Below are positions 1 through 64,000 of a DNA stretch of 64,000 nt, piece by piece. The notes beneath the pieces were generated by a model. It was not told where the DNA came from and did no database searches. It was given only the letters and a program-made list of their open reading frames with translations. Made by a program: the position numbers and the translations under genes. This stretch comes from a bacterium (GTDB taxonomy: Bacteria; UBA8248; JACPRG01; G963555815), in assembly GCA_965261595.1 (NCBI GenBank), contig CBDHDG010000007.1, forward strand, positions 864,001 to 928,000, given 5' to 3'. The first letter of the stretch is position 1. Every line of letters starts with the position of its first letter.

Positions 1-684
1 GAGGACATCCAGGTCCAGGCTCAGATGGATGGGGCCGGATGCGATCGCGTCCAATACCGCGAACAGGTTGTCCGGCGTGGCGGGTTGCACCTGTGTGGAA
101 CGCCGGGCGAAATCCATTTCCTCCCGCGTGCCGGACCGGACGCCCGCCTGCACCAGCGCCAAATCCACGGACCGTTCAATGACCCGGCGCATGACCGTCG
201 CGTGGGAGAGCCGCCGGCCCTTAAAGCTTTCGCGCAGGTCGGCGTGCGCGTCGAGTTGGATCACCGTAAGGCCGGGATGCCGGGAAAGCGCCGCTTCGAC
301 CAGGGGGAGGGTCAACAGGTGCTCCCCGCCCAGGATGAAGGGCCGTTTTCCGTCATCCAGGATTCGGGCGGCCCGGTTCCGGATAAGGTCCAGCAGAGGC
401 GAGACCTCCTCGTCTCCCCGCCCTGAGGCCGGGGGAAGGGGGTGGAGGGGGGGGAGGTCCAGGTCGCCCCAGTCGCAGAAAGCGACCTCTTCCAGGTCGC
501 GGCGCAGGAGCGGGCTGTAGGTTTCCAGGCCCTCGGAGGCCGGACGAATGGCGGCGGGGCCTTGACGGGTTCCCGGGCGAAAGGTGACCGTTTCTTCCAG
601 CGGACAGCCCAGCAGGACCCAATCGGCTTGAGCGTAGGGGGTCTCGGCCCCGAGGAATCGGTCCGGCGGTTCGTTGGCGTTCAC
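1..684 (-). CDS. speB: Agmatinase (3' end runs off the window)
   Basis: Manual translation from GTG at 684: MNANEPPDRFLGAETPYAQADWVLLGCPLEETVTFRPGTRQGPAAIRPASEGLETYSP...IHLSLDLDVL (ureohydrolase motifs); GTGA overlap with speE. Not in the ORF track. Confidence 0.9.
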   Translation of the reverse strand, partial: MNANEPPDRFLGAETPYAQADWVLLGCPLEETVTFRPGTRQGPAAIRPASEGLETYSPLLRRDLEEVAFCDWGDLDLPPLHPLPPASGRGDEEVSPLLDLIRNRAARILDDGKRPFILGGEHLLTLPLVEAALSRHPGLTVIQLDAHADLRESFKGRRLSHATVMRRVIERSVDLALVQAGVRSGTREEMDFARRSTQVQPATPDNLFAVLDAIASGPIHLSLDLDVL

Positions 685-1538
685 GTCAACAGGTCTTGAA
701 TGAACCGGGGAAGCTGGAGCGCGGCGTGGTGAATGTCCGGGGTGTAATAGCGGGTTGCAAGCCCCCGGCCGCGATGCCGCCCGGCGTGAGGGCCATCCAG
801 CGGTCCGTGCGCCTTGCCGGCGAAAGTGAAGCTCCAGTGGCCCCCCGGATAGGTGACGACGGGGGCGAGGTAGAGGGAGACATGGGGGAACGCGGCGCGC
901 AAGTTGGCGTGAATCGACCGCAAGAAGTCGCCGTCGAAAAATGGGGACCCGCTCTGCAAGGCCATCAGGCCCTCGGACCGCAGGGCCTGAAAGGCGTCCC
1001 GGTAGAAGGCTTCCTCGAAAAGCCCGACGGCGGGTCCGATCGGGTCCGTCGAGTCCACCAGGACGATGTCGTAGTGTTCCCTTTGGGTTTTCAGGAACTC
1101 GATTCCGTCCCGGCACAGGACCCGGGTGCGGGGGTCGTCCCATCCGGTGTTGAGGGTGGGGAGGAATTCACGGGAGGCCTGAATGACCGCTTCGTCGATC
1201 TCCACCACGTCCACGCGTCTGATGGACGGGTGTTTCAGGACCTCGCGGAGGGTCCCGCCGTCTCCCCCCCCGATGACGAGGACGTCCCGGGGCTCGGCAT
1301 GGGCGCACAGGGGGACGTGGACCAGCATCTCGTGGTAGACGAACTCGTCGCGCTCGGTGCACATGATGATTCCGTCCAGGACCAGGAGCCGGCCGAACCC
1401 TTCGGTGTCCAGCACCTCGACGAGTTGATGGGCGCTCTGCTTGCGGAACAGGGTTTTCTTGACGCGCAAGGAGATCCCGTATTGGTCCTGGTGGGTGTCG
1501 GTGAGCCAAGGCTCGCGGGGCTGGCCGGGGCGGATCAT
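681..1538 (-). CDS. speE: Polyamine aminopropyltransferase (spermidine synthase)
   Basis: VLVIGGGDGGTLRE, DEFVYHEML and DSTDPIGPA motifs. Confidence 0.95.
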   Translation of the reverse strand: MIRPGQPREPWLTDTHQDQYGISLRVKKTLFRKQSAHQLVEVLDTEGFGRLLVLDGIIMCTERDEFVYHEMLVHVPLCAHAEPRDVLVIGGGDGGTLREVLKHPSIRRVDVVEIDEAVIQASREFLPTLNTGWDDPRTRVLCRDGIEFLKTQREHYDIVLVDSTDPIGPAVGLFEEAFYRDAFQALRSEGLMALQSGSPFFDGDFLRSIHANLRAAFPHVSLYLAPVVTYPGGHWSFTFAGKAHGPLDGPHAGRHRGRGLATRYYTPDIHHAALQLPRFIQDLLT

Positions 1539-1560
1539 TTGAGCGGCTCGGGGTGGGCGT

Positions 1561-2028
1561 TTAGTTCCAGAGGATAACGGCGGCCACGACGGCCCCGCGA
1601 CGGTCGACCCGGTGCTCCACGCCCCGCGTCGCGACGCGCCGGACGGCTTGCTCTCTCATCTCCATGCCGTTGACGGCCATCCGGGCGACAAGCTCCTCCA
1701 TTTCCCGCAGCGTTCCCGGCCCCGCGGCTTCCATGATCAGCCCCGGGTGTTCATCGTCCTCGGGGAAGGCGACGGCGACGGCGGCGGAGATGATCTCGCC
1801 GGGCCGCTCGCTCGATGCGGACGCATAGGCCGCCGGGACCAGGGCGCCGAAAGGGAGTCGGACCGGGGGGATCTCCTCGCAATGGGGCGGGAGGATGCTG
1901 CTCACCTTGAGGAGATTCGTGTTTCCGACGCACGCGGCCATCAGGGCGGCGTCAAAGGCGTTGAGAGGGGTTTCGCCTTCGGCGCGGCCGGCGGTCAGAA
2001 AATACTTGGAGGGCGTGGGAACAATCAA
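1561..2028 (-). CDS. pdaD: Pyruvoyl-dependent arginine decarboxylase
   Basis: LNAFDAAL...GNTNLLKVSSILPP self-cleavage (SS) motif; polyamine operon context; TTG start. Confidence 0.9.
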   Translation of the reverse strand: MIVPTPSKYFLTAGRAEGETPLNAFDAALMAACVGNTNLLKVSSILPPHCEEIPPVRLPFGALVPAAYASASSERPGEIISAAVAVAFPEDDEHPGLIMEAAGPGTLREMEELVARMAVNGMEMREQAVRRVATRGVEHRVDRRGAVVAAVILWN

Positions 2029-2049
2029 TTTCGGAGTCCGGGGAGCGGG

Positions 2050-2445
2050 TTACAGCGTCAGGGCTTCGGGCTTGCGCCGCGGGACCTGATCCGGCCGGCC
2101 GATGGGGCCCCGCGGGATCTCTTTGCACTGGCGGGACGCGGCTTTCAAGGCTTTGTGAAGGGATTCGATGGCCGCTTCCGGGATCACCTTGTCGCCGCAC
2201 GTAAAGATGTCCGCCGCCGCGAATCCGTATTCCGGCCAGGTGTGAATGGCCAGGTGGGATTCGGCGATGACGACCACGCCGCTGACGCCGTGGGGATTGA
2301 ATAGATGAAAAATGCTGTTCACGATGATGGCGCCCGACTGATCGGCGGCTTCGGTCATCGCTTCCTCAATGCGGGACGCGTTATTGAGGATGTTTTTGTC
2401 GCAGTCATAGTACTCGACGAGAAGATGGCGCCCAAGGGCTTTCAA
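2050..2445 (-). CDS. speD: S-adenosylmethionine decarboxylase proenzyme (class 1B)
   Basis: [20 protein letters not shown] and DIFTCG motifs; TTG start. Confidence 0.95.
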
Positions 2446-2876
2446 TGGTCCGTCCTTCCGACGGGATGAATCGGTTGGGGATTCCGATGGACCCCCACCC
2501 TATCGCGAGACGCCCTCAACGGCGAGAGCAAGGCCTCGGATCCGCCTGGTTTTGAAGGGTCGCGCTTGGATTGAGAGGCGCCATCGAGCCGGGCCTGTCC
2601 AGGCTTGCTGTCGGTCAAAGCGGGTGGCTCAGGCCCGAAGCATCATCACGGCCCGCGATGGATGAGCCCGACCCGGGAATCCCGAAATACGCAATGCGAT
2701 TTCCCGCGACCTCCCGGGGCCAATCCGGCGCCGGCTGAAGAGGAATGATCCCCCCGGGATGCCGGAGGATCGCCGCGCGACACGCTTCGGGACGCGGCTC
2801 TCTCCCTCCCGCGCGGGGTCTAAACGGCCTCATCCTCCATAGAGCCCCCCGTCCGAGCGGCCGGATCAGTTTCATG

Positions 2877-2905
2877 GATATATCCGTGATCCGGCGGACA
2901 GTCAA
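2877..2905 (-). promoter_or_regulatory. Putative sigma70 promoter for the spe operon
   Basis: TTGACT-N17-TATATC on the minus strand. Confidence 0.5.
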
Positions 2906-2936
2906 GGCCAATTTGGCGGGCCGGCCGGCCCGCGCG

Positions 2937-2966
2937 TTGACACCCTCCCAGGCCCGGTGATAGCGT
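2937..2966 (+). promoter_or_regulatory. Putative divergent sigma70 promoter
   Basis: TTGACA-N18-TAGCGT with TGn extended -10. Confidence 0.4.
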
Positions 2967-3028
2967 GGTAAATACGTGTTTAGTTGATTATTCGCTAATT
3001 TGGTCCTGCCAAATAGGAAACCGTATGG

Positions 3029-3928
3029 ATGGGAAGGCACCTGGGGTTTCTGACTGAGCCGGTTTCTTCCCTCGTCCACATCAATTGCACGGTTCCGGAC
3101 GAACACCCATCGGCGGCCATTCTCGGGACGGAACGCAGCGGGTCCGGGGTGATCATCGAAACCGGCGGGTATGTCCTGACCGTGGGCTACGTGGTGTTGG
3201 GGGCGGGGGACCTGAGCGTCGTTTCCGCCAAGGGCGAGGACTGTGAGGGCCGGATTGTTCACATGGACCACGAGAGCGGACTTGCGATGATTCAGGCCCC
3301 GGGGCTGAATGGCCCCGCCGCTTCGACCGGGCCTTCGGCGGAAATGGGAGCCGGCGATCCGGTTGTCCTCTTGGCCAGCAACGGGGAGGGAGAGATCCGG
3401 GGCAACTCGGGCTTCATCACGGACGTGGGGCCGTTTGACGCGCACTGGGAATATATGCTGGACCGGGCCATCAAGAGCACGGCCATGAATCCGGGTCTGG
3501 GCGGCGGGGCGCTCCTTTCAATGGACGGGAAGATCCGCGGCACGGTTTCCCTCAATCTCCACCTGATTGGAACCTGTTCCCTGAGCATCCCCATCGACCT
3601 CTACCTCGCCCAACGCGGCAGGTTCCTCGGCCGTCAGGAGGGTGATGAGAAACCGCACCGCCCCTGGCTCGGGTTGTTTCCGCAGGCCCTGGAAAAGGGC
3701 GTCTTGGTGGCGGGCGTGGTCCCGGGAGGACCGGCTGAGGACTCGGAAATTCAAACCGGCGATGTCGTCCTGTCTCTCAATGGCGAAGAAGTGATCTCGC
3801 GCCGCGCCTTCTATCAGAGGCTCTGGGAAGGAGCGGCGGGCGATGAATTCACCTTGACGCTCTACCGGGAGAAGAGCTTCCAGACCGTTCAGGTGACCAG
3901 CAAAAGCCGGGCCGAATTCTACCGGTGA
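3029..3928 (+). CDS. HtrA/S1C-like trypsin-fold plus PDZ protein, catalytic triad degenerate
   Basis: GSGVII..GYVLT, NPGLGGGAL and RPWLG PDZ motifs; no signal peptide. Confidence 0.85.
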   Translation: MGRHLGFLTEPVSSLVHINCTVPDEHPSAAILGTERSGSGVIIETGGYVLTVGYVVLGAGDLSVVSAKGEDCEGRIVHMDHESGLAMIQAPGLNGPAASTGPSAEMGAGDPVVLLASNGEGEIRGNSGFITDVGPFDAHWEYMLDRAIKSTAMNPGLGGGALLSMDGKIRGTVSLNLHLIGTCSLSIPIDLYLAQRGRFLGRQEGDEKPHRPWLGLFPQALEKGVLVAGVVPGGPAEDSEIQTGDVVLSLNGEEVISRRAFYQRLWEGAAGDEFTLTLYREKSFQTVQVTSKSRAEFYR

Positions 3929-3971
3929 GCCCGGAAGCGGACGGGACGGAGGACGGCCAAACGGCGGGGAC

Positions 3972-4960
3972 TCAGAATGAGACCGGCCGGACGGAGACCT
4001 TCGGGACGAACCGGTTGGTGAAAAAGCTCTCCACCGCGAATTCCTTGGTGAGCTGTCGTCCGCGAATCAGCAGGGACTGAAGCATCCCCACCTTCCGCTT
4101 GTCATAAAATCCCAGGCCGGGGTTTTTCAACCCATGGGCCGACCAGCTCTTCACGAAAACCCTCCACTCCGCTTTTGCGCCCTCGGGCGGATAATCGGGA
4201 AAACTTCGCCGGAAGAGATCGAGGGCTTCCGCCGGGCGCGACATGGCTTCCGCCTGTCCGCGAACGGTGGCTTCCACCATGCGTCGGACGATGTCCTCCT
4301 GTTCTTCGATGAGCCGGACCGGGGCCAGGAGACTGAGCCCATAGACCTCCATCCCCTGGTCCGTGTACAGAGGGGAAGTGACGGTTTTCTTCCGGCGTTC
4401 GGCCGCCCGGTCATAACGCCATCGGGACACCTCCGAGGTGACGATGGCGTCGGCCTTCCCTGTGAGCAGGGCGCGGATTTCCGATTGGGGTCCGATATTC
4501 GCCCACCGCATCCGATCCAGGCGGAGGCCGGCGCGCTCGGCGAACGAAGGGAACAGGATGCGGGAGAAAGAAGAAACAGAACCCGCGAGCCTTTTGCCCG
4601 GCAGGTCGGCCGGCGACCGGATTCCGGAGCTTTTCAGGGCGATCACACTGCCCGGATATCGCTCCATGAGGAGGGCCAAGCCGGCAAGGTCCAGGCCTTC
4701 CGCCCTGGACTCGACGACGGCGGCCATTTCCGCCACGCCGAACGCCATTTCCCGCTTGTGCAGCGTCCGGACCGTATGGCCCGACCCCCTTCCCCTTTCA
4801 ATCGTGACGAGCAGACCCGCACGGGTATAGAAACCCTTGCGCTGGGTGTAGATGACGGCTGTATGCAGGCCGTTGGGGGGGCTGTTGAGGACAAGCGTGA
4901 CATCTTGGGCGCATGGGCACCGCCCCAAGGCCAGCCGGCTCCGAAGAAGAGCAAAAAGAG
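3972..4960 (-). CDS. NMT1/THI5-type ABC substrate-binding protein; probable frameshift near 4912 separates the signal peptide
   Basis: KGFYTRAGL.VTIERGRGSG and GIRSPADLPGKRL motifs; signal-like LFLLFFGAGWPWGGAHA lies in an adjacent frame. Start approximate. Confidence 0.75.
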
Positions 4961-4995
4961 CAAACAGCCCAGGGCGCGATCCCCCGCGCCGGACG

Positions 4996-5766
4996 TCAGA
5001 TTCGGACCAGACCGATTCGTTCTTGGATTTCTTTGACGTATTCGATGAATTTCGGATCGAGCCTCATGTCCGCCGTTCGGGGACGGGGCAAATCGATGGG
5101 GATGATCTTGTTGAGCTTGCCCGGACGGGGCGTCATGACGACGACCCGGTCGGCCAGGAAGACCGCTTCGCCGATGCTGTGGGTGATCAACATGCAGGTC
5201 TTCTTGTTCTCCGTCCAGATCCGCAGAAGCTCCAGGTTCATGGCCTCGCGCGTTAGGGCGTCCAGGGCGCCGAACGGCTCGTCCATCAGGAGGAGGGGCG
5301 GATCGTGGATGAGCGCGCGGCTGATGGAAACCCGTTGCTGCATGCCGCCGGAAAGCTCCCGGGGGAATTTGGTCTCGAAACCGGTCAGACCCGTGAGCTT
5401 GAGCAGGTCCATGGCGCGCTCCCTGTACACCTCCTCGTCCAGGCCGAGAATCTCCACCGGCAGCATGACGTTGTCGATGACGTTTCGCCATTTGGGAAGG
5501 ACGGGGGCCTGAAAGACCATTCCGACGTCGGAAAGGGGACCTATGACATCATGGCCGTTGACCCTCATTTCTCCCGACGTCTTCGGAAGCAGCCCGGAGA
5601 TGATCTTCAGGATCGTTGTTTTGCCGCAGCCGCTCTGTCCGACGACGGTCATGAACTCTTCGTCATACACATCCAGGCTGACGTTCTCGAGCGCGTTGAC
5701 GTCTCCGCTTTTGGTGATGTAAACCTTGTTGAGATCCCGGATTTCGATAACATTTTTGCGGCTCAA
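4996..5766 (-). CDS. TauB/SsuB-family ABC transporter ATP-binding protein
   Basis: GQSGCGKTT, LSGGMQQR and LLMDEPFGALD motifs; GGAGGT RBS before TTG at 5766. Confidence 0.92.
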   Translation of the reverse strand: MSRKNVIEIRDLNKVYITKSGDVNALENVSLDVYDEEFMTVVGQSGCGKTTILKIISGLLPKTSGEMRVNGHDVIGPLSDVGMVFQAPVLPKWRNVIDNVMLPVEILGLDEEVYRERAMDLLKLTGLTGFETKFPRELSGGMQQRVSISRALIHDPPLLLMDEPFGALDALTREAMNLELLRIWTENKKTCMLITHSIGEAVFLADRVVVMTPRPGKLNKIIPIDLPRPRTADMRLDPKFIEYVKEIQERIGLVRI

Positions 5767-5953
5767 TGGACACCTCCATCCAACAGTGCACTCCCCCTCT
5801 CGACGAGGGTAAACGGACATTCTCATTGGAGAGAGCGCTTCACCTCTCCACTGAACCCTATCATTTGACCCGGACAGTATCACTGCCTTGAGGGCCTGTC
5901 AAGGCATAAGTTGCCCCTCGATTTTTTTTTGCGGGCCGTGCGTTTCGGCTGTC

Positions 5954-5982
5954 TTGACACCTCCGCGGGCTTCTGCTAGAAA
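5954..5982 (+). promoter_or_regulatory. Putative sigma70 promoter for ilvC
   Basis: TTGACA-N17-TAGAAA. Confidence 0.5.
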
Positions 5983-6133
5983 GCCGACAGTTCTCGGCAG
6001 TCCGATTTGCCTGGCCGAGCTGTTGCGTTTTACGAGGGGCCGGGCTCTTTTTGTTTTGGGCCCCCGCCCGGTCGGGGACGGCCGCGGGTGCGAGCGTGCG
6101 CCATCGGGACGGATGGATGAAGGAGAGGAGAAA

Positions 6134-7141
6134 ATGTCGAAAATGAAAGTCCTGTACGAAGAGGATTGCGACCTCAATCTATTGAAGGACAAGACGGTGG
6201 CCGTCATCGGTTATGGGAGCCAGGGACACGCCCACGCGCTCAACTTGGCGGACAGCGGCGTTCAGGTCGTGGTCGGCCTGCGCGAAGACTCGAAATCCCG
6301 GGACAAGGCGAAGAACGACGGCCTGGAGGTGATGACCTCCGCCGAGGCGGCCCGGGCCGGTGACGTGGTGGCCGTCCTGACACAGGAGCACGTCCAGAAA
6401 GATCTGTGGGAAAACGACCTGGCGCTGAACATGCAAGCGGGCGACGCCCTGATGGTCGCGCACGGATTCAACATCCTTTACGGCCAGATCATCCCCCCGC
6501 CCGAAATCGATGTCATCATGATGGCCCCCAAGTGCCCCGGTCACATCTTCCGGCGGATGTTCACGCAGGGAAGGGGCGTTCCCGGGCTGCTCGCCGTGGA
6601 GCAGGACGCCACCGGCAATGCCCGCGCGCTTTGCTTGGCCTATGGCAAGGGGGTGGGCTGCGCCCGCGCGGGGATCATCGAGACCACGTTCAAGGACGAA
6701 ACCGAGAGCGATCTGTTCGGCGAGCAGGCCATCCTGTGCGGCGGCGTCACGGCGCTGATTCACGCCTCGTTCGATACGCTGATCGAGGGGGGGTACGAGC
6801 CGGAGATCGCCTACTTCGAGTGCCTGAACGAGCTCAAGCTGATCGTGGACCTCATCTTCGAGGGCGGCATTCAGCGCATGCGCTATTCGGTGTCGGACAC
6901 CGCCCAATACGGCGACCTGACGCGCGGCCCCCGGGTCATCGACGGGCACGTCCGCAAGAACATGAGAAAGATTCTCCGGGAGATCCAGTCGGGCGAGTTC
7001 GCCCGGGAATGGATCCTCGAAAATCAGGCGGGAAGGCCGGTCTTCAGCCGCCGCAACGCCGAGGACAACGCCCTGTTGATCGAAGAGGTCGGCGAAAACT
7101 TGCGCTCGATGATGAGCTGGACCAAGGAGTTGGAAGGCTGA
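6134..7141 (+). CDS. ilvC: Ketol-acid reductoisomerase
   Basis: [28 protein letters not shown] and [10 protein letters not shown] motifs; GGAG RBS. Confidence 0.97.
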
Positions 7142-7169
7142 GCGTCTCCACGGGGCCGCGCGAGAAGTA

Positions 7170-7198
7170 TTGACACCCATTTGGGAGGGAAATAACTT
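7170..7198 (+). promoter_or_regulatory. Putative sigma70 promoter for the ccm cluster
   Basis: TTGACA-N17-TAACTT. Confidence 0.5.
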
Positions 7199-7416
7199 CT
7201 CCTTACGGAGAGGGCGCCCGGCCTGGACTGCCGCGAAAGGGCGGTTTGGCGGCGAGGAGCTCGCGAAAAGGAGAAAACTTCCGGAGATTGCGGGGAATTG
7301 GCGGGGCTGTTTTCGGGTTTCAATCCGGCAGAAGGCTCGGTTGAGACAGCCCCCCGCTCACCGATGGGTTTCCGGGGTTGTGTCGAGGCGGCTGAGGACC
7401 TAACGGAGATAATCAC

Positions 7417-7845
7417 GTGAATCGGAAGAAACTTCAATTCGTCGTCGGCGGGGTGGTCATCTTCGGGTCGATCCTCTATCTCTCCATCACCGGAATGTCG
7501 CGGGGGATGAGTTACTTCCACGAGGTGAACGAGATTGAGGCGCGCGCGGAAGAATTGTATGGGAAGGGGCTTCGCGTCTCCGGGAAAGTGAAGCCGGGCA
7601 CGATCCGAAAATCCGTCGACAGCCGCGTCTATGACTTCAAGGTGACCGATGGAAAGGCCGCCTTGGCCGTTCACTTCAAGGGCATCGTCCCCGATTTGTT
7701 CAGAGACGGGGCCGAGGTGATCGTCGAGGGCAAGTACGGACGGGACGGCGTGCTTGTGGCCAGCAAGGTGATGACCGCCTGTCCGTCCAAGTATGATGCC
7801 GAGGGCGACGCGAAAAAGAAGGCGGTCAAGTCCAGCTTGTACTGA
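7417..7845 (+). CDS. ccmE: Heme chaperone CcmE (CxxxY variant)
   Basis: N-terminal TM; GIVPDLFRDGAEVIVEG; CPSKY in place of HxxxY. Confidence 0.92.
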   Translation: MNRKKLQFVVGGVVIFGSILYLSITGMSRGMSYFHEVNEIEARAEELYGKGLRVSGKVKPGTIRKSVDSRVYDFKVTDGKAALAVHFKGIVPDLFRDGAEVIVEGKYGRDGVLVASKVMTACPSKYDAEGDAKKKAVKSSLY

Positions 7846-7912
7846 CACCCCATCCTTCACCCGGGCGGGGCGCGGCATTCCGCCCGCCTTCCTGGAACCG
7901 GGTTTTTCTCCT

Positions 7913-9922
7913 ATGGGCGACATCGGCTACTATGCCGTCTGGCTGGGAGGGGCTCTGGCCGGATATTCCATGGCCGCCTCTCTTTGGGGAGGTCTGCGTA
8001 ACCGGCCCCTGTGGGTGGAGAGCGCGAAGAACGGCGTGTTCGCGCTCGCCGTCATTACGACCATCGCCGTCCTCGCCCTGGAGGTCGGCCTCCTCACCGA
8101 TGATTTCAGCCTCAACGCCGTCGCCGCCACCAGCAGCCGAAGCCTCCCAATCTTCTACAAAGTGACCTCTTTTTGGGGCGGGCAAGCGGGCTCCCTCTTG
8201 TTCTGGGCCTGGCTCCTGAGCCTCTACTCGGCGGTCGCGCTCTACACCAACCGGGACAGAAACCGGGAGTTGATCCCTTACGTCGTCACCACGCTGACGG
8301 CCACCTCGGCCTTCTTCTTCGCCCTGCTCATCTTCTTTGACAACCCCTTCTCGACCCTCACGCCGATTCCCGCGGACGGACGGGGGTTGAACCCGCTTCT
8401 TCAGGATCCGGGGATGGTCATCCATCCGCCCAACCTCTACCTGGGGTACGTGGGATGGACGGTGCCGTTCGCCTTCGCCATCGGGGCCCTGGTGACGGGC
8501 CGGCTGGGAGATGAGTGGATCCGCGCGACGCGGCGGTGGTCCCTGATCGCGTGGGGCTTCTTGGGGGTCGGAAATCTGCTGGGTTCCTGGTGGGCTTACC
8601 GGGAGCTCGGCTGGGGGGGGTACTGGGGCTGGGACCCGGTGGAGAACGCCGCCATCCTGCCTTGGATCACCGGGACGGCCTTCCTGCATTCAGTCATGAT
8701 CCAGGAAAAGAAGGGCATGCTGAAGGTCTGGAACCTGATCCTCATTATCATGACGTTCACGCTGACCATCTTTGGGACGTTCGTCGTCCGCAGCGGCGTC
8801 ATCTCCAGTGTTCACGCCTTCGCCCAGTCCGCCCTGGGTTACTACTTCGGGTTCTTTCTGTTCCTGGTCATCGCCTCCAGTCTGGCCCTGGTCTTCTGGC
8901 GGCTGGACAAGCTTCAGGCCCACAATCAACTGGACTCCATGCTCTCCAGAGAGAGCGCGTTTCTGATCAACAACCTCATCCTGGTGGGCGCGGCATTTTC
9001 CATCTGGTGGGGGACGATCTTTCCGCTGGTCTCCGAGGCGGTGACCGGAACGCGCATCACCATCGGGCCGCCCTTCTTCAACCGCGTCAACGTCCCCATC
9101 GGCCTGGCGCTGATCCTGCTGGTCGGCATTGGACCGCTGATCGCCTGGAGGCGGGCGTCCCCCGCGCAGCTCAAGAAGCATTTCCTCACCCCCTTGGCCC
9201 TCGGCTTCGGGGCGGGGCTGATCCTGTTCGCCTTGGGGATGCGAAGCTTTTACGCGCTGCTCTCCTTCAGCCTGATCGCGTTCGTTCTGGTCACGATTGT
9301 GGGTGAGTTCTACCGGGGGACGCGGGCCCGGCAGCGCATCGCCGAGGAGTCGGCCGCCGTGGCCCTGGTGAACCTGACCCGGCGCAACTCCCGGCGGTAC
9401 GGCGGCTACGTCGTCCATCTCGGGATGATGGCCATCTTCGCGGGCATCACGGGCTCTTCCGCCTTTCAGACCCAGGTGGAGGCCACCCTGCGTCCCGGCG
9501 AGCTCGCCCAGGTGAAGGATTACTGGGTCGAGTTCGAGCGCCTGGGCTCCCGCCAAAACGCCCTCCTTCAGGCCACCTCGGCGGACCTGCGTTTGCGTAA
9601 GCGGGGCCGGGAGATCGGCATCCTCCAGCCCGAGCGCCGCCTCTACCGCAACCCCGAGCAGCCGACCACCGAGGTGGCAATCCGATCGACGCTGGCCGAG
9701 GACCTGTACGTCATCCTCGCCGCGAAAAATGAGGACGGCTCGGCCACCTTCCGTTTTTACATCAACCCGCTGGTGTCCTGGATCTGGATCGGCGGGAGCA
9801 TTTTCGTTCTCGGCACGCTGATCTGCCTGTGGTATGAGCCGGGGACGAAGCGCGCCCGAGGCGCCGCCGCCCGGAAGGGGCGGGTCCGTCGGGCGGACGC
9901 CTCCGCCCCCGCGGGCTCGTGA
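7913..9922 (+). CDS. ccmF: Heme lyase CcmF
   Basis: GLNPLLQ, IHPP, WGGYWGWDPVENA (WWD) and SVHAF motifs. Confidence 0.97.
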   Translation: MGDIGYYAVWLGGALAGYSMAASLWGGLRNRPLWVESAKNGVFALAVITTIAVLALEVGLLTDDFSLNAVAATSSRSLPIFYKVTSFWGGQAGSLLFWAWLLSLYSAVALYTNRDRNRELIPYVVTTLTATSAFFFALLIFFDNPFSTLTPIPADGRGLNPLLQDPGMVIHPPNLYLGYVGWTVPFAFAIGALVTGRLGDEWIRATRRWSLIAWGFLGVGNLLGSWWAYRELGWGGYWGWDPVENAAILPWITGTAFLHSVMIQEKKGMLKVWNLILIIMTFTLTIFGTFVVRSGVISSVHAFAQSALGYYFGFFLFLVIASSLALVFWRLDKLQAHNQLDSMLSRESAFLINNLILVGAAFSIWWGTIFPLVSEAVTGTRITIGPPFFNRVNVPIGLALILLVGIGPLIAWRRASPAQLKKHFLTPLALGFGAGLILFALGMRSFYALLSFSLIAFVLVTIVGEFYRGTRARQRIAEESAAVALVNLTRRNSRRYGGYVVHLGMMAIFAGITGSSAFQTQVEATLRPGELAQVKDYWVEFERLGSRQNALLQATSADLRLRKRGREIGILQPERRLYRNPEQPTTEVAIRSTLAEDLYVILAAKNEDGSATFRFYINPLVSWIWIGGSIFVLGTLICLWYEPGTKRARGAAARKGRVRRADASAPAGS

Positions 9923-9965
9923 TCCGAAACCCCCGCTGTCCGCGGGGGGGGGCGGAGAAGTCTCT

Positions 9966-10469
9966 GTGATCCCCATCGTTGTCGGTCTCATGGCGGTGTT
10001 CGCGGCGGCGGCCGTGGTCCTTCCCTTTGTTCGCGGGGAAAGCGGCGAGAATGCCGATGACGCCGAGTCGCACCTTGAGGAGCTGCTCGAGAGGAAGGAT
10101 GTAATCTACGGCGCCCTGAAAGAGCTGGATTTCGACCGCACGGCCGGGAAGCTCTTGGATCCCGATTTTCTCCGGCTCGAGGCTCAGTACCGGGAGCGGG
10201 CCATCGGCGTCCTGCAGGAGATCGACGCGCTGGTGGAGACAAGGGATCCCGAGGCGGACCTCTCCGAGGCGGGCCTCTCCGAAGCCCTGGAGCGGGAAAT
10301 CCTGGCCCTTCGCAAGGCGGTTCGGGTGGAGGACCCTTCGCCCGAGACCGCGCCGGATGCCCGGGACGACCCGCCCGAGCCTCGCTTTTGCCGCGACTGC
10401 GGCGTGCCCGTCAACTCGACCGACAAATTCTGCTCTTCCTGCGGAACCCCGTTGCGTGAAACCTCCTGA
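9966..10469 (+). CDS. Membrane-anchored CcmI-N-like protein with C-terminal zinc ribbon
   Basis: TM, LKELDFDRTAGKL motif, FCRDCG...FCSSCG. Confidence 0.7.
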   Translation: MIPIVVGLMAVFAAAAVVLPFVRGESGENADDAESHLEELLERKDVIYGALKELDFDRTAGKLLDPDFLRLEAQYRERAIGVLQEIDALVETRDPEADLSEAGLSEALEREILALRKAVRVEDPSPETAPDARDDPPEPRFCRDCGVPVNSTDKFCSSCGTPLRETS

Positions 10470-10488
10470 AGCGGGCTCGATTCGCGGG

Positions 10489-11808
10489 ATGCCGCGCGGG
10501 CCTTGGCCGGCGCCGCGGCTCGAATTGCGATCCGTCCTGTTTCTCCTGTGCGTTGCGGCGGCGTTGGCCGCCCCGGTCCGGCCCGCGGCGGTCTGGGCCG
10601 CGCATGACGAGAAGCCGCCCGCCCGGCCGGGTCCCTCCCCGAAGGCTGTCTCCGAAACCGGCCGGGTTCACGGCCGGGTATTCAATGGGACGCTGAAACG
10701 GCCGCCCCCGAAGGGCGTGGAAGTGCGTTTGATCTCCTTCGGTGAGAAGGGCGTCACCCCGCTGGGCATCACGAAATCGGACGCCTCCGGCCGGTTCGTT
10801 TTTTCCGCCGTGAAGGCCCCCGCGGCGGGGAAAGGCCACCTGCTGGCCGTGACCCAACACCTGGGCGTTCCTTATTTCGCCCTTGCCCGGACCGGGGGGA
10901 AGGAGACCCGACTGCTCATTTTCGACCTGACGCGGGACCCCTCGAAAATCGTCGTCGAGGACCACCAGGTCCTGGTCCGGTACGAACAGGAGCGGCTGGT
11001 CTTCCGCGAGACCGTCCGCCTCGCCAACACGGGCGCGGCCACGTACGCGGGGAAGGACGGCGAGACCCTGGCCTTCACCCTGCCGGACGGTGCGGAATTG
11101 CTTCGGTCTCCGGAGGGGTTGAATCCCAAAGCGGTCAAGATGATGGGCCGCCGGGTGATCTCCGCCGAACCGGTCCGGCCGGGGATCAGGCAGGTGAAAC
11201 TGGTGTACGCCGTGCGCGAGCCTCCCGCCCAGCTTCCGGTCGAGAAGAGGTTTCAGTTCCGGACCCGCCGGTTCCAGGTCATGACGATGGAGTTCGGGAT
11301 GCGCCAGCCGCTCTCCTCGGACCTGAAGTACGAAGGCGTCTTCGGCGAAAACCTGGGAGACCGTTTCCACGTCGCTTCGAAGACGGACGTTTCTCCGGGG
11401 GCCCGAATCCGGTTCACGATCAGCCGGGACGTGGAGAGCAAGTTCGCCGAGACCGTCTTTTTCGTCGTCGCCGCCCTGGTCGTTCTGGGCATTGCCGTTC
11501 CCTTCGCCCTCCGCCGCCGCCGTGTCGCCCGCATCGCGGCCGAGAACACCGGAAAGAATGAGGGGGAGGGGGGGGGGGTGAAGCCGAAGGCTCCGCCTCC
11601 TCCGCCCGCGAAATCCGCCCGGGAAGGATCCGCTCCGAGCCTGACCCCGGCCGCTTCGGACCGGGAGCGGACCGAGGTTTTACGGCTGATTGCCGCGCTG
11701 GATGACGACCGGAAGGGGGGGAAGATTCCCGAGGGGGAATATGAAGCCAAGAGGGCGGCGCTGAAGCGGCGCGCCCTGGATCTCTCCAAGCGGATGGCGG
11801 GAAATTGA
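10489..11808 (+). CDS. Exported membrane-anchored hypothetical protein in the ccm cluster (carboxypeptidase-regulatory-like N-domain)
   Basis: Signal peptide, GRVFNGT..SDASGRFVF, TM helix, C-terminal IAALDD...GKIPEGEYEAKRAALK; start uncertain. Confidence 0.65.
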   Translation: MPRGPWPAPRLELRSVLFLLCVAAALAAPVRPAAVWAAHDEKPPARPGPSPKAVSETGRVHGRVFNGTLKRPPPKGVEVRLISFGEKGVTPLGITKSDASGRFVFSAVKAPAAGKGHLLAVTQHLGVPYFALARTGGKETRLLIFDLTRDPSKIVVEDHQVLVRYEQERLVFRETVRLANTGAATYAGKDGETLAFTLPDGAELLRSPEGLNPKAVKMMGRRVISAEPVRPGIRQVKLVYAVREPPAQLPVEKRFQFRTRRFQVMTMEFGMRQPLSSDLKYEGVFGENLGDRFHVASKTDVSPGARIRFTISRDVESKFAETVFFVVAALVVLGIAVPFALRRRRVARIAAENTGKNEGEGGGVKPKAPPPPPAKSAREGSAPSLTPAASDRERTEVLRLIAALDDDRKGGKIPEGEYEAKRAALKRRALDLSKRMAGN

Positions 11809-13376
11809 GTCTTTCGGCGCGGCCCGCCGAATCGGCCGGGGAAGAGATCAGTCCCGCCCGGGACGTTTGTCCCGCTCCCGGCGCCCGCCTCTCCGCCCGG
11901 GGCCTGACGCGCAGGTTCGGCCCGCTCGTGGCGGTCGAAGACGTGGACATTTCCCTGCCCGCCGGGCGCCTCCTCTCGGTGTTCGGTCCCAACGGCGCAG
12001 GGAAGACGACCCTGCTGAAGATGCTCTCCCTCCTCTCCCGCCCGACGGCGGGCCGGATTTGGGTGGACGGGGAGGAGGCGGTCCGGGGGGCCGCGGCCCG
12101 GATGCTGCGCCGGCGCATGGGGTTTCTTTCCCATCAACCCCTTCTCTACGGCCATCTCAGTCCCCGGGAGAACCTATTCTTCTACGGTCGGCTCTATGGC
12201 GTCCCCGGGGTCCGGGAGAGGGCGGAGGAGGTCCTGGCCTTTGTGGGGCTGGCCGATCGGGCGGACGATTCGGTCCGGGGTTTTTCCAGGGGGATGGCGC
12301 AGCGGGCGTCCATCGCTCGGGCGCTGATTCACGACCCCGACATCCTCTTTCTGGACGAGCCGTTTGCGGGCCTCGACCGGCCGGGCGCGCGGATGCTGAT
12401 GGACACCCTCGGGCGGCTGCGCGATGAGGGGAAGACGTTGGTTCTGACCACGCATCATTTGGAAATCGGACTCGCGCTGTGCGATGAGGTCGCCATTCTC
12501 GACCGGGGAAAGGTCCGGTTCGCGTCCGCGCGGTCCGGGGTGGACGCGGAAGGCTTCGCCGATCTCTACGAATCCCACACCACGGGAGAGGGAGGGGGAG
12601 GGGGGAAGCGGCGGAGGACCGTCGCGGTGGACGGGATGAGGGGGACGCATGAGGGGCCGCGCCGGACCGGATCGGCGGACGCTACGGCCGGCGGCCTTCG
12701 CGAGTATTTCACCCACGCGGCCGTTATCTTGTGGAAAGACCTCCTGTCCGAGCGCCGCTCCCGGGAGGAGATCGTCACGATGGCGGTCTTCGCCCTTCTG
12801 GTGATGGTCCTGTTCAATTTCGCCTTCGAGCTGGGGGAGCGGTGGAAGGCGTCGGTGGGCTCGGGGATTCTGTGGACGGCGTTTCTGTTCTCGTCTGTGC
12901 TGGGCATGAACCGGGCGTTCGCCATGGAAAAGGAAGGGGAGTGCATCCAGGGAATCCTGCTTTCGCCGGCGGACCGGGGGTCGGTCTTTCTGGGAAAACT
13001 GGCCGGCAATCTGGTGTTCCTGTGGATCGTCGAGGCCGTGAGCCTGCCGGTGTTCGGGGTGCTGTATGACTTTCCGCTGGACCGGCTGTTCCTCGTGCTG
13101 GGACCCGTGGTGATTCTGGCGACGATCGGGCTGGCGACCGTGGGAACGCTGTTCGCCTCCATCGCCGTCAACACCAAGGCCCGGGAGGTGATGCTGCCCC
13201 TGCTCCTGTTTCCCGTGGCGATCCCGATGGTGATCGGCGCCGCCGGTGCCACGACGGGAATCCTGGCCGGAGGGAGTCTGGCGGATCAAGCGGTCTGGTA
13301 TCGTCTGCTGGGTGTCTATGATGTGGTCTTTCTGGTAATATCCATCTGGGTCGTGGATTACGCACTGGAGGAATGA
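11805..13376 (+). CDS. ccmAB: CcmA-CcmB fusion (heme exporter ATPase plus permease)
   Basis: GPNGAGKTT, FSRGMAQR and LFLDEPF motifs, then in frame WKDLLSERRSRE...LLPLLLFPV-like CcmB. Confidence 0.85.
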   Translation: MSLSARPAESAGEEISPARDVCPAPGARLSARGLTRRFGPLVAVEDVDISLPAGRLLSVFGPNGAGKTTLLKMLSLLSRPTAGRIWVDGEEAVRGAAARMLRRRMGFLSHQPLLYGHLSPRENLFFYGRLYGVPGVRERAEEVLAFVGLADRADDSVRGFSRGMAQRASIARALIHDPDILFLDEPFAGLDRPGARMLMDTLGRLRDEGKTLVLTTHHLEIGLALCDEVAILDRGKVRFASARSGVDAEGFADLYESHTTGEGGGGGKRRRTVAVDGMRGTHEGPRRTGSADATAGGLREYFTHAAVILWKDLLSERRSREEIVTMAVFALLVMVLFNFAFELGERWKASVGSGILWTAFLFSSVLGMNRAFAMEKEGECIQGILLSPADRGSVFLGKLAGNLVFLWIVEAVSLPVFGVLYDFPLDRLFLVLGPVVILATIGLATVGTLFASIAVNTKAREVMLPLLLFPVAIPMVIGAAGATTGILAGGSLADQAVWYRLLGVYDVVFLVISIWVVDYALEE

Positions 13377-14164
13377 TTGTGACTTACGCCAAAGTCCGGG
13401 AATCGAGCCCCCCGGCAACGCCGCTGAAGGATCAGTGGCTGCGGTTGGGCGCGGCGGCCTTTGACAATTTGACCGTTACGGCCGCGCTGGTCCTCATGGT
13501 GGCGGCGCTGGCGTTCGACTTCGTTCTCACGCCGAACATCACCATCCAGGTCGGGAGCGAGACCCTGGCGCTGCCCGTCATGCGGATCTTCTACATCCAC
13601 GTTCCGGCCGCCTGGGTTGCTTTTCTTGCCTTCGGTCTCGTCATGCTCGCCAGCATCGCTTACCTGGCGACCCGGGTGCGGAGGTGGGACATTTACGCCC
13701 ACGCCTGCGCCGAGGTCGGCTTCCTGTTCTGCAGCATGGTTCTGATCACGGGTCCCATCTGGGCCAAGCCCATTTGGGGCGTGTGGTGGTCCTGGGACGC
13801 CCGCCTCACGCTGACGCTTATCCTGTGGTTCATCTACCTGGCGTACCTGATGATCCGCGCGCAGGACCTCGAGCCGGAGAAGAAGGCCCGCTACTCGGCC
13901 GTCCTGGGCATCGTCGGGGCGATCTCCATCCCCGTCAACCATTTCTCCGTGATGATCTGGCGGACGATTCACCCCAAACCCGTCGTGCTCACCGAGCAGG
14001 GGATCGGAACGGGTCTGAGCGACCCGATGTTCCTGGTGGCCCTGGGCCTGACGTTCCTGGCGCTCCTGGCCGCGTTCGCCGCCCTCGCCCGACAGCGCGT
14101 GGTCCTGGAAGAGTTGCGGGACGAGGCCGAGCGGCTGCGCTTCCGGCTGGACGACGAAAGATAA
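13373..14164 (+). CDS. ccmC: Heme exporter CcmC
   Basis: IFYIHVPAAW, WAKPIWGVWWSWDARL and RTIHP motifs. Confidence 0.95.
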   Translation: MIVTYAKVRESSPPATPLKDQWLRLGAAAFDNLTVTAALVLMVAALAFDFVLTPNITIQVGSETLALPVMRIFYIHVPAAWVAFLAFGLVMLASIAYLATRVRRWDIYAHACAEVGFLFCSMVLITGPIWAKPIWGVWWSWDARLTLTLILWFIYLAYLMIRAQDLEPEKKARYSAVLGIVGAISIPVNHFSVMIWRTIHPKPVVLTEQGIGTGLSDPMFLVALGLTFLALLAAFAALARQRVVLEELRDEAERLRFRLDDER

Positions 14165-14179
14165 GAAGAAAGGATCGAG

Positions 14180-14323
14180 ATGAGCTATCTGTTCGCCGCA
14201 TACACAATTGTCTGGATCATTTTGTGCGCGTACGTTTTCCGGCTGGCGAAGCAGGGCCGGGCGCTCCGCGTGGACATGGCCCGCCTGCAAGAGCGGTTGG
14301 GAGAGAGGGAAGGGAACGAATGA
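14180..14323 (+). CDS. ccmD: CcmD-family small membrane protein
   Basis: Manual ORF MSYLFAAYTIVWIILCAYVFRLAKQGRALRVDMARLQERLGEREGNE after an AAGGA RBS, directly after ccmC. Confidence 0.8.
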   Translation: MSYLFAAYTIVWIILCAYVFRLAKQGRALRVDMARLQERLGEREGNE

Positions 14324-14844
14324 GTCGGGCCGGGGGAAGAAAAGGGCGCCGCCTGCGGCGGGCTCTTGGCGTGACGGTCGCCGCGGCGGGTCTTTGGGTG
14401 GGGGTCCTTCCGGCGGCGGGGGCCGAGCCGCCGCCCGATCCGGTGGACGTGGCCAAGTCGATCATGAGCCCCGTCTGTCCGGGCCGCCTCATCGCCGACT
14501 GTCCGAGCCCGGAGGCCGAGCAGCTCCGGGAGGTGATCCGCCGCCAGGTGAAGCAGGGAAAATCGAAGCGGGAGATCATCGACTACTTCGTCGAGGTGTA
14601 CGGTCCGAGTGTGCGGCCCGCGCCCCCGCATCGGGGCTTTTTCCTGACAGCCTGGTATCTGCCCCTGGCGCTCATGCTCTCGGGCGGCGGGGTCATTTTC
14701 CTTCTCATTCGGATCTGGTCAAGAGACGAAGGCGGTTCGGGCGGGGGAGCGGGAGAAACCCCGGCGGTTGAATCCCAGAAAGATCCCGAGTACCAGAAGT
14801 ACGCCCGGAGGTTGGATCAGGAGTTGAAAGAGTACGACCTGTAA
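14320..14844 (+). CDS. ccmH: CcmH/CcmL-like protein (SPxC variant)
   Basis: MSPVCPGRLIADCPS...IIDYFVEVYGPSV..PP..GF..AWYLP. Confidence 0.8.
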   Translation: MSRAGGRKGRRLRRALGVTVAAAGLWVGVLPAAGAEPPPDPVDVAKSIMSPVCPGRLIADCPSPEAEQLREVIRRQVKQGKSKREIIDYFVEVYGPSVRPAPPHRGFFLTAWYLPLALMLSGGGVIFLLIRIWSRDEGGSGGGAGETPAVESQKDPEYQKYARRLDQELKEYDL

Positions 14845-14895
14845 CCCCTTCCGGCCTATCGCCGGCGAAACCGTGTCTTTCCCCACGACAAATAA

Positions 14896-14923
14896 AAGAG
14901 CGGCCCCCGAAGAGGCCGCTCTT
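14896..14923. terminator. Bidirectional intrinsic terminator
   Basis: AAGAGCGGCC-N8-GGCCGCTCTT hairpin between convergent genes. Confidence 0.75.
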
Positions 14924-14963
14924 CTTGCTTGATGGTTCGATGCCCCGCCGGACTCCGGCGGAA

Positions 14964-15410
14964 TCAGCCCTCCAGCTGCCCTTTCAGGTTGTCGCCGAAC
15001 TCCTGCCACATCTTGTCGGCCTTGCCCTTGATCACGCTGTGTCCGAAGGTCCCGAGCTTACCGAATACGTTCACTTCGGTCGTGGCGCTCAGCTCGGTCT
15101 GGCTGGGGCCGAGCTCTTTCAGGTTCAGCTCAGTGGCCGTCTTCAGGCTGCTCATCTTCCCCGCTTCGTCGCCCGAGCCCTCGGACCTCATGTGGGTGGG
15201 CGGCTGCCTCTCGACGATGGCCAGTTTCACTTTGAATTTGGCCTTGATGAACCCCACCTTCGCCAAGATGTCCACGACGTATTTGTCTTCATCGACCTTC
15301 TCGACGTTCTCCACCCCCGGAACGCACGCCGCGACCTTGGAGGCGTCCAGGAGAAAGTCCCAGGTTTTCTGAATGGAGGCTTCGATGACAATGGTGTTCG
15401 CGATCTGCAT
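14964..15410 (-). CDS. CoxG/SRPBCC family protein
   Basis: WDFLLD..VAACVPG and VFGKLGTFG motifs. Confidence 0.85.
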   Translation of the reverse strand: MQIANTIVIEASIQKTWDFLLDASKVAACVPGVENVEKVDEDKYVVDILAKVGFIKAKFKVKLAIVERQPPTHMRSEGSGDEAGKMSSLKTATELNLKELGPSQTELSATTEVNVFGKLGTFGHSVIKGKADKMWQEFGDNLKGQLEG

Positions 15411-15798
15411 GTTCGTGACTCCCTGCCGAGGGCCTTGCCGGTGGCCGCGATCATCGCCCCGTCCGGCGAGGTCCATCCATCCCCGGCAACCGATTCCTGC
15501 CGCCGGGTCCGGTCTGAAAGGTGGTTGAAAACGTTCCGGCGCGGGCCGCCCGCATGCAGTCCCGAGACCGGAAATGTTCGGATATGGAACAAGGATAGTT
15601 CAGGCCTTCGGGCGTGTCAACGGCGATCTCCTCCGCTCAGGCCGGCCCGGCCGGACTTGCTGAGTGGTCCGGCGGGGAGTAAATTAGATGTGTGGAACCG
15701 TTGGGCCGTCCCGGGATGTGGGCAAGCCCGTTTCGAGTGGAAGGATCGGTCTTCGGCCGCGTGCGGCCCAATTTCCAAGGGTTGGGAGGAAATCCGAG

Positions 15799-16125
15799 AT
15801 GTCGGAGCACATGCTTGAGTTCACCGATGACGAGTTCGACACGCAGGTGGTGAATGCCGATCTTCCCACGATGGTGGACTTCTGGGCCGACTGGTGCGCG
15901 CCCTGCAAGATGATCGCTCCGGTCGTCAAGGCGCTGGCCGAAGAGAACGCCGGACGACTGCGCGTCGGAAAACTCAACGTGGATGAAAATCCCAAGACGG
16001 CAACCCGGTTCGGAATCCGAGGAATCCCCACGCTTCTCGTATTCAAGGGCGGCGAAGTGGTCGAGCAAATCGTGGGCGTCCGCTCGAAGAAAGACCTCCA
16101 GAAGATCGTCGATCAGAACCTCTGA
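15799..16125 (+). CDS. trxA: Thioredoxin
   Basis: VDFWADWCAPCK and GIRGIPTL motifs; GGAGG RBS. Confidence 0.96.
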   Translation: MSEHMLEFTDDEFDTQVVNADLPTMVDFWADWCAPCKMIAPVVKALAEENAGRLRVGKLNVDENPKTATRFGIRGIPTLLVFKGGEVVEQIVGVRSKKDLQKIVDQNL

Positions 16126-16244
16126 GCCGTTCCCCCTCCCCCCTTCGGCCGGAATAGGCGGGGCAGGAGGAGGGGGAGGGCCGTTGTCCGCTTCCCGCGC
16201 GCCCGTCCCCGATCCGAGGACCCGATACAGATTGAAGCCGACCC

Positions 16245-17075
16245 ATGCCGCCTGATCCGGCGACGCCTCCGCTCCCCCGCGGCTTGCGGATTTTCTCTTT
16301 TTCCGGCGCAAAGGGCAGTCTGTCCAGCAGCGTCAACGCCTACCTCCTGGAAGGTGAGCGGCCCGTCCTGATCGACGCCGGGTTTTCCGGAAAGGACAGG
16401 GGAATGGAGGGAAATCTTTCCGCCTTCGGCGTCGGAACCCTGCTTCTTACGCATCTGCATCGCGACCACGCGGGCGGGGCGGGCGCGCTCTCCCGCGCGG
16501 GGTTCGGGGTCTGCCTTCACCGGGCGGAGACCCAGCTCTACGCGGACCGGATCGACGGCCTGAGCGGCGTCCGGCATCTCCGGGATGGAGAGACCGTGGA
16601 ATCCCCGCTGGGACCGCTCGTTGCGCTTCTCACGCCCGGACATGCCCGGGGGCATCTCTGTTTCCACTGGGAAGAGGAGGGGATCCTGTTCTCGGGGGAC
16701 CTGGTCACCGGCGAGCCTTCATCCTGGGTCGGGACGCCGGATGGCGACATGGCCGATTATCTGGCCTCATTGCGCCGGATAGCGGGTTTGCCCCTCCGGC
16801 TCCTTCTCTCCGGTCACGGCCCTCCCGTTGAAAATCCGGCGGAGAAGATCGAGGCTTACATTCAGCGGCGCCTAGAGCGGGAGGGCGATATCCTCCGGCT
16901 TCTGGGAAGCGGGGAGGCCGCCGTTGCGGACCTGACCCGCCGGATCTACCACGGCCGGGGGTTGAGTCCGGGGCTTCAGGGGTTCGCGGAGAAAACGGTG
17001 GAGGCGCACCTCGTCAAGCTCTATGCCGAGGGCCGGGTGAAACGGTCGGCCGAGGGCGCGTACGCCTTGACCTGA
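16245..17075 (+). CDS. MBL-fold metallohydrolase with C-terminal winged helix (LACTB2-like)
   Basis: THLHRDHAGG, TPGHARGH, FSGD and SGHG motifs. Confidence 0.9.
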   Translation: MPPDPATPPLPRGLRIFSFSGAKGSLSSSVNAYLLEGERPVLIDAGFSGKDRGMEGNLSAFGVGTLLLTHLHRDHAGGAGALSRAGFGVCLHRAETQLYADRIDGLSGVRHLRDGETVESPLGPLVALLTPGHARGHLCFHWEEEGILFSGDLVTGEPSSWVGTPDGDMADYLASLRRIAGLPLRLLLSGHGPPVENPAEKIEAYIQRRLEREGDILRLLGSGEAAVADLTRRIYHGRGLSPGLQGFAEKTVEAHLVKLYAEGRVKRSAEGAYALT

Positions 17076-17133
17076 CGAATCGTCCCGGACGTTGATATCC
17101 CATGTCGTAGGGTGGGGCCGTCCGTCGTGCGTG

Positions 17134-17841
17134 CTATGCGCCCTCCGAAGACGCCGGAAGGATGGCCCGGACGAGGTCGGCCGGGGTCCCGAAGCGGAAA
17201 TCCGCCTCGACCCCCCCCCCGTCGAAGCGGGCGATATCACCGACTCCCCAGAGGGCGACGCCCGTTTTCGCCCCCGCCGCACGGCCGGCCTGGATGTCGT
17301 AGGGGGAGTCCCCGACGACCAGCGCACGGCCGGACCGTTCCGCCGAAACGCCGGCCGCGGACATCGCCCGCAGGACCCCTTCCGGGTCCGGTTTGTATTG
17401 TTCCACATCGTCGCCGGTCACCGGGGAGGTGAACCATCCCGCGAGGTCCAACAGATCGAGCGTCCACCGGGCGCCCCGTCTTCCTTTGCCCGTAAAGAGG
17501 CCGAGCTTCACGCCCGCCCCGGCAAGACGCTCCAGCGCCTCTTGAACCCCCGGAAACAGGCGAATCCTGTCCGCCGCCCGGTGGTAGTGGCCGAAGAAGA
17601 ACTCCACGGCCTCGGGGAATGAAGCCTCCGGGATGTACCGGCGCAGCATCTCTTCCTCGGGCGGCCCCATGCCCCGGAAAAGCTCTTCCCGCGAGACCCG
17701 CCGGTCGGCGAAGCGAAGGAGGGTGTTGACGAACGCTTCGAAGATGACGTCCATGGTGTCCACGAGGGTCCCGTCCAGGTCGAAGATGACGGCGTCGAAG
17801 GCGGGGCGGTCCGTATCGGGTGCGGAGTGCGTCATCGTCAT
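17134..17841 (-). CDS. HAD-IA hydrolase (PpaX/Gph-like)
   Basis: FDLDGTLVD, KPDP and VGDSPYDI motifs. Confidence 0.92.
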   Translation of the reverse strand: MTMTHSAPDTDRPAFDAVIFDLDGTLVDTMDVIFEAFVNTLLRFADRRVSREELFRGMGPPEEEMLRRYIPEASFPEAVEFFFGHYHRAADRIRLFPGVQEALERLAGAGVKLGLFTGKGRRGARWTLDLLDLAGWFTSPVTGDDVEQYKPDPEGVLRAMSAAGVSAERSGRALVVGDSPYDIQAGRAAGAKTGVALWGVGDIARFDGGGVEADFRFGTPADLVRAILPASSEGA

Positions 17842-18117
17842 CGGGCCGAACTCCTCAAGTGAATCGGTGAAAGGGCAATCTCAATGTAGGTTGATTCGGT
17901 TGCGGTGAAAAGGGGAGCAAGGTGATCGAGTCCGGCCCCGAATTCTCTTTTCCTTGAACCGGGCCGGGCAATCTGTGTAATCTGTGGTTGAAAGGGGAAT
18001 CCGCGTCCCGAGCAACCGCCTGTTGCATCGTCATCGGGCATCGCGATTTGGTTTCTTCCTGTGTTTATGAACCTTCAGCGTAATCCGCGTATCGTGTGGA
18101 TCAAGAGAGGTCACCCT

Positions 18118-18765
18118 GTGGTCAAGGTCAAGATCTGTGGAATCACGAATGTCGATGATGCGGTGGCTGCCTTCGAAGCGGGGGCGGACGCCATCGGGCT
18201 GAACTTCGTCGAGGGCTATGCCCGCTGCATCTCTTGGGAAACGGCCAAGGAGATCACCCGGAACCTCCCCCCCCTGCTGACCGTCGTTGGGGTCTTCGCC
18301 GATGTCGAGGTCCGCGAGATTCGAACGGCCGTCCGAATCTGCCGCCTCGACACCGTTCAGCTTCACGGCGAAGAGCCGCCTCACGACTGTCACCTGTTGG
18401 CGGATACAGTCGATAACCCCATCCCCGTTATCAAGGCGTTCCGGGTCAAGGGTCCCGAGACGCTGAAGGCGATCCCCGCCTACCGGCGGGTCGGCCGCGT
18501 GATTCCCCTTCTCGACGCCTACGATCCCAAAGAGATCGGCGGGGTGGGAAAGACGTTCGCGTGGGACCTGGTCGCGGACGCCGAAGGGCTTCATCCCTTT
18601 ATCCTCTCGGGCGGACTCAATCCCGACAACGTCGCCGAGGCGATCCAGACCCTGAAGCCTTACGCTGTGGACTCCTCCAGCGGAGTCGAGGCCGAGCTTT
18701 GCAAGAAAGACCCGGAGAAAGTGCGGGCCTTCATCGAGAACGCCAAGGCCGCCGCTTCGGCCTGA
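18118..18765 (+). CDS. trpF: Phosphoribosylanthranilate isomerase
   Basis: [14 protein letters not shown] and [10 protein letters not shown] motifs. Confidence 0.95.
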
Positions 18766-18782
18766 CCGGAGGGAAATCGCCC

Positions 18783-20072
18783 GTGAATCCCGAGGCTGCT
18801 CCCGCTCTCACGAATGCCGCCGCCCTTCCCGACGCCCAGGGGCGCTTCGGCGTCTTCGGGGGGAGGTTCGTTCCCGAGACGCTCATGCCCGCCCTCGAGG
18901 AGCTGGAGGCGGCCTACGGGCGGCTCCGCGGCGACGGGACGTTTCAAAGTGAGCTGCGCGGGCTCCTGGAGAAATTCGCCGGCCGGCCGACGCCGCTCTA
19001 CGAAGCCAAGGGCCTCTCGGCCCATCTCGGGGGGAGGGGGGGGGAGGGGGGGGTCCGGCTGTTCCTCAAGCGGGAGGACCTGCTGCACACCGGCGCGCAC
19101 AAGCTCAACAACACCCTCGCCCAGGCGCTCCTCGCCCAAAGGCTGGGGAAGAAACGGCTCATTGCCGAGACCGGCGCCGGACAGCACGGGGTGGCCGCCG
19201 GGACGGCCGCCGCCCTGCTGGGCCTCGCGTGCCGGGTCTACATGGGGACCGAGGACATCGAGCGCCAGAAGCTCAACGTCTACCGGATGGAGCTGATGGG
19301 GACCGAGGTTCACCCCGTCGATGCGGGGACGGGCACGCTGAAGGACGCCACGAGCGAATGCCTGCGGGACTGGACGGGCTCGGTCCGTGACACGCACTAC
19401 CTCCTGGGCTCGGTGGTGGGGCCGCATCCTTTTCCCATGATGATCCGGGACTTCCAGTCGGTCATCGGCCGGGAGGCGCGCGCCCAATGCCTGGCGGCGA
19501 CGGGGCGGATGCCCGACGCGCTGATTGCCTGCGTGGGCGGGGGAAGCAACGCCATCGGCCTGTTTCACCCCTTCTACGGCGAGCGCGGCGTCCGGATGGT
19601 GGGCGTCGAGGCGGGGGGGCTGGGGTTGGCGACCGGTCGGCACGGCGCTCCCCTGGGCATGGGCAAGCCCGGCGTGTTGCACGGCGGCAAGAGCTACCTG
19701 CTGTACGACGAGGACGGTCAGATCATCCCGGCCCACTCGATCTCGGCGGGCCTCGATTACCCGGGCGTCGGCCCCGAGCACAGTTTCTACCGGGATTCGC
19801 AAAGGGCGGAGTACGTCGCCGTGACGGACGAGGAGGCCCTGGAGGGCTTCGGACTCCTGGCCCGGACGGAGGGGATCATCCCCGCGCTGGAAACCGCGCA
19901 CGCCATCGCCCACCTGCCCAATCTCGTCAAGACCCTCGCCCCCGGGGCGGTTGTCATTCTCTGCCTCTCGGGGCGGGGCGATAAGGACATGGACCACGTG
20001 ATGCGATTGCGGGAAGAAGGGGAGAAGGCGTCCCCGCAAGGCGGCGCCGGGCCGGACCGGAGTCGGGACTGA
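18783..20072 (+). CDS. trpB: Tryptophan synthase beta chain
   Basis: [22 protein letters not shown] and [13 protein letters not shown] motifs. Confidence 0.97.
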
Positions 20073-20876
20073 ATGGGCCGGATTGCCGAATGTTTCGAAG
20101 CCTTGGGCGGCGCCGGCGAGGGAGGCGGCAAGGCCCTGATCCCGTTCGTGACGGCGGGGGACCCGGATCTCGGATTTACGAAAGACCTCATCTTCCGGCT
20201 GGAGGAGACCGGGGCGGACCTGGTGGAGCTGGGCGTCCCGTTCTCCGACCCCATGGCCGACGGCCCGACCATTCAGCGGGCCTCCTTCAGGTCCCTGAAG
20301 AACGGGACGAGCCTGCGGGCGATCCTGGGGATGGTGGGGGAGATCCGCAAGGACGTCCGCCTCCCTCTTATCCTGATGACGTACTACAACCCGATCTTCG
20401 CGATGGGCGAGAGCGGATTCGTCGAGGCCGCCGTTCGGGCGGGCGTGGACGGCGCGATCATCCCGGACCTCCCCTTCGAGGAATCGGCCCCCCTGATGGG
20501 CTTGACGGACGGAACGCCGTTGGACCCCATTGCGATGCTCGCCCCGACCAGCACGCCCAAGCGGCGGGCGATGATTTGCGCGAGCGCCCGGGGTTTCATT
20601 TATTACGTCGCGCAGCTCGGCGTCACGGGCGCGCGGGAAGGGCTGGCTGGGGATCTGAAGGACGGTCTCGATAACGTCAAGGCCCTGACCGGTCTTCCGG
20701 TGGCCGCCGGATTCGGGATCAGGACGCCCGAGCAGGCCCGCGAGGTCAGCCGGTGCTGCGACGGCGTCATCGTCGGAAGCGCGCTGATCGACGTCCTGGA
20801 CGCCGAGACCGGCCCCGAGGCCAAACTCCGCGCCGCGGGCGGGTTTGTCCGGTCTTTGAAAAATGCCATCGGTTGA
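20073..20876 (+). CDS. trpA: Tryptophan synthase alpha chain
   Basis: ELGVPFSDPMADGPTIQ and GVTGAR motifs. Confidence 0.97.
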   Translation: MGRIAECFEALGGAGEGGGKALIPFVTAGDPDLGFTKDLIFRLEETGADLVELGVPFSDPMADGPTIQRASFRSLKNGTSLRAILGMVGEIRKDVRLPLILMTYYNPIFAMGESGFVEAAVRAGVDGAIIPDLPFEESAPLMGLTDGTPLDPIAMLAPTSTPKRRAMICASARGFIYYVAQLGVTGAREGLAGDLKDGLDNVKALTGLPVAAGFGIRTPEQAREVSRCCDGVIVGSALIDVLDAETGPEAKLRAAGGFVRSLKNAIG

Positions 20877-20952
20877 GAGGGGGGAGGGTAAGGGGTCAAC
20901 CGACCCAACCGCCCGCCCCACCTGTTTTGAAAATACCGGGCTTCCACCGTCG

Positions 20953-20976
20953 GTAGGCCGGGCATCTTGCCCGGCC
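20953..20976 (+). repeat. REP-like palindrome (GTAG class), copy 1
   Basis: GTAG-GCCGGGCATCTTGCCCGGC; a 21-nt core is identical to 23917-23937. Confidence 0.6.
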
Positions 20977-21190
20977 GGAATGGGACAATCGGGTCTCGAT
21001 ATGTAAAACCTTATTTCGTGATGCCATACGAAGTAAGATTTCCAAGATAACGCGGCGAGTGGATGTATTGCGGCGCGCCGCATTTTATCGAGAATCATAT
21101 AATTCACATTGATTTTTGAATGTTTTAGTTTATAATTCCATTGACAAGTGGTTGTTATTGTGGATTTTCAGTACTTGATGGAGTCTCTTC

Positions 21191-23800
21191 TTGGCCTCAG
21201 TCGCCGCTTCCAAACCCGTCTCGCGCAAACCGAAGCAAGGACAAAAGGACCTCCTCTCGGCGAATCCCCGGGTGCTCGAAGGGCTTGCGGTCCTGTTGTT
21301 CGGGTTGTCCGTTTTTCTGGTGGTCGCGTTTTTCACCTACGATCCGCGCGATCCCTCGCTGAATCGGGTGACGCCGAATACCTGGCAGGTGAGGAACAGC
21401 GCCGGAGTCGCCGGCGCTTACGTCGCCGACGCGGCGGGGCAGCTTCTCGGCGCGGCGGCGCTGGTCTTGCCCTTGGCCGGGCTGCTGATCGGGTTCCGCT
21501 GGATCAGGGGCCGGCGGGTGGAGGGGAAGTGGCTCCTCGCCGGGGGGCTTTTGGCGGGGACCGCCGTCGCGGCGGTTACGCTGCATGACTGGGCGGGTCA
21601 CGCGGACCCCCTCTTCGGCACCCGGATTCACGCCGGCGGCCTCTTGGGCGGGTTTCTGAGACCCCTCCTTTTCCGGTTTCTCGGGGGCGTAGGCGCGTAT
21701 CTGATCCTGGCCGCGGCCGGTGTGTTCGCCTGCCTTCAGGTCGCCGCCCTCGGATTGTCCGACCTGTTGAAAGGACTCTCGAAGGCATCCACGCTGTTCG
21801 CGGGGGGGATTCGATTCAGCGCCGTCTCCTTGTTCAACGGCTCAAGCTGGCTGCTGAGGCGAGTTTGGCGGGGCGCCGTCGCGTCGGCGAAATTTCTGAA
21901 GCGGTTGAGCATCGGTTTCGGCCGGTTTGCCGTGAGGTCGGCGGCCTGGGTCAACCCCATGGGGATCCCCTGGGCCGAGACCTACAGGCGGTTCCGGCCG
22001 CGAAGAGCGGAGAAACCCCGGACCGTTCCGGGCTCCGTTCCAAGCTCCGTCGCGGGCGATCAGCCAAGCCCCGCCCCGGGCGATCAGGAGGTCCCGCTCC
22101 AGTTGGATCCTATTCCCGTCGGCGGGCCGATTCCGCTGCGGGATATTGTCAAGAACCGACCTTGGGTAGTCGAGGGGTCCTCCGAATCCATGGACGCGGA
22201 TGAGGCCGGCTTCGAAGCGAAATCCGAAAAGGACATTGTTTCCCCCGCCTCCTCCGCCCCCCCGGCCCCCGCGATTGAGATCGCCTCCCCCATCGAGCGG
22301 GTCAGGCGCGCGAGGCGGCGCGCGCACGCCTTGCCGCCTTTGACGCTGTTGGACGCCCCCCCGCCCCTCGTGGCGCCGGCCGGCCGGGAGGTGCTGACCG
22401 AGCGGTCCGCCCGTCTGGAGGAGAAGCTTCGGGATTTCGGCGTCGAGGGACGCGTCGTTCAGGTCCTGCATGGTCCCGTCGTGACGATGTTCGAGTACGC
22501 TCCGGCCTCGGGCGTCAAGGTGAGCAAGATCGCGAACCTCTCCGACGACCTGGCGCTCGGGATGGAGGCGCTTTCGGTTCGAATCGTTGCGCCCCTTCCC
22601 GGCAAGGGGGCGGTGGGGATTGAGATCCCCAATGAGGTCCGCATGCCGGTGAACCTCAAGGAGATCCTGACGAGCCGCGATTTTCAGGACCACGACGGCC
22701 GCCTTTCCATCGCCCTGGGCAAGGACATCCTCGGCCGGCCGGCCATCACGGACCTGGCGAAAATCCCCCATCTGCTGATCGCCGGGGCCACCGGGTCCGG
22801 GAAAAGCGTCGGGTTGAACGCCATGATCTGCTCCCTGCTGCTTCGCCGGACGCCGGGCGAGCTGCGCTTCATCATGATCGATCCGAAAATGCTCGAGTTG
22901 TCTGTCTATGACGGCATTCCCCACCTCTTGACGCCGGTCGTGACCGATCCCAAGAGGGCCTCCGTTGTTCTCAAGGGCCTGGTGGCGGAGATGGAAAGCC
23001 GCTATCACCTGCTGTCCGAAGCGGGAGTGCGGAACATTCAGGGATATAACGAGAAGGTGACGGCCCCGGAGGGCCGCGCGAACGGCCGCGACAAGGTCCC
23101 GCCCGAGGACGCCGAGGCCCCCCCCCCTTCCCCCCCCGAGCCGCTGCCCTCGATCGTCGTCGTGATCGACGAGCTGGCCGACCTGATGATGGTGACGTCT
23201 AAAGACGTCGAGAATTCAATCGTTCGCTTGGCCCAGATGGCCCGGGCCGCGGGGATCCACCTCATGGTGGCGACGCAGCGTCCCTCGGTGGACGTGTTGA
23301 CCGGACTCATCAAGGCGAACTTCCCGGCGCGGCTGTCCTTCCAGGTGAGCTCGCGGACCGACTCCCGGACCATTCTCGACGCCAACGGCGCGGAGCGGCT
23401 GCTGGGCCAGGGGGACATGCTCTTCCTGCCGCCCGGGACCTCGAACCTTGTCCGCATCCACGGCGCGTACGTTTCCGAGCGGGAGATCGAGCGGGTTGTC
23501 GAGTCCTGGAAAAGCCAGGGCGATCCCGAATACGACCACGCGCTGATCGTCTCCGAGGGAGACGGCTCGGGCGGAGACGATCAGGAAGAAGCGGAGTACG
23601 ATGAGAAGTACGACGAGGCGGTCGAGTTTGTGGCCCGGACGGGCCAGGCCAGCATCTCGAAGGTCCAGCGGCGCCTTCGCGTGGGATACAACCGCGCGGC
23701 CCGGATGATCGAGATGATGGAGCGCGACGGCGTCGTTGGTCCGGCGGACGGCGTCAAGCCCAGGGAAGTGTTCGCGCGCGAGATCCCGGCGGATGATTGA
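21191..23800 (+). CDS. ftsK: DNA translocase FtsK
   Basis: 4TM N-domain, HLLIAGATGSGKSV, ATQRPSVDV, gamma domain QRRLRVGYNRAAR. Confidence 0.96.
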   Translation: MASVAASKPVSRKPKQGQKDLLSANPRVLEGLAVLLFGLSVFLVVAFFTYDPRDPSLNRVTPNTWQVRNSAGVAGAYVADAAGQLLGAAALVLPLAGLLIGFRWIRGRRVEGKWLLAGGLLAGTAVAAVTLHDWAGHADPLFGTRIHAGGLLGGFLRPLLFRFLGGVGAYLILAAAGVFACLQVAALGLSDLLKGLSKASTLFAGGIRFSAVSLFNGSSWLLRRVWRGAVASAKFLKRLSIGFGRFAVRSAAWVNPMGIPWAETYRRFRPRRAEKPRTVPGSVPSSVAGDQPSPAPGDQEVPLQLDPIPVGGPIPLRDIVKNRPWVVEGSSESMDADEAGFEAKSEKDIVSPASSAPPAPAIEIASPIERVRRARRRAHALPPLTLLDAPPPLVAPAGREVLTERSARLEEKLRDFGVEGRVVQVLHGPVVTMFEYAPASGVKVSKIANLSDDLALGMEALSVRIVAPLPGKGAVGIEIPNEVRMPVNLKEILTSRDFQDHDGRLSIALGKDILGRPAITDLAKIPHLLIAGATGSGKSVGLNAMICSLLLRRTPGELRFIMIDPKMLELSVYDGIPHLLTPVVTDPKRASVVLKGLVAEMESRYHLLSEAGVRNIQGYNEKVTAPEGRANGRDKVPPEDAEAPPPSPPEPLPSIVVVIDELADLMMVTSKDVENSIVRLAQMARAAGIHLMVATQRPSVDVLTGLIKANFPARLSFQVSSRTDSRTILDANGAERLLGQGDMLFLPPGTSNLVRIHGAYVSEREIERVVESWKSQGDPEYDHALIVSEGDGSGGDDQEEAEYDEKYDEAVEFVARTGQASISKVQRRLRVGYNRAARMIEMMERDGVVGPADGVKPREVFAREIPADD

Positions 23801-23914
23801 TTTTATTCTGGGGGACCTTTTTGAAAACCGGCCCCCAGCCCCCCCGGAAAACATTCTTTTCGCCGAAGGGCTTGTTCCCGCTCCGCCCCCGTGCTGTCAC
23901 CCCGCGGCGATTTG

Positions 23915-24018
23915 GCAGGCCGGGCATCTTGCCCGGCGAAAGTGATGTAGCGCCGTGGCGCCTCTCAGCGAATCGATTAATCCCGGCTCTCAGGCTGGGG
24001 CTGAAGCCCCCGCGCTAC
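23915..24018. repeat. Cluster of REP-like palindromes
   Basis: GCAG-GCCGGGCATCTTGCCCGGC (23915-23937); GTAGCGC (23947) facing GGGGCTGAAGCCCC-CGCGCTAC (23997-24018). Confidence 0.55.
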
Positions 24019-24200
24019 AACTGAGGATTCTCGCCGGACCCGCCCCCCCCTCCCTTCGAAAACCTGCCATGGCGTCCCGTCCTTTTTGATTTTGGCGGGT
24101 AAGGATTCCGGGTTAAACTTCTTCCCGCGAGCAATCCGTCACATCAAAGTCCCTTCGGGGTGGAGCCCGGGTTTTTCCTGCGGTGGAAAGGAACCGACCG

Positions 24201-25196
24201 ATGATCATCGACGTCCACAATCACTTTATCGGAGAAGCGCCGAAGGCGTTCCTCATCAAGGAGGGCAAGGCCCAGGGGATCGACGCTTCCGAGGATGCCG
24301 AGGGGGGCCTGGTTCTTGACTTCGGGGGGGGGCGGACGCTCGGGGCCGACCGGGGGTTCTTCGATCTGGACCTCCGCCTGAAATGGCTGGACGACATGGG
24401 AATCGACGCCCAGCTCGTGACCATCGCCCCGAGCTACTGCCTCTTCGGCAAAGACCCCTCCTTCACCGCCGAGTACCTGGGCGTGGTGAACGACCACATC
24501 GCCGGATTGGAGAAGTCGCATCCGGGAAAGTTTTTCCCGGCCGCCATGGTCCCGCTCCAGGACATTCCCAAATCCATCGCCGAAGCCGACCGGGCCGTCA
24601 ACCAACTGGGCGCCCGGGCGGTCTTCATGGTGTCCAACGTCAACGGGGTCTACCTGGACGACGCCCGGTTCGACCCGCTCTATGAAGCGGTGCAGGACCT
24701 GGGGGTTCCGCTGTTCATCCATCCCGCTTTCCCGGCCGCCCTGGACGCGATGGGGGACTACTACCTGTCCAACATCTGCGGGTTCCCGTTCGACCAGACC
24801 CTCAACCTCGGGCGCATGGTCCTGAGCGGGGTCTTCGAGCGCTTCCCCCGGCTTCAGGCGTTCTACACCCACGGCGGGGGGACGGCGCCGTTCCTGCGCG
24901 GCCGGTGGGACCACGCCTACGGCGCCCGGGAGGACACCAGCGCGGCCATCCCCAAACCGCCCAGCGCCTACCTGTCCCAGATCTGGCTGGGATCGATGGT
25001 GTTCTATCCCCCGACGCTGGAATTCGTGATCCACTCGGTCGGCGTGGATCATGTCTGCCTGGGCAGCGATTATCCCTATGACATGGCGGACCCGGACCCG
25101 GCCGGCACGGTGCGCAAAGTCGGAAGCCTGTCGGGTCCCGAGGTGAACGCCGTTTTGGGCGATAACGCCAAGGTCCTGTTCGAATTGAATTCATGA
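24201..25196 (+). CDS. Amidohydrolase-2 family protein (ACMSD/LigW-like), paralog 1
   Basis: IDVHNH, FIHP, THGGG and GSDYPYD motifs. Confidence 0.9.
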   Translation: MIIDVHNHFIGEAPKAFLIKEGKAQGIDASEDAEGGLVLDFGGGRTLGADRGFFDLDLRLKWLDDMGIDAQLVTIAPSYCLFGKDPSFTAEYLGVVNDHIAGLEKSHPGKFFPAAMVPLQDIPKSIAEADRAVNQLGARAVFMVSNVNGVYLDDARFDPLYEAVQDLGVPLFIHPAFPAALDAMGDYYLSNICGFPFDQTLNLGRMVLSGVFERFPRLQAFYTHGGGTAPFLRGRWDHAYGAREDTSAAIPKPPSAYLSQIWLGSMVFYPPTLEFVIHSVGVDHVCLGSDYPYDMADPDPAGTVRKVGSLSGPEVNAVLGDNAKVLFELNS

Positions 25197-25242
25197 CCCG
25201 CGCCGGTTTCGCCGGGTCACAAGGCGACCTTCGGAGGAGCGC

Positions 25243-26235
25243 ATGATTATCGACGTACACAACCACTTCATCGGCGAAGCGGCCAAGCGGTTTATTCTGA
25301 AAGAGGGCAAGGCCCGGGGGATCGACGCCTCGGAAGACGCCGCGGGGAACCTGTCCATCGACTTCGGGTTCCGGACGCTTTCGGTCGGACCGGAGATGTT
25401 CGAGCCCGAGCCCCGGCTGGAGGCGATGAAGCAGCGCGGGATCGACGCCCAGCTTTTGACGATTTCCGCCACCCACGCGTTTTATGGGCAAGACGCCGGG
25501 TTCGTGGCCGAGCACCTGGCCGCCGTGAACGAGGACAGCGCCCGGATGGCCGCGGCGCATCCGGGGAAGTTTTACCCGACGGCCGCAGTGCCCCTGCTGG
25601 ACGTCTCCGCCGGCGTCAAAGAGGCGCGGCGCGCGGTCCGGGACCTGAACGCCCGGGCGATCTTCATGAATTCCAACGTCGACGGGGTCCACCTGGACGA
25701 CCGGCGTTTCGATCCCCTCTATGAGACCGTCCAGGACCTGGGGGTGCCGCTCATCGTCCATCCCATCACCCCCGCCTCCCGCCAGGGCATGGAGGGCTAC
25801 CACCTCTTCAACCTCTGCGGGTTCCCCTTCGACCACGCGCTGAACCTGGCTCGAATGGTCCTGTCGGGGGTCTTCGAGCGGTTCCCGCGGCTGCGGGCGT
25901 TTTTCACCCACGGCGGAGGGCCGACCCTCTTCCTGCGGGGACGCTGGGACCACGCTTACGGGATCCGCGAGGACACCCGGGCGGACATCCCCAAGCCCCC
26001 CAGCGCCTATTTCGACCGCATCTGGTTCGGGACGGTGGTCTTCTCGCCCACGACGCTTGAGTTTGTGATTCGTTCCGTGGGGGCGGACCACGTCTGCCTG
26101 GGGAGCGATTATCCCTACGACATGGAGGACCCGGACCCGGTCGGATTGGTGCGGAAGGTAGGGAGCCTGTCGGTTTCGGAGTCGGAAGCCGTTCTGAGCG
26201 GGAACGCGAAAGACCTGTTTGATTTGCGGGATTGA
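25243..26235 (+). CDS. Amidohydrolase-2 family protein, paralog 2
   Basis: Same motifs; extensive identity to the upstream gene. Confidence 0.9.
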   Translation: MIIDVHNHFIGEAAKRFILKEGKARGIDASEDAAGNLSIDFGFRTLSVGPEMFEPEPRLEAMKQRGIDAQLLTISATHAFYGQDAGFVAEHLAAVNEDSARMAAAHPGKFYPTAAVPLLDVSAGVKEARRAVRDLNARAIFMNSNVDGVHLDDRRFDPLYETVQDLGVPLIVHPITPASRQGMEGYHLFNLCGFPFDHALNLARMVLSGVFERFPRLRAFFTHGGGPTLFLRGRWDHAYGIREDTRADIPKPPSAYFDRIWFGTVVFSPTTLEFVIRSVGADHVCLGSDYPYDMEDPDPVGLVRKVGSLSVSESEAVLSGNAKDLFDLRD

Positions 26236-26323
26236 CGCGCCTGCGGCGCAAGTGCCCGGTGGATCGAACGATGCGCGGTTTACCGGCGAGGCCCCGGGAA
26301 GCCCCCCCCCGATTCGAGGTCCG

Positions 26324-26611
26324 CTACACCTTGCTGAACCGGCTTTGCAGCCTCCTCATGCAGGTGTGCGCGCAGTCCATCCTCTCCGGCCAGAGCGTGC
26401 AGCGGCTCACCCGGAGTCGAGGTTTGCCGAGGACGGAGGTGAGGGCCGCGCGCCGGCGGTCGATGGCCACCTTCGCGGTCCGTCCGGCTTCAGGACACCT
26501 CAACCTCCGGACGCCTCGAAAACGTCGGATGGCGGTCATCATGACCGGAATCATGACGTAAACGATCGACAGCGCGAGGATGGCGACGATCATAGTTCCC
26601 GGATGACTCAT
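26324..26611 (-). CDS. Small membrane-anchored Cys-rich hypothetical protein
   Basis: AAGGAG RBS; N-terminal TM; CP...C.LWP....C...C. Confidence 0.7.
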   Translation of the reverse strand: MSHPGTMIVAILALSIVYVMIPVMMTAIRRFRGVRRLRCPEAGRTAKVAIDRRRAALTSVLGKPRLRVSRCTLWPERMDCAHTCMRRLQSRFSKV

Positions 26612-26858
26612 GGTTTTCTCCTTACCCCCGTCTCTCCCCGTGGCCGCGATTCGAGACACACGCCGCGGTGACGCAAAAATCTGTCTATAAATTTGGATGC
26701 CTTGTCTCCGCGGACTATGATGTGGATCAGGAATGGGAACGGGCGTCCTATGGTTCGTCCGGGCCACGGCTCGGAGGCCGTGCCCGCTCCCTTCCCCTTT
26801 CACCCACCTTGATGACGCACGGATCTGAGTTTTGACTGAATCCCAACGGAATCCCGCG

Positions 26859-28385
26859 ATGGAGGCGGGCGGAGAGCGGGGAGGGGCGCCGGCAATCTCC
26901 AAGACCCGCGTGCGGCTGGCGGTTCTGGGCGTGGCCTTGGGGATGTTTCTGGCCGCCCTGGACATCACCGTCATGGGGACGGCGATGCCGACCATCGTGG
27001 GGTTGATGGGTGGGATCCAGATCTATCACTGGGCCTTCACCAGTTTCTTCCTGGCCTCGGTCGTCTCGACGCCCATCTTCGGCAAGCTGGCCGACATGTA
27101 CGGAGTCCGCCGGCTTTACCTCATCGCCATCGGGACTTTCATGGTTGCGTCCGCCCTTTGCGGGATGTCCCGGAACATGCCGCAGCTCATTGTCTTCCGG
27201 GGGCTTCAAGGGGTGGGCGGCGGATCGCTGATGGCCCTCAGCTACATGGTTCTGGGGACCTTCTACTCCGGCCAAAAGCTGGGCAAATCGATGGGGGTGA
27301 TCAACGCGGTGTGGGGCGTCGCGTCCATTTTGGGACCCTTGATCGGCGGCATCCTGGTGGCGAAGATCTCCTGGCGGTGGATCTTCTATATCAACCTGCC
27401 TACGGGATTCGTCGCGGCGGCTTTTGTGATGGCCGGGGTTGGAAGGGTGCGTGAGAGGCGCAAGGGCGGCCGTGCGGATTTTCTCGGCGGGATCAGTCTG
27501 CTCTGCGGCATGATAGCCATATTGCTGGTGGCGGGCCAGGGGAAGCCGCGGCCGTTCGGCGCGCTGGATGCCGCCCTTCTCTGCGCCGGCGTTCTCCTGC
27601 TTGTGTTCTTTGTCTGGAACGAATCGAGGGCCGAGGAGCCCATCCTTCCTCTGTCTTTGTTCCGGATTCGGAACTTCTCGGCGGCCAGCATCCTGGGTTT
27701 TTTGACGGGAGCGGGTTTTTTTACGGCGGTGGCGTTTGTTCCGTTGTTTTATCAGGGCGTCATCGGGGCTTCCGCCATCGGCGCCGGGGCCGTCTTGATG
27801 CCCATGAGCCTCGGGTGGTGTTTGTCCAGCGCCTTCGGCGTGAGGCTGTTGATCAACAGATTGGGACAACAGAAGCTGCTCGCCCTGGGCATCGGGTTCC
27901 AGTTCGCGGCGTATGGAATCCTTGTGCAGATAGGCATCGAAACCCCTTACTGGGTGGTCGGCGCGGCCATGACCATCCTCGGCGTGGGGATGGGGTTCAT
28001 TTTCACGATGATTCTGACGCTCGTCCAGACGAGCGTGCCGAAGACCCAACTGGGCGTCGTGACCTCCTCGACGTTTCTTTTCCGGCAACTGGGCGGGGCC
28101 GTCGCGGTCGGAGTCCTGGGCGGTGTGATGAGCCGGGGGTTGATGAGTCGTCTGGCGGCCTTGAGCGCGGACCCGCTTCACAGCGGAATCGCCGATGCCA
28201 TCTCCGGTCCCCGGGACCTGATGCGGCCCGAGGTGATGGGGCGTTTTTCCGACGCGACGGCCGCCGTTCTCAAAGGAACACTGGCCGAATCCCTCTCTCC
28301 CGTATTTTGGATCTGCCTGGGGATCGTGGGAGTCGGACTGCTCATCGGTTTCTGGTTCGCGGCGGTGCGAAAGGAAAGCGGCTGA
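26859..28385 (+). CDS. DHA2 (EmrB/QacA) MFS efflux transporter
   Basis: FLAALDITVMGTAMP, GKLADMYG, FRGLQGVGGG and WRWIFYINLP motifs; start may be 26832. Confidence 0.93.
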   Translation: MEAGGERGGAPAISKTRVRLAVLGVALGMFLAALDITVMGTAMPTIVGLMGGIQIYHWAFTSFFLASVVSTPIFGKLADMYGVRRLYLIAIGTFMVASALCGMSRNMPQLIVFRGLQGVGGGSLMALSYMVLGTFYSGQKLGKSMGVINAVWGVASILGPLIGGILVAKISWRWIFYINLPTGFVAAAFVMAGVGRVRERRKGGRADFLGGISLLCGMIAILLVAGQGKPRPFGALDAALLCAGVLLLVFFVWNESRAEEPILPLSLFRIRNFSAASILGFLTGAGFFTAVAFVPLFYQGVIGASAIGAGAVLMPMSLGWCLSSAFGVRLLINRLGQQKLLALGIGFQFAAYGILVQIGIETPYWVVGAAMTILGVGMGFIFTMILTLVQTSVPKTQLGVVTSSTFLFRQLGGAVAVGVLGGVMSRGLMSRLAALSADPLHSGIADAISGPRDLMRPEVMGRFSDATAAVLKGTLAESLSPVFWICLGIVGVGLLIGFWFAAVRKESG

Positions 28386-28387
28386 CG

Positions 28388-29433
28388 TTGAGACGGGTTT
28401 CAAAGAACCTTTTCTTTTCGCTGATCGTTTTGCTGATCCTGGTCTTCCTGGCCGAGGGGATTCAGCGGGTCCGTCTGGCTTTTGTCGGCCGGCCGGCGGA
28501 GTGGCTGCTCTACGGTTTGCACTGGGGTCCGAAAGAGAAGGCCCAAACGTTCTGGCCTACGAAACCCGGGCCAAGGGGCCCTATCACCTCCTGAAGACCG
28601 GTGTCCGCATTTTCAAAGAGCCGAGTCCCACGGTGGTCACGGTGAACCGTTTCGGTTTCCGGGGTCCGGAATTCCGGCGGGAGAAGCCGCCGGGCGTCTA
28701 TCGCATCGTCGCCCTGGGCGGGTCTTCGACCTTCGGCGCGTTGAATGGCGATGAGGACGCCTACCCGGCGCGGCTCCAAGCTTTGCTCAACCGGCAGGCC
28801 CCCGGCCGGTTCGAAGTGATCAACGCGGGGATACCCGGCCACGCCCCATCCCATCTTGTTCCGCTTATTCGGCGGGAGGTTCTCCCCCTCAAGCCCGACC
28901 TGTTGATCATCATGAACATGTTCGACCATTACTTCGTCACAACCGAGAAGGATTGGCGGCGTCCCCTCATCCGTTTGAGAAAGATGTTGGAGGAGCGAAG
29001 CGTCCTCTTTCTCACCCTCTCCGAAAAGGTCACGTTTTTCACCGATCAGGACACCCTGTTGGGCAAACTCTTCGTGCGGTTTTCGGACTTCCGCGGCTAT
29101 CTGGAAGAGATGATCGGCCTGGCCCGTTCGGTGGGCGCGCGCGTCCTTTTGGTGAAGCAGCCGATCCTGCCCCGCGGGATGACCGGAAAGAACCTGCGTC
29201 CCGGCTCGACAGGGTCCGAACAGGGTTGGGAGCGGCGGTTTTATGAAAAGGTCCTCCGCCTGGTGGATGACACGGCCGGGTCCGAAGGGACGCTCGTCGC
29301 GGACGCTTCCACGCTCACGGGGGGATTTTTGCTGGATATGTTCTATGACGCCGGTCACCTCACGGCGGGGGGGAACCGTTACGTGGCGGAACGAATCCTG
29401 GAAGTCCTGGTCAGGAATCGGATTGTGCGCTAG
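28388..29433 (+). pseudogene. Membrane-anchored SGNH/GDSL hydrolase, frameshift near 28545
   Basis: TM N-terminus (MRRVSKNLFFSLIVLL..AEG) in one frame; ALGGSSTFG, VINAGIPG and DAGHLT in another. Confidence 0.75.
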
Positions 29434-29552
29434 CCTGTTGTCCGGGATGCGCGGGGGGCCGCGTTTTCCTTAAAACCTTCGGCAGCCAATCAGGCGCGCT
29501 TCGTACTATCATACGGACTGGAGGGGGGGAAGGAGCCTTCGAGAGAAAAGGG

Positions 29553-30062
29553 ATGGTTGTGGACTGGTCGCGGAAGCTTTACGACGAGCTGAAGGCGAGC
29601 GGGGTGCGTCTTTGCACCTCTCTGCCCGACTCCTGGATCCACGACCTCATTACTCAAATGCAGGACGACCCGGACATGATTCACGTCCCTGTCACGCGTG
29701 AGGAAGAGGCCGTCGGGATCTGCTGCGGGGCGTCGGCGGGCGGGATGCGCTCGGCCATGGTGATTCAGAACGTGGGCGCGATGAACTGCACGGGGGCCAT
29801 CGCGACGTTGCCCATCGCTTACGCGATCCCGTTCGTGATGATTCTCTCACACCGCGGGCGCCTGGGAGACTGGGCCTTTTACGACGTGGAGAAGGGCCGG
29901 TGCACGGTCCCGATCCTGGAGCAGGTCGGGGTCCAGTGTTTTCCGCTTCCGGCCGATTTTGTCGAGCGCGGATGCGTGGCCGACGCCTACACCCTGGCGG
30001 ACGCGAGCCAGAAACCCGTCGCGCTCCTAATCACCAAAGAGACCTTCGGGGTCGGCGAATGA
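29553..30062 (+). CDS. TPP-dependent sulfopyruvate/phosphonopyruvate decarboxylase-like, alpha subunit (ComD-like)
   Basis: SLPDSW, VTREEEAVGICCG and IQNVG motifs. Confidence 0.8.
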   Translation: MVVDWSRKLYDELKASGVRLCTSLPDSWIHDLITQMQDDPDMIHVPVTREEEAVGICCGASAGGMRSAMVIQNVGAMNCTGAIATLPIAYAIPFVMILSHRGRLGDWAFYDVEKGRCTVPILEQVGVQCFPLPADFVERGCVADAYTLADASQKPVALLITKETFGVGE

Positions 30063-30628
30063 ATCAGCGGGATGCCTTCGAGACCCTGGCCGAGCACATC
30101 GGCGATGAGCTGGTCGTGACGGCGATCGGCTCCCAGACGCAAATCTGGCACGCCGTTCTCCCCCGGCCGGGAAATTTCTACCTGAGCGGGCCGATGGGGC
30201 ACGCCTTGACCTTCGGCCTTGGCCTGGCCCTGGCGCGGCCGAAGGAGCGGATCGTCGCGGTCGAAGGGGACGGGGGGTTGCTGATGAACCTGGGCGCCCT
30301 CGCTGCTGTGGCCGAGCACCGGCCCGACAACCTGGTCGTCGTTGTCATGGACAACCTGAGCTACGAGCTCACCGGGAAACAGCCCATGGTGAACCGGGGG
30401 CGAACGGACTTCGGGATGTTGGCCCGGGGATTCGGAATCACCGCAACCGATGAAGTCTCCGCCCCGGCGGAGTTGTCCGACGCTTTCCGGAAGGCCTTGG
30501 GAGGGGGGGAGTTCTCTTTCATCTGGTCGCGTCTTGAGCCGATGTCCGAGAAGGCCCCTCCGTTTCCATATCTTCCCTACCAGATCAAGCACGCGTTCTG
30601 GGAGCACCTGAAGACGCTTGACGCGTGA
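30059..30628 (+). CDS. TPP-dependent decarboxylase beta subunit (ComE-like)
   Basis: GLGLALARP and EGDGGLLMNLG...DN TPP motif; ATGA overlap. Confidence 0.8.
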   Translation: MNQRDAFETLAEHIGDELVVTAIGSQTQIWHAVLPRPGNFYLSGPMGHALTFGLGLALARPKERIVAVEGDGGLLMNLGALAAVAEHRPDNLVVVVMDNLSYELTGKQPMVNRGRTDFGMLARGFGITATDEVSAPAELSDAFRKALGGGEFSFIWSRLEPMSEKAPPFPYLPYQIKHAFWEHLKTLDA

Positions 30629-30693
30629 GTCGATCTTTGGGAAACGGCCTCGCGGGGAACCGGGGTTCCGGTCGCGTTGAAGGGAGATGAACG

Positions 30694-31134
30694 GTGGGGA
30701 TCTTCTACGATCACGTGGCCCTGGCCTCCACGGACCCGGACCGGTCGGTGGTGTTCTACCGGGATGTGATGGGGTTCGAGCTTTCGAGCCGCAAGGCCCT
30801 GGACGACGGCCGCGAGCAGGCGGTCTTCCACATCGGCGATGGGATTCTGGTGGTCTTTCATCACGAGGACAACCGGTATGTCGGGAAGATCAAGAAACCG
30901 CGCTCCGGCATGCACCACTTGGCCTTCGGGATGAATGCCCCGGAATTCGACGCCATCCTCGACAGGTGCAAAGCCGGCGGCGTGACGGTCCGGCGGCTGG
31001 AGTATAATTCGGGTGCCAAGGGATTGGGCTTCGCCGCGTATTTCTACGACCCGGACGGCAACGAGATCGAAATCAAAAAATACGAGCCCGACCCCGACTT
31101 CCAAGAGCACTCCGCTCCCGACTATCACATTTAG
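30694..31134 (+). CDS. VOC/glyoxalase family protein
   Basis: DHVAL, HHLAF and YFYDPDGNEIE motifs. Confidence 0.9.
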   Translation: MGIFYDHVALASTDPDRSVVFYRDVMGFELSSRKALDDGREQAVFHIGDGILVVFHHEDNRYVGKIKKPRSGMHHLAFGMNAPEFDAILDRCKAGGVTVRRLEYNSGAKGLGFAAYFYDPDGNEIEIKKYEPDPDFQEHSAPDYHI

Positions 31135-31286
31135 AACATCGGCGGGTTCGCACGTCCCGCCGCGGACCCCTCTCCCGCTCTCCGGGATTTGCGCGACCGT
31201 GAATCGGTGCGCATTTATGTGTGGCGCGATTGTGTTTCACCGCGGTGTATCGCCGCGGATTCCGGATGGATCAAGGGCTGACGGTC

Positions 31287-32714
31287 ATGGGCCGAAAACA
31301 GAGTCGAAAACCCTGGGGCGGCAGATTTTCGGAGCGGACGGCGCCGGCCGTGGAGGCCTTCACCGAATCGGTCTCCTTCGATCACCGGTTGGCCCGGTGC
31401 GATATCCAAGGGAGCGTCGCCCACGCCCGGATGCTGGCCAAGTGCGGAATCATCACAAAGGCCGAAGGCCGTAAGATCGTCAAAGGGCTGGAGAGCATCG
31501 GCCGGGAGATCGAAGCGGGACGGTTCCGGTTCGACCCCGGCCTGGAAGACGTGCACATGAACATCGAGGCGAGGCTCGTTCGGGACATCGGGCCGGTCGG
31601 GGGTAAGCTCCATGCGGCGCGGAGCCGCAACGATCAGGTCGCCCTGGATCTCCGTCTCTACTTGAAAGATGTCCTGGCGGATGTGCGGGAGGGCCTCCTG
31701 CGCCTGAAGGGGGCCCTGCTTGACAGGGCGGAGCGATACGCGGCCGTCGTGATGCCCGGGTACACCCATATGCGCAGGGCGCAGCCGGTGCTGTTCGCCC
31801 ACCACCTTCTCGCGTACGTCGAGATGTTGAACCGGGATGAGGAACGGATGTTCGACTGCCTCGGGCGCGTGGACGTGCTTCCCCTGGGAAGCGGGGCGCT
31901 CAGCGGAACGGGGTTTCCCGTGGATCGCGCCTACGTCGCGGAATTGTTGGGGTTCGGGAAAATCTCGCGGAACAGCCTGGATGCCGTCTCGGACCGGGAC
32001 TTCGCCGTGGAGTTCGCGGGCGCCTGCGCGTTGGTCATGATGCATCTGAGCCGGATGGCCGAGGAGATGATTCTCTGGTCCGGGGCGGAGTTCGGCTACA
32101 TCACGTTGCCCGAGGCCTACCTCACCGGCAGCTCCATGATGCCCCAGAAGCGAAATCCGGACGTTCTGGAGCTGGTTCGCGGAAAGACCGGCCGGGTCTA
32201 TGGGTCGCTGATCAGCCTGTTGACCCTCCTCAAGGCGCAGCCCTTGACGTATAACCGGGATTTTCAGGAGGACAAAGAGCCGGTTTTCGACGCGGCCGAC
32301 ACGGTCCTGGCCAGTCTGCGGGTTTTGGCCGGGCTGGTAGCGGGGATCACCATCTCCGCTGAGCAGGAGGCGCGCATGCGGGCGGCGGCCGAAGCGGATT
32401 TCTCTCTGGCGACGGAATTGGCCGACTACCTCGCGATGCGGGGAGTCCCCTTCCGGCAGGGCCATGAGGCGGCGGGCCGGGTCGTCCGGTATTGTGAAGA
32501 CCATGGAAAGACCCTCACCGACCTGGACATCGCCGAGCTTCAACGGTTCTCGCCGGCTTTTGAAAAGGACGCCTTGCCCTGCCTGTCGGCGGACCGGGCC
32601 GTCCGCGCGAGAGACTTGCCGGGAGGGACCTCGCCGACTAATGTGAAGAGGGCGATTCGAAGGGAGAAGAAAAAGTGCGCCGATTCCTTATCGCGGTTCT
32701 CATCCTCGGGCTGA
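31287..32714 (+). CDS. argH: Argininosuccinate lyase
   Basis: WGGRF, RSRNDQV and GSSMMPQKRNPD motifs. Confidence 0.97.
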   Translation: MGRKQSRKPWGGRFSERTAPAVEAFTESVSFDHRLARCDIQGSVAHARMLAKCGIITKAEGRKIVKGLESIGREIEAGRFRFDPGLEDVHMNIEARLVRDIGPVGGKLHAARSRNDQVALDLRLYLKDVLADVREGLLRLKGALLDRAERYAAVVMPGYTHMRRAQPVLFAHHLLAYVEMLNRDEERMFDCLGRVDVLPLGSGALSGTGFPVDRAYVAELLGFGKISRNSLDAVSDRDFAVEFAGACALVMMHLSRMAEEMILWSGAEFGYITLPEAYLTGSSMMPQKRNPDVLELVRGKTGRVYGSLISLLTLLKAQPLTYNRDFQEDKEPVFDAADTVLASLRVLAGLVAGITISAEQEARMRAAAEADFSLATELADYLAMRGVPFRQGHEAAGRVVRYCEDHGKTLTDLDIAELQRFSPAFEKDALPCLSADRAVRARDLPGGTSPTNVKRAIRREKKKCADSLSRFSSSG

Positions 32715-32797
32715 GCCTTTCGGGCGGACTGGCCGGGTGCGGGAAGAAGGGTGGCCCCGAAACCCCTAAGAAACCGATCTTTCCAGCCATCCGTTGA
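32675..32797 (+). CDS. Small lipoprotein, LptM/YifL-like
   Basis: Manual ORF MRRFLIAVLILGLSLSGGLAGCGKKGGPETPKKPIFPAIR; lipobox LAGC followed by GKKG; position between argH and lysA; GGGAG RBS. Confidence 0.75.
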   Translation: MRRFLIAVLILGLSLSGGLAGCGKKGGPETPKKPIFPAIR

Positions 32798-32916
32798 GCC
32801 CCGGGCGCTCCCTGGAGCGCCGTTCCCCCGCTCGAAACGTATCCTGTGATTCATTGGAGAATTCCGTCTTCTGGAATTCTCCTTTGTCATTGTTCGATAC
32901 AGCCAAGGACGGAAGG

Positions 32917-33549
32917 ATGAAATCAACCAGACTGAAGATGAGCAACCTGACCGCGCTGGCTCTCGTGGCCCTTCTTTCCGCGGGATGCGTTCCGGTGGCG
33001 ATCGAGGCGGCGAAAAAGGCCTGGGAGGACCGATCGACCGAAGACCAGGTGACGGATGCCAAGATCTATGGGGGAATCCTGAGCCGTTTGGCGGATAAAG
33101 ACAAGAAGCTTCTTCTGGATGTGTCGGCCGATGTCTGGGAGGGCCGTGTGCTGCTCACGGGGACGCTCGACAGCCGCAAAACCCACAGGGAGGTGTTGAG
33201 TCTCGTCCGCCGGGACAAACGGATCCGCAAGTTCTACGATGAGGTCCGGATTGTTACAAAGGCGGAGAAAAAGCGAAGAAGAAAGCAACAGGAGAGCCGG
33301 AAGGGCAAAAACGAGGAAGGCGGCATGGTTGACGACTTCTGGATCGAAACCAAGATCAGCGCCCGGCTTTTGACGACAAAGGGGGTGACCTCGGTCAATT
33401 TCCGGTGGCGATCGGTCGAGTTCAGGGTTTTCACCATCGGTCGCGCCCGAAGCGTATGGGAGCGGGACACCGTCCTGCGCGTCATCCGTGAAACCAAAGG
33501 GGTGAAGAGCGTCAAGCACTTTATCCAGGTGAAGAGCTTGAAAAAGTAG
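32917..33549 (+). CDS. Dual-BON domain lipoprotein (DolP/YraP-like)
   Basis: Lipobox SAGC; DRS..QVTDAKI, GRVLLTG and DFWIETKI motifs. Confidence 0.85.
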   Translation: MKSTRLKMSNLTALALVALLSAGCVPVAIEAAKKAWEDRSTEDQVTDAKIYGGILSRLADKDKKLLLDVSADVWEGRVLLTGTLDSRKTHREVLSLVRRDKRIRKFYDEVRIVTKAEKKRRRKQQESRKGKNEEGGMVDDFWIETKISARLLTTKGVTSVNFRWRSVEFRVFTIGRARSVWERDTVLRVIRETKGVKSVKHFIQVKSLKK

Positions 33550-33674
33550 GATTCCGCCAAGTCGGCGGGCGACCCGGTCTTCCGCATTGAATTCATACAG
33601 TTCGTTGACGGCAAATCGGCTCCTGTGTTAGCTTGACGGGGGTTTTTGGTGCCCTTATTCGGGACGGCGTTTCG

Positions 33675-34997
33675 ATGGATATTTTCGACTACAGGGCGGG
33701 TGAATTGGCCTGTGAGGAGGTCTCCCTCCGGGAGGTGGCCGAGCGGGTGGGCACGCCCTGTTACGTCTACAGCGCCGATCACATCACCCGCAGGTTCCGG
33801 GAATTCGATGAGGCGTTCTCTGGGCTTCCGCACCTTGTCTGCTTCGCCATGAAGGCCAACAGCAACCTGGCCGTCCTGCGGCTCCTGGGCAACCTGGGAA
33901 GCGGGGTCGATGTCGTTTCGGGCGGAGAGCTCTTCCGCGCCGTCGAGGCCGGGGTTCCGGCCGGCCGGATCGTCTTCGCGGGCGTCGGGAAGACGGTGGA
34001 GGAGATCATCATGGCCATGAAACGGGAAATCCTGATGTTCAACGTCGAGTCCGCCGGGGAGCTGGACGAGATCAACCGGGTCGCCGAGAGTTACGGGCGA
34101 AAAGCCCCGGTCGCCCTTCGGGTGAATCCGGACGTCGACCCGCAGACCCACCCCTACATCTCGACGGGGATGAAGAAGAGCAAGTTCGGGATCGAAATCT
34201 CCGGGGCCATGGATGAATACCGGCGGGCCGCGGCCATGCCCTGGATTGAAATCGTGGGGATTCATTCGCACATCGGCTCCCAGATCACGACCACCGGACC
34301 CTTTGAAGACGCCGCGGCCAAGGTGGCCGGCCTGGCGGGCCGCCTGCGGGGCGAGGGCATCGACGTCCGGTACATCAACCTCGGTGGCGGGCTGGGCATC
34401 TCGTATGAGGATGAGACGCCTCCCACGCCGCGCGACCTGGCCCAATCCATTATGCCGGCAATCAAAGAAAGCGGATGCACGCTCCTGTTCGAGCCCGGGC
34501 GAAACCTGGTGGGCAACGCGGGCGCGCTCCTCAGCAGCGTGATTTACACCAAGACGACGCCGGCCAAGACGTTCTATGTTGCCGACGCCGCCATGAACGA
34601 CCTCATCCGCCCCAGCCTGTACGGGAGCCATCATGAGATTCGGCCCCTGTCCGAAGCGGTCGCTTCGAGGCCGCGGTCGGTGGCGGACGTGGTGGGGCCG
34701 ATCTGCGAGAGCGGCGACTTTCTGGCCGAGGCGCGGGATCTCCCCGCTTTCGAGCCGGGCGACCGGTTCGCCGTGATGAGCGCCGGGGCTTACGGTTTCG
34801 TGATGGCGTCCAACTACAACGCCCGGCCGAGGGTCCCCGAGGTGTTGGTTCACGGGAGCGAGTTCACCGTCATCCGCAAGCGGGAGACCTTCCAGGACCT
34901 CATCCGCGGGGAGACGATTCCGGACTTCCTCGAAGCGCCGAAACCCGCCGACGCGGGGTGGGCCGCCGAAGCGCGCGACGGAGCGGCGAGGCCATGA
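33675..34997 (+). CDS. lysA: Diaminopimelate decarboxylase
   Basis: FAMKANSN, HIGSQI, EPGR, GPICESGD and GAYG motifs. Confidence 0.97.
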   Translation: MDIFDYRAGELACEEVSLREVAERVGTPCYVYSADHITRRFREFDEAFSGLPHLVCFAMKANSNLAVLRLLGNLGSGVDVVSGGELFRAVEAGVPAGRIVFAGVGKTVEEIIMAMKREILMFNVESAGELDEINRVAESYGRKAPVALRVNPDVDPQTHPYISTGMKKSKFGIEISGAMDEYRRAAAMPWIEIVGIHSHIGSQITTTGPFEDAAAKVAGLAGRLRGEGIDVRYINLGGGLGISYEDETPPTPRDLAQSIMPAIKESGCTLLFEPGRNLVGNAGALLSSVIYTKTTPAKTFYVADAAMNDLIRPSLYGSHHEIRPLSEAVASRPRSVADVVGPICESGDFLAEARDLPAFEPGDRFAVMSAGAYGFVMASNYNARPRVPEVLVHGSEFTVIRKRETFQDLIRGETIPDFLEAPKPADAGWAAEARDGAARP

Positions 34998-35818
34998 ACC
35001 CCGTGCCTTTCGTCAAGATGCAGGGGAGCGGCAACGACTTCGTCCTCATCGACAACCGTCCCGGACTCCTGGACCCCGAGAATCTGGGCGATTTCGTCCG
35101 GGGGGTCTGCCGGCGATCCCGGTCGGTCGGGGCGGATGGTCTCATCCTCCTGGAAGCGAGCGACCGGGCCGATTTCCGCTGGCATTTCTTCAACGCGGAC
35201 GGAAGCCGGGCGGAGATGTGCGGGAACGGCAGCCGATGCGCCGCCCGCTGGGCCCACCGTCTCGGGATGGCCCCGGCGAGCCTGACCTTCGAGACGGACG
35301 CGGGCCTCATCGCCGCGCGGGTGAGCGGGCGGCGGGTCAGGGTCAGGATGACCGATCCTTCCCCCGTCGAGAAGGACATTCAGATCACGATGAACGGGTC
35401 CGATCTCCGCCTTCAATTCGTCAATACCGGCGTTCCGCACGCGGTGGAATTCGTCGAGGACCTGGAAGGCCGCGACGTGGCCGGGGCGGGGAGGTTTGTG
35501 CGGAACCACGGCCGCTTCCAGCCGGCGGGGACGAACGTCAACTTCGTCCGGACGGAGGATCGCCATCGCGTCGCCGTCCGGACCTACGAGCGGGGCGTCG
35601 AGGAGGAGACCCTGGCGTGCGGCACGGGCGCGGTGGCGTCGGCGCTGGTTTCGGCGGAGATGGGATACGCCGACTCTCCGGTCGGCGTTCTCACGCGTAG
35701 CGGCGAGGTCCTGGAAATCAGTTTCAAAAAGGAAGGGGAGCGGTACACGGACGTGTGCCTGGAGGGCGAGACGGCCCTGATCTACGAAGGGTCGCTGAAT
35801 GAGGAGGCCTGGGGATAA
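34994..35818 (+). CDS. dapF: Diaminopimelate epimerase
   Basis: GSGNDF, EMCGNG and ERGVEEETLACGTG motifs. Confidence 0.96.
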   Translation: MNPVPFVKMQGSGNDFVLIDNRPGLLDPENLGDFVRGVCRRSRSVGADGLILLEASDRADFRWHFFNADGSRAEMCGNGSRCAARWAHRLGMAPASLTFETDAGLIAARVSGRRVRVRMTDPSPVEKDIQITMNGSDLRLQFVNTGVPHAVEFVEDLEGRDVAGAGRFVRNHGRFQPAGTNVNFVRTEDRHRVAVRTYERGVEEETLACGTGAVASALVSAEMGYADSPVGVLTRSGEVLEISFKKEGERYTDVCLEGETALIYEGSLNEEAWG

Positions 35819-35848
35819 TCCCCGGCCCCCGGAAAAAGGGGATTGGAT

Positions 35849-36724
35849 ATGTTCCATGGATCGATTGTCGCCATCGTTACGCCGTTCAAGAACGGCGACG
35901 TGGATGAAGCGGCCCTTCGCGCCTTGATCGAGTGGCACATCGACAGCGGGACGCACGGGATCGTTTCCTGCGGCACGACCGGGGAGTCCCCCACGCTGTC
36001 GCATGAGGAGCATGACCGCGTTGTGGAATTTACGCTGGAGGTTGTGGGCGGAAGGGCGCCGGTGATCGCCGGATCGGGCTCCAACTCCACGCAGGAGGCC
36101 ATCCACCGGACCCGGCATGCCAAAGAGGCGGGGGCCGACGGGGCGCTCCTGGTCACTCCCTACTACAACAAGCCCACCCAGGAAGGCATGTTCCGCCATT
36201 TCCAGGCCGTCGCCGAGGCCGTGGACATCCCCATTGTCTTGTATGATGTCCCCGGCCGGACCGCGGCCGGCATGAAGCCCGAGACCGTGGCGCGTCTGGC
36301 GGAGATCCCCAACATCGTGGCGCTCAAGGAAGCGACCGGCAATCTCCGGCAGGCGAGCGACGTGGTGGGTTTGTGCCCGGCGGAATTCGCGGTTCTTTCG
36401 GGCGATGATTTCGTCAACCTCCCCCTGTATTCGGTGGGCGGCCGCGGGGTGATCTCCGTCACCGCGAACGTGGCGCCCAAGGACATGGCCGAGCTTTGCA
36501 ACGCCGCCGAAGAGGGTGATTGGCCCCGGGCCCGGGAGCTTCATTATCGGCTCCGGCCCCTGAACTGGGCGATGTTCCTCGAGACCAACCCGATCCCGGT
36601 CAAGACGGCGCTGAGCCTGATGGGCAGGGTTTCCGAGGAATTCCGCCTGCCCCTTTGTCCGATGAGTGAGTTGAACCGCGCGGCCCTCATCCAGGCCATG
36701 AAGGATTACGGTCTGCTGAACTGA
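35849..36724 (+). CDS. dapA: 4-hydroxy-tetrahydrodipicolinate synthase
   Basis: GTTGESPTL, PYYNKP, LYDVPGRT and ETNPIPVK motifs. Confidence 0.97.
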   Translation: MFHGSIVAIVTPFKNGDVDEAALRALIEWHIDSGTHGIVSCGTTGESPTLSHEEHDRVVEFTLEVVGGRAPVIAGSGSNSTQEAIHRTRHAKEAGADGALLVTPYYNKPTQEGMFRHFQAVAEAVDIPIVLYDVPGRTAAGMKPETVARLAEIPNIVALKEATGNLRQASDVVGLCPAEFAVLSGDDFVNLPLYSVGGRGVISVTANVAPKDMAELCNAAEEGDWPRARELHYRLRPLNWAMFLETNPIPVKTALSLMGRVSEEFRLPLCPMSELNRAALIQAMKDYGLLN

Positions 36725-36848
36725 GAGCGGCGGCGAGCGTCCCGCCCGGCGGGGTCCGAGCGGGGGTCGCTCAGGAGGCGTCTCCTAGACACGCGGCGTC
36801 CTGGACGCGTAGCGTCTTGGACGTATTGACGGCGGTTCACCGGACGAA

Positions 36849-38552
36849 ATGCTGAAGAAAGGAACCGTGTTTGTGAGATACAGGCTGAAAAAATGGGCGG
36901 ACAAGTGGCTTGCGCTTGCCCTGCTCTTGATTGTGGCCGGACTCTGGATGGGGTTTCCGAACGGTCCGAATCGTTCCCGGCCGGCGGCGTTCCCCCCTCT
37001 GGCCTGGGGATCGGACGGCCCCTCCTTTCGGGTGATCGAGGAGGCCTTCAACGTCATCCGGAAAAACCACTACTCCGATCCCCGCGACCGGAAGCTCATT
37101 CTGGCGGCGCTTGATGGGATTCGCGCCAAGGTGTCCGCCGATGAAGGGAAGGACGGGCTCAGTGAAACCAAGGGGACCGAAGGCGTCAGCTGGCGAATCG
37201 GCCCCAAAGAGATCGCCATCCTCGTCCAGGACAATGTCGATGGCGATTTGAGACCCCTCTCCCGGGCATTTCATTTCGTGCGCGCCGCTTTCTATCCCAA
37301 GGAAAAAGAGGCGCGGGAGCTGGCCTATGCGGCGATCCGGGGGATGATGAAGGGTCTCGATCCTCACAGCGCCCTCATGCCGCCGGAGGCCTTCCACGAG
37401 TTGCAGGTCGAGACCCGCGGGGAATTCGGCGGCATCGGCATCGAGATCACCATCCGGGACGGCAAGCTCACCGTCGTTTCCCCGATTGATGGGACGCCCG
37501 CCTATCGGCTCGGGGTCAAGGCCGAGGATCATATCGTCAGGATTGAAGACTTCAACACTAAGGGGATCACGCTCCGGGGAGCGGTCCGGCGCATGCGGGG
37601 CCCGAAAGGGATCCCGGTGACCATCCACGTTTGGAGGGAGAACATCGAGAAATCCCTCGTGTTCACGATCATCCGGGACATCATCCGGGTCCAGAGCGTG
37701 AAGTCCAAAGTGCTCCCCGGAAAGATCGGCTACATTCGGCTCCGCAGCTTTGTCGAGTCCTCGAGCCGGGACCTCCTGAAGGCCATGCGGAAGCTCAAGA
37801 GAAAGAAGATCCGGGGCCTCGTCCTGGACCTGAGAAACAATCCGGGGGGGCTTCTGAGGCAGGCCGTCCAGGTGGCCGATATGTTCCTGCGGAAAGGCTC
37901 TCTCATTGTCTACACGCGGGGCAAGCGCTTGGAGCACAGTCTACGGTTCGTGGACCGGCGAACCGGCCCCTTCGGCCGGGTCCCGATGATCATCCTCGTC
38001 AACTCCGGAAGCGCCAGCGCGTCGGAGATCGTCACCGGAGCCCTCCAGGACCTCCACCGCGCCCTGATCATGGGTACGCGGACGTTCGGGAAAGGCTCGG
38101 TGCAGACCATCATCCCCCTGAGTGACGGGTCGGGCCTTCGGATCACTACGGCGCTTTATTACACGCCGAAGGGGCGGGAAATTCACGCGAAGGGCATTCC
38201 GCCGGACGCGGTGGTCCGCCAACCGGGAGACACTCGGAAAGGGGACGTGGTCCTGGAAAAGGAGCTGCTTCGCAGGCATAGGGAGAGAAACAAGGCCGGC
38301 CGCGGCGCTGTTGCGAAACCGAAAAAACCCGAAACGGCCCCCCAGCCCCAAGCGGCGCCGCCCAAACCGATTCGGCTGGGGTCCGAGGAGGACTATCAGT
38401 TGAAGGTCGCCCGGCGAATTCTGGACGAATCTCCCGACCGTAGGGTGGCCCAGTTGATGATTCGCGCGCGCCGCGTTTTGGCCTTGCTCGCTCAAAATCC
38501 GGCCGGGGGGGGGGGAGTCAATAATCCGAAAAAGCAGGGCGCGCGGCCATGA
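36849..38552 (+). CDS. ctpA: C-terminal processing peptidase S41 with PDZ domain
   Basis: LDPHS, DLRNNPGG, SASASEI and TFGKGSVQ motifs. Confidence 0.92.
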   Translation: MLKKGTVFVRYRLKKWADKWLALALLLIVAGLWMGFPNGPNRSRPAAFPPLAWGSDGPSFRVIEEAFNVIRKNHYSDPRDRKLILAALDGIRAKVSADEGKDGLSETKGTEGVSWRIGPKEIAILVQDNVDGDLRPLSRAFHFVRAAFYPKEKEARELAYAAIRGMMKGLDPHSALMPPEAFHELQVETRGEFGGIGIEITIRDGKLTVVSPIDGTPAYRLGVKAEDHIVRIEDFNTKGITLRGAVRRMRGPKGIPVTIHVWRENIEKSLVFTIIRDIIRVQSVKSKVLPGKIGYIRLRSFVESSSRDLLKAMRKLKRKKIRGLVLDLRNNPGGLLRQAVQVADMFLRKGSLIVYTRGKRLEHSLRFVDRRTGPFGRVPMIILVNSGSASASEIVTGALQDLHRALIMGTRTFGKGSVQTIIPLSDGSGLRITTALYYTPKGREIHAKGIPPDAVVRQPGDTRKGDVVLEKELLRRHRERNKAGRGAVAKPKKPETAPQPQAAPPKPIRLGSEEDYQLKVARRILDESPDRRVAQLMIRARRVLALLAQNPAGGGGVNNPKKQGARP

Positions 38553-39355
38553 TTCGCGCGGTTGTCGCCGGGGCGGCCGGACGGATGGGGGGATGCAACA
38601 TCCGTGCGGTGCGGGAGGCCGACGACTTCGAGTTGTGCGGCGCGTTTGAAGTCGCCGGGCATGCCGCCGTGGGGAAAGACGCCGGCGCGGCCGCGGGCGT
38701 CGGGGAGATGGGAGTCCCCGTCGTCGACCGCGCGGAAGACGCGATGCGGGGCGGGGACGTCCTCATCGATTTCTCGTCGCCGGCCGCGAGCCTGGAACAT
38801 CTGAGGCAAGCGGCTTCGCTGGGCCTCGCCGCCGTGATCGGCACGACGGGGTTCGACCCGGCCCAGAAGGAGGCCGTCTCCGAGTTGGCCGGCCGGGTGC
38901 GCGCGGTCATCGCCCCCAACATGAGCGTGGGCGTGAACGTGCTGATAGCTCTCGTTCGGCAGGCCGCCGGCCTTCTGGGAGAGGATTTCGACGTGGAGTT
39001 GGTCGAAGCCCACCACCATTTCAAGAAGGACGCCCCGAGCGGAACGGCCCTGGCGCTGGCGGAGGCCGCGGCGGAGGCCCTTGGCAGAGACCTGTCCCGG
39101 GTCGGAGTCTACGGCAGGGAAGGGCAGGTGGGGGAGCGGACCCGTGAGGAGATCGGCGTCATGACCCTTCGCGCCGGCGATCTGGTGGGCGAGCACACGG
39201 TCATGTTCGGCGGTGTCGGGGAGCGGATCGAGCTCATCCATCGCGCCCACAGCCGGGACAATTTCGCCCGCGGGGCGATGCGCGCCGCCCGCTGGGTCAT
39301 GGACCGCCCGGCGGGGATTTATTCCATGGCCGACGTGCTTGGCCTGAGCGGCTGA
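38549..39355 (+). CDS. dapB: 4-hydroxy-tetrahydrodipicolinate reductase
   Basis: GAAGRMG, IGTTG and EAHHHFKKDAPSGTA motifs. Confidence 0.97.
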   Translation: MIRAVVAGAAGRMGGCNIRAVREADDFELCGAFEVAGHAAVGKDAGAAAGVGEMGVPVVDRAEDAMRGGDVLIDFSSPAASLEHLRQAASLGLAAVIGTTGFDPAQKEAVSELAGRVRAVIAPNMSVGVNVLIALVRQAAGLLGEDFDVELVEAHHHFKKDAPSGTALALAEAAAEALGRDLSRVGVYGREGQVGERTREEIGVMTLRAGDLVGEHTVMFGGVGERIELIHRAHSRDNFARGAMRAARWVMDRPAGIYSMADVLGLSG

Positions 39356-39546
39356 GCGAACGTCCCCCGCCCCTTTTTCTCCCCCCTGCTCCTTTCTCTC
39401 CGGACTGTTCCCCGAGAAAGCCTTCGGGAAGCCCCCGAAAGGCGGCGTTTGAGCCCTCCCTTCGTTCGAGACCCGCGCATCTTTTTGATCGCTGAATTCC
39501 AAACGCCCTTGGAAGGCCCGCTGGGCGGCACACGGAGGTCAAGGTC

Positions 39547-40657
39547 TTGAAAAGGGCCCTGGCGATAGTCCTGGCCTTTGTCGCGGCCTTCCTTCTGGGC
39601 GAGGGCGGGGCGCTCGGTTGTTTTTTCGGCACAAGGATTTTCCGCGTTGGCGGGCGGCAGTTCTCCGCTATCGGGCCGACCCTTGTTTCGGGTGGAAGGT
39701 GGCCCAGGGGGAATACGTTCGCTCGTTGGAGATCATCCGGATCAACCGACAGGGGTTCCGGGGGCGGACGGTTCCCGCGAGGAAGGGGCCGCGGGAGATC
39801 CGCATCTTCGTTCTGGGCGGCTCTTCCGCGTTCAACAGCAATTCCCAGGGCGGAAACACCTGGCCGCGCCTGTTGGAGAAACGGCTTCAGGGGCGGTTCG
39901 GGCCCTCGGTTCGCGTTGTCAACGCGGCGACGCCGGGATTCACCGCGCACCAGTCCGCCCTGCGGCTCAAGTGCCAGCTTCTTGGCCTGTCGCCCGACTT
40001 GGTGGTGGTCTATCATCTTTGGAACGACGTCAAAAACTTCGGAAAGTCGGACATTCCTCGCCTCATCCGGGACTTGAAGGCCCACGGGCGGTTCAACGAG
40101 CGGTCCACGTTGAACGTCCTGACGGGTCGAATCCCGGTCTTGACGAGCTGACCCGGTGGTCTCAGCTTGCCGCCCGGCTGCGCTTCGCCCTCATCAAGGG
40201 GGTGCGTCACATCAATAAGGTGGGGGGGGAGGGACGGAAACGGGACGCCCTGGATGAGCGGGTTCACACGAACGGCGTCGGGTTTTATCGGCGGAACCTC
40301 CTGGCCATCCGATCCCTCCTGGCCGCGCGGAATCTTCCTCTCCTCATCGTAAAGCAGGCGACGCTCATTCGTCCGGACAACTCCCCGAGGGAGCGAAAAC
40401 GGATCGCCTACGAATACACCGGGTTCAATCACGCGATGCTTGTGGAGGCCATCCGCGCGGGATGGGCGGTCAACGACGAGGTCTGCCGTCTGGACGGCGT
40501 TCACTGCGTCGCCGCGAACGAGCGCGTGCCCTCCACGCTGGATACCCTCCGCGACCACGTCCACCTGACCGAGCGGGGCCGCCGCGCCCTGGCGGCCGTG
40601 GTTTACGAAGCGGTCGCCGGGTGGGTGGAAAGGATCAGGGCGCCCAAGGGGTCGTGA
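39547..40657 (+). pseudogene. Membrane-anchored SGNH hydrolase, frameshifts near 39610 and 40140
   Basis: TM leader, then VLGGSSAF and VVNAATPG, then RDHVHLTERG, spread over three frames. Confidence 0.75.
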
Positions 40658-40943
40658 CGGCCCGTGGTCCTGTTGGGGCCGTTTCGGGTTTCCGGCGATG
40701 GAGGATGTAGATTTTCACTCTTTCGATTGCTTCCATGTTTTCCAAGAGATGTATTTAAAGAGTTAAAGTTTTACTTGATTGTTCCCGCCAAATGCGCCAA
40801 AGTGGACGAAGGTCGATGGTTGGAGCCATCGTAATTCGAGGGCGCAGGGGATTTTGGAAGTTTTGAATCACATTCGGAATTTGAAGCGGTTGATCGAGCC
40901 GTTCCGGGGATGGGCCCGAAGGGGGCGTCTCCGATTTTGCCGA

Positions 40944-41621
40944 ATGTCGATCGTCCCGGCCGGACTGATCTTCGCCTTGCTCGGGTTCGGCGCCGCCCAT
41001 GCCGGAGAAATCAACATCGTCGCCTTCGGCGGGATTTATGACGCCTTCGGCGCGGACGCCAGCCTCTCGGACACCCCGTCTTCACGCGAGCCGGATGACG
41101 TGGTATTCAAGACGGGGAGGATTTACGCGGTGCGTTTCGAGGGCTTCAGCACCAGCACCCATTCAGATTTCTTCGGTTTTGGAATCGGGCTTTCGTATAT
41201 CCAGCGGGAATTCACTTTGCGCACCAAGGAATCCACCTTCCGAAGGACGGATGTCGAATCCGACATCCTTGAAATCAGCATGAGCGCCATGTTCCGCCGC
41301 CCGAGCGGCTGGATCCGGCCCTACGGGGGAACGGGGCTGTCGGTGTTGCTCGTCGATGAATCGTTGAAGGACAGGCGAGAGGAAACCACCGGGACGGTCA
41401 CCCAAAACTCGTCGATTTCATCCAACGACGTCGGTTGGCATTTTTTCAGCGGGGTGAAGGTCTTCCAGCCTGAAAGCCTTTTCCCGAATATGCCGGGCCG
41501 GTTCTTCCTGGTGGGTGAATATCGTTACCTCTGGGCGAATGTCGTTGCGGAGGGAAAGTCGGGGTTCAGAAGTCTGAAAGACCAAATCAACGGACAGTTT
41601 TTTCCGTATTTATATACTTGA
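40944..41621 (+). pseudogene. Outer-membrane beta-barrel (OmpA/porin-like) protein, C-terminus apparently truncated
   Basis: Signal peptide ending AHA; IRPYGGTGLS and alternating beta-strands; the last strand runs into the inverted repeat and lacks a terminal aromatic residue. Confidence 0.65.
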
Positions 41622-41689
41622 CACAGACGACCACAACATGTAGGTCGCGCCCGCGTCTCGGCTGACCACAAGATGTAGGGGCATGCTTC
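41610..41689 (+). repeat. 80-bp inverted repeat, left arm (promoter, two NrdR-like boxes, RBS/ATG)
   Basis: 75/80 identical to the reverse complement of 42428-42507 by manual alignment. Confidence 0.95.
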
Positions 41690-41734
41690 CATCGATCCGT
41701 TTCCAGAAGATGCGCTCTATCAGATCGTTCGGTT

Positions 41735-42350
41735 TCATTGATCGATAAAATCCACGCGCTGAATATCGCCCTTTTCATTGAAGTGTAAAAACAACTTTTT
41801 GTTTATATGCAATGTGTTGTTGGTTTTTCCTTTTCTTCCGTACTTAAACTCAAATTCAAGACCGCCCTCAAAAACGCCGCTTCTCTTCTGCTCTATAGGA
41901 TATGTAGTGATCGTCAAACCACCCCATCCCTCCTGCAGGGATGGTATAGCTATTCTTGGCATATGGCTCTTTTGTCGGGTACAACTTATCAAATGTTGAG
42001 ACGACATTTACAACCTCAAATGTCACCGGGAAAAGAGCTTTGTTGTTAAACGTAGCACCAATCCGCAGTGATTTTACTACACCAGCTTTGTCGATTATTC
42101 TGTCAGTTCTCACACTATGAAAGTTAAGCATATCCGCAACTCTATTACGATACCGCCATTCGCTGAATCGCAACAATCCCATAGAGGAAACTGAAAACAG
42201 AATGACCGCTCCAACATATAGGTTGAACAACTGGATATGTTGCGCAAAACCGATCGTGACGCCAGCCGCCGTGACCGCAATGGGCCATATCCAGCTCCGC
42301 AGTAATTCACCCGCCAAAAAGAGGGCGACTTTGCGAAGCCAATTGAGCAT
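41735..42350 (-). pseudogene. Low-GC hypothetical membrane protein (about 2 TM plus soluble domain), frameshift near 41900
   Basis: ORF 42350-41868 (...WFDDHYI) continues naturally in the frame ending at 41735 (PIEQKRSGVFEGGLEFEFKYG...DFIDQ). Confidence 0.65.
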
Positions 42351-42359
42351 GATTCAGTC

Positions 42360-42388
42360 ATTGTATGATCCCTCTTCGGTTGAGTCAA
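42360..42388 (-). promoter_or_regulatory. Near-consensus sigma70 promoter for the cassette gene (near-leaderless)
   Basis: TTGACT-N17-TACAAT; ATG follows 9 nt after the -10 box. Confidence 0.65.
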
Positions 42389-42427
42389 GCGCATAATTGC
42401 GAATCCAACTCCACCATGACTTGAGTT

Positions 42428-42507
42428 GAAGCATGCCCCTACATCTTGTGGTCAGCCGAGACGCGGGGACGATCTACATGTTGTGGTCGTCTGCGTCAAG
42501 TACATAA
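42428..42507 (-). repeat. 80-bp inverted repeat, right arm
   Basis: Partner of 41610-41689. Confidence 0.95.
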
Positions 42508-42592
42508 TTCCGATCATCCTGGGTTAGAAAGCGGAAATGTTAGCGGAGTTCGGGGATGGGATCAAAGAAATAAGGGCGCGTCGCAAAGGGCG

Positions 42593-43996
42593 TCATTTCC
42601 CTATACAAAACTCCCGGAAGATTCCGTCCAGAAGGTCCTCGTTGAAATCTTTTCCCAACAGACCCCCCAGGGCGTTCATGGCTTCGGTGAGATCGACGGC
42701 GACAAGCTCGGGCGAGAGGCCCGCCTTCATGGCCTCGATGGCCGCGCCGACGAATTCGGCGGCCGCCTTGACGCGCTCGCGGTGGCGCTCGCGCGTGAGC
42801 AAAAGCTCCTCGTCCGCCGACCCCCCCCCCAGGACAGTCTCGACCATGAGGGCCTCCAGGGCCTTCAGGCCATCCCCCCGCAGGGCCGAAACCCGCGCGA
42901 ACCGTCCATCCGGAAAAAGCCGCCCGGCCTCCTCCGGACTGACGGCCGACCCCAGATCGGCCTTGTTCAGAACCCCGATGACCGCCGGACCGGACGGGGG
43001 GGGCGGGGGGGGGGAGGCGGCAAGCTCGCTCAGGATGGTCCTGTCTTCATCCGTCAGGGGGACCGAGGCGTCCAGGACGAGGAGGATCAGCGAGGCCGAC
43101 CCCGCCATCCGCCAGGCCCGCTCTACGCCCGCGCGCTCGACCGGGTCCGCCGATTCCCGCAGGCCGGCAGTGTCGATAAAGCGGAAAGGGATCCCGCCGA
43201 TGACGGCCGTCTCCTCGATGGTGTCCCGGGTCGTTCCGGGCACGGGGCTCGTGAGGGCGCGGTCCTCTCGCAAGAGCAGATTCAGGAGCGAGGACTTGCC
43301 GACGTTCGGCCGGCCGACGATGGCCGCCGGCGTCCCCTCGCGGATGGCCCGTCCCGCGTGAAAACTCCGCAGCAGAAACTCCAGCCGTTCGAGCGCGCCG
43401 CCCGCCCGTTCGACCAAACGGGCCGAGGCCTGGATCTCGATGTCCTCATCGGGGAAATCGATGGCCGCCTCGAGTTGGGCGGCAATCCCGATCAGCTCTT
43501 TCCACACCGCCTCCAGCTCCCGCGAGAGTCTCCCGGAGAGGTGTCCCAGCGCCGCCCGGAGGCCCGCCTCGGAGCGCGCCGCGATCAGGTCCGCAACCGC
43601 TTCGGCCTGAACGAGGTCCATCCGGCCGTTCAGAAAGGCGCGCCGCGTGAACTCGCCCGGCCCGGCCGGCGAAGCGCCGCGATCGATCAAGAGCCGCAGG
43701 ATCGCGCGGAGAGAGAAGGGACCGCCGTGGCCGTGAATCTCGGCGACGTCCTCGCCCGTGTAGGAGTGCGGGCCGGGCATAACCGCCAGGAGACACTCGT
43801 CGAGGACTTCGCCCGTCTCAGGGTTCGTCACATGGCCGTGGAGCAGTTTTCTGGGTGAGAACTCCGGGAAGGGGTCGCCTTGCGGCGTGCGGAAAATTTC
43901 GTGTGCGAGATCGAGAGCCCGGGGGCCGCTGAGACGGATAATCCCGACGGCCCCTTCGCCCGGCGCCGTTGCGATGGCGGCGATGGTCTCGGTCAC
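42593..43996 (-). CDS. mnmE: tRNA modification GTPase MnmE
   Basis: TIAAIATAPG, GRPNVGKSSL, DTAGLR and FCIGK motifs; start may be 44071. Confidence 0.96.
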   Translation of the reverse strand: MTETIAAIATAPGEGAVGIIRLSGPRALDLAHEIFRTPQGDPFPEFSPRKLLHGHVTNPETGEVLDECLLAVMPGPHSYTGEDVAEIHGHGGPFSLRAILRLLIDRGASPAGPGEFTRRAFLNGRMDLVQAEAVADLIAARSEAGLRAALGHLSGRLSRELEAVWKELIGIAAQLEAAIDFPDEDIEIQASARLVERAGGALERLEFLLRSFHAGRAIREGTPAAIVGRPNVGKSSLLNLLLREDRALTSPVPGTTRDTIEETAVIGGIPFRFIDTAGLRESADPVERAGVERAWRMAGSASLILLVLDASVPLTDEDRTILSELAASPPPPPPSGPAVIGVLNKADLGSAVSPEEAGRLFPDGRFARVSALRGDGLKALEALMVETVLGGGSADEELLLTRERHRERVKAAAEFVGAAIEAMKAGLSPELVAVDLTEAMNALGGLLGKDFNEDLLDGIFREFCIGK

Positions 43997-44078
43997 GGGC
44001 GTCCCGGAATCGGGGCGGGAGGTCGAGCGGGGGGGAGGAGAAGGGCGGGGGGGAACCGGGCCGCGAGGCATGAAAGGC

Positions 44079-44702
44079 TCAGGGGGCCGGCGAGATGACG
44101 ACGCGGCGGAAAGCCCCCTCCCCTTCGCTGAAGGTCTCGACGCCGGCTTCGTCCCGAAGGGCCAAGTGGATGACGCGGCGGTCGCGGGCGTTCATGGGCC
44201 GGCAGGGAATCCGCTCCCCCGTCCGGGCGGCCTTTTCCGCCAGGCGAAGGGCCATCTCCCGGAGCTGCTCGGCCGTGCGCTCCCGATAACCTTCGGCGTC
44301 CAGGATGATCCGAATCCGCTCGTGGGGCGGCCGGTTTACGATCCGGTCCACCAGATACTCCAGGGCGTCCAGGGTCTCGCCGCGCCGGCCGATGAGGAGG
44401 CCGAGCTCCTCGCCGGTGATTTCCAGCCGCGCTTCGCCCTCCAAGAGCCGCGCGTTGACCGACGCCTCGAAACCCATCCCAGCAAGCAGGTGTTCCAGTG
44501 TCTTGCGCGCCGCGTCCAGCCGATCGGCGCCCTCGGTGTAATGGATGCGCAAGCGCACCGGGGAGCGTCCCAGGATCCCCAAAAACCACTTCCCGGAGTC
44601 GACGGTCTCGATATCAACGTCCGCTTCCCGCAGCCCGAGCCGGGCCAGCCCCTGAGCCAGCGCGTCCTCTCTGGATTCGCCTTCAACCTCGATCGTGCCC
44701 AA
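44079..44702 (-). CDS. jag: Jag/EloR (KhpB) RNA-binding protein
   Basis: KH LIGRRGETLDALEYL; R3H RRVIH; SEGEG. Confidence 0.93.
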   Translation of the reverse strand: MGTIEVEGESREDALAQGLARLGLREADVDIETVDSGKWFLGILGRSPVRLRIHYTEGADRLDAARKTLEHLLAGMGFEASVNARLLEGEARLEITGEELGLLIGRRGETLDALEYLVDRIVNRPPHERIRIILDAEGYRERTAEQLREMALRLAEKAARTGERIPCRPMNARDRRVIHLALRDEAGVETFSEGEGAFRRVVISPAP

Positions 44703-44728
44703 CCGTTTGCCTCCGAGGGAAACCCGCC

Positions 44729-46555
44729 TCAGTTCTTTCCGGCCCTCGCCTTCGATTTTTTGGCCTTCGTCTTCTGCGTCTTGGCTTTGGCCTTGGGGGG
44801 GGTTGGTTTCTCGGCCGCCGCCTTCGGGCGGGCGGGCGAAGGGGCTCGCTCCACGAGAGCCGCCTTGGGTTGGTTGCCCCGGCGCAATGTGAAATATTGC
44901 TGAATGATGCTCAAGATGTTGTTCGTAAACCAGTACACAACGAGTCCGGAGGGGAACGTGTAGAACATGAAGGTGAAGATGATTGGCATGAACAACATCA
45001 TTTTCTGCTGCATTGGATCGCCCGCGGCGGGGGTCATCTTCTGCTGAAGAAACATGGACCCGCCCATCAAGAGCACGAGGAGCCGAAAATCAATGTCCAG
45101 GCCGGGAATGGCGAAGAGCCCGGTTTCGGGCGCCGAGAGGTCCAACATCCACAAAAACGGCGCCTGTCTGAGCTCGATGGCCCCCAACAAGGCGTTGTAG
45201 AGGGCGAAAAAGACCGGGATCTGCAAAACCATCGGGAGGCACCCGCCCAGGGGATTCGCCCCGCGCTCTTTGTAGAGCTTCATGACCTCTTCGTTCATCC
45301 GCTGTTTGTCGTCCTTGAAGATCTCCCGAATCTGTTTCATCTTCGGCTGGAGCTTCTGCATCGCCTGCATGGACTTGGTGCTCTTCTGCGTCAGCGGATA
45401 AAAGATGATCTTGATCAGGATGGTCAGAAGGATGATGGCCACCCCGTAGCTGCCGGTTACGTGGTAAAAGAAGCGCAGCCCTGTCAGTGCGGGTCCGGCA
45501 AGAAAGCTGAAGATGCCCAGATCGATGGCCTCTTCGAGGGAGACCCCGTAATCCCGGGACACCTGCTGAAAAATGGTCTGGTCTTTCGGTCCGGCGAAAA
45601 GCAGAAACTGCCCTTCCCCTCGCGAGCCGCCGCCGTATTGCAACCCCACAAGGACGCCCCCGTCCTCACGGACGACGCCACCGTCGAATTCACTTCGAGG
45701 AACCAGGGCCGCCATGAAATACTTGTTATGGATGGAGGCCCATTTGACCTCCTTTTTATAGACAATCCGTTTCCCTTTTTCGATGTCATCGTCGTTGCGC
45801 AATTTCTTGCCCTGAAGAATCACCGGCCCTGTCGTTGCGTAGCGGTCTTGCTCGTGCCCTTCCGAGGCGATTCCGGGCCCCCAGAGGATGGAAAGATCCT
45901 CCGAAGGGGATTTCCCCGCCCAGCGGGCCATCGCGTCAATGACGTACGACCCATATTTGAAGCGGAGCGTTTTCGTAACGGCGTCCCCGCCGGGAGAGCG
46001 ATAGACCAGCTCCACGCTCCCCTCAAGCCGATCCGGATTCAAAATCAGCGAATCCCGATTCGCCGAGTAGACGGCTTGGTTCGCCCGTGCGCCCAGCCCT
46101 CCTCCTCCGTCCAGGAAGAGAGGCCGCCAGCTTCGGCCCGAGGAAACCGTTCCGGCCTTGCCCCCGCCCTTTTGGGTCCCCCCGTTGGCCACCAGGTCCA
46201 AATACTTCCCGCCGGAATCCTTATAGCGGAGGAGCGTCAAGCCCTTCACGCCGGCGCCCAGGGTGGTGAGAACGATTCTCGCCACACCCGTATCCACAAC
46301 AATGTCTTTTGCGGGCGAGGGTCGGGCGGGCCCCGGGATCGCCGCCGGCGCGGGCCGGGTTGGTTTCGGTTTCGCCCCCCGGGCGCTCTCTACCTTTTGG
46401 GCCGCGCCTTGCCTTGCCTTCAAGGCCGCCGCTTTTTGCGCTTCCTCAAGCCGCGCCTTCCGCTGCGCCTCCAATTGGGGGTTGAGGAAGAAATACTGGT
46501 ATCCAAGCAGGACGGCCATCGAGAGAACGGCCGCACTGATTGCGCGCTTATCCAT
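44729..46555 (-). CDS. yidC: Membrane protein insertase YidC
   Basis: YGVAIILLT and NPLGGCLPMVLQIPVFFALY motifs. Confidence 0.96.
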   Translation of the reverse strand: MDKRAISAAVLSMAVLLGYQYFFLNPQLEAQRKARLEEAQKAAALKARQGAAQKVESARGAKPKPTRPAPAAIPGPARPSPAKDIVVDTGVARIVLTTLGAGVKGLTLLRYKDSGGKYLDLVANGGTQKGGGKAGTVSSGRSWRPLFLDGGGGLGARANQAVYSANRDSLILNPDRLEGSVELVYRSPGGDAVTKTLRFKYGSYVIDAMARWAGKSPSEDLSILWGPGIASEGHEQDRYATTGPVILQGKKLRNDDDIEKGKRIVYKKEVKWASIHNKYFMAALVPRSEFDGGVVREDGGVLVGLQYGGGSRGEGQFLLFAGPKDQTIFQQVSRDYGVSLEEAIDLGIFSFLAGPALTGLRFFYHVTGSYGVAIILLTILIKIIFYPLTQKSTKSMQAMQKLQPKMKQIREIFKDDKQRMNEEVMKLYKERGANPLGGCLPMVLQIPVFFALYNALLGAIELRQAPFLWMLDLSAPETGLFAIPGLDIDFRLLVLLMGGSMFLQQKMTPAAGDPMQQKMMLFMPIIFTFMFYTFPSGLVVYWFTNNILSIIQQYFTLRRGNQPKAALVERAPSPARPKAAAEKPTPPKAKAKTQKTKAKKSKARAGKN

Positions 46556-46563
46556 AAAACCTC

Positions 46564-46800
46564 TCAGCGCCTTCCGTCAGGCTGGGGAAGCGGGTCGTCG
46601 CCGCCCGGATGGAACGGATGGCAACGCAGAATTCGCCTCGCGATGAAAAAAAGGGCCTTGGGGGCGCTGTAATCATGGATCGCCTGCAAGGCATAGGCTG
46701 AACAGGTCGGATGAAATCTACAGGTTCGCGGCAGAAGGGGAGACAGCAGGATCTGGTAAAGCCGAACCGGCATCGCCAGGAGAAACTTGGTCGGTCGCAT
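46564..46800 (-). CDS. yidD: Membrane protein insertion efficiency factor YidD
   Basis: YQILLSP..CRFHPTCSAY..ILRCHPFHPGG. Confidence 0.93.
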   Translation of the reverse strand: MRPTKFLLAMPVRLYQILLSPLLPRTCRFHPTCSAYALQAIHDYSAPKALFFIARRILRCHPFHPGGDDPLPQPDGRR

Positions 46801-47179
46801 TCTGGCCTTCTTCAGGAATTTCTCCGCCGGGCCCGCCCTTGGACGCACGCCTTAGCGAGCGCTCCAACTGCCAGCAAAGCGCCCCAAATGTCAGCCGCTC
46901 GATTCCGGGTCTCGCGACGATGATCACATCCGCGCCCGCCGCCAAGCCGGCGCTCGCTCTGAAGGCCGCTTTAAGACGCCGCCGGACGAGGTTTCTAATC
47001 ACCGCGTTCCCGACCCGGCGGGAAACCGACAACCCCAGGCGCGCCCCCCCGGCCGGGCAACAATCCACCGGCGCGGGCTCGGCATAGAGCCGGTAGCTCT
47101 GGGTCCGATCGGCCGGAACCCGCGAGCAAACCCGGTTGAAGTCTCTATGCTTTAGGCGGCCAACTGTCTTTGGGGTCAT
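46718..47179 (-). CDS. rnpA: Ribonuclease P protein component
   Basis: RLGLSVSRRVGNAVIRNLVRRRLK; C-terminal tail overlaps yidD. Confidence 0.9.
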   Translation of the reverse strand: MTPKTVGRLKHRDFNRVCSRVPADRTQSYRLYAEPAPVDCCPAGGARLGLSVSRRVGNAVIRNLVRRRLKAAFRASAGLAAGADVIIVARPGIERLTFGALCWQLERSLRRASKGGPGGEIPEEGQNATDQVSPGDAGSALPDPAVSPSAANL

Positions 47180-47211
47180 TCCAGCGGCCACGGGAAGTGA
47201 GGCCCTCCGCC

Positions 47212-47346
47212 TTAAACGGTCAGGCGCTTTCGGCCCTTTCTCCGTCGTCTGCTCAAGACCCTCCGACCCGAACTGGACGACATTCTCGCAAAAAAGCCGT
47301 GCGTCCGGGCCCGCTTGATCCTGGAGGGCTGGTATGTTCGCTTCAC
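47212..47346 (-). CDS. rpmH: 50S ribosomal protein L34
   Basis: Manual [47 protein letters not shown] after an AAGGAGG RBS. Confidence 0.97.
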
Positions 47347-47683
47347 GCAACAGTTCCTCCTTCGCTCGCCGGGGTGACAACCCCGGCCGCGATTGAGCCC
47401 CAGAACTCTCGGGCAAATTAAGTTTAGATTTCTGAAGCCCGGGTGTCAAGTTCGCTAACTTTTTTGTTGAAAAATCCATCCGGGTCTGGTATGATCCAGT
47501 ACTCGAAAAGGGGGTTTCCGTGTGGTGGGTGGACAACACACAACCCATTGATTCCATGCCTGTTGTTTCTATCCTGAGTCCAGGGTTCCTGTGTTTCATT
47601 TTAACCCTCGAATGGGGTGGTTTCCCGAGACCATAAACACATGTTGAAAACGCTCCACCTCATCTATAAATAAAGGGTTATCC

Positions 47684-49042
47684 ATGGATGGCATGTCGGT
47701 TATCAACACGGAAACCGGGAAGATTTGGAGTGATTTACTGGATCGCGCCAGAAAGGTGACGCGAGAGCAGGCGGTTGAAACCTGGCTCATGCCGGTCAAG
47801 CCCCTTGGCCTCGACGGGTCGACCCTAAACCTCCTTGTCCCCAACCGATTCTTTCGCGAATATCTCCAAGATCGATTCGCGTCCGTCCTCTCCGATGGTC
47901 TTCGGGAAATAACCGGTCGGGATTTCACCCTGAACCTGATTGTCGACGACACGGCGGGCGATGATTCTCCGCCCCCTCCCTCGCCAAGACCGGAAGAGAG
48001 GGCCGTGGGCGCGCCCAGGCACTCGGGAGTTCTTGATGAGAAATACACCTTTGAGCGGTTTATTGTGGGCAGCTCGAACCAGTTTGCGCATGCGGCGGCC
48101 GAAGCGGTGGCCAAGAACCCCGCCACGGCGTACAACCCCCTGTTCCTCTATGGTGCCGTCGGTCTGGGGAAAACCCACCTCATGCACGCCATCGGCCGGC
48201 ACATCCTGGAGAACAACCCGAGCGCTCATCTCATCTACACCTCCTCAGAGGATTTCACCATCGAGTTGATCAACGCCATCCGCCGGGATCGAATGACGGC
48301 CTTCCGGGAAAAACACCGGCGCATGGATGTCCTCCTTGTCGACGACATCCAGTTCATCGCGGGCAAGGACCGCACCCAGGAGGAGTTCTTTCACACCTTT
48401 AACACCTTATATGAATCCAAGAAGCAGATCGTTATTTCCAGCGACAAGTTCCCGAAGGAAATGGTCGAGCTGGAAGAGCGCCTCCGATCGCGGTTTGAAT
48501 GGGGGCTCGTCGCCGACATTCAATCACCCGACTTGGAAACCAAGGTTGCCATCCTCACAAAAAAAGCGGAGGAAAGCGGGGTCGACCTGCCGCAAGATGT
48601 CGCGCTGCTCGTGGCCAAGAAAATCAGGACGAACATCCGTGAGCTTGAGGGTTGTCTCATCCGCCTCTCCGCGTTCAGCTCCCTGATAAAGCGGCCCATC
48701 TCCGTCGAGATGGCGGAAGAAATCCTCGAACAAATGTTCTATGACGAACAGCATTCGATTTCTATCGACAGCATCCAAAAGGCGGTCGCGGCTCACTTTT
48801 CGATGAGGGTTACGGACCTGAAATCCAAGCGCCGCCATCGAAGCATCGCCGAGCCCCGGCAAATCGCGATGTTTCTGGCAAGGGAGCTCACCGGCGCCTC
48901 CCTCTCGGAAATCGGACAAAAATTCGGCGGTAAAGACCACAGCACGGTCATTCACTCATGTAACAAGATTGCGAACATGAAAGACAAAGACAGCCGGATT
49001 ATATCCGCGTTGAACCAAATCCGCCGCGCGCTTAATGTGTGA
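47684..49042 (+). CDS. dnaA: Chromosomal replication initiator DnaA
   Basis: YNPLFLYGAVGLGKTHL, DDIQF, RLRSRFEWG and GGKDHSTV motifs. Confidence 0.98.
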   Translation: MDGMSVINTETGKIWSDLLDRARKVTREQAVETWLMPVKPLGLDGSTLNLLVPNRFFREYLQDRFASVLSDGLREITGRDFTLNLIVDDTAGDDSPPPPSPRPEERAVGAPRHSGVLDEKYTFERFIVGSSNQFAHAAAEAVAKNPATAYNPLFLYGAVGLGKTHLMHAIGRHILENNPSAHLIYTSSEDFTIELINAIRRDRMTAFREKHRRMDVLLVDDIQFIAGKDRTQEEFFHTFNTLYESKKQIVISSDKFPKEMVELEERLRSRFEWGLVADIQSPDLETKVAILTKKAEESGVDLPQDVALLVAKKIRTNIRELEGCLIRLSAFSSLIKRPISVEMAEEILEQMFYDEQHSISIDSIQKAVAAHFSMRVTDLKSKRRHRSIAEPRQIAMFLARELTGASLSEIGQKFGGKDHSTVIHSCNKIANMKDKDSRIISALNQIRRALNV

Positions 49043-49249
49043 ATACAGGGTTTAGTGATGGGGGAAAATATGTGTAAAAAAAAGGCCTCTGGTTTCTGTT
49101 GTGGATTTCCTGATATTTCTCAACAAAAAATCCAGCCGCTATCCCGTTGTAATTCCAGCCCCAATACCTGTTTTCCACGTTTCCACAACCCCTTCTCCTA
49201 TAACTATCTTTATTTCTATATTTATTAAAGAAGGAACTTATTCATCGTT
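49043..49249. other. Replication origin oriC (DnaA boxes, DnaA-trios, AT-rich DUE)
   Basis: TGTGTAAAA (49071); tandem TTTTCCACG/GTTTCCACA (49171-49187); C-rich spacer; then CTT CTC CTA TAA CTA TCT TTA TTT CTA TAT TTA TTA (49192-49227). Weaker boxes also lie upstream of dnaA. Confidence 0.85.
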
Positions 49250-52866
<3,617 letters not shown>

Positions 52867-52880
52867 CCGGGACCGGCTAG

Positions 52881-54050
52881 GTGCGAATCAAGAGTGTTCA
52901 GATAGACGGTTTTAAGTCCTTCCGGAAATTTGACTTGGACTTGAAGCCTCTCAACGTCCTCATCGGCCCCAACGGTTCGGGGAAAACGAACTTCGTCGAC
53001 TTTTTCAAGTTTATCCGTGAGGCGGCCGAGGAGGAACTCATTGAACCATCCCTCAGGCGCGGCGGCGCGTCAGGGATCGTCTTTCGCGGGTTAAATGAGA
53101 AGGAGCAAAAGGTATCCGCGTCGTTGGATTTCGCTTGGGACGATGAGTCACAGAGGCATAATCGGGGGATTTATAAGCTTCGCTTGAGGCCGCAGCCAAC
53201 TGATGTCCTCGTTGATGCGGAAGAATTCGTTCTCGTGGACCGAGAAGGCCGCGAGGCACCTTCCCCTGAAACCGGGCTTAGATCGGAGGTCCTCTCAAGG
53301 AGACGGTTAGCGATTGGAGAGACCCTGCCCACTTACGGCGGCGAGCCCGGGATCCACGGGTTTAATCGCTTGGGAGTCAGGGATTTTGCCTGGATCGGTG
53401 ACGCCGCAAGGGGCTGGAGGTTTTACGAGACAATTAATACCGGACCGAGGTCGGAGATTCGGATGCCCGCGCTCGCACGGAGTGGTTTCGAGCTAAAGGA
53501 GGATGGGTCGAACCTTACGAGTGTTCTACATAGCCTTCATAGTTTTCCTGAGGGCGAAAAAACGTACAAGGAAATCGAGGAGACACTTCATTTGGTCTTC
53601 AAAGATTTCAAGAAGATGACGTTCCCCTCACAGGGAGGCGACGGGAGATTGTACTTAAATTGGAGAGAGGGGCCATTCAGCGAGGAAACGTTCTCCGCGA
53701 TGTTCCTTTCCGACGGGATGCTGAGATTTTTATGTATGCTGGCGATTTTCCGCTGCCCGACACCACCACCACTCATCATCGTTGAAGAGCCGGAACTCGG
53801 CCTTCATCCTGATCTGATTCGGCTTGTTGCCTCCCTCGTGAAAGAGGCGAGCTCCCGGACGCAGCTCATCGTGACCACCCATTCGCCCGATCTGGTCTCG
53901 GAGCTTGAGCCCGAGGACGTTGTTATCGTTGAGAAGGCGGATGGCGCTACAGAAATGCGCCGGATTTCAGGGCCTAATCTTGAGATCTGGTTGAAGGAGT
54001 TTAGACTAGGCGAGCTTTGGTAAATGGGAGAAATTGGCGGGCGGCCTTGA
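52881..54050 (+). CDS. AAA_21/ABC-type ATPase; in-frame TAA at 54021-54023 removes the last 9 codons
   Basis: GPNGSGKTN, LSDGMLR, IVEEPELGLHP and TTHSP motifs; tail reads LGELW*MGEIGGRP*. Confidence 0.85.
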
Positions 54051-54685
54051 GAATTTACTTTGCCTGCGAGGGAAAGAGCGAAGAAAGATGCATAGATTCT
54101 ATTCTCTTAAACCCGGGGCTAAGGTTCAGAGAAATCGGTATCGAGTCAAGAACTTTGAATCTCGGAGGTTCCCAAGGATTCCTGAAGCGAATTGGCCATA
54201 CCGTAAAGAGCGCCATCATGCAAAGCCGGGCGGATGCGGTTTTTGGCCTAACGGATCTCCGCGGTGCTGCGATCCAACTCCCTGGCGATGGGGTTTCTAA
54301 GGGGAAAAAAGCAGAGGTCTACCGCAATCATATCCACCAGAAGGCCGATCAGGAGTATCACGAGCGCTTCTTTCTGCATGTCGCTGTGCATGAATTGGAG
54401 GCTTGGATTCTGGCAGATCACGATGCAATCAGCCGGCATCTCAATGCCCCAGGCGTTGAAGAAATAGCCAATCCGGAAGATGTCAATCTGGAGAATCCCC
54501 CATCAAAACGATTAGATGACATTTTCTTTGAACACCAAATGCAGCCATATTCAAAGGGGAATGATCAATCGCTTCTGTGGAAAGAAGTTGATGTGAGGAA
54601 AGTCTATGCCCGATGTCCACACTTTGCGGCATTCTTGAACGATTTGGCAAAAGTCGCGGGACTTAACGGCCCGTTCCACGTCTAG
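54047..54685 (+). CDS. DUF4276/RloB-like (TOPRIM-related) putative nuclease
   Basis: ACEGKSE, LTDL, HELEAWILAD, NPEDVN..PPSKRL and CPHF motifs; TTG start overlaps the ATPase TGA. Confidence 0.8.
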   Translation: MRIYFACEGKSEERCIDSILLNPGLRFREIGIESRTLNLGGSQGFLKRIGHTVKSAIMQSRADAVFGLTDLRGAAIQLPGDGVSKGKKAEVYRNHIHQKADQEYHERFFLHVAVHELEAWILADHDAISRHLNAPGVEEIANPEDVNLENPPSKRLDDIFFEHQMQPYSKGNDQSLLWKEVDVRKVYARCPHFAAFLNDLAKVAGLNGPFHV

Positions 54686-54711
54686 GCCTAAAACTCCAAT
54701 AGGATAAGGAA

Positions 54712-57222
54712 ATGCCAGAGTTCCAGGAAACCCGGATTTCCGTCGCCATCGAGGACGAGATGAGGTCCTCCTTCATGGACTACGCGATGAGCGTCATCAT
54801 CGCGCGGGCCCTGCCAGACGTGCGCGACGGCCTCAAGCCGGTCCACCGCCGCATCCTCGTCACCCTCAACGACTTGGGTCTCCGCCCGGGCCGGGCCTAC
54901 CGGAAGTGCGCGAAGATCGCCGGCGATGTCAGCGGCAACTACCACCCCCACGGCGAAGCCATCGTCTATCCCTCCCTCGTCCGGATGGCCCAGGATTTCT
55001 CCCTCCGGTACCCTCTCGTCCTGGGGCAAGGGAACTTTGGCTCCGTGGACGGAGACCCCCCGGCCGCGATGCGGTACACCGAAGCCCGGATGACCGCCTT
55101 CACCGAGGAGATGCTCCGCGATCTCGAGAAAGAAACGGTCGATTTCGCCCCCAACTACGACGAGACCCTTCGGGAGCCGGTTGTTCTCCCTTCAGCCATT
55201 CCGAACCTGGTCATCAACGGATCGGACGGAATCGCCGTCGGCATGGCGACGAAGATCCCCCCCCATAACCTGGGCGAGGTCGTCAACGGTCTCGTCGCCC
55301 TCCTGGACGATCCCGACCTGCCGGACGCGAAGCTGATCGAGCATATCCCCGGCCCGGACTTCCCCACCGGCGCCATCATCAACGGCCGCAAGGGGATTCA
55401 CGACGCCTACCTCACCGGCCGGGGGCTCATTCAGGTTCGGGCCACCGCCCGGGTCGAGATCACCAAGCGGTTCGGACGCGAGCTCGAATCCATCGTCGTG
55501 ACCGAGATCCCCTACCAGGTCAACAAGGCCAAGCTCGTCGAGAAGATCGCCCATCTCGTTCGCGACAAGCAAATCGAGGGGATCGCCGATCTGCGCGACG
55601 AGTCCGACCGGGACGGCATGCGGATCGTCATCGAGCTCAAGCGGGACGGGGTCTCGGGCTATATCCTGAATCAGCTCTATAAGCACACGGCCATGCAGGG
55701 GACGTACGGCGTCATCATGCTGGCCCTGGTCAATAACCAGCCCCGCATTCTTCCGCTGAAAAGCGTACTGGGTTATTTCATCCAGCACCGCCGGGAGGTC
55801 GTTGTCCGGCGCACCCAGTACGACCTGCGCAAAGCCAGGGAGCGCGCCCACATCCTCGAGGGGCTCCTGGTCGCCCTGAAGAACATCGACGCGGTCATCA
55901 AGCTGATCCGCGCCTCCAAGACGCCCGAGGCCGCCCGCACGGGCCTGATGGACAAGTACAAGATCACCCAGATCCAGGCCCAAGCCATCCTGGACATGCG
56001 GCTGCAAAGGCTGGTCTCGCTGGAAAGGGAGAAGATCCAAGCCGAGCACAAAGAGCTGATAAAGACCATCGCCCGCCTCGAGGCCATCCTCGTCAGCGAT
56101 AATCTGGTGATCGGGATCATCAAAGACGAGCTGCTCGAAATCAAAAAGAAGTACGCCGACGAGCGCAGAACCGAGATCGCCGACGCCACAGATGACATCA
56201 CCCTCGAAGACATGCTCATCGAGGAGGAGATGGTCGTCACTGTCAGCCATGACGGGTACATCAAGCGGAACGCCGTCTCCCTCTACCGAAGCCAGCACCG
56301 CGGCGGCAAGGGGGTCAAGGGGATGCAGATCCGCCAGGAAGACGTGGTGGAAGAGATCTTCGTGGCCTCGACCCACGACTACATGCTCTGCTTCACGACG
56401 CGCGGACGCCTGCACTGGATCAAGGTCCACCGGCTTCCGCAGGCCGGCCGGGCCGGCCGGGGCAAGGCCCTGGTGAACCTGCTCCAGCTCAAAGACGGCG
56501 AGACCGTCTCCACCGCCCTCTCTGTCCGGGAGTTTTCCGACGGCAAGTTCGTCATGATGGTCACCCGGAAAGGGGTCGTGAAGAAGACGGCCCTGCCGCT
56601 TTTCGGCAACCCCAGGGCCGGAGGGATCATCGCCCTCAATCTGGACAGCGATGATGAGCTGGTCCGGGCCCGGATCACCGACGGCTCGCGCCAGGTTTTT
56701 CTGGCTACCCTCCAGGGCAAGGCCATCCGCTTCGAAGAGAGCCAAGTCCGGGCGATGGGGCGAAACGCCGCCGGTGTGCGGGGGATCCGCCTGGCGAAGG
56801 GAGACGAGATCATCGGCGCGGAGGTCGTCACGCCCGAGAGCGTCATGCTCTCCGTGACCGAGCTGGGTTACGGCAAACGCACCGCGGTCCGGGACTATCG
56901 GCTGACCGCCCGGGGCGGCAAGGGCGTGATTAATCTGAAGATCACCGGGAAAAACGGGCCGGTGGTGGGTGTCCGGCAAGTTTACGACACGGACGAATAC
57001 CTGATGATCACCAGCGGCGGGCAGCTCATGCGGGGGCGGATCAGGGACATCTCCGTCATCGGCCGCGCCACGCAGGGCGTTCGTCTCATCAACCTGAAAG
57101 GCGACGACCGCTTGGTTTCCATCGCGCGGATCGAGGAGAAAGACGTTCTCTCGTCCGCGAACGGGGCGGGCTCGCCCGAGACGGAAGGTTCGGAAGGCGG
57201 CGCGGATGACGCGCCCGGCTGA
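54712..57222 (+). CDS. gyrA: DNA gyrase subunit A
   Basis: [21 protein letters not shown] and GyrA-box QHRGGKG. Confidence 0.98.
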
Positions 57223-57464
57223 TCGACGGGCCGGGCGTCACTTCTCAATGACCGGATCGAAGCCGCCCCACATCCATAAGGCGACGAGGCCCGCGGCGAC
57301 CAGGTAAAGAATCGCGAGCCGTAACAGCTTCATGGGTGGTTTTTCCGCCCGCGCAATGCCGGTCTCCGGAAAGACCCCCGCCCTTCAAAGGCGAGGGAAG
57401 CGATTGAGCCGCCGCCCTCCCGAATGCTAACATTCCGTATTCTCCCGAACAACGAAGGGGGCCC

Positions 57465-59105
57465 ATGCTCGACATTCGAAAGATCAGAGAAAAGAGCGAG
57501 GACCTCCGGGCGGCCCTGGCCCGCCGCGCCGCCGCGCCCGATTTCACGCCGATCCTGGAGATCGACGAGCGCCGGCGCGCCCTCGTCACCGAAATCCAGA
57601 CGGTCAAGTCCAAGCAGAAAGAGCTCTCCCGGCGAATCGGAAACCTGAAGCGCGAAGGCCAGGACGCCGAGGTCCTCATGGCCGAGGTCCGCGGGATGGG
57701 GGACGAGGCCTCCTCGCTGGAGCGCAGAATCCGCGAGGAGGAGGAAGCCGGCCGGGCGTTGATGCTCGACATTCCCAACGCGCCGCATCCCTCCGTCCCG
57801 GACGGGGCGGATGAGGGGGCGAACGTAGAGATTCGCCGCTGGGGCGCGCCCGCGACGTTCCCCTTCGAGGCCCAGGACCACCTGACCATCGGTGAGCGGC
57901 TCGGGATCATCGACCTGCCGCGCGCGGCGAAGATCGCCGGCGCGCGGTTCCCGCTGATGGTGGGCGTAGGGGCCGCGCTCGAGAGGGCGCTGTTGAACTT
58001 CATGATGGACCTCCACACCCGTCGCCACGGCTACACCGAGGTCCTCCCCCCGTTCTTGATCAACGCCGACTCCCTCGTCGGCACGGGGCAGCTTCCCAAG
58101 TTCGAGGAGGACCTGTTCAAGATCGACGAGGGCGGGCTCTACCTCACGCCGACGGCCGAGGTCCCGGTCACGAACATCCACCGGGACGAGATCCTCCCGG
58201 AGCGCGCCCTCCCCATCAAGTACGCCGCGTTCACGCCCTGCTTCCGCCGGGAGGCGGGGTCTTACGGAAAGGAAACCCGGGGTCTCATCCGCCAGCACCA
58301 GTTCGACAAGGTGGAGCTGGTCAGGTTCACCTCGCCCGAGACGTCCGACGAAGCGCTGGAGGACCTCGCGGCGGAGGTCGAGGAAGTCCTTCAGCGCCTC
58401 GAGATCCATTACCGCGTCATCGCCCTCTGCGCCGGAGACCTGGGATTCAGCGCCGCCAAGACCTATGACATCGAGGCCTGGCTCCCTTCCAGGAAGGGGT
58501 ACCTCGAGGTTTCCTCGTGCAGCAACTTCGAGGACTTTCAGGCCCGCCGGGCGGGAATCCGCACTCGGGGGCCGGAGGGGGGGACGATCTTCGTCCACAC
58601 CCTGAACGGATCGGGCCTGGCCATCGGCCGGACGATTGTGGCGCTCCTCGAAAACTTCCAGCAGAAGGATGGGACGGTTATCGTCCCGCCGGTGTTGCGG
58701 CCCTACCTGGGCGGAATAGAGATCATCGGCCGGATGAAGGCCCCCTGGGCGGCGAAAGGGGGAGACCCGCCGGAAAGGAAAAAGGCGGCGGAAAAAAAAT
58801 CGGCGCCCGAGACTGTTGCGGCCGCCCCCGCGACCGCCGCGAGCGACGAGAGCAAAAGTGAAGACCGCAAGGCCGACAGCGGCGGCGGCCGGGGGGGCAG
58901 AGACCGCAGGAGAAATCGGGGCCGGCGGAACCGCGGCCGGCAGGGCGCCGAGGGCTCCGCTCCAGCGGGGGGCGGCGCGCCCGCCGGGGATCGGCCACAG
59001 GGCGAATCACGGCCCGATCCGGCCGGATCGGCCGGACCCGATGCGTCTCAGCCGTCCGGGGACGGCGGCGGGGGAAAGGTCGACAATCCGGAATCCGATC
59101 ACTAA
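57465..59105 (+). CDS. serS: Serine--tRNA ligase with about 120-aa low-complexity C-terminal extension
   Basis: [20 protein letters not shown] and [12 protein letters not shown] motifs. Confidence 0.96.
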
Positions 59106-59158
59106 TTTGATTTCAACGGAAGGTTTCTCCCCGCCGGCGGAACACGACCCGTTCCGGC

Positions 59159-59250
59159 GGAGGGATGGCCGAGCGGCTGAAGGCGGCGGTCTTGAAAACC
59201 GCTAGGGGCCGAAAGGTCTCTCGGGGGTTCGAATCCCCCTCCCTCCGCCA
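59159..59250 (+). tRNA. tRNA-Ser(TGA)
   Basis: GGAGGGA acceptor stem, CTTGAAA anticodon loop, long variable arm, GTTCGAATC, GCCA end. Confidence 0.95.
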
Positions 59251-59341
59251 AGGTGTCCGGCCAGCGGACGGAAACGGCCCATGCCGGGCGCGGCGTCTGG
59301 CCCGGTCCCGGGAAGAAATTGCAGAAATTCAAGGCTTGCGC

Positions 59342-59434
<93 letters not shown>

Positions 59435-59674
59435 ATCAATCCGCGTAAGTATCTGATACCGCGAAGGAAATCACAGAATCACCAGCGATTCTGTGCCATT
59501 CGTTCCCACATTCGGACTCAAAGCCAGTCCACCGCCTGCCGTAGTTGCCGCTCCTCGGCTTCGTCCCGACGCGCTTGCGGACAGCACCGCGCCGCAAGGA
59601 TTCCTTGGTCGGGCGAGGTGTCTCGCGTCGCGGTTGCCCGCTCAGCGGCCACGGATTCAGCTTGGGGCGGGTTC

Positions 59675-60313
59675 TCACCAGCACTCCGCCCGCGGTAGCG
59701 CGTTGCCCATCGCCGCGGTGTCGAACCACGTGATCCGCGCTCTGACTTCGGCGACGCGCCGATCGAGAGCAGCCAGCTCCATCAGCTCGTGCCCCTCGCC
59801 TTCGGTCTGCATGACCTTCGCCTTGCCGCCGCTGGCCGCGACCTTCTCCCGGGTGTTGAGCAAGGTCTGAAGTAACCGCCGTTCCTGCGAGGCGATGGTG
59901 CTCGCGTCGGTGCTGGTCGGTGTCGGCAGGCGGAACCGGTCGATGCTCATGACCTTGGCGTCCGGGGTCATCGACGCGATCATCATGACCTCGGGGTCGT
60001 GTCCGTCGAACAGCGAGAGCGTTGTCTGCCAGCCCACCTCGATACCGGCTGCGGTCAGCTCGATATTCGGTGCGGACGGCTTTGCCGCCACGGCCACGGG
60101 GAAGTCGAGAACAGCGGCGTTCGCAACATCGAACCCCGCCACCTGCGCCCACCGGGGAGAGTTTCCGCCGTAGGTGAGTTCGCCTGGATCGGTGCCGAAC
60201 CACGAATAGGAATCGGTCTTTACCCAGACGTAGTACCGCGCGGCGCCGGCGGGCGGCGCCCACGTCAGGGACTCGCCGAAGTCCACTTCATGCAGCGTTG
60301 GAATAGCGCGCAT
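59675..60313 (-). CDS. Phage hypothetical protein, C-terminus gpW-like
   Basis: Directly downstream of the terminase; C-terminal KVMQTEGEGHELMELAALDRRVAEVRARI resembles head-completion proteins. Confidence 0.5.
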   Translation of the reverse strand: MRAIPTLHEVDFGESLTWAPPAGAARYYVWVKTDSYSWFGTDPGELTYGGNSPRWAQVAGFDVANAAVLDFPVAVAAKPSAPNIELTAAGIEVGWQTTLSLFDGHDPEVMMIASMTPDAKVMSIDRFRLPTPTSTDASTIASQERRLLQTLLNTREKVAASGGKAKVMQTEGEGHELMELAALDRRVAEVRARITWFDTAAMGNALPRAECW

Positions 60314-61240
60314 TGGTCGTTGCCTCGATCAGCTCGCGCTCGGCGAGCAGGAATGGAATGCCCAGGTGAGAGACGCACGCGAGCGAGTAGACGAGCAGAT
60401 CAAGCGCCTCATTCGCGCGTCCGATTTTCTTCCACTGGAGCCGGGTCCGCCCGGTGCGCTTCTCGACGACGCGCTCCAGGGTCTCGGAGCAGATCCCCTC
60501 GAATTGCTCGGGACCGTAGAACGTCTCGTCAGCCGGCCACGTCATGGGTCGCGGGACGGTGCCGGTGCAGGACTGGCGTAGCAGGCTGAACACGGACGCC
60601 TTGCTCGAATTCGTGCATATCAGCGCGAGGCCGTTCGACCCGTAGTCGTGTAGCGCGTCCTGCGTCACCGACCTCCGCATCAGCACACCGCCGAAGCGGG
60701 TCGGCGGTAGTCCCTTCAAGCACTGGTAGCCGGCGCCGCGGGACTTCGCGAAGTCCGCAACCTGTTCGGTGTAGTGACCACCGGAGTCGATGCCGACGAT
60801 GACGGGGCGGAGCAGGCACCCGCTCGCGTGCTCGCGCGGGGTCTCCATCATCCTCGCCAGCTCGTCCCACGGCTGCGCGGTGCCGGGGTCGCCGGGGATC
60901 TTCCGGTACTCGATCCCCCACCGCCGGAGCCTGTACCAGCGCCCACCGTGCGCCAAGCCGTGATAGCCGGCTTGCTCCCAACCACGCACGCCCGTCGTCT
61001 CGGATTCGGCCCGGCCGACCTCCACGATGCCCCAGGCGGCGACCTCGACCTCCAGGCGGTTGTCTTGCGTGTCCACCGCCCCGGTAAGCACGCACGCGCC
61101 TCCAGGCACGTTCTCGTACGCCTCCCGGCACGTCGTGGCGATCATCTCCGGCGTGACGCCTTGTGTGCAGGCTCCGGCCGGAACGGGAGTGCGAGCCTGC
61201 CCTGCTGGAACGCTCTGATCTCGGCCATGGAGGATGTCTG
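60288..61240 (-). pseudogene. Lambda GpA-type terminase large subunit, C-terminal nuclease fragment
   Basis: LTGAVDTQDNRLE, IDSGGH and RANEALDLLVYSLA motifs; ATPase half absent; apparent frameshift near 61170. Confidence 0.85.
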
Positions 61241-61334
61241 CTTGCGGTTGTTAGTGGCGCCAAGGAAACGCGTTTAACTGGTGCAGGGGGTGGTTTTTGA
61301 TGGTGCATATATTTCGCGTTGCGAACGGGGGGGG

Positions 61335-61532
61335 TCAGAAGGGCGGATCTTTGTCCCACAGCGGCAACTGTTCATCGTTGTCGGTGTGTTGTGTGTAGTG
61401 GCGACGGATCTGTGCGAAGTAGCGATTTTCGAGGCAACGCGCGATTTCATAGAGGCAACAGATGAGCTGGGCGGCGGCTTCGTCGGAGAGGTTGTCGGGG
61501 AGTTCGGGGTCGCGTTCGTCGTCGGTGTTCAT
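61335..61532 (-). CDS. Small ORF downstream of istB in an IS21-family element
   Basis: LSDEAAAQL..LYEIARCLENRYFAQIRRHY; abuts istB. Confidence 0.55.
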   Translation of the reverse strand: MNTDDERDPELPDNLSDEAAAQLICCLYEIARCLENRYFAQIRRHYTQHTDNDEQLPLWDKDPPF

Positions 61533-61534
61533 GA

Positions 61535-62011
61535 TTATTTGGCGAGGGTTTTCTTTTGTCGCTTTGGGCGTGCGGCCTTACGCTGCTCGGCACGCTCTTG
61601 GGCTTCTTTAAGGCGGTAGCTGCTGGCCTCGATGGGCAGTATTTCGCAGCGATGAACGAGTCGGTCGATGAGGGTGACGACACAGGCGGCGTTGGGGAAG
61701 ATGTCGTTCCAATCGGCGAACGCTCGATTGGTAGTGACGATGATGGGACGCAGCTGATAGCGTCGAGTGACCACCTCGAAGAGCAGGTCGGCGTAGCGGT
61801 TGTCGTAGTCGAGGCAGCCTATTTCGTCGATGGCTAAAATGTGCGGCAAGGTATAGCGCTTAAGGCGTCTGGACAGGGCGGCGGAGGAGTCCTGGGCGGC
61901 GAGGTCATGGAGCATATCGGAGGCGGTGACGAAGCGCGCCGAGGCGCCGTTGATAACGGCGTGATGGACGAGGTTTTTGGCGAGCATAGATTTACCGACG
62001 CCGTTGGTCCC
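61535..62011 (-). pseudogene. istB: IS21 helper ATPase IstB, 5'-truncated
   Basis: [20 protein letters not shown] and LIDRLVH motifs; cut at Walker A by the IS3 element. Confidence 0.9.
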
Positions 62012-63412
62012 CCGCTCTAGGGTTTTGTTGGACACTCGATTGATCCATGATTCATGGAGAAAGGGGTGTCGCGATGAACGAACAAAAGCAAGAGGGGGCT
62101 TTGGCGGAGGGCGCCCGCAGGGCGAACGGAGCCAAGGCCCCAGGGCATCGCAGTGAGCGGGGTCGGTTCTCCTGCCAGGCGCAAGCGGGAGGCGGTCCTG
62201 CGTCTTTTGCGGGGCGAGAGCCTGGAGACGCTCTGCCGCGAGTTGGGCACGACAGCGGCTCGGCTTTCCGCCTGGCGCGAGGCGTTCCTTCGCGGGGGCG
62301 AGGCGGCGCTCAAAGCCCGCCCGGCGGATGAGCGGGACGAGGAGAACGCCCGGCTCAAGGCCAAGGTGGGCGAACTCACGATGGAGGGCGAGGTCCTGCG
62401 GGAGAAGATCGACCGCCTGGAGGCCGGCCGCCCTTTAGCCGGCAGGAGGTGGAGGCGATGAGTCAGGCCCGCTTCACCTCCACGGGCAGAGCCTACGGCC
62501 TGAAGCGGGTGTGCGCCCTTTGAGGCTTGGCGCGCTCCACGGTCTACGCGCAACGGCGGCGAGAGGCGGTCCCCGTTCATGAACGCCCCACGCCCAATAA
62601 GCGCGGCCCTGTGGGCCCGTGCACCGATGCGGAACTCCTCGGCCACATCCGGCAGGTCCTGGAGGACTCTCCCTTCCATGGCGAGGGCTACCGCAAGGTG
62701 TGGGCGAGGCTGCGCTTCGCGGGCATCCGCACCAGCAAGGAGCGGGTGCGTCGCCTGATGCGGGAGGCGGGGCTTCAGGCCCCCCACCGGGTGGGCAAAC
62801 CCCGAGGTCCCAAGGCCCACAACGGGACCATCCGCACCGAGCGGCCCGACCGAATGTGGGGCACGGACATGACGACGACGGTGACCACCGAGGAGGGGAT
62901 GGCCTCGGTGTTCGTGGCGGTGGATCACTGCTCGGTGGACTGCGTGGGGATCCATGCGGCCAAGAGCGGCAACCGCTTCGAGGCCCTGGAGCCGATCCGG
63001 CAGGGGGTCGCCGAGCGCTTCGCCGGCTTGGAGGCGGACGTCGCCGAGGGGCTTAAAGTTCGTCACGACCACGGCCCCGCCTATCTGTCCGATGACTTTC
63101 AGCGGGAGATCGCCTACCTGGGCATGACCAGTTCGCCCAGCTTCGTGCGGGCGCCCGAGGGAAATGGCTACTGTGAGTGGTTCATCCGCATCTTGAAGGA
63201 GAATCTCCTGTGGGTGCGCTCTTTCGCCACCGTAGAGGAACTGCGGTGGGCGCTGCTTGAGTTCAAGAACCTGTACAACCATCATTGGATTCTCGAGGGC
63301 TACGGCTACCGAACGCCGGCCCAGGCAAGGCAGGAAAAACTCGCTCAAGTTGCGGAGGCCGCATGAGGTCGAATACCCTCACCCGAGTGTCCAATAACCC
63401 AGGGGCGGTCCA
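62005..63412 (+). mobile_element. IS3-family insertion sequence (defective); ends approximate
   Basis: Imperfect terminal IRs sharing TTGGACACTCG; orfA 62074-62461 (frameshift near 62172); orfB 62458-63366 with DDE core (WGTDMT, RHDHG) and in-frame TGA at 62521. Confidence 0.85.
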
Positions 63413-63449
63413 CATGACTTCCACATCGAAACCGTGCACTACCCGCTGC

Positions 63450-64000
63450 CTAAACCTCTCCCTCGAGGATTTGACCGTGCTCCCTTAGCCAGCCGCGCGC
63501 TCTGTCCATGGTGGGTACTTGTGTCTTCACTATGTTCCAGAATCGCGGCGTATGGTTGGGCTCCAAAAGGTGGGTGAGTTCATGGGCGATAACGTAATCG
63601 ACCACAAAGATCGGCGCCTTAATCAACCGCCAGTTCAGGTTGATGTTGTCACGAACTGTGCATGAGCCCCACCGATATCGACTATCAACGATGCGCGCCT
63701 GCCAAAAGGAAACGCCAAGCTCTCGAGCCTGCTTCACAACGCGAGGTAGAATTCGCTCCTTTGCTCGCGCGATGTACCACTCACGCATGGCACCCTTCTT
63801 GTGAGTCGCAAGCGATGCCGAAATCAGAAAACGCTGATCAAACCGAATACGTTCCGTCTCTTTGTCGACGACTTCGATCCGGTAGCTCCGCCCAAGATAT
63901 AGCGCGGACTCACCATTAACGAGCTCTTTGCCAGGTGGATGAGGGCGCCCCGTGTTTTTTTGGCTATGCCGTGTTTTCTCGTAGATCCAATGCCGCTTGG
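63450..64000 (-). CDS. YgjP/DUF45 (M48-like) zinc metallopeptidase, 5' end beyond the window; apparent frameshift near 63955
   Basis: YLGRSY, RWGSC, LNWRL and HELTHLLEPNH motifs. Confidence 0.85.
   Translation of the reverse strand, partial: KRHWIYEKTRHSQKNTGRPHPPGKELVNGESALYLGRSYRIEVVDKETERIRFDQRFLISASLATHKKGAMREWYIARAKERILPRVVKQARELGVSFWQARIVDSRYRWGSCTVRDNINLNWRLIKAPIFVVDYVIAHELTHLLEPNHTPRFWNIVKTQVPTMDRARGWLREHGQILEGEV

What the first reader, a model, noticed from the sequence alone, without database searches (positions are those of the whole stretch)
41610..42507. 898-bp cassette bounded by 80-bp inverted repeats, each a complete expression signal with two NrdR-like boxes
Seen: arms 41610-41689 and 42428-42507 match at 75/80. 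All 5 differences lie in the outer 40 bp and the inner 40 bp are identical. Reading inward, each arm has TTGAC(A/G)-N17-TAG(G/A)TC, two copies of CCACAA(C/G)ATGTAG starting 35 bp apart, then TAGGGGC-ATG-CTTC. The cargo is a low-GC orphan membrane-protein gene, and no transposase or recombinase is adjacent. Known: the boxes match the NrdR operator core CwAnATnTwG. NrdR senses ATP/dATP and usually represses ribonucleotide reductase genes through tandem boxes about 31-32 bp apart, so the 35-bp spacing is atypical, and no nrd gene is nearby. Inference: either a non-autonomous mobile or invertible unit putting cargo under nucleotide-pool control (e.g. a membrane effector derepressed on dNTP depletion during phage infection), or an inversion switch that swaps two promoter variants onto the cargo.
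Basis: partly seen in the sequence, partly recalled or inferred. Interest (0 to 1): 0.85.

Follow-up and report, generated by a model that had tools for sequence, protein, structure and literature searches.

The report
Transposase-less IS1595 cassette, NrdR-like ends
This is a 908-base mobile gene cassette that has copied itself eleven times in this genome by borrowing the enzyme of related insertion sequences; its ends carry paired sites that look like those of the nucleotide sensor NrdR but are spaced wrongly for ordinary repression, so they probably help the cassette move rather than control its gene.

Summary
The repeats are real (75/80), but the element is larger: window 41605-42512, 908 bp, ending in CG at both sides. 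It has 11 near-identical copies. Six have intact 8-bp target duplications; 8 of the other 10 flanks cross-match between copies. Its ends match transposase-encoding IS1595 elements in the same genome. It keeps a remnant of their small antisense gene and an inner IS end that supplies the cargo's own promoter. So it is a non-autonomous IS1595 insertion cassette, not an inversion switch: 0 of 11 copies are flipped. The cargo is no orphan. It is a 204-aa two-helix plus Ig-like protein (401 clusters), frameshifted in 10 of 11 copies, and rides in IS1595 elements elsewhere. The boxes score like the host's own NrdR operators. They are doubled at all 6 ends of the transposase-less families and at 0 of 10 ends of the autonomous ones. 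But they lie 35 bp apart, whereas host operators lie 31-32 bp apart, and NrdR binds that spacing 13-283 times worse. They most likely act in transposition; whether NrdR or an IS-encoded protein binds them is open. The scan noted other copies of this family in the same genome before.

The parts
41605..42512 (.). Whole non-autonomous IS1595-type cassette, 908 bp, CG at both ends; one of 11 copies (907-908 bp, at most 3 differences)
41597..41604 (+). Left 8-bp target sequence; its duplicate is now the right flank of the copy at G000:C6:1667271 (flanks exchanged between copies)
42513..42520 (+). Right 8-bp target sequence; its duplicate is the left flank of the C6:1667271 copy
41605..41689 (+). 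Left arm (85 bp); terminal core 41605-41622 matches the ends of autonomous IS1595 elements at 13-16 of 18
41631..41646 (+). Left box 1 (NrdR-like, PWM 12.9), at the position of the spacer and -10 of the ancestral IS end promoter
41666..41681 (+). Left box 2 (PWM 17.8), 35 bp after box 1
41610..41738 (-). 42-codon frame. Its 5' part (41686-41731) is a remnant of the small antisense gene of the autonomous elements (87% DNA identity over 46 bp to the G006 element). Its ATG overlaps the cargo stop.
41735..42350 (-). Cargo gene: 204 aa when intact (two N-terminal membrane-type helices plus Ig-like beta-sandwich). Here one extra base near 41900 gives a 160-aa frame, 41868-42350.
42360..42401 (-). 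Inner, box-less IS1595 right end (core 42384-42401) with the promoter TTGACT-17-TACAAT 9 nt before the cargo ATG
42436..42451 (-). Right box 2 (PWM 17.8)
42471..42486 (-). Right box 1 (PWM 13.0)
42428..42512 (-). Right arm (85 bp); terminal core 42495-42512
40779..41621 (+). Host outer-membrane beta-barrel gene hit at its last codons; its stop now lies inside the left arm (not part of the element)

Best explanation
A recently active mobile insertion cassette derived from a passenger-carrying IS1595 element. The ancestor had the layout left end - small antisense gene - transposase - passenger - right end. The transposase gene was deleted, which left the passenger coupled to a stump of the small gene and still driven by the promoter in the old right end. 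The piece was then bracketed by two longer, double-box ends. It moves with transposase supplied by intact CG-ended IS1595 elements of the same genome, makes 8-bp AT-rich target duplications, and its copies later exchange flanks. Shown: boundaries, copy number, duplications, end similarity, gene remnants, absence at this site in other populations. Inferred: mobilisation in trans and the order of events. The boxes most likely act on movement, not on cargo expression (about 0.65 by themselves): they are sub-terminal protein sites that make an end preferred. The binder is undecided, NrdR about 0.4 against transposase or the small IS protein about 0.4.
For: 11 copies with at most 3 differences; 6 of 11 have an exact 8-bp duplication and 8 of the other 10 flanks cross-match. 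The genome has 54 PF12762 matches. Three kinds of TSD-bounded autonomous elements with intact 294-295-aa transposases share the terminal core at 13-16 of 18. Both cargo homologs found outside G000, in the 50 other genomes of the phylum searched, lie convergent to an IS1595-type transposase; in G012 this is inside a 1825-bp TSD-bounded element. The small antisense gene is present in 10 of 10 autonomous elements examined, and a remnant is in the cassette. In runs X4, X14 and X16 both flanks stop exactly at 41604 and 42513 and run on into other DNA. Box-blind census: second boxes at 6 of 6 distinct ends of 3 transposase-less families (17 elements) and at 0 of 10 ends of 5 transposase families. 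All 11 inner box-less ends lie inside full cassettes, so every copy moved with the outer end. Autonomous ends keep the final T of the -10 element, cassette ends have lost it.
Against: No transposition or binding was measured. Autonomous elements with intact duplications moved with one weak box or none, so a second box is not strictly needed. Which helper acts is unknown, since none has identical ends. The 25 cassette ends were found by similarity to box-bearing ends and are related by descent, so the statistics overstate; only one search is box-blind, and its TSD pairing missed the 1734-bp cassette. The inner end may be unused for reasons other than its lack of boxes. The scans of the large public collections used a wrong gap length and say nothing about the range of these ends.
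Confidence: 0.9

Rival explanations
1. The boxes are true NrdR sites used in a new way. Being half a turn out of phase, the two boxes of one end cannot share a tetramer, so dATP/ATP-loaded NrdR pairs a box of the left end with one of the right end, or blocks the ends. Transposition is thereby tied to the dNTP state. This concerns the boxes only and is compatible with the cassette identity.
For: The boxes score 12.9-17.8 on a matrix built from 28 nrdJ operator boxes of the phylum (leave-one-out 10.0-22.0). The central AT is kept in 50 of 50 cassette boxes against 10 of 17 autonomous ends. The conservation profile follows the host's operators (Spearman 0.72-0.76) while that of autonomous ends does not (0.13). 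The spacer between boxes is only 58% identical against 87-94% in the boxes. The host NrdR has an intact Zn-ribbon with the RRRR motif. Spacings cluster at 26 and 35-38, never at 31-32.
Against: Bridging of two distant sites by NrdR appears in none of the passages I read. A single box binds at least 530-fold worse (PMC12051234, section 2.7). Two of 26 ends have a permissive spacing, 42 and 43. Avoiding 31-32 is equally explained by selection against NrdR binding. All 5 other hosts checked carry nrdR, so no contrast was available.
Confidence: 0.4
2. The boxes are sub-terminal sites for an IS-encoded protein, either the transposase or the ~50-aa antisense protein. Cassettes doubled and optimised them to compete for a trans-acting transposase, and the likeness to NrdR is incidental.
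For: Box 1 sits at a fixed distance from the end in autonomous elements with 70-75% identical transposases from another family. It is degenerate at 55-58% identity and absent at 43-45%. The right flank of the 16-mer is poorly conserved and the 35/36-bp boxes all point inward, as expected from tandem duplication. The small protein is conserved at 80-92% over about its full length in most of 13 other records.
Against: A chance match to the NrdR consensus at exactly its invariant and degenerate positions is unlikely: 208 sites score 12 or more in 6.2 Mb, many of them these ends. The central AT is lost in 7 of 17 autonomous ends. The Zn-ribbons of NrdR and the transposase show only trivial similarity.
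Confidence: 0.4
3. One reading: NrdR represses the cargo through a canonical operator, so a membrane effector is derepressed on dNTP depletion.
For: Good boxes, nrdR present, a cargo with two membrane-type helices, some residual repression at all spacings in E. coli (PMC12051234, passage of section 2.6).
Against: A 19-bp spacer binds 13-283 times worse than the best short spacer in four NrdRs, and 18-24 bp is derepressed in vivo. The host's own pairs lie at 31 bp (five) and 32 bp (one). The cargo promoter is separate from the boxes. Boxes are on both ends and on cassettes with unrelated cargo. The cargo is frameshifted in 10 of 11 copies. Only 1 of 113 family members has any PADLOC hit, and it is weak.
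Confidence: 0.07
4. An inversion switch, or an assembly fold-back artefact.
For: The inner 40 bp of the arms are identical. Flanks are exchanged between copies, which an assembler could also produce.
Against: 0 of 11 copies have the interior flipped relative to the distinguishable outer arms. No recombinase lies nearby. Both junctions and the interior are present in run X1, and no listed joint changes strand (contigs drop rare variants). The cargo carries its own promoter, so a flip would not change it.
Confidence: 0.03

Closest known systems
Mobile insertion cassettes (MICs), e.g. IS231-MIC231 of Bacillus cereus sensu lato (definition from passages of PMC3129680; the MIC231 paper seen only as a reference there, details recalled)
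   Same: IS ends, no transposase, passenger gene, cognate transposase-encoding IS in the same genome, target duplications
   Different: IS1595-type rather than IS4-type ends; long ends with two palindromic boxes; a nested old IS end used as the cargo promoter
IS1595 family and its passenger-carrying transporter ISs (features from passages of PMC8101967 and PMC3129680; Siguier et al. 2009 seen only as a reference)
   Same: [quoted passage not shown]
   Different: The cassette has no transposase. The subgroup (ISNwi, ISNha5 and others) was not assigned. I found no description of NrdR-like boxes in IS1595 ends.
NrdR operators of ribonucleotide reductase genes (PMC12051234: abstract, passages, sections 2.5 and 2.7)
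   Same: 16-bp box sequence and degeneracy, boxes in pairs, box 1 at a promoter -10 position in the ancestral end
   Different: 35-bp spacing (19-bp spacer) instead of 31-32 or 41-43; present at both ends of a mobile element; not over the promoter of the cargo
Host-factor sites in IS ends (IHF in IS1 and IS10, DnaA, Fis and Dam in IS50; recalled, from no call)
   Same: Sub-terminal host-protein sites that tune transposition to cell state: a working analogy for the NrdR reading
   Different: NrdR is not among the factors I recall or found; binding is untested

Membership tests
IS1595 family (as an insertion sequence) | 8-bp target-site duplication | tested here: met
   6 of 11 copies exact; 8 of the other 10 flanks cross-match
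IS1595 family (as an insertion sequence) | Terminal inverted repeats like those of family transposase elements | tested here: met
   13-16 of the first 18 nt match three kinds of autonomous elements
IS1595 family (as an insertion sequence) | Own transposase gene with DDE_Tnp_IS1595 domain | tested here: not met
   None of the 54 PF12762 matches lies in any copy, so it is a derivative, not an IS
IS1595 family (as an insertion sequence) | Assignment to a named subgroup | not tested
   No ISfinder reference set at hand; best plasmid matches of the helper are at most 39% identical and annotated IS1595 family
Mobile insertion cassette (MIC) | IS ends around a passenger gene, without transposase | tested here: met
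Mobile insertion cassette (MIC) | Cognate intact IS in the same genome | tested here: met
   5 TSD-bounded CG-ended elements of three kinds, with open transposase frames
Mobile insertion cassette (MIC) | Signs of recent mobility | tested here: met
   11 copies at different sites; site not occupied in runs X4, X14, X16
Mobile insertion cassette (MIC) | Mobilisation in trans shown by experiment | not testable with these tools
   needs a transposition assay
Canonical NrdR operator | Box sequence | tested here: met
   PWM 12.9-17.8, within the range of natural boxes
Canonical NrdR operator | Two boxes an integer number of turns apart (31-32 or about 41-43 bp) | tested here: not met
   35 bp at both ends; host pairs at 31-32 bp; Table 5 of PMC12051234
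Canonical NrdR operator | Overlap with the promoter of the regulated gene | tested here: not met
   The cargo promoter lies about 47 bp inside box 2; the arm promoter fails the consensus scan
Canonical NrdR operator | nrdR in the host | tested here: met
   TIGR00244, E 1e-57
Canonical NrdR operator | dATP/ATP-dependent binding | not testable with these tools
   needs MST, EMSA or footprinting
Invertible promoter switch | Both orientations of the interior exist | tested here: not met
   0 of 11 copies flipped; no strand-changing joint listed in 4 runs of contigs, which cannot show rare forms
Invertible promoter switch | Adjacent site-specific recombinase | tested here: not met
   Neighbours are an OMP gene and mnmE

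The most novel reading that the evidence does not exclude
A lineage of IS1595 cassettes has recruited NrdR as a host factor of transposition. Boxes set half a helical turn out of phase cannot be bound in cis, so the dATP/ATP-loaded tetramer bridges or gates the two ends. The elements would then move according to the cell's deoxynucleotide state (replication, phage infection, replication stress). This would be a first role for NrdR outside transcription and a first nucleotide-sensing control of transposition.
Probability: 0.2. Interest if true: 0.8.

Novelty: new variant of a known kind. Interest (0 to 1): 0.4.

Why it matters
The element class is known, so the finding as framed (a regulated or invertible expression cassette) falls. 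What remains of interest is the end design. Transposase-less cassettes in two genera of one family have doubled and tightened a motif that matches the host's NrdR operators, while the autonomous elements have not, and 24 of 26 cassette ends avoid spacings at which NrdR binds well. That poses one testable question: who binds these boxes, and does the dNTP state gate transposition? The cassette also reshapes the host genome (exchanged flanks, an outer-membrane gene cut at its C-terminus). It points to an unnamed family of at least 401 membrane-anchored Ig-like proteins, whose two other members found in this phylum also travel with IS1595 elements.

Tried and rejected
Collection scans for the end motif in genome contigs, metagenome contigs and the phylum used a 10-base gap where the real gap is 9; one search found nothing even in G000. 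Their results (0, 1, 2 and 0 hits) say nothing about the range of these ends; the three hits are ordinary 31-bp pairs. With the right gap, 4 of 51 phylum genomes matched, and 1 viral contig matched without looking like an IS end. The range outside the phylum stays open.

The helper transposase found no relative in viral contigs and only matches of 39% identity or less on plasmids. The cargo has no Pfam family (0 for the query; 3 weak single hits among 113 members), no real PADLOC match, no plasmid match and only unnamed Atlas clusters. Fold searches gave generic Ig-like matches (best Z 8.0; Foldseek E about 4e-4) that show no function. The viral search with the cargo alignment could not run. 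Rfam gave no match. The small antisense protein had no usable Atlas hit. The OMP gene was not found in 4 relatives, so the ancestral gene order could not be checked there. No nrdD was found in G000.

A box at the end of a different, GGG-ended IS1595 element (G000:C7, near 82100) first looked like independent support for a host factor. I rejected it because the box has the same flanking bases as cassette box 2 and lies beside a CG-type end. No RNA run held more than 0.07 of the words, so expression was not tested. Runs X14 and X16 lack cover at 42346-42442; that proves nothing.

Full report
Observation. The two arms are there as described: 75 of 80 bases match, all five differences lie in the outer half, and each arm has two boxes 35 bp apart. 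The repeat finder extends the arms to 85 bp, 41605-41689 and 42428-42512. The interior is 44% GC in a genome of about 63%. The left neighbour is an outer-membrane beta-barrel gene (Pfam E 1e-5, below cut-off) and the right neighbour is mnmE.

It is a multi-copy mobile element. The genome holds 11 full copies of 907-908 bp with at most 3 differences. Six of 11 are flanked by an exact 8-bp duplication; the ten target sequences I tallied are 84% A+T. Of the 10 flanks of the other five copies, 8 match a flank of another copy. The window copy and the copy at C6:1667271 have exchanged flanks. Joined to its matching flank in a script, the OMP gene would end in ...LLGLGFHF, a typical terminal-Phe signal (recalled), instead of ...PYLYT. 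The GC skew on either side of the two copies also fits the exchanged arrangement being the derived one. Whether this is a real inversion or an assembly mis-join I could not tell from contigs. In run X1 both junctions and the interior are present. In X4, X14 and X16 both flanks stop exactly at 41604 and 42513 and continue into other DNA, with no joint between them. So this site is not occupied there, and the two flanks are not natural neighbours.

Its family. The genome has 54 matches to DDE_Tnp_IS1595. Five elements of three kinds, bounded by 8-bp duplications and encoding open 294-295-aa transposases, share the terminal core of the cassette at 13-16 of 18 bases. Eight-base duplications and this domain are the family's marks (PMC8101967, passages). 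IS derivatives that lack a transposase but are moved by a cognate IS are MICs (PMC3129680, passages).

Its origin can be read from the inside. A third IS end lies at 42401 on the minus strand and carries TTGACT-17-TACAAT, 9 nt before the cargo ATG. It is the best of the 4 promoter-like sites in 41500-42620. All 10 autonomous elements examined have a small antisense gene beside the left end. The cassette keeps a stump of it (87% over 46 bp to the G006 element; HMM E 0.002 among 3 frames), whose ATG overlaps the cargo stop. The cargo's two homologs in the 50 other phylum genomes searched both lie convergent to an IS1595-type transposase, one inside a 1825-bp element with an intact duplication. 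The cassette is thus a transporter IS that lost its transposase and gained new, longer ends; the order of events is inferred.

Cargo. The 204-aa form is intact in 1 of 11 copies (C7:234873). Ten carry one extra base near window 41900 and give 160 aa. Run X1 shows the frameshifted allele and run X4 the intact one, so the frameshift arose before most of the expansion and the cargo is not needed for it. The family has 401 clusters at E 0.001 or better. The model from 113 sequences is confident (pLDDT 95, pTM 0.80): two long helices, then a beta-sandwich. Fold matches are generic Ig-like. No Pfam or PADLOC family fits. A membrane-anchored role is inferred from hydrophobicity; a defence role is not supported by any search.

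The boxes: for NrdR. The host has nrdR with the Zn-ribbon RRRR motif and one reductase gene with a 31-bp box pair. On a matrix from 28 operator boxes of the phylum (picked with a recalled consensus), the four boxes score 12.9-17.8, against 10.0-22.0 for natural boxes left out in turn. Across 25 distinct cassette ends from G000 and G006 the central AT is kept in 50 of 50 boxes, against 10 of 17 autonomous ends. The conservation profile follows the host's operators (rho 0.72-0.76, against 0.13), and the DNA between the boxes is only 58% identical. These ends are related and were found by similarity, so the numbers overstate. A search on the terminal core alone (121 hits, 34 in a shuffle) gave 22 TSD-bounded pairs in 8 families: second boxes at 6 of 6 ends of the 3 transposase-less families and at 0 of 10 ends of the 5 transposase families.

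The boxes: against a normal operator. The host's own pairs lie at 31 bp (five) and 32 bp (one). Five of 7 family genomes gave an nrdJ pair, at 31-32 bp. Cassette ends lie at 35 (11 ends), 36 (7), 26 (4), 37, 38 and 43 (1 each), plus one at 42; only 2 of 26 are permissive. With a 19-bp spacer four NrdRs bind 13-283 times worse than with their best short spacer, spacers of 18-24 bp are derepressed in E. coli, and one box alone binds at least 530 times worse (PMC12051234: abstract, passages, sections 2.5 and 2.7; supplements not read). The arm 'promoter' fails the consensus scan, the arm ATGs open 21 and 26 codons, and the cargo promoter is separate. Autonomous ends keep the last T of the -10 element; cassette ends have lost it. 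Box 1 also follows transposase descent: present at 70-75% identity in another family, degenerate at 55-58%, absent at 43-45%. All 5 other hosts tested have nrdR, so no contrast was possible. In the three genomes of the other family where tandem pairs were found (of 4 searched), they lie at 30-31 bp.

Mechanism. The boxes are doubled only in elements that must borrow a transposase, sit on both ends whatever the cargo, and every copy moved with the outer double-box end rather than the box-less inner end 111 bp inside. I therefore read them as sites that act on movement (about 0.65). The binder is either NrdR, working across the two ends or as a brake (0.4), or an IS-encoded protein (0.4). Control of the cargo (0.07) and an inversion switch (0.03) are unlikely; 0 of 11 copies are flipped.

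Literature. Searches for NrdR with IS1595 and with transposon, inverted repeats and mobile element gave 0 papers. Searches listed 1 and 8 papers that I saw only as listings, none on this topic by title or abstract start. The library lacks most subscription journals; Siguier et al. 2009 and De Palmenaer et al. 2004 I saw only as references.

Earlier notes of this scan reached the same class for other copies in this genome and favoured transposase sites; a search by sequence found no other genome. I had the identity before opening them. My tests add the box-blind census, the origin of the cassette, and the point that sequence evidence for NrdR is stronger than the spacing argument alone suggests.

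Verdict. A real, recently mobile IS1595-derived insertion cassette: a known kind with an undescribed end design. Interest 0.4. The bold reading, dNTP-gated transposition through NrdR, has about 0.2 probability and would deserve 0.8.

Noticed in passing
window 40779-41621 and G000:C6:1668179 onward: The insertion hit the last codons of an outer-membrane beta-barrel gene; the part that would give a terminal Phe now lies beside another copy on contig C6.
   Followed up: partly
G000:C6:1740928, C1:205130, C7:790278, C2:98756, C6:1127359: Five further in-phase (31-32 bp) NrdR box pairs besides nrdJ. One lies before a MazG-like gene and one before a Vsr-like endonuclease and DNA methylase (names recalled from the sequences, not from a call).
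   Followed up: partly
L071:166-321 (-) and the other autonomous elements: A ~50-aa basic, probably helical protein is encoded antisense beside the left end in 10 of 10 autonomous elements of this clade; no family match; a candidate regulator.
   Followed up: partly
G000:C5:343476-344433 and copies; C7:790727-793347; C7:1227710-1229443; C7:1038945-1040149; G006:C1:944724-945492 and 384261-385104: Several other transposase-less double-box cassettes with unrelated cargo; the 958-bp one occurs in a 1315-bp form with an extra internal unit.
   Followed up: partly
G000:C7:8746-30300 and C3:129361: Two inverted copies 20 kb apart and a third copy have exchanged flanks, consistent with an inversion between copies; two flanks remain unmatched.
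   Followed up: partly
L068:1366-1424 and L069:1392-1450: Metagenome contigs with a canonical 31-bp NrdR-type pair between a scaffold-like and a capsid-like gene (gene names are my impression from the sequences).
   Followed up: no
G000:C6:352755-356887: A GGC-ended IS1595 element carrying a 539-aa passenger with a C-terminal HNH-like motif (recalled) is nested in a double-box cassette.
   Followed up: no
window 1-41000 versus 47000-50000: GC skew is positive up to the cassette although the dnaA/oriC region lies just beyond it, which fits a recent rearrangement or mis-join at this copy.
   Followed up: partly
G000:C4:419286 (-): An isolated IS1595-type end whose two boxes are 42 bp apart, a spacing NrdR tolerates.
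   Followed up: no
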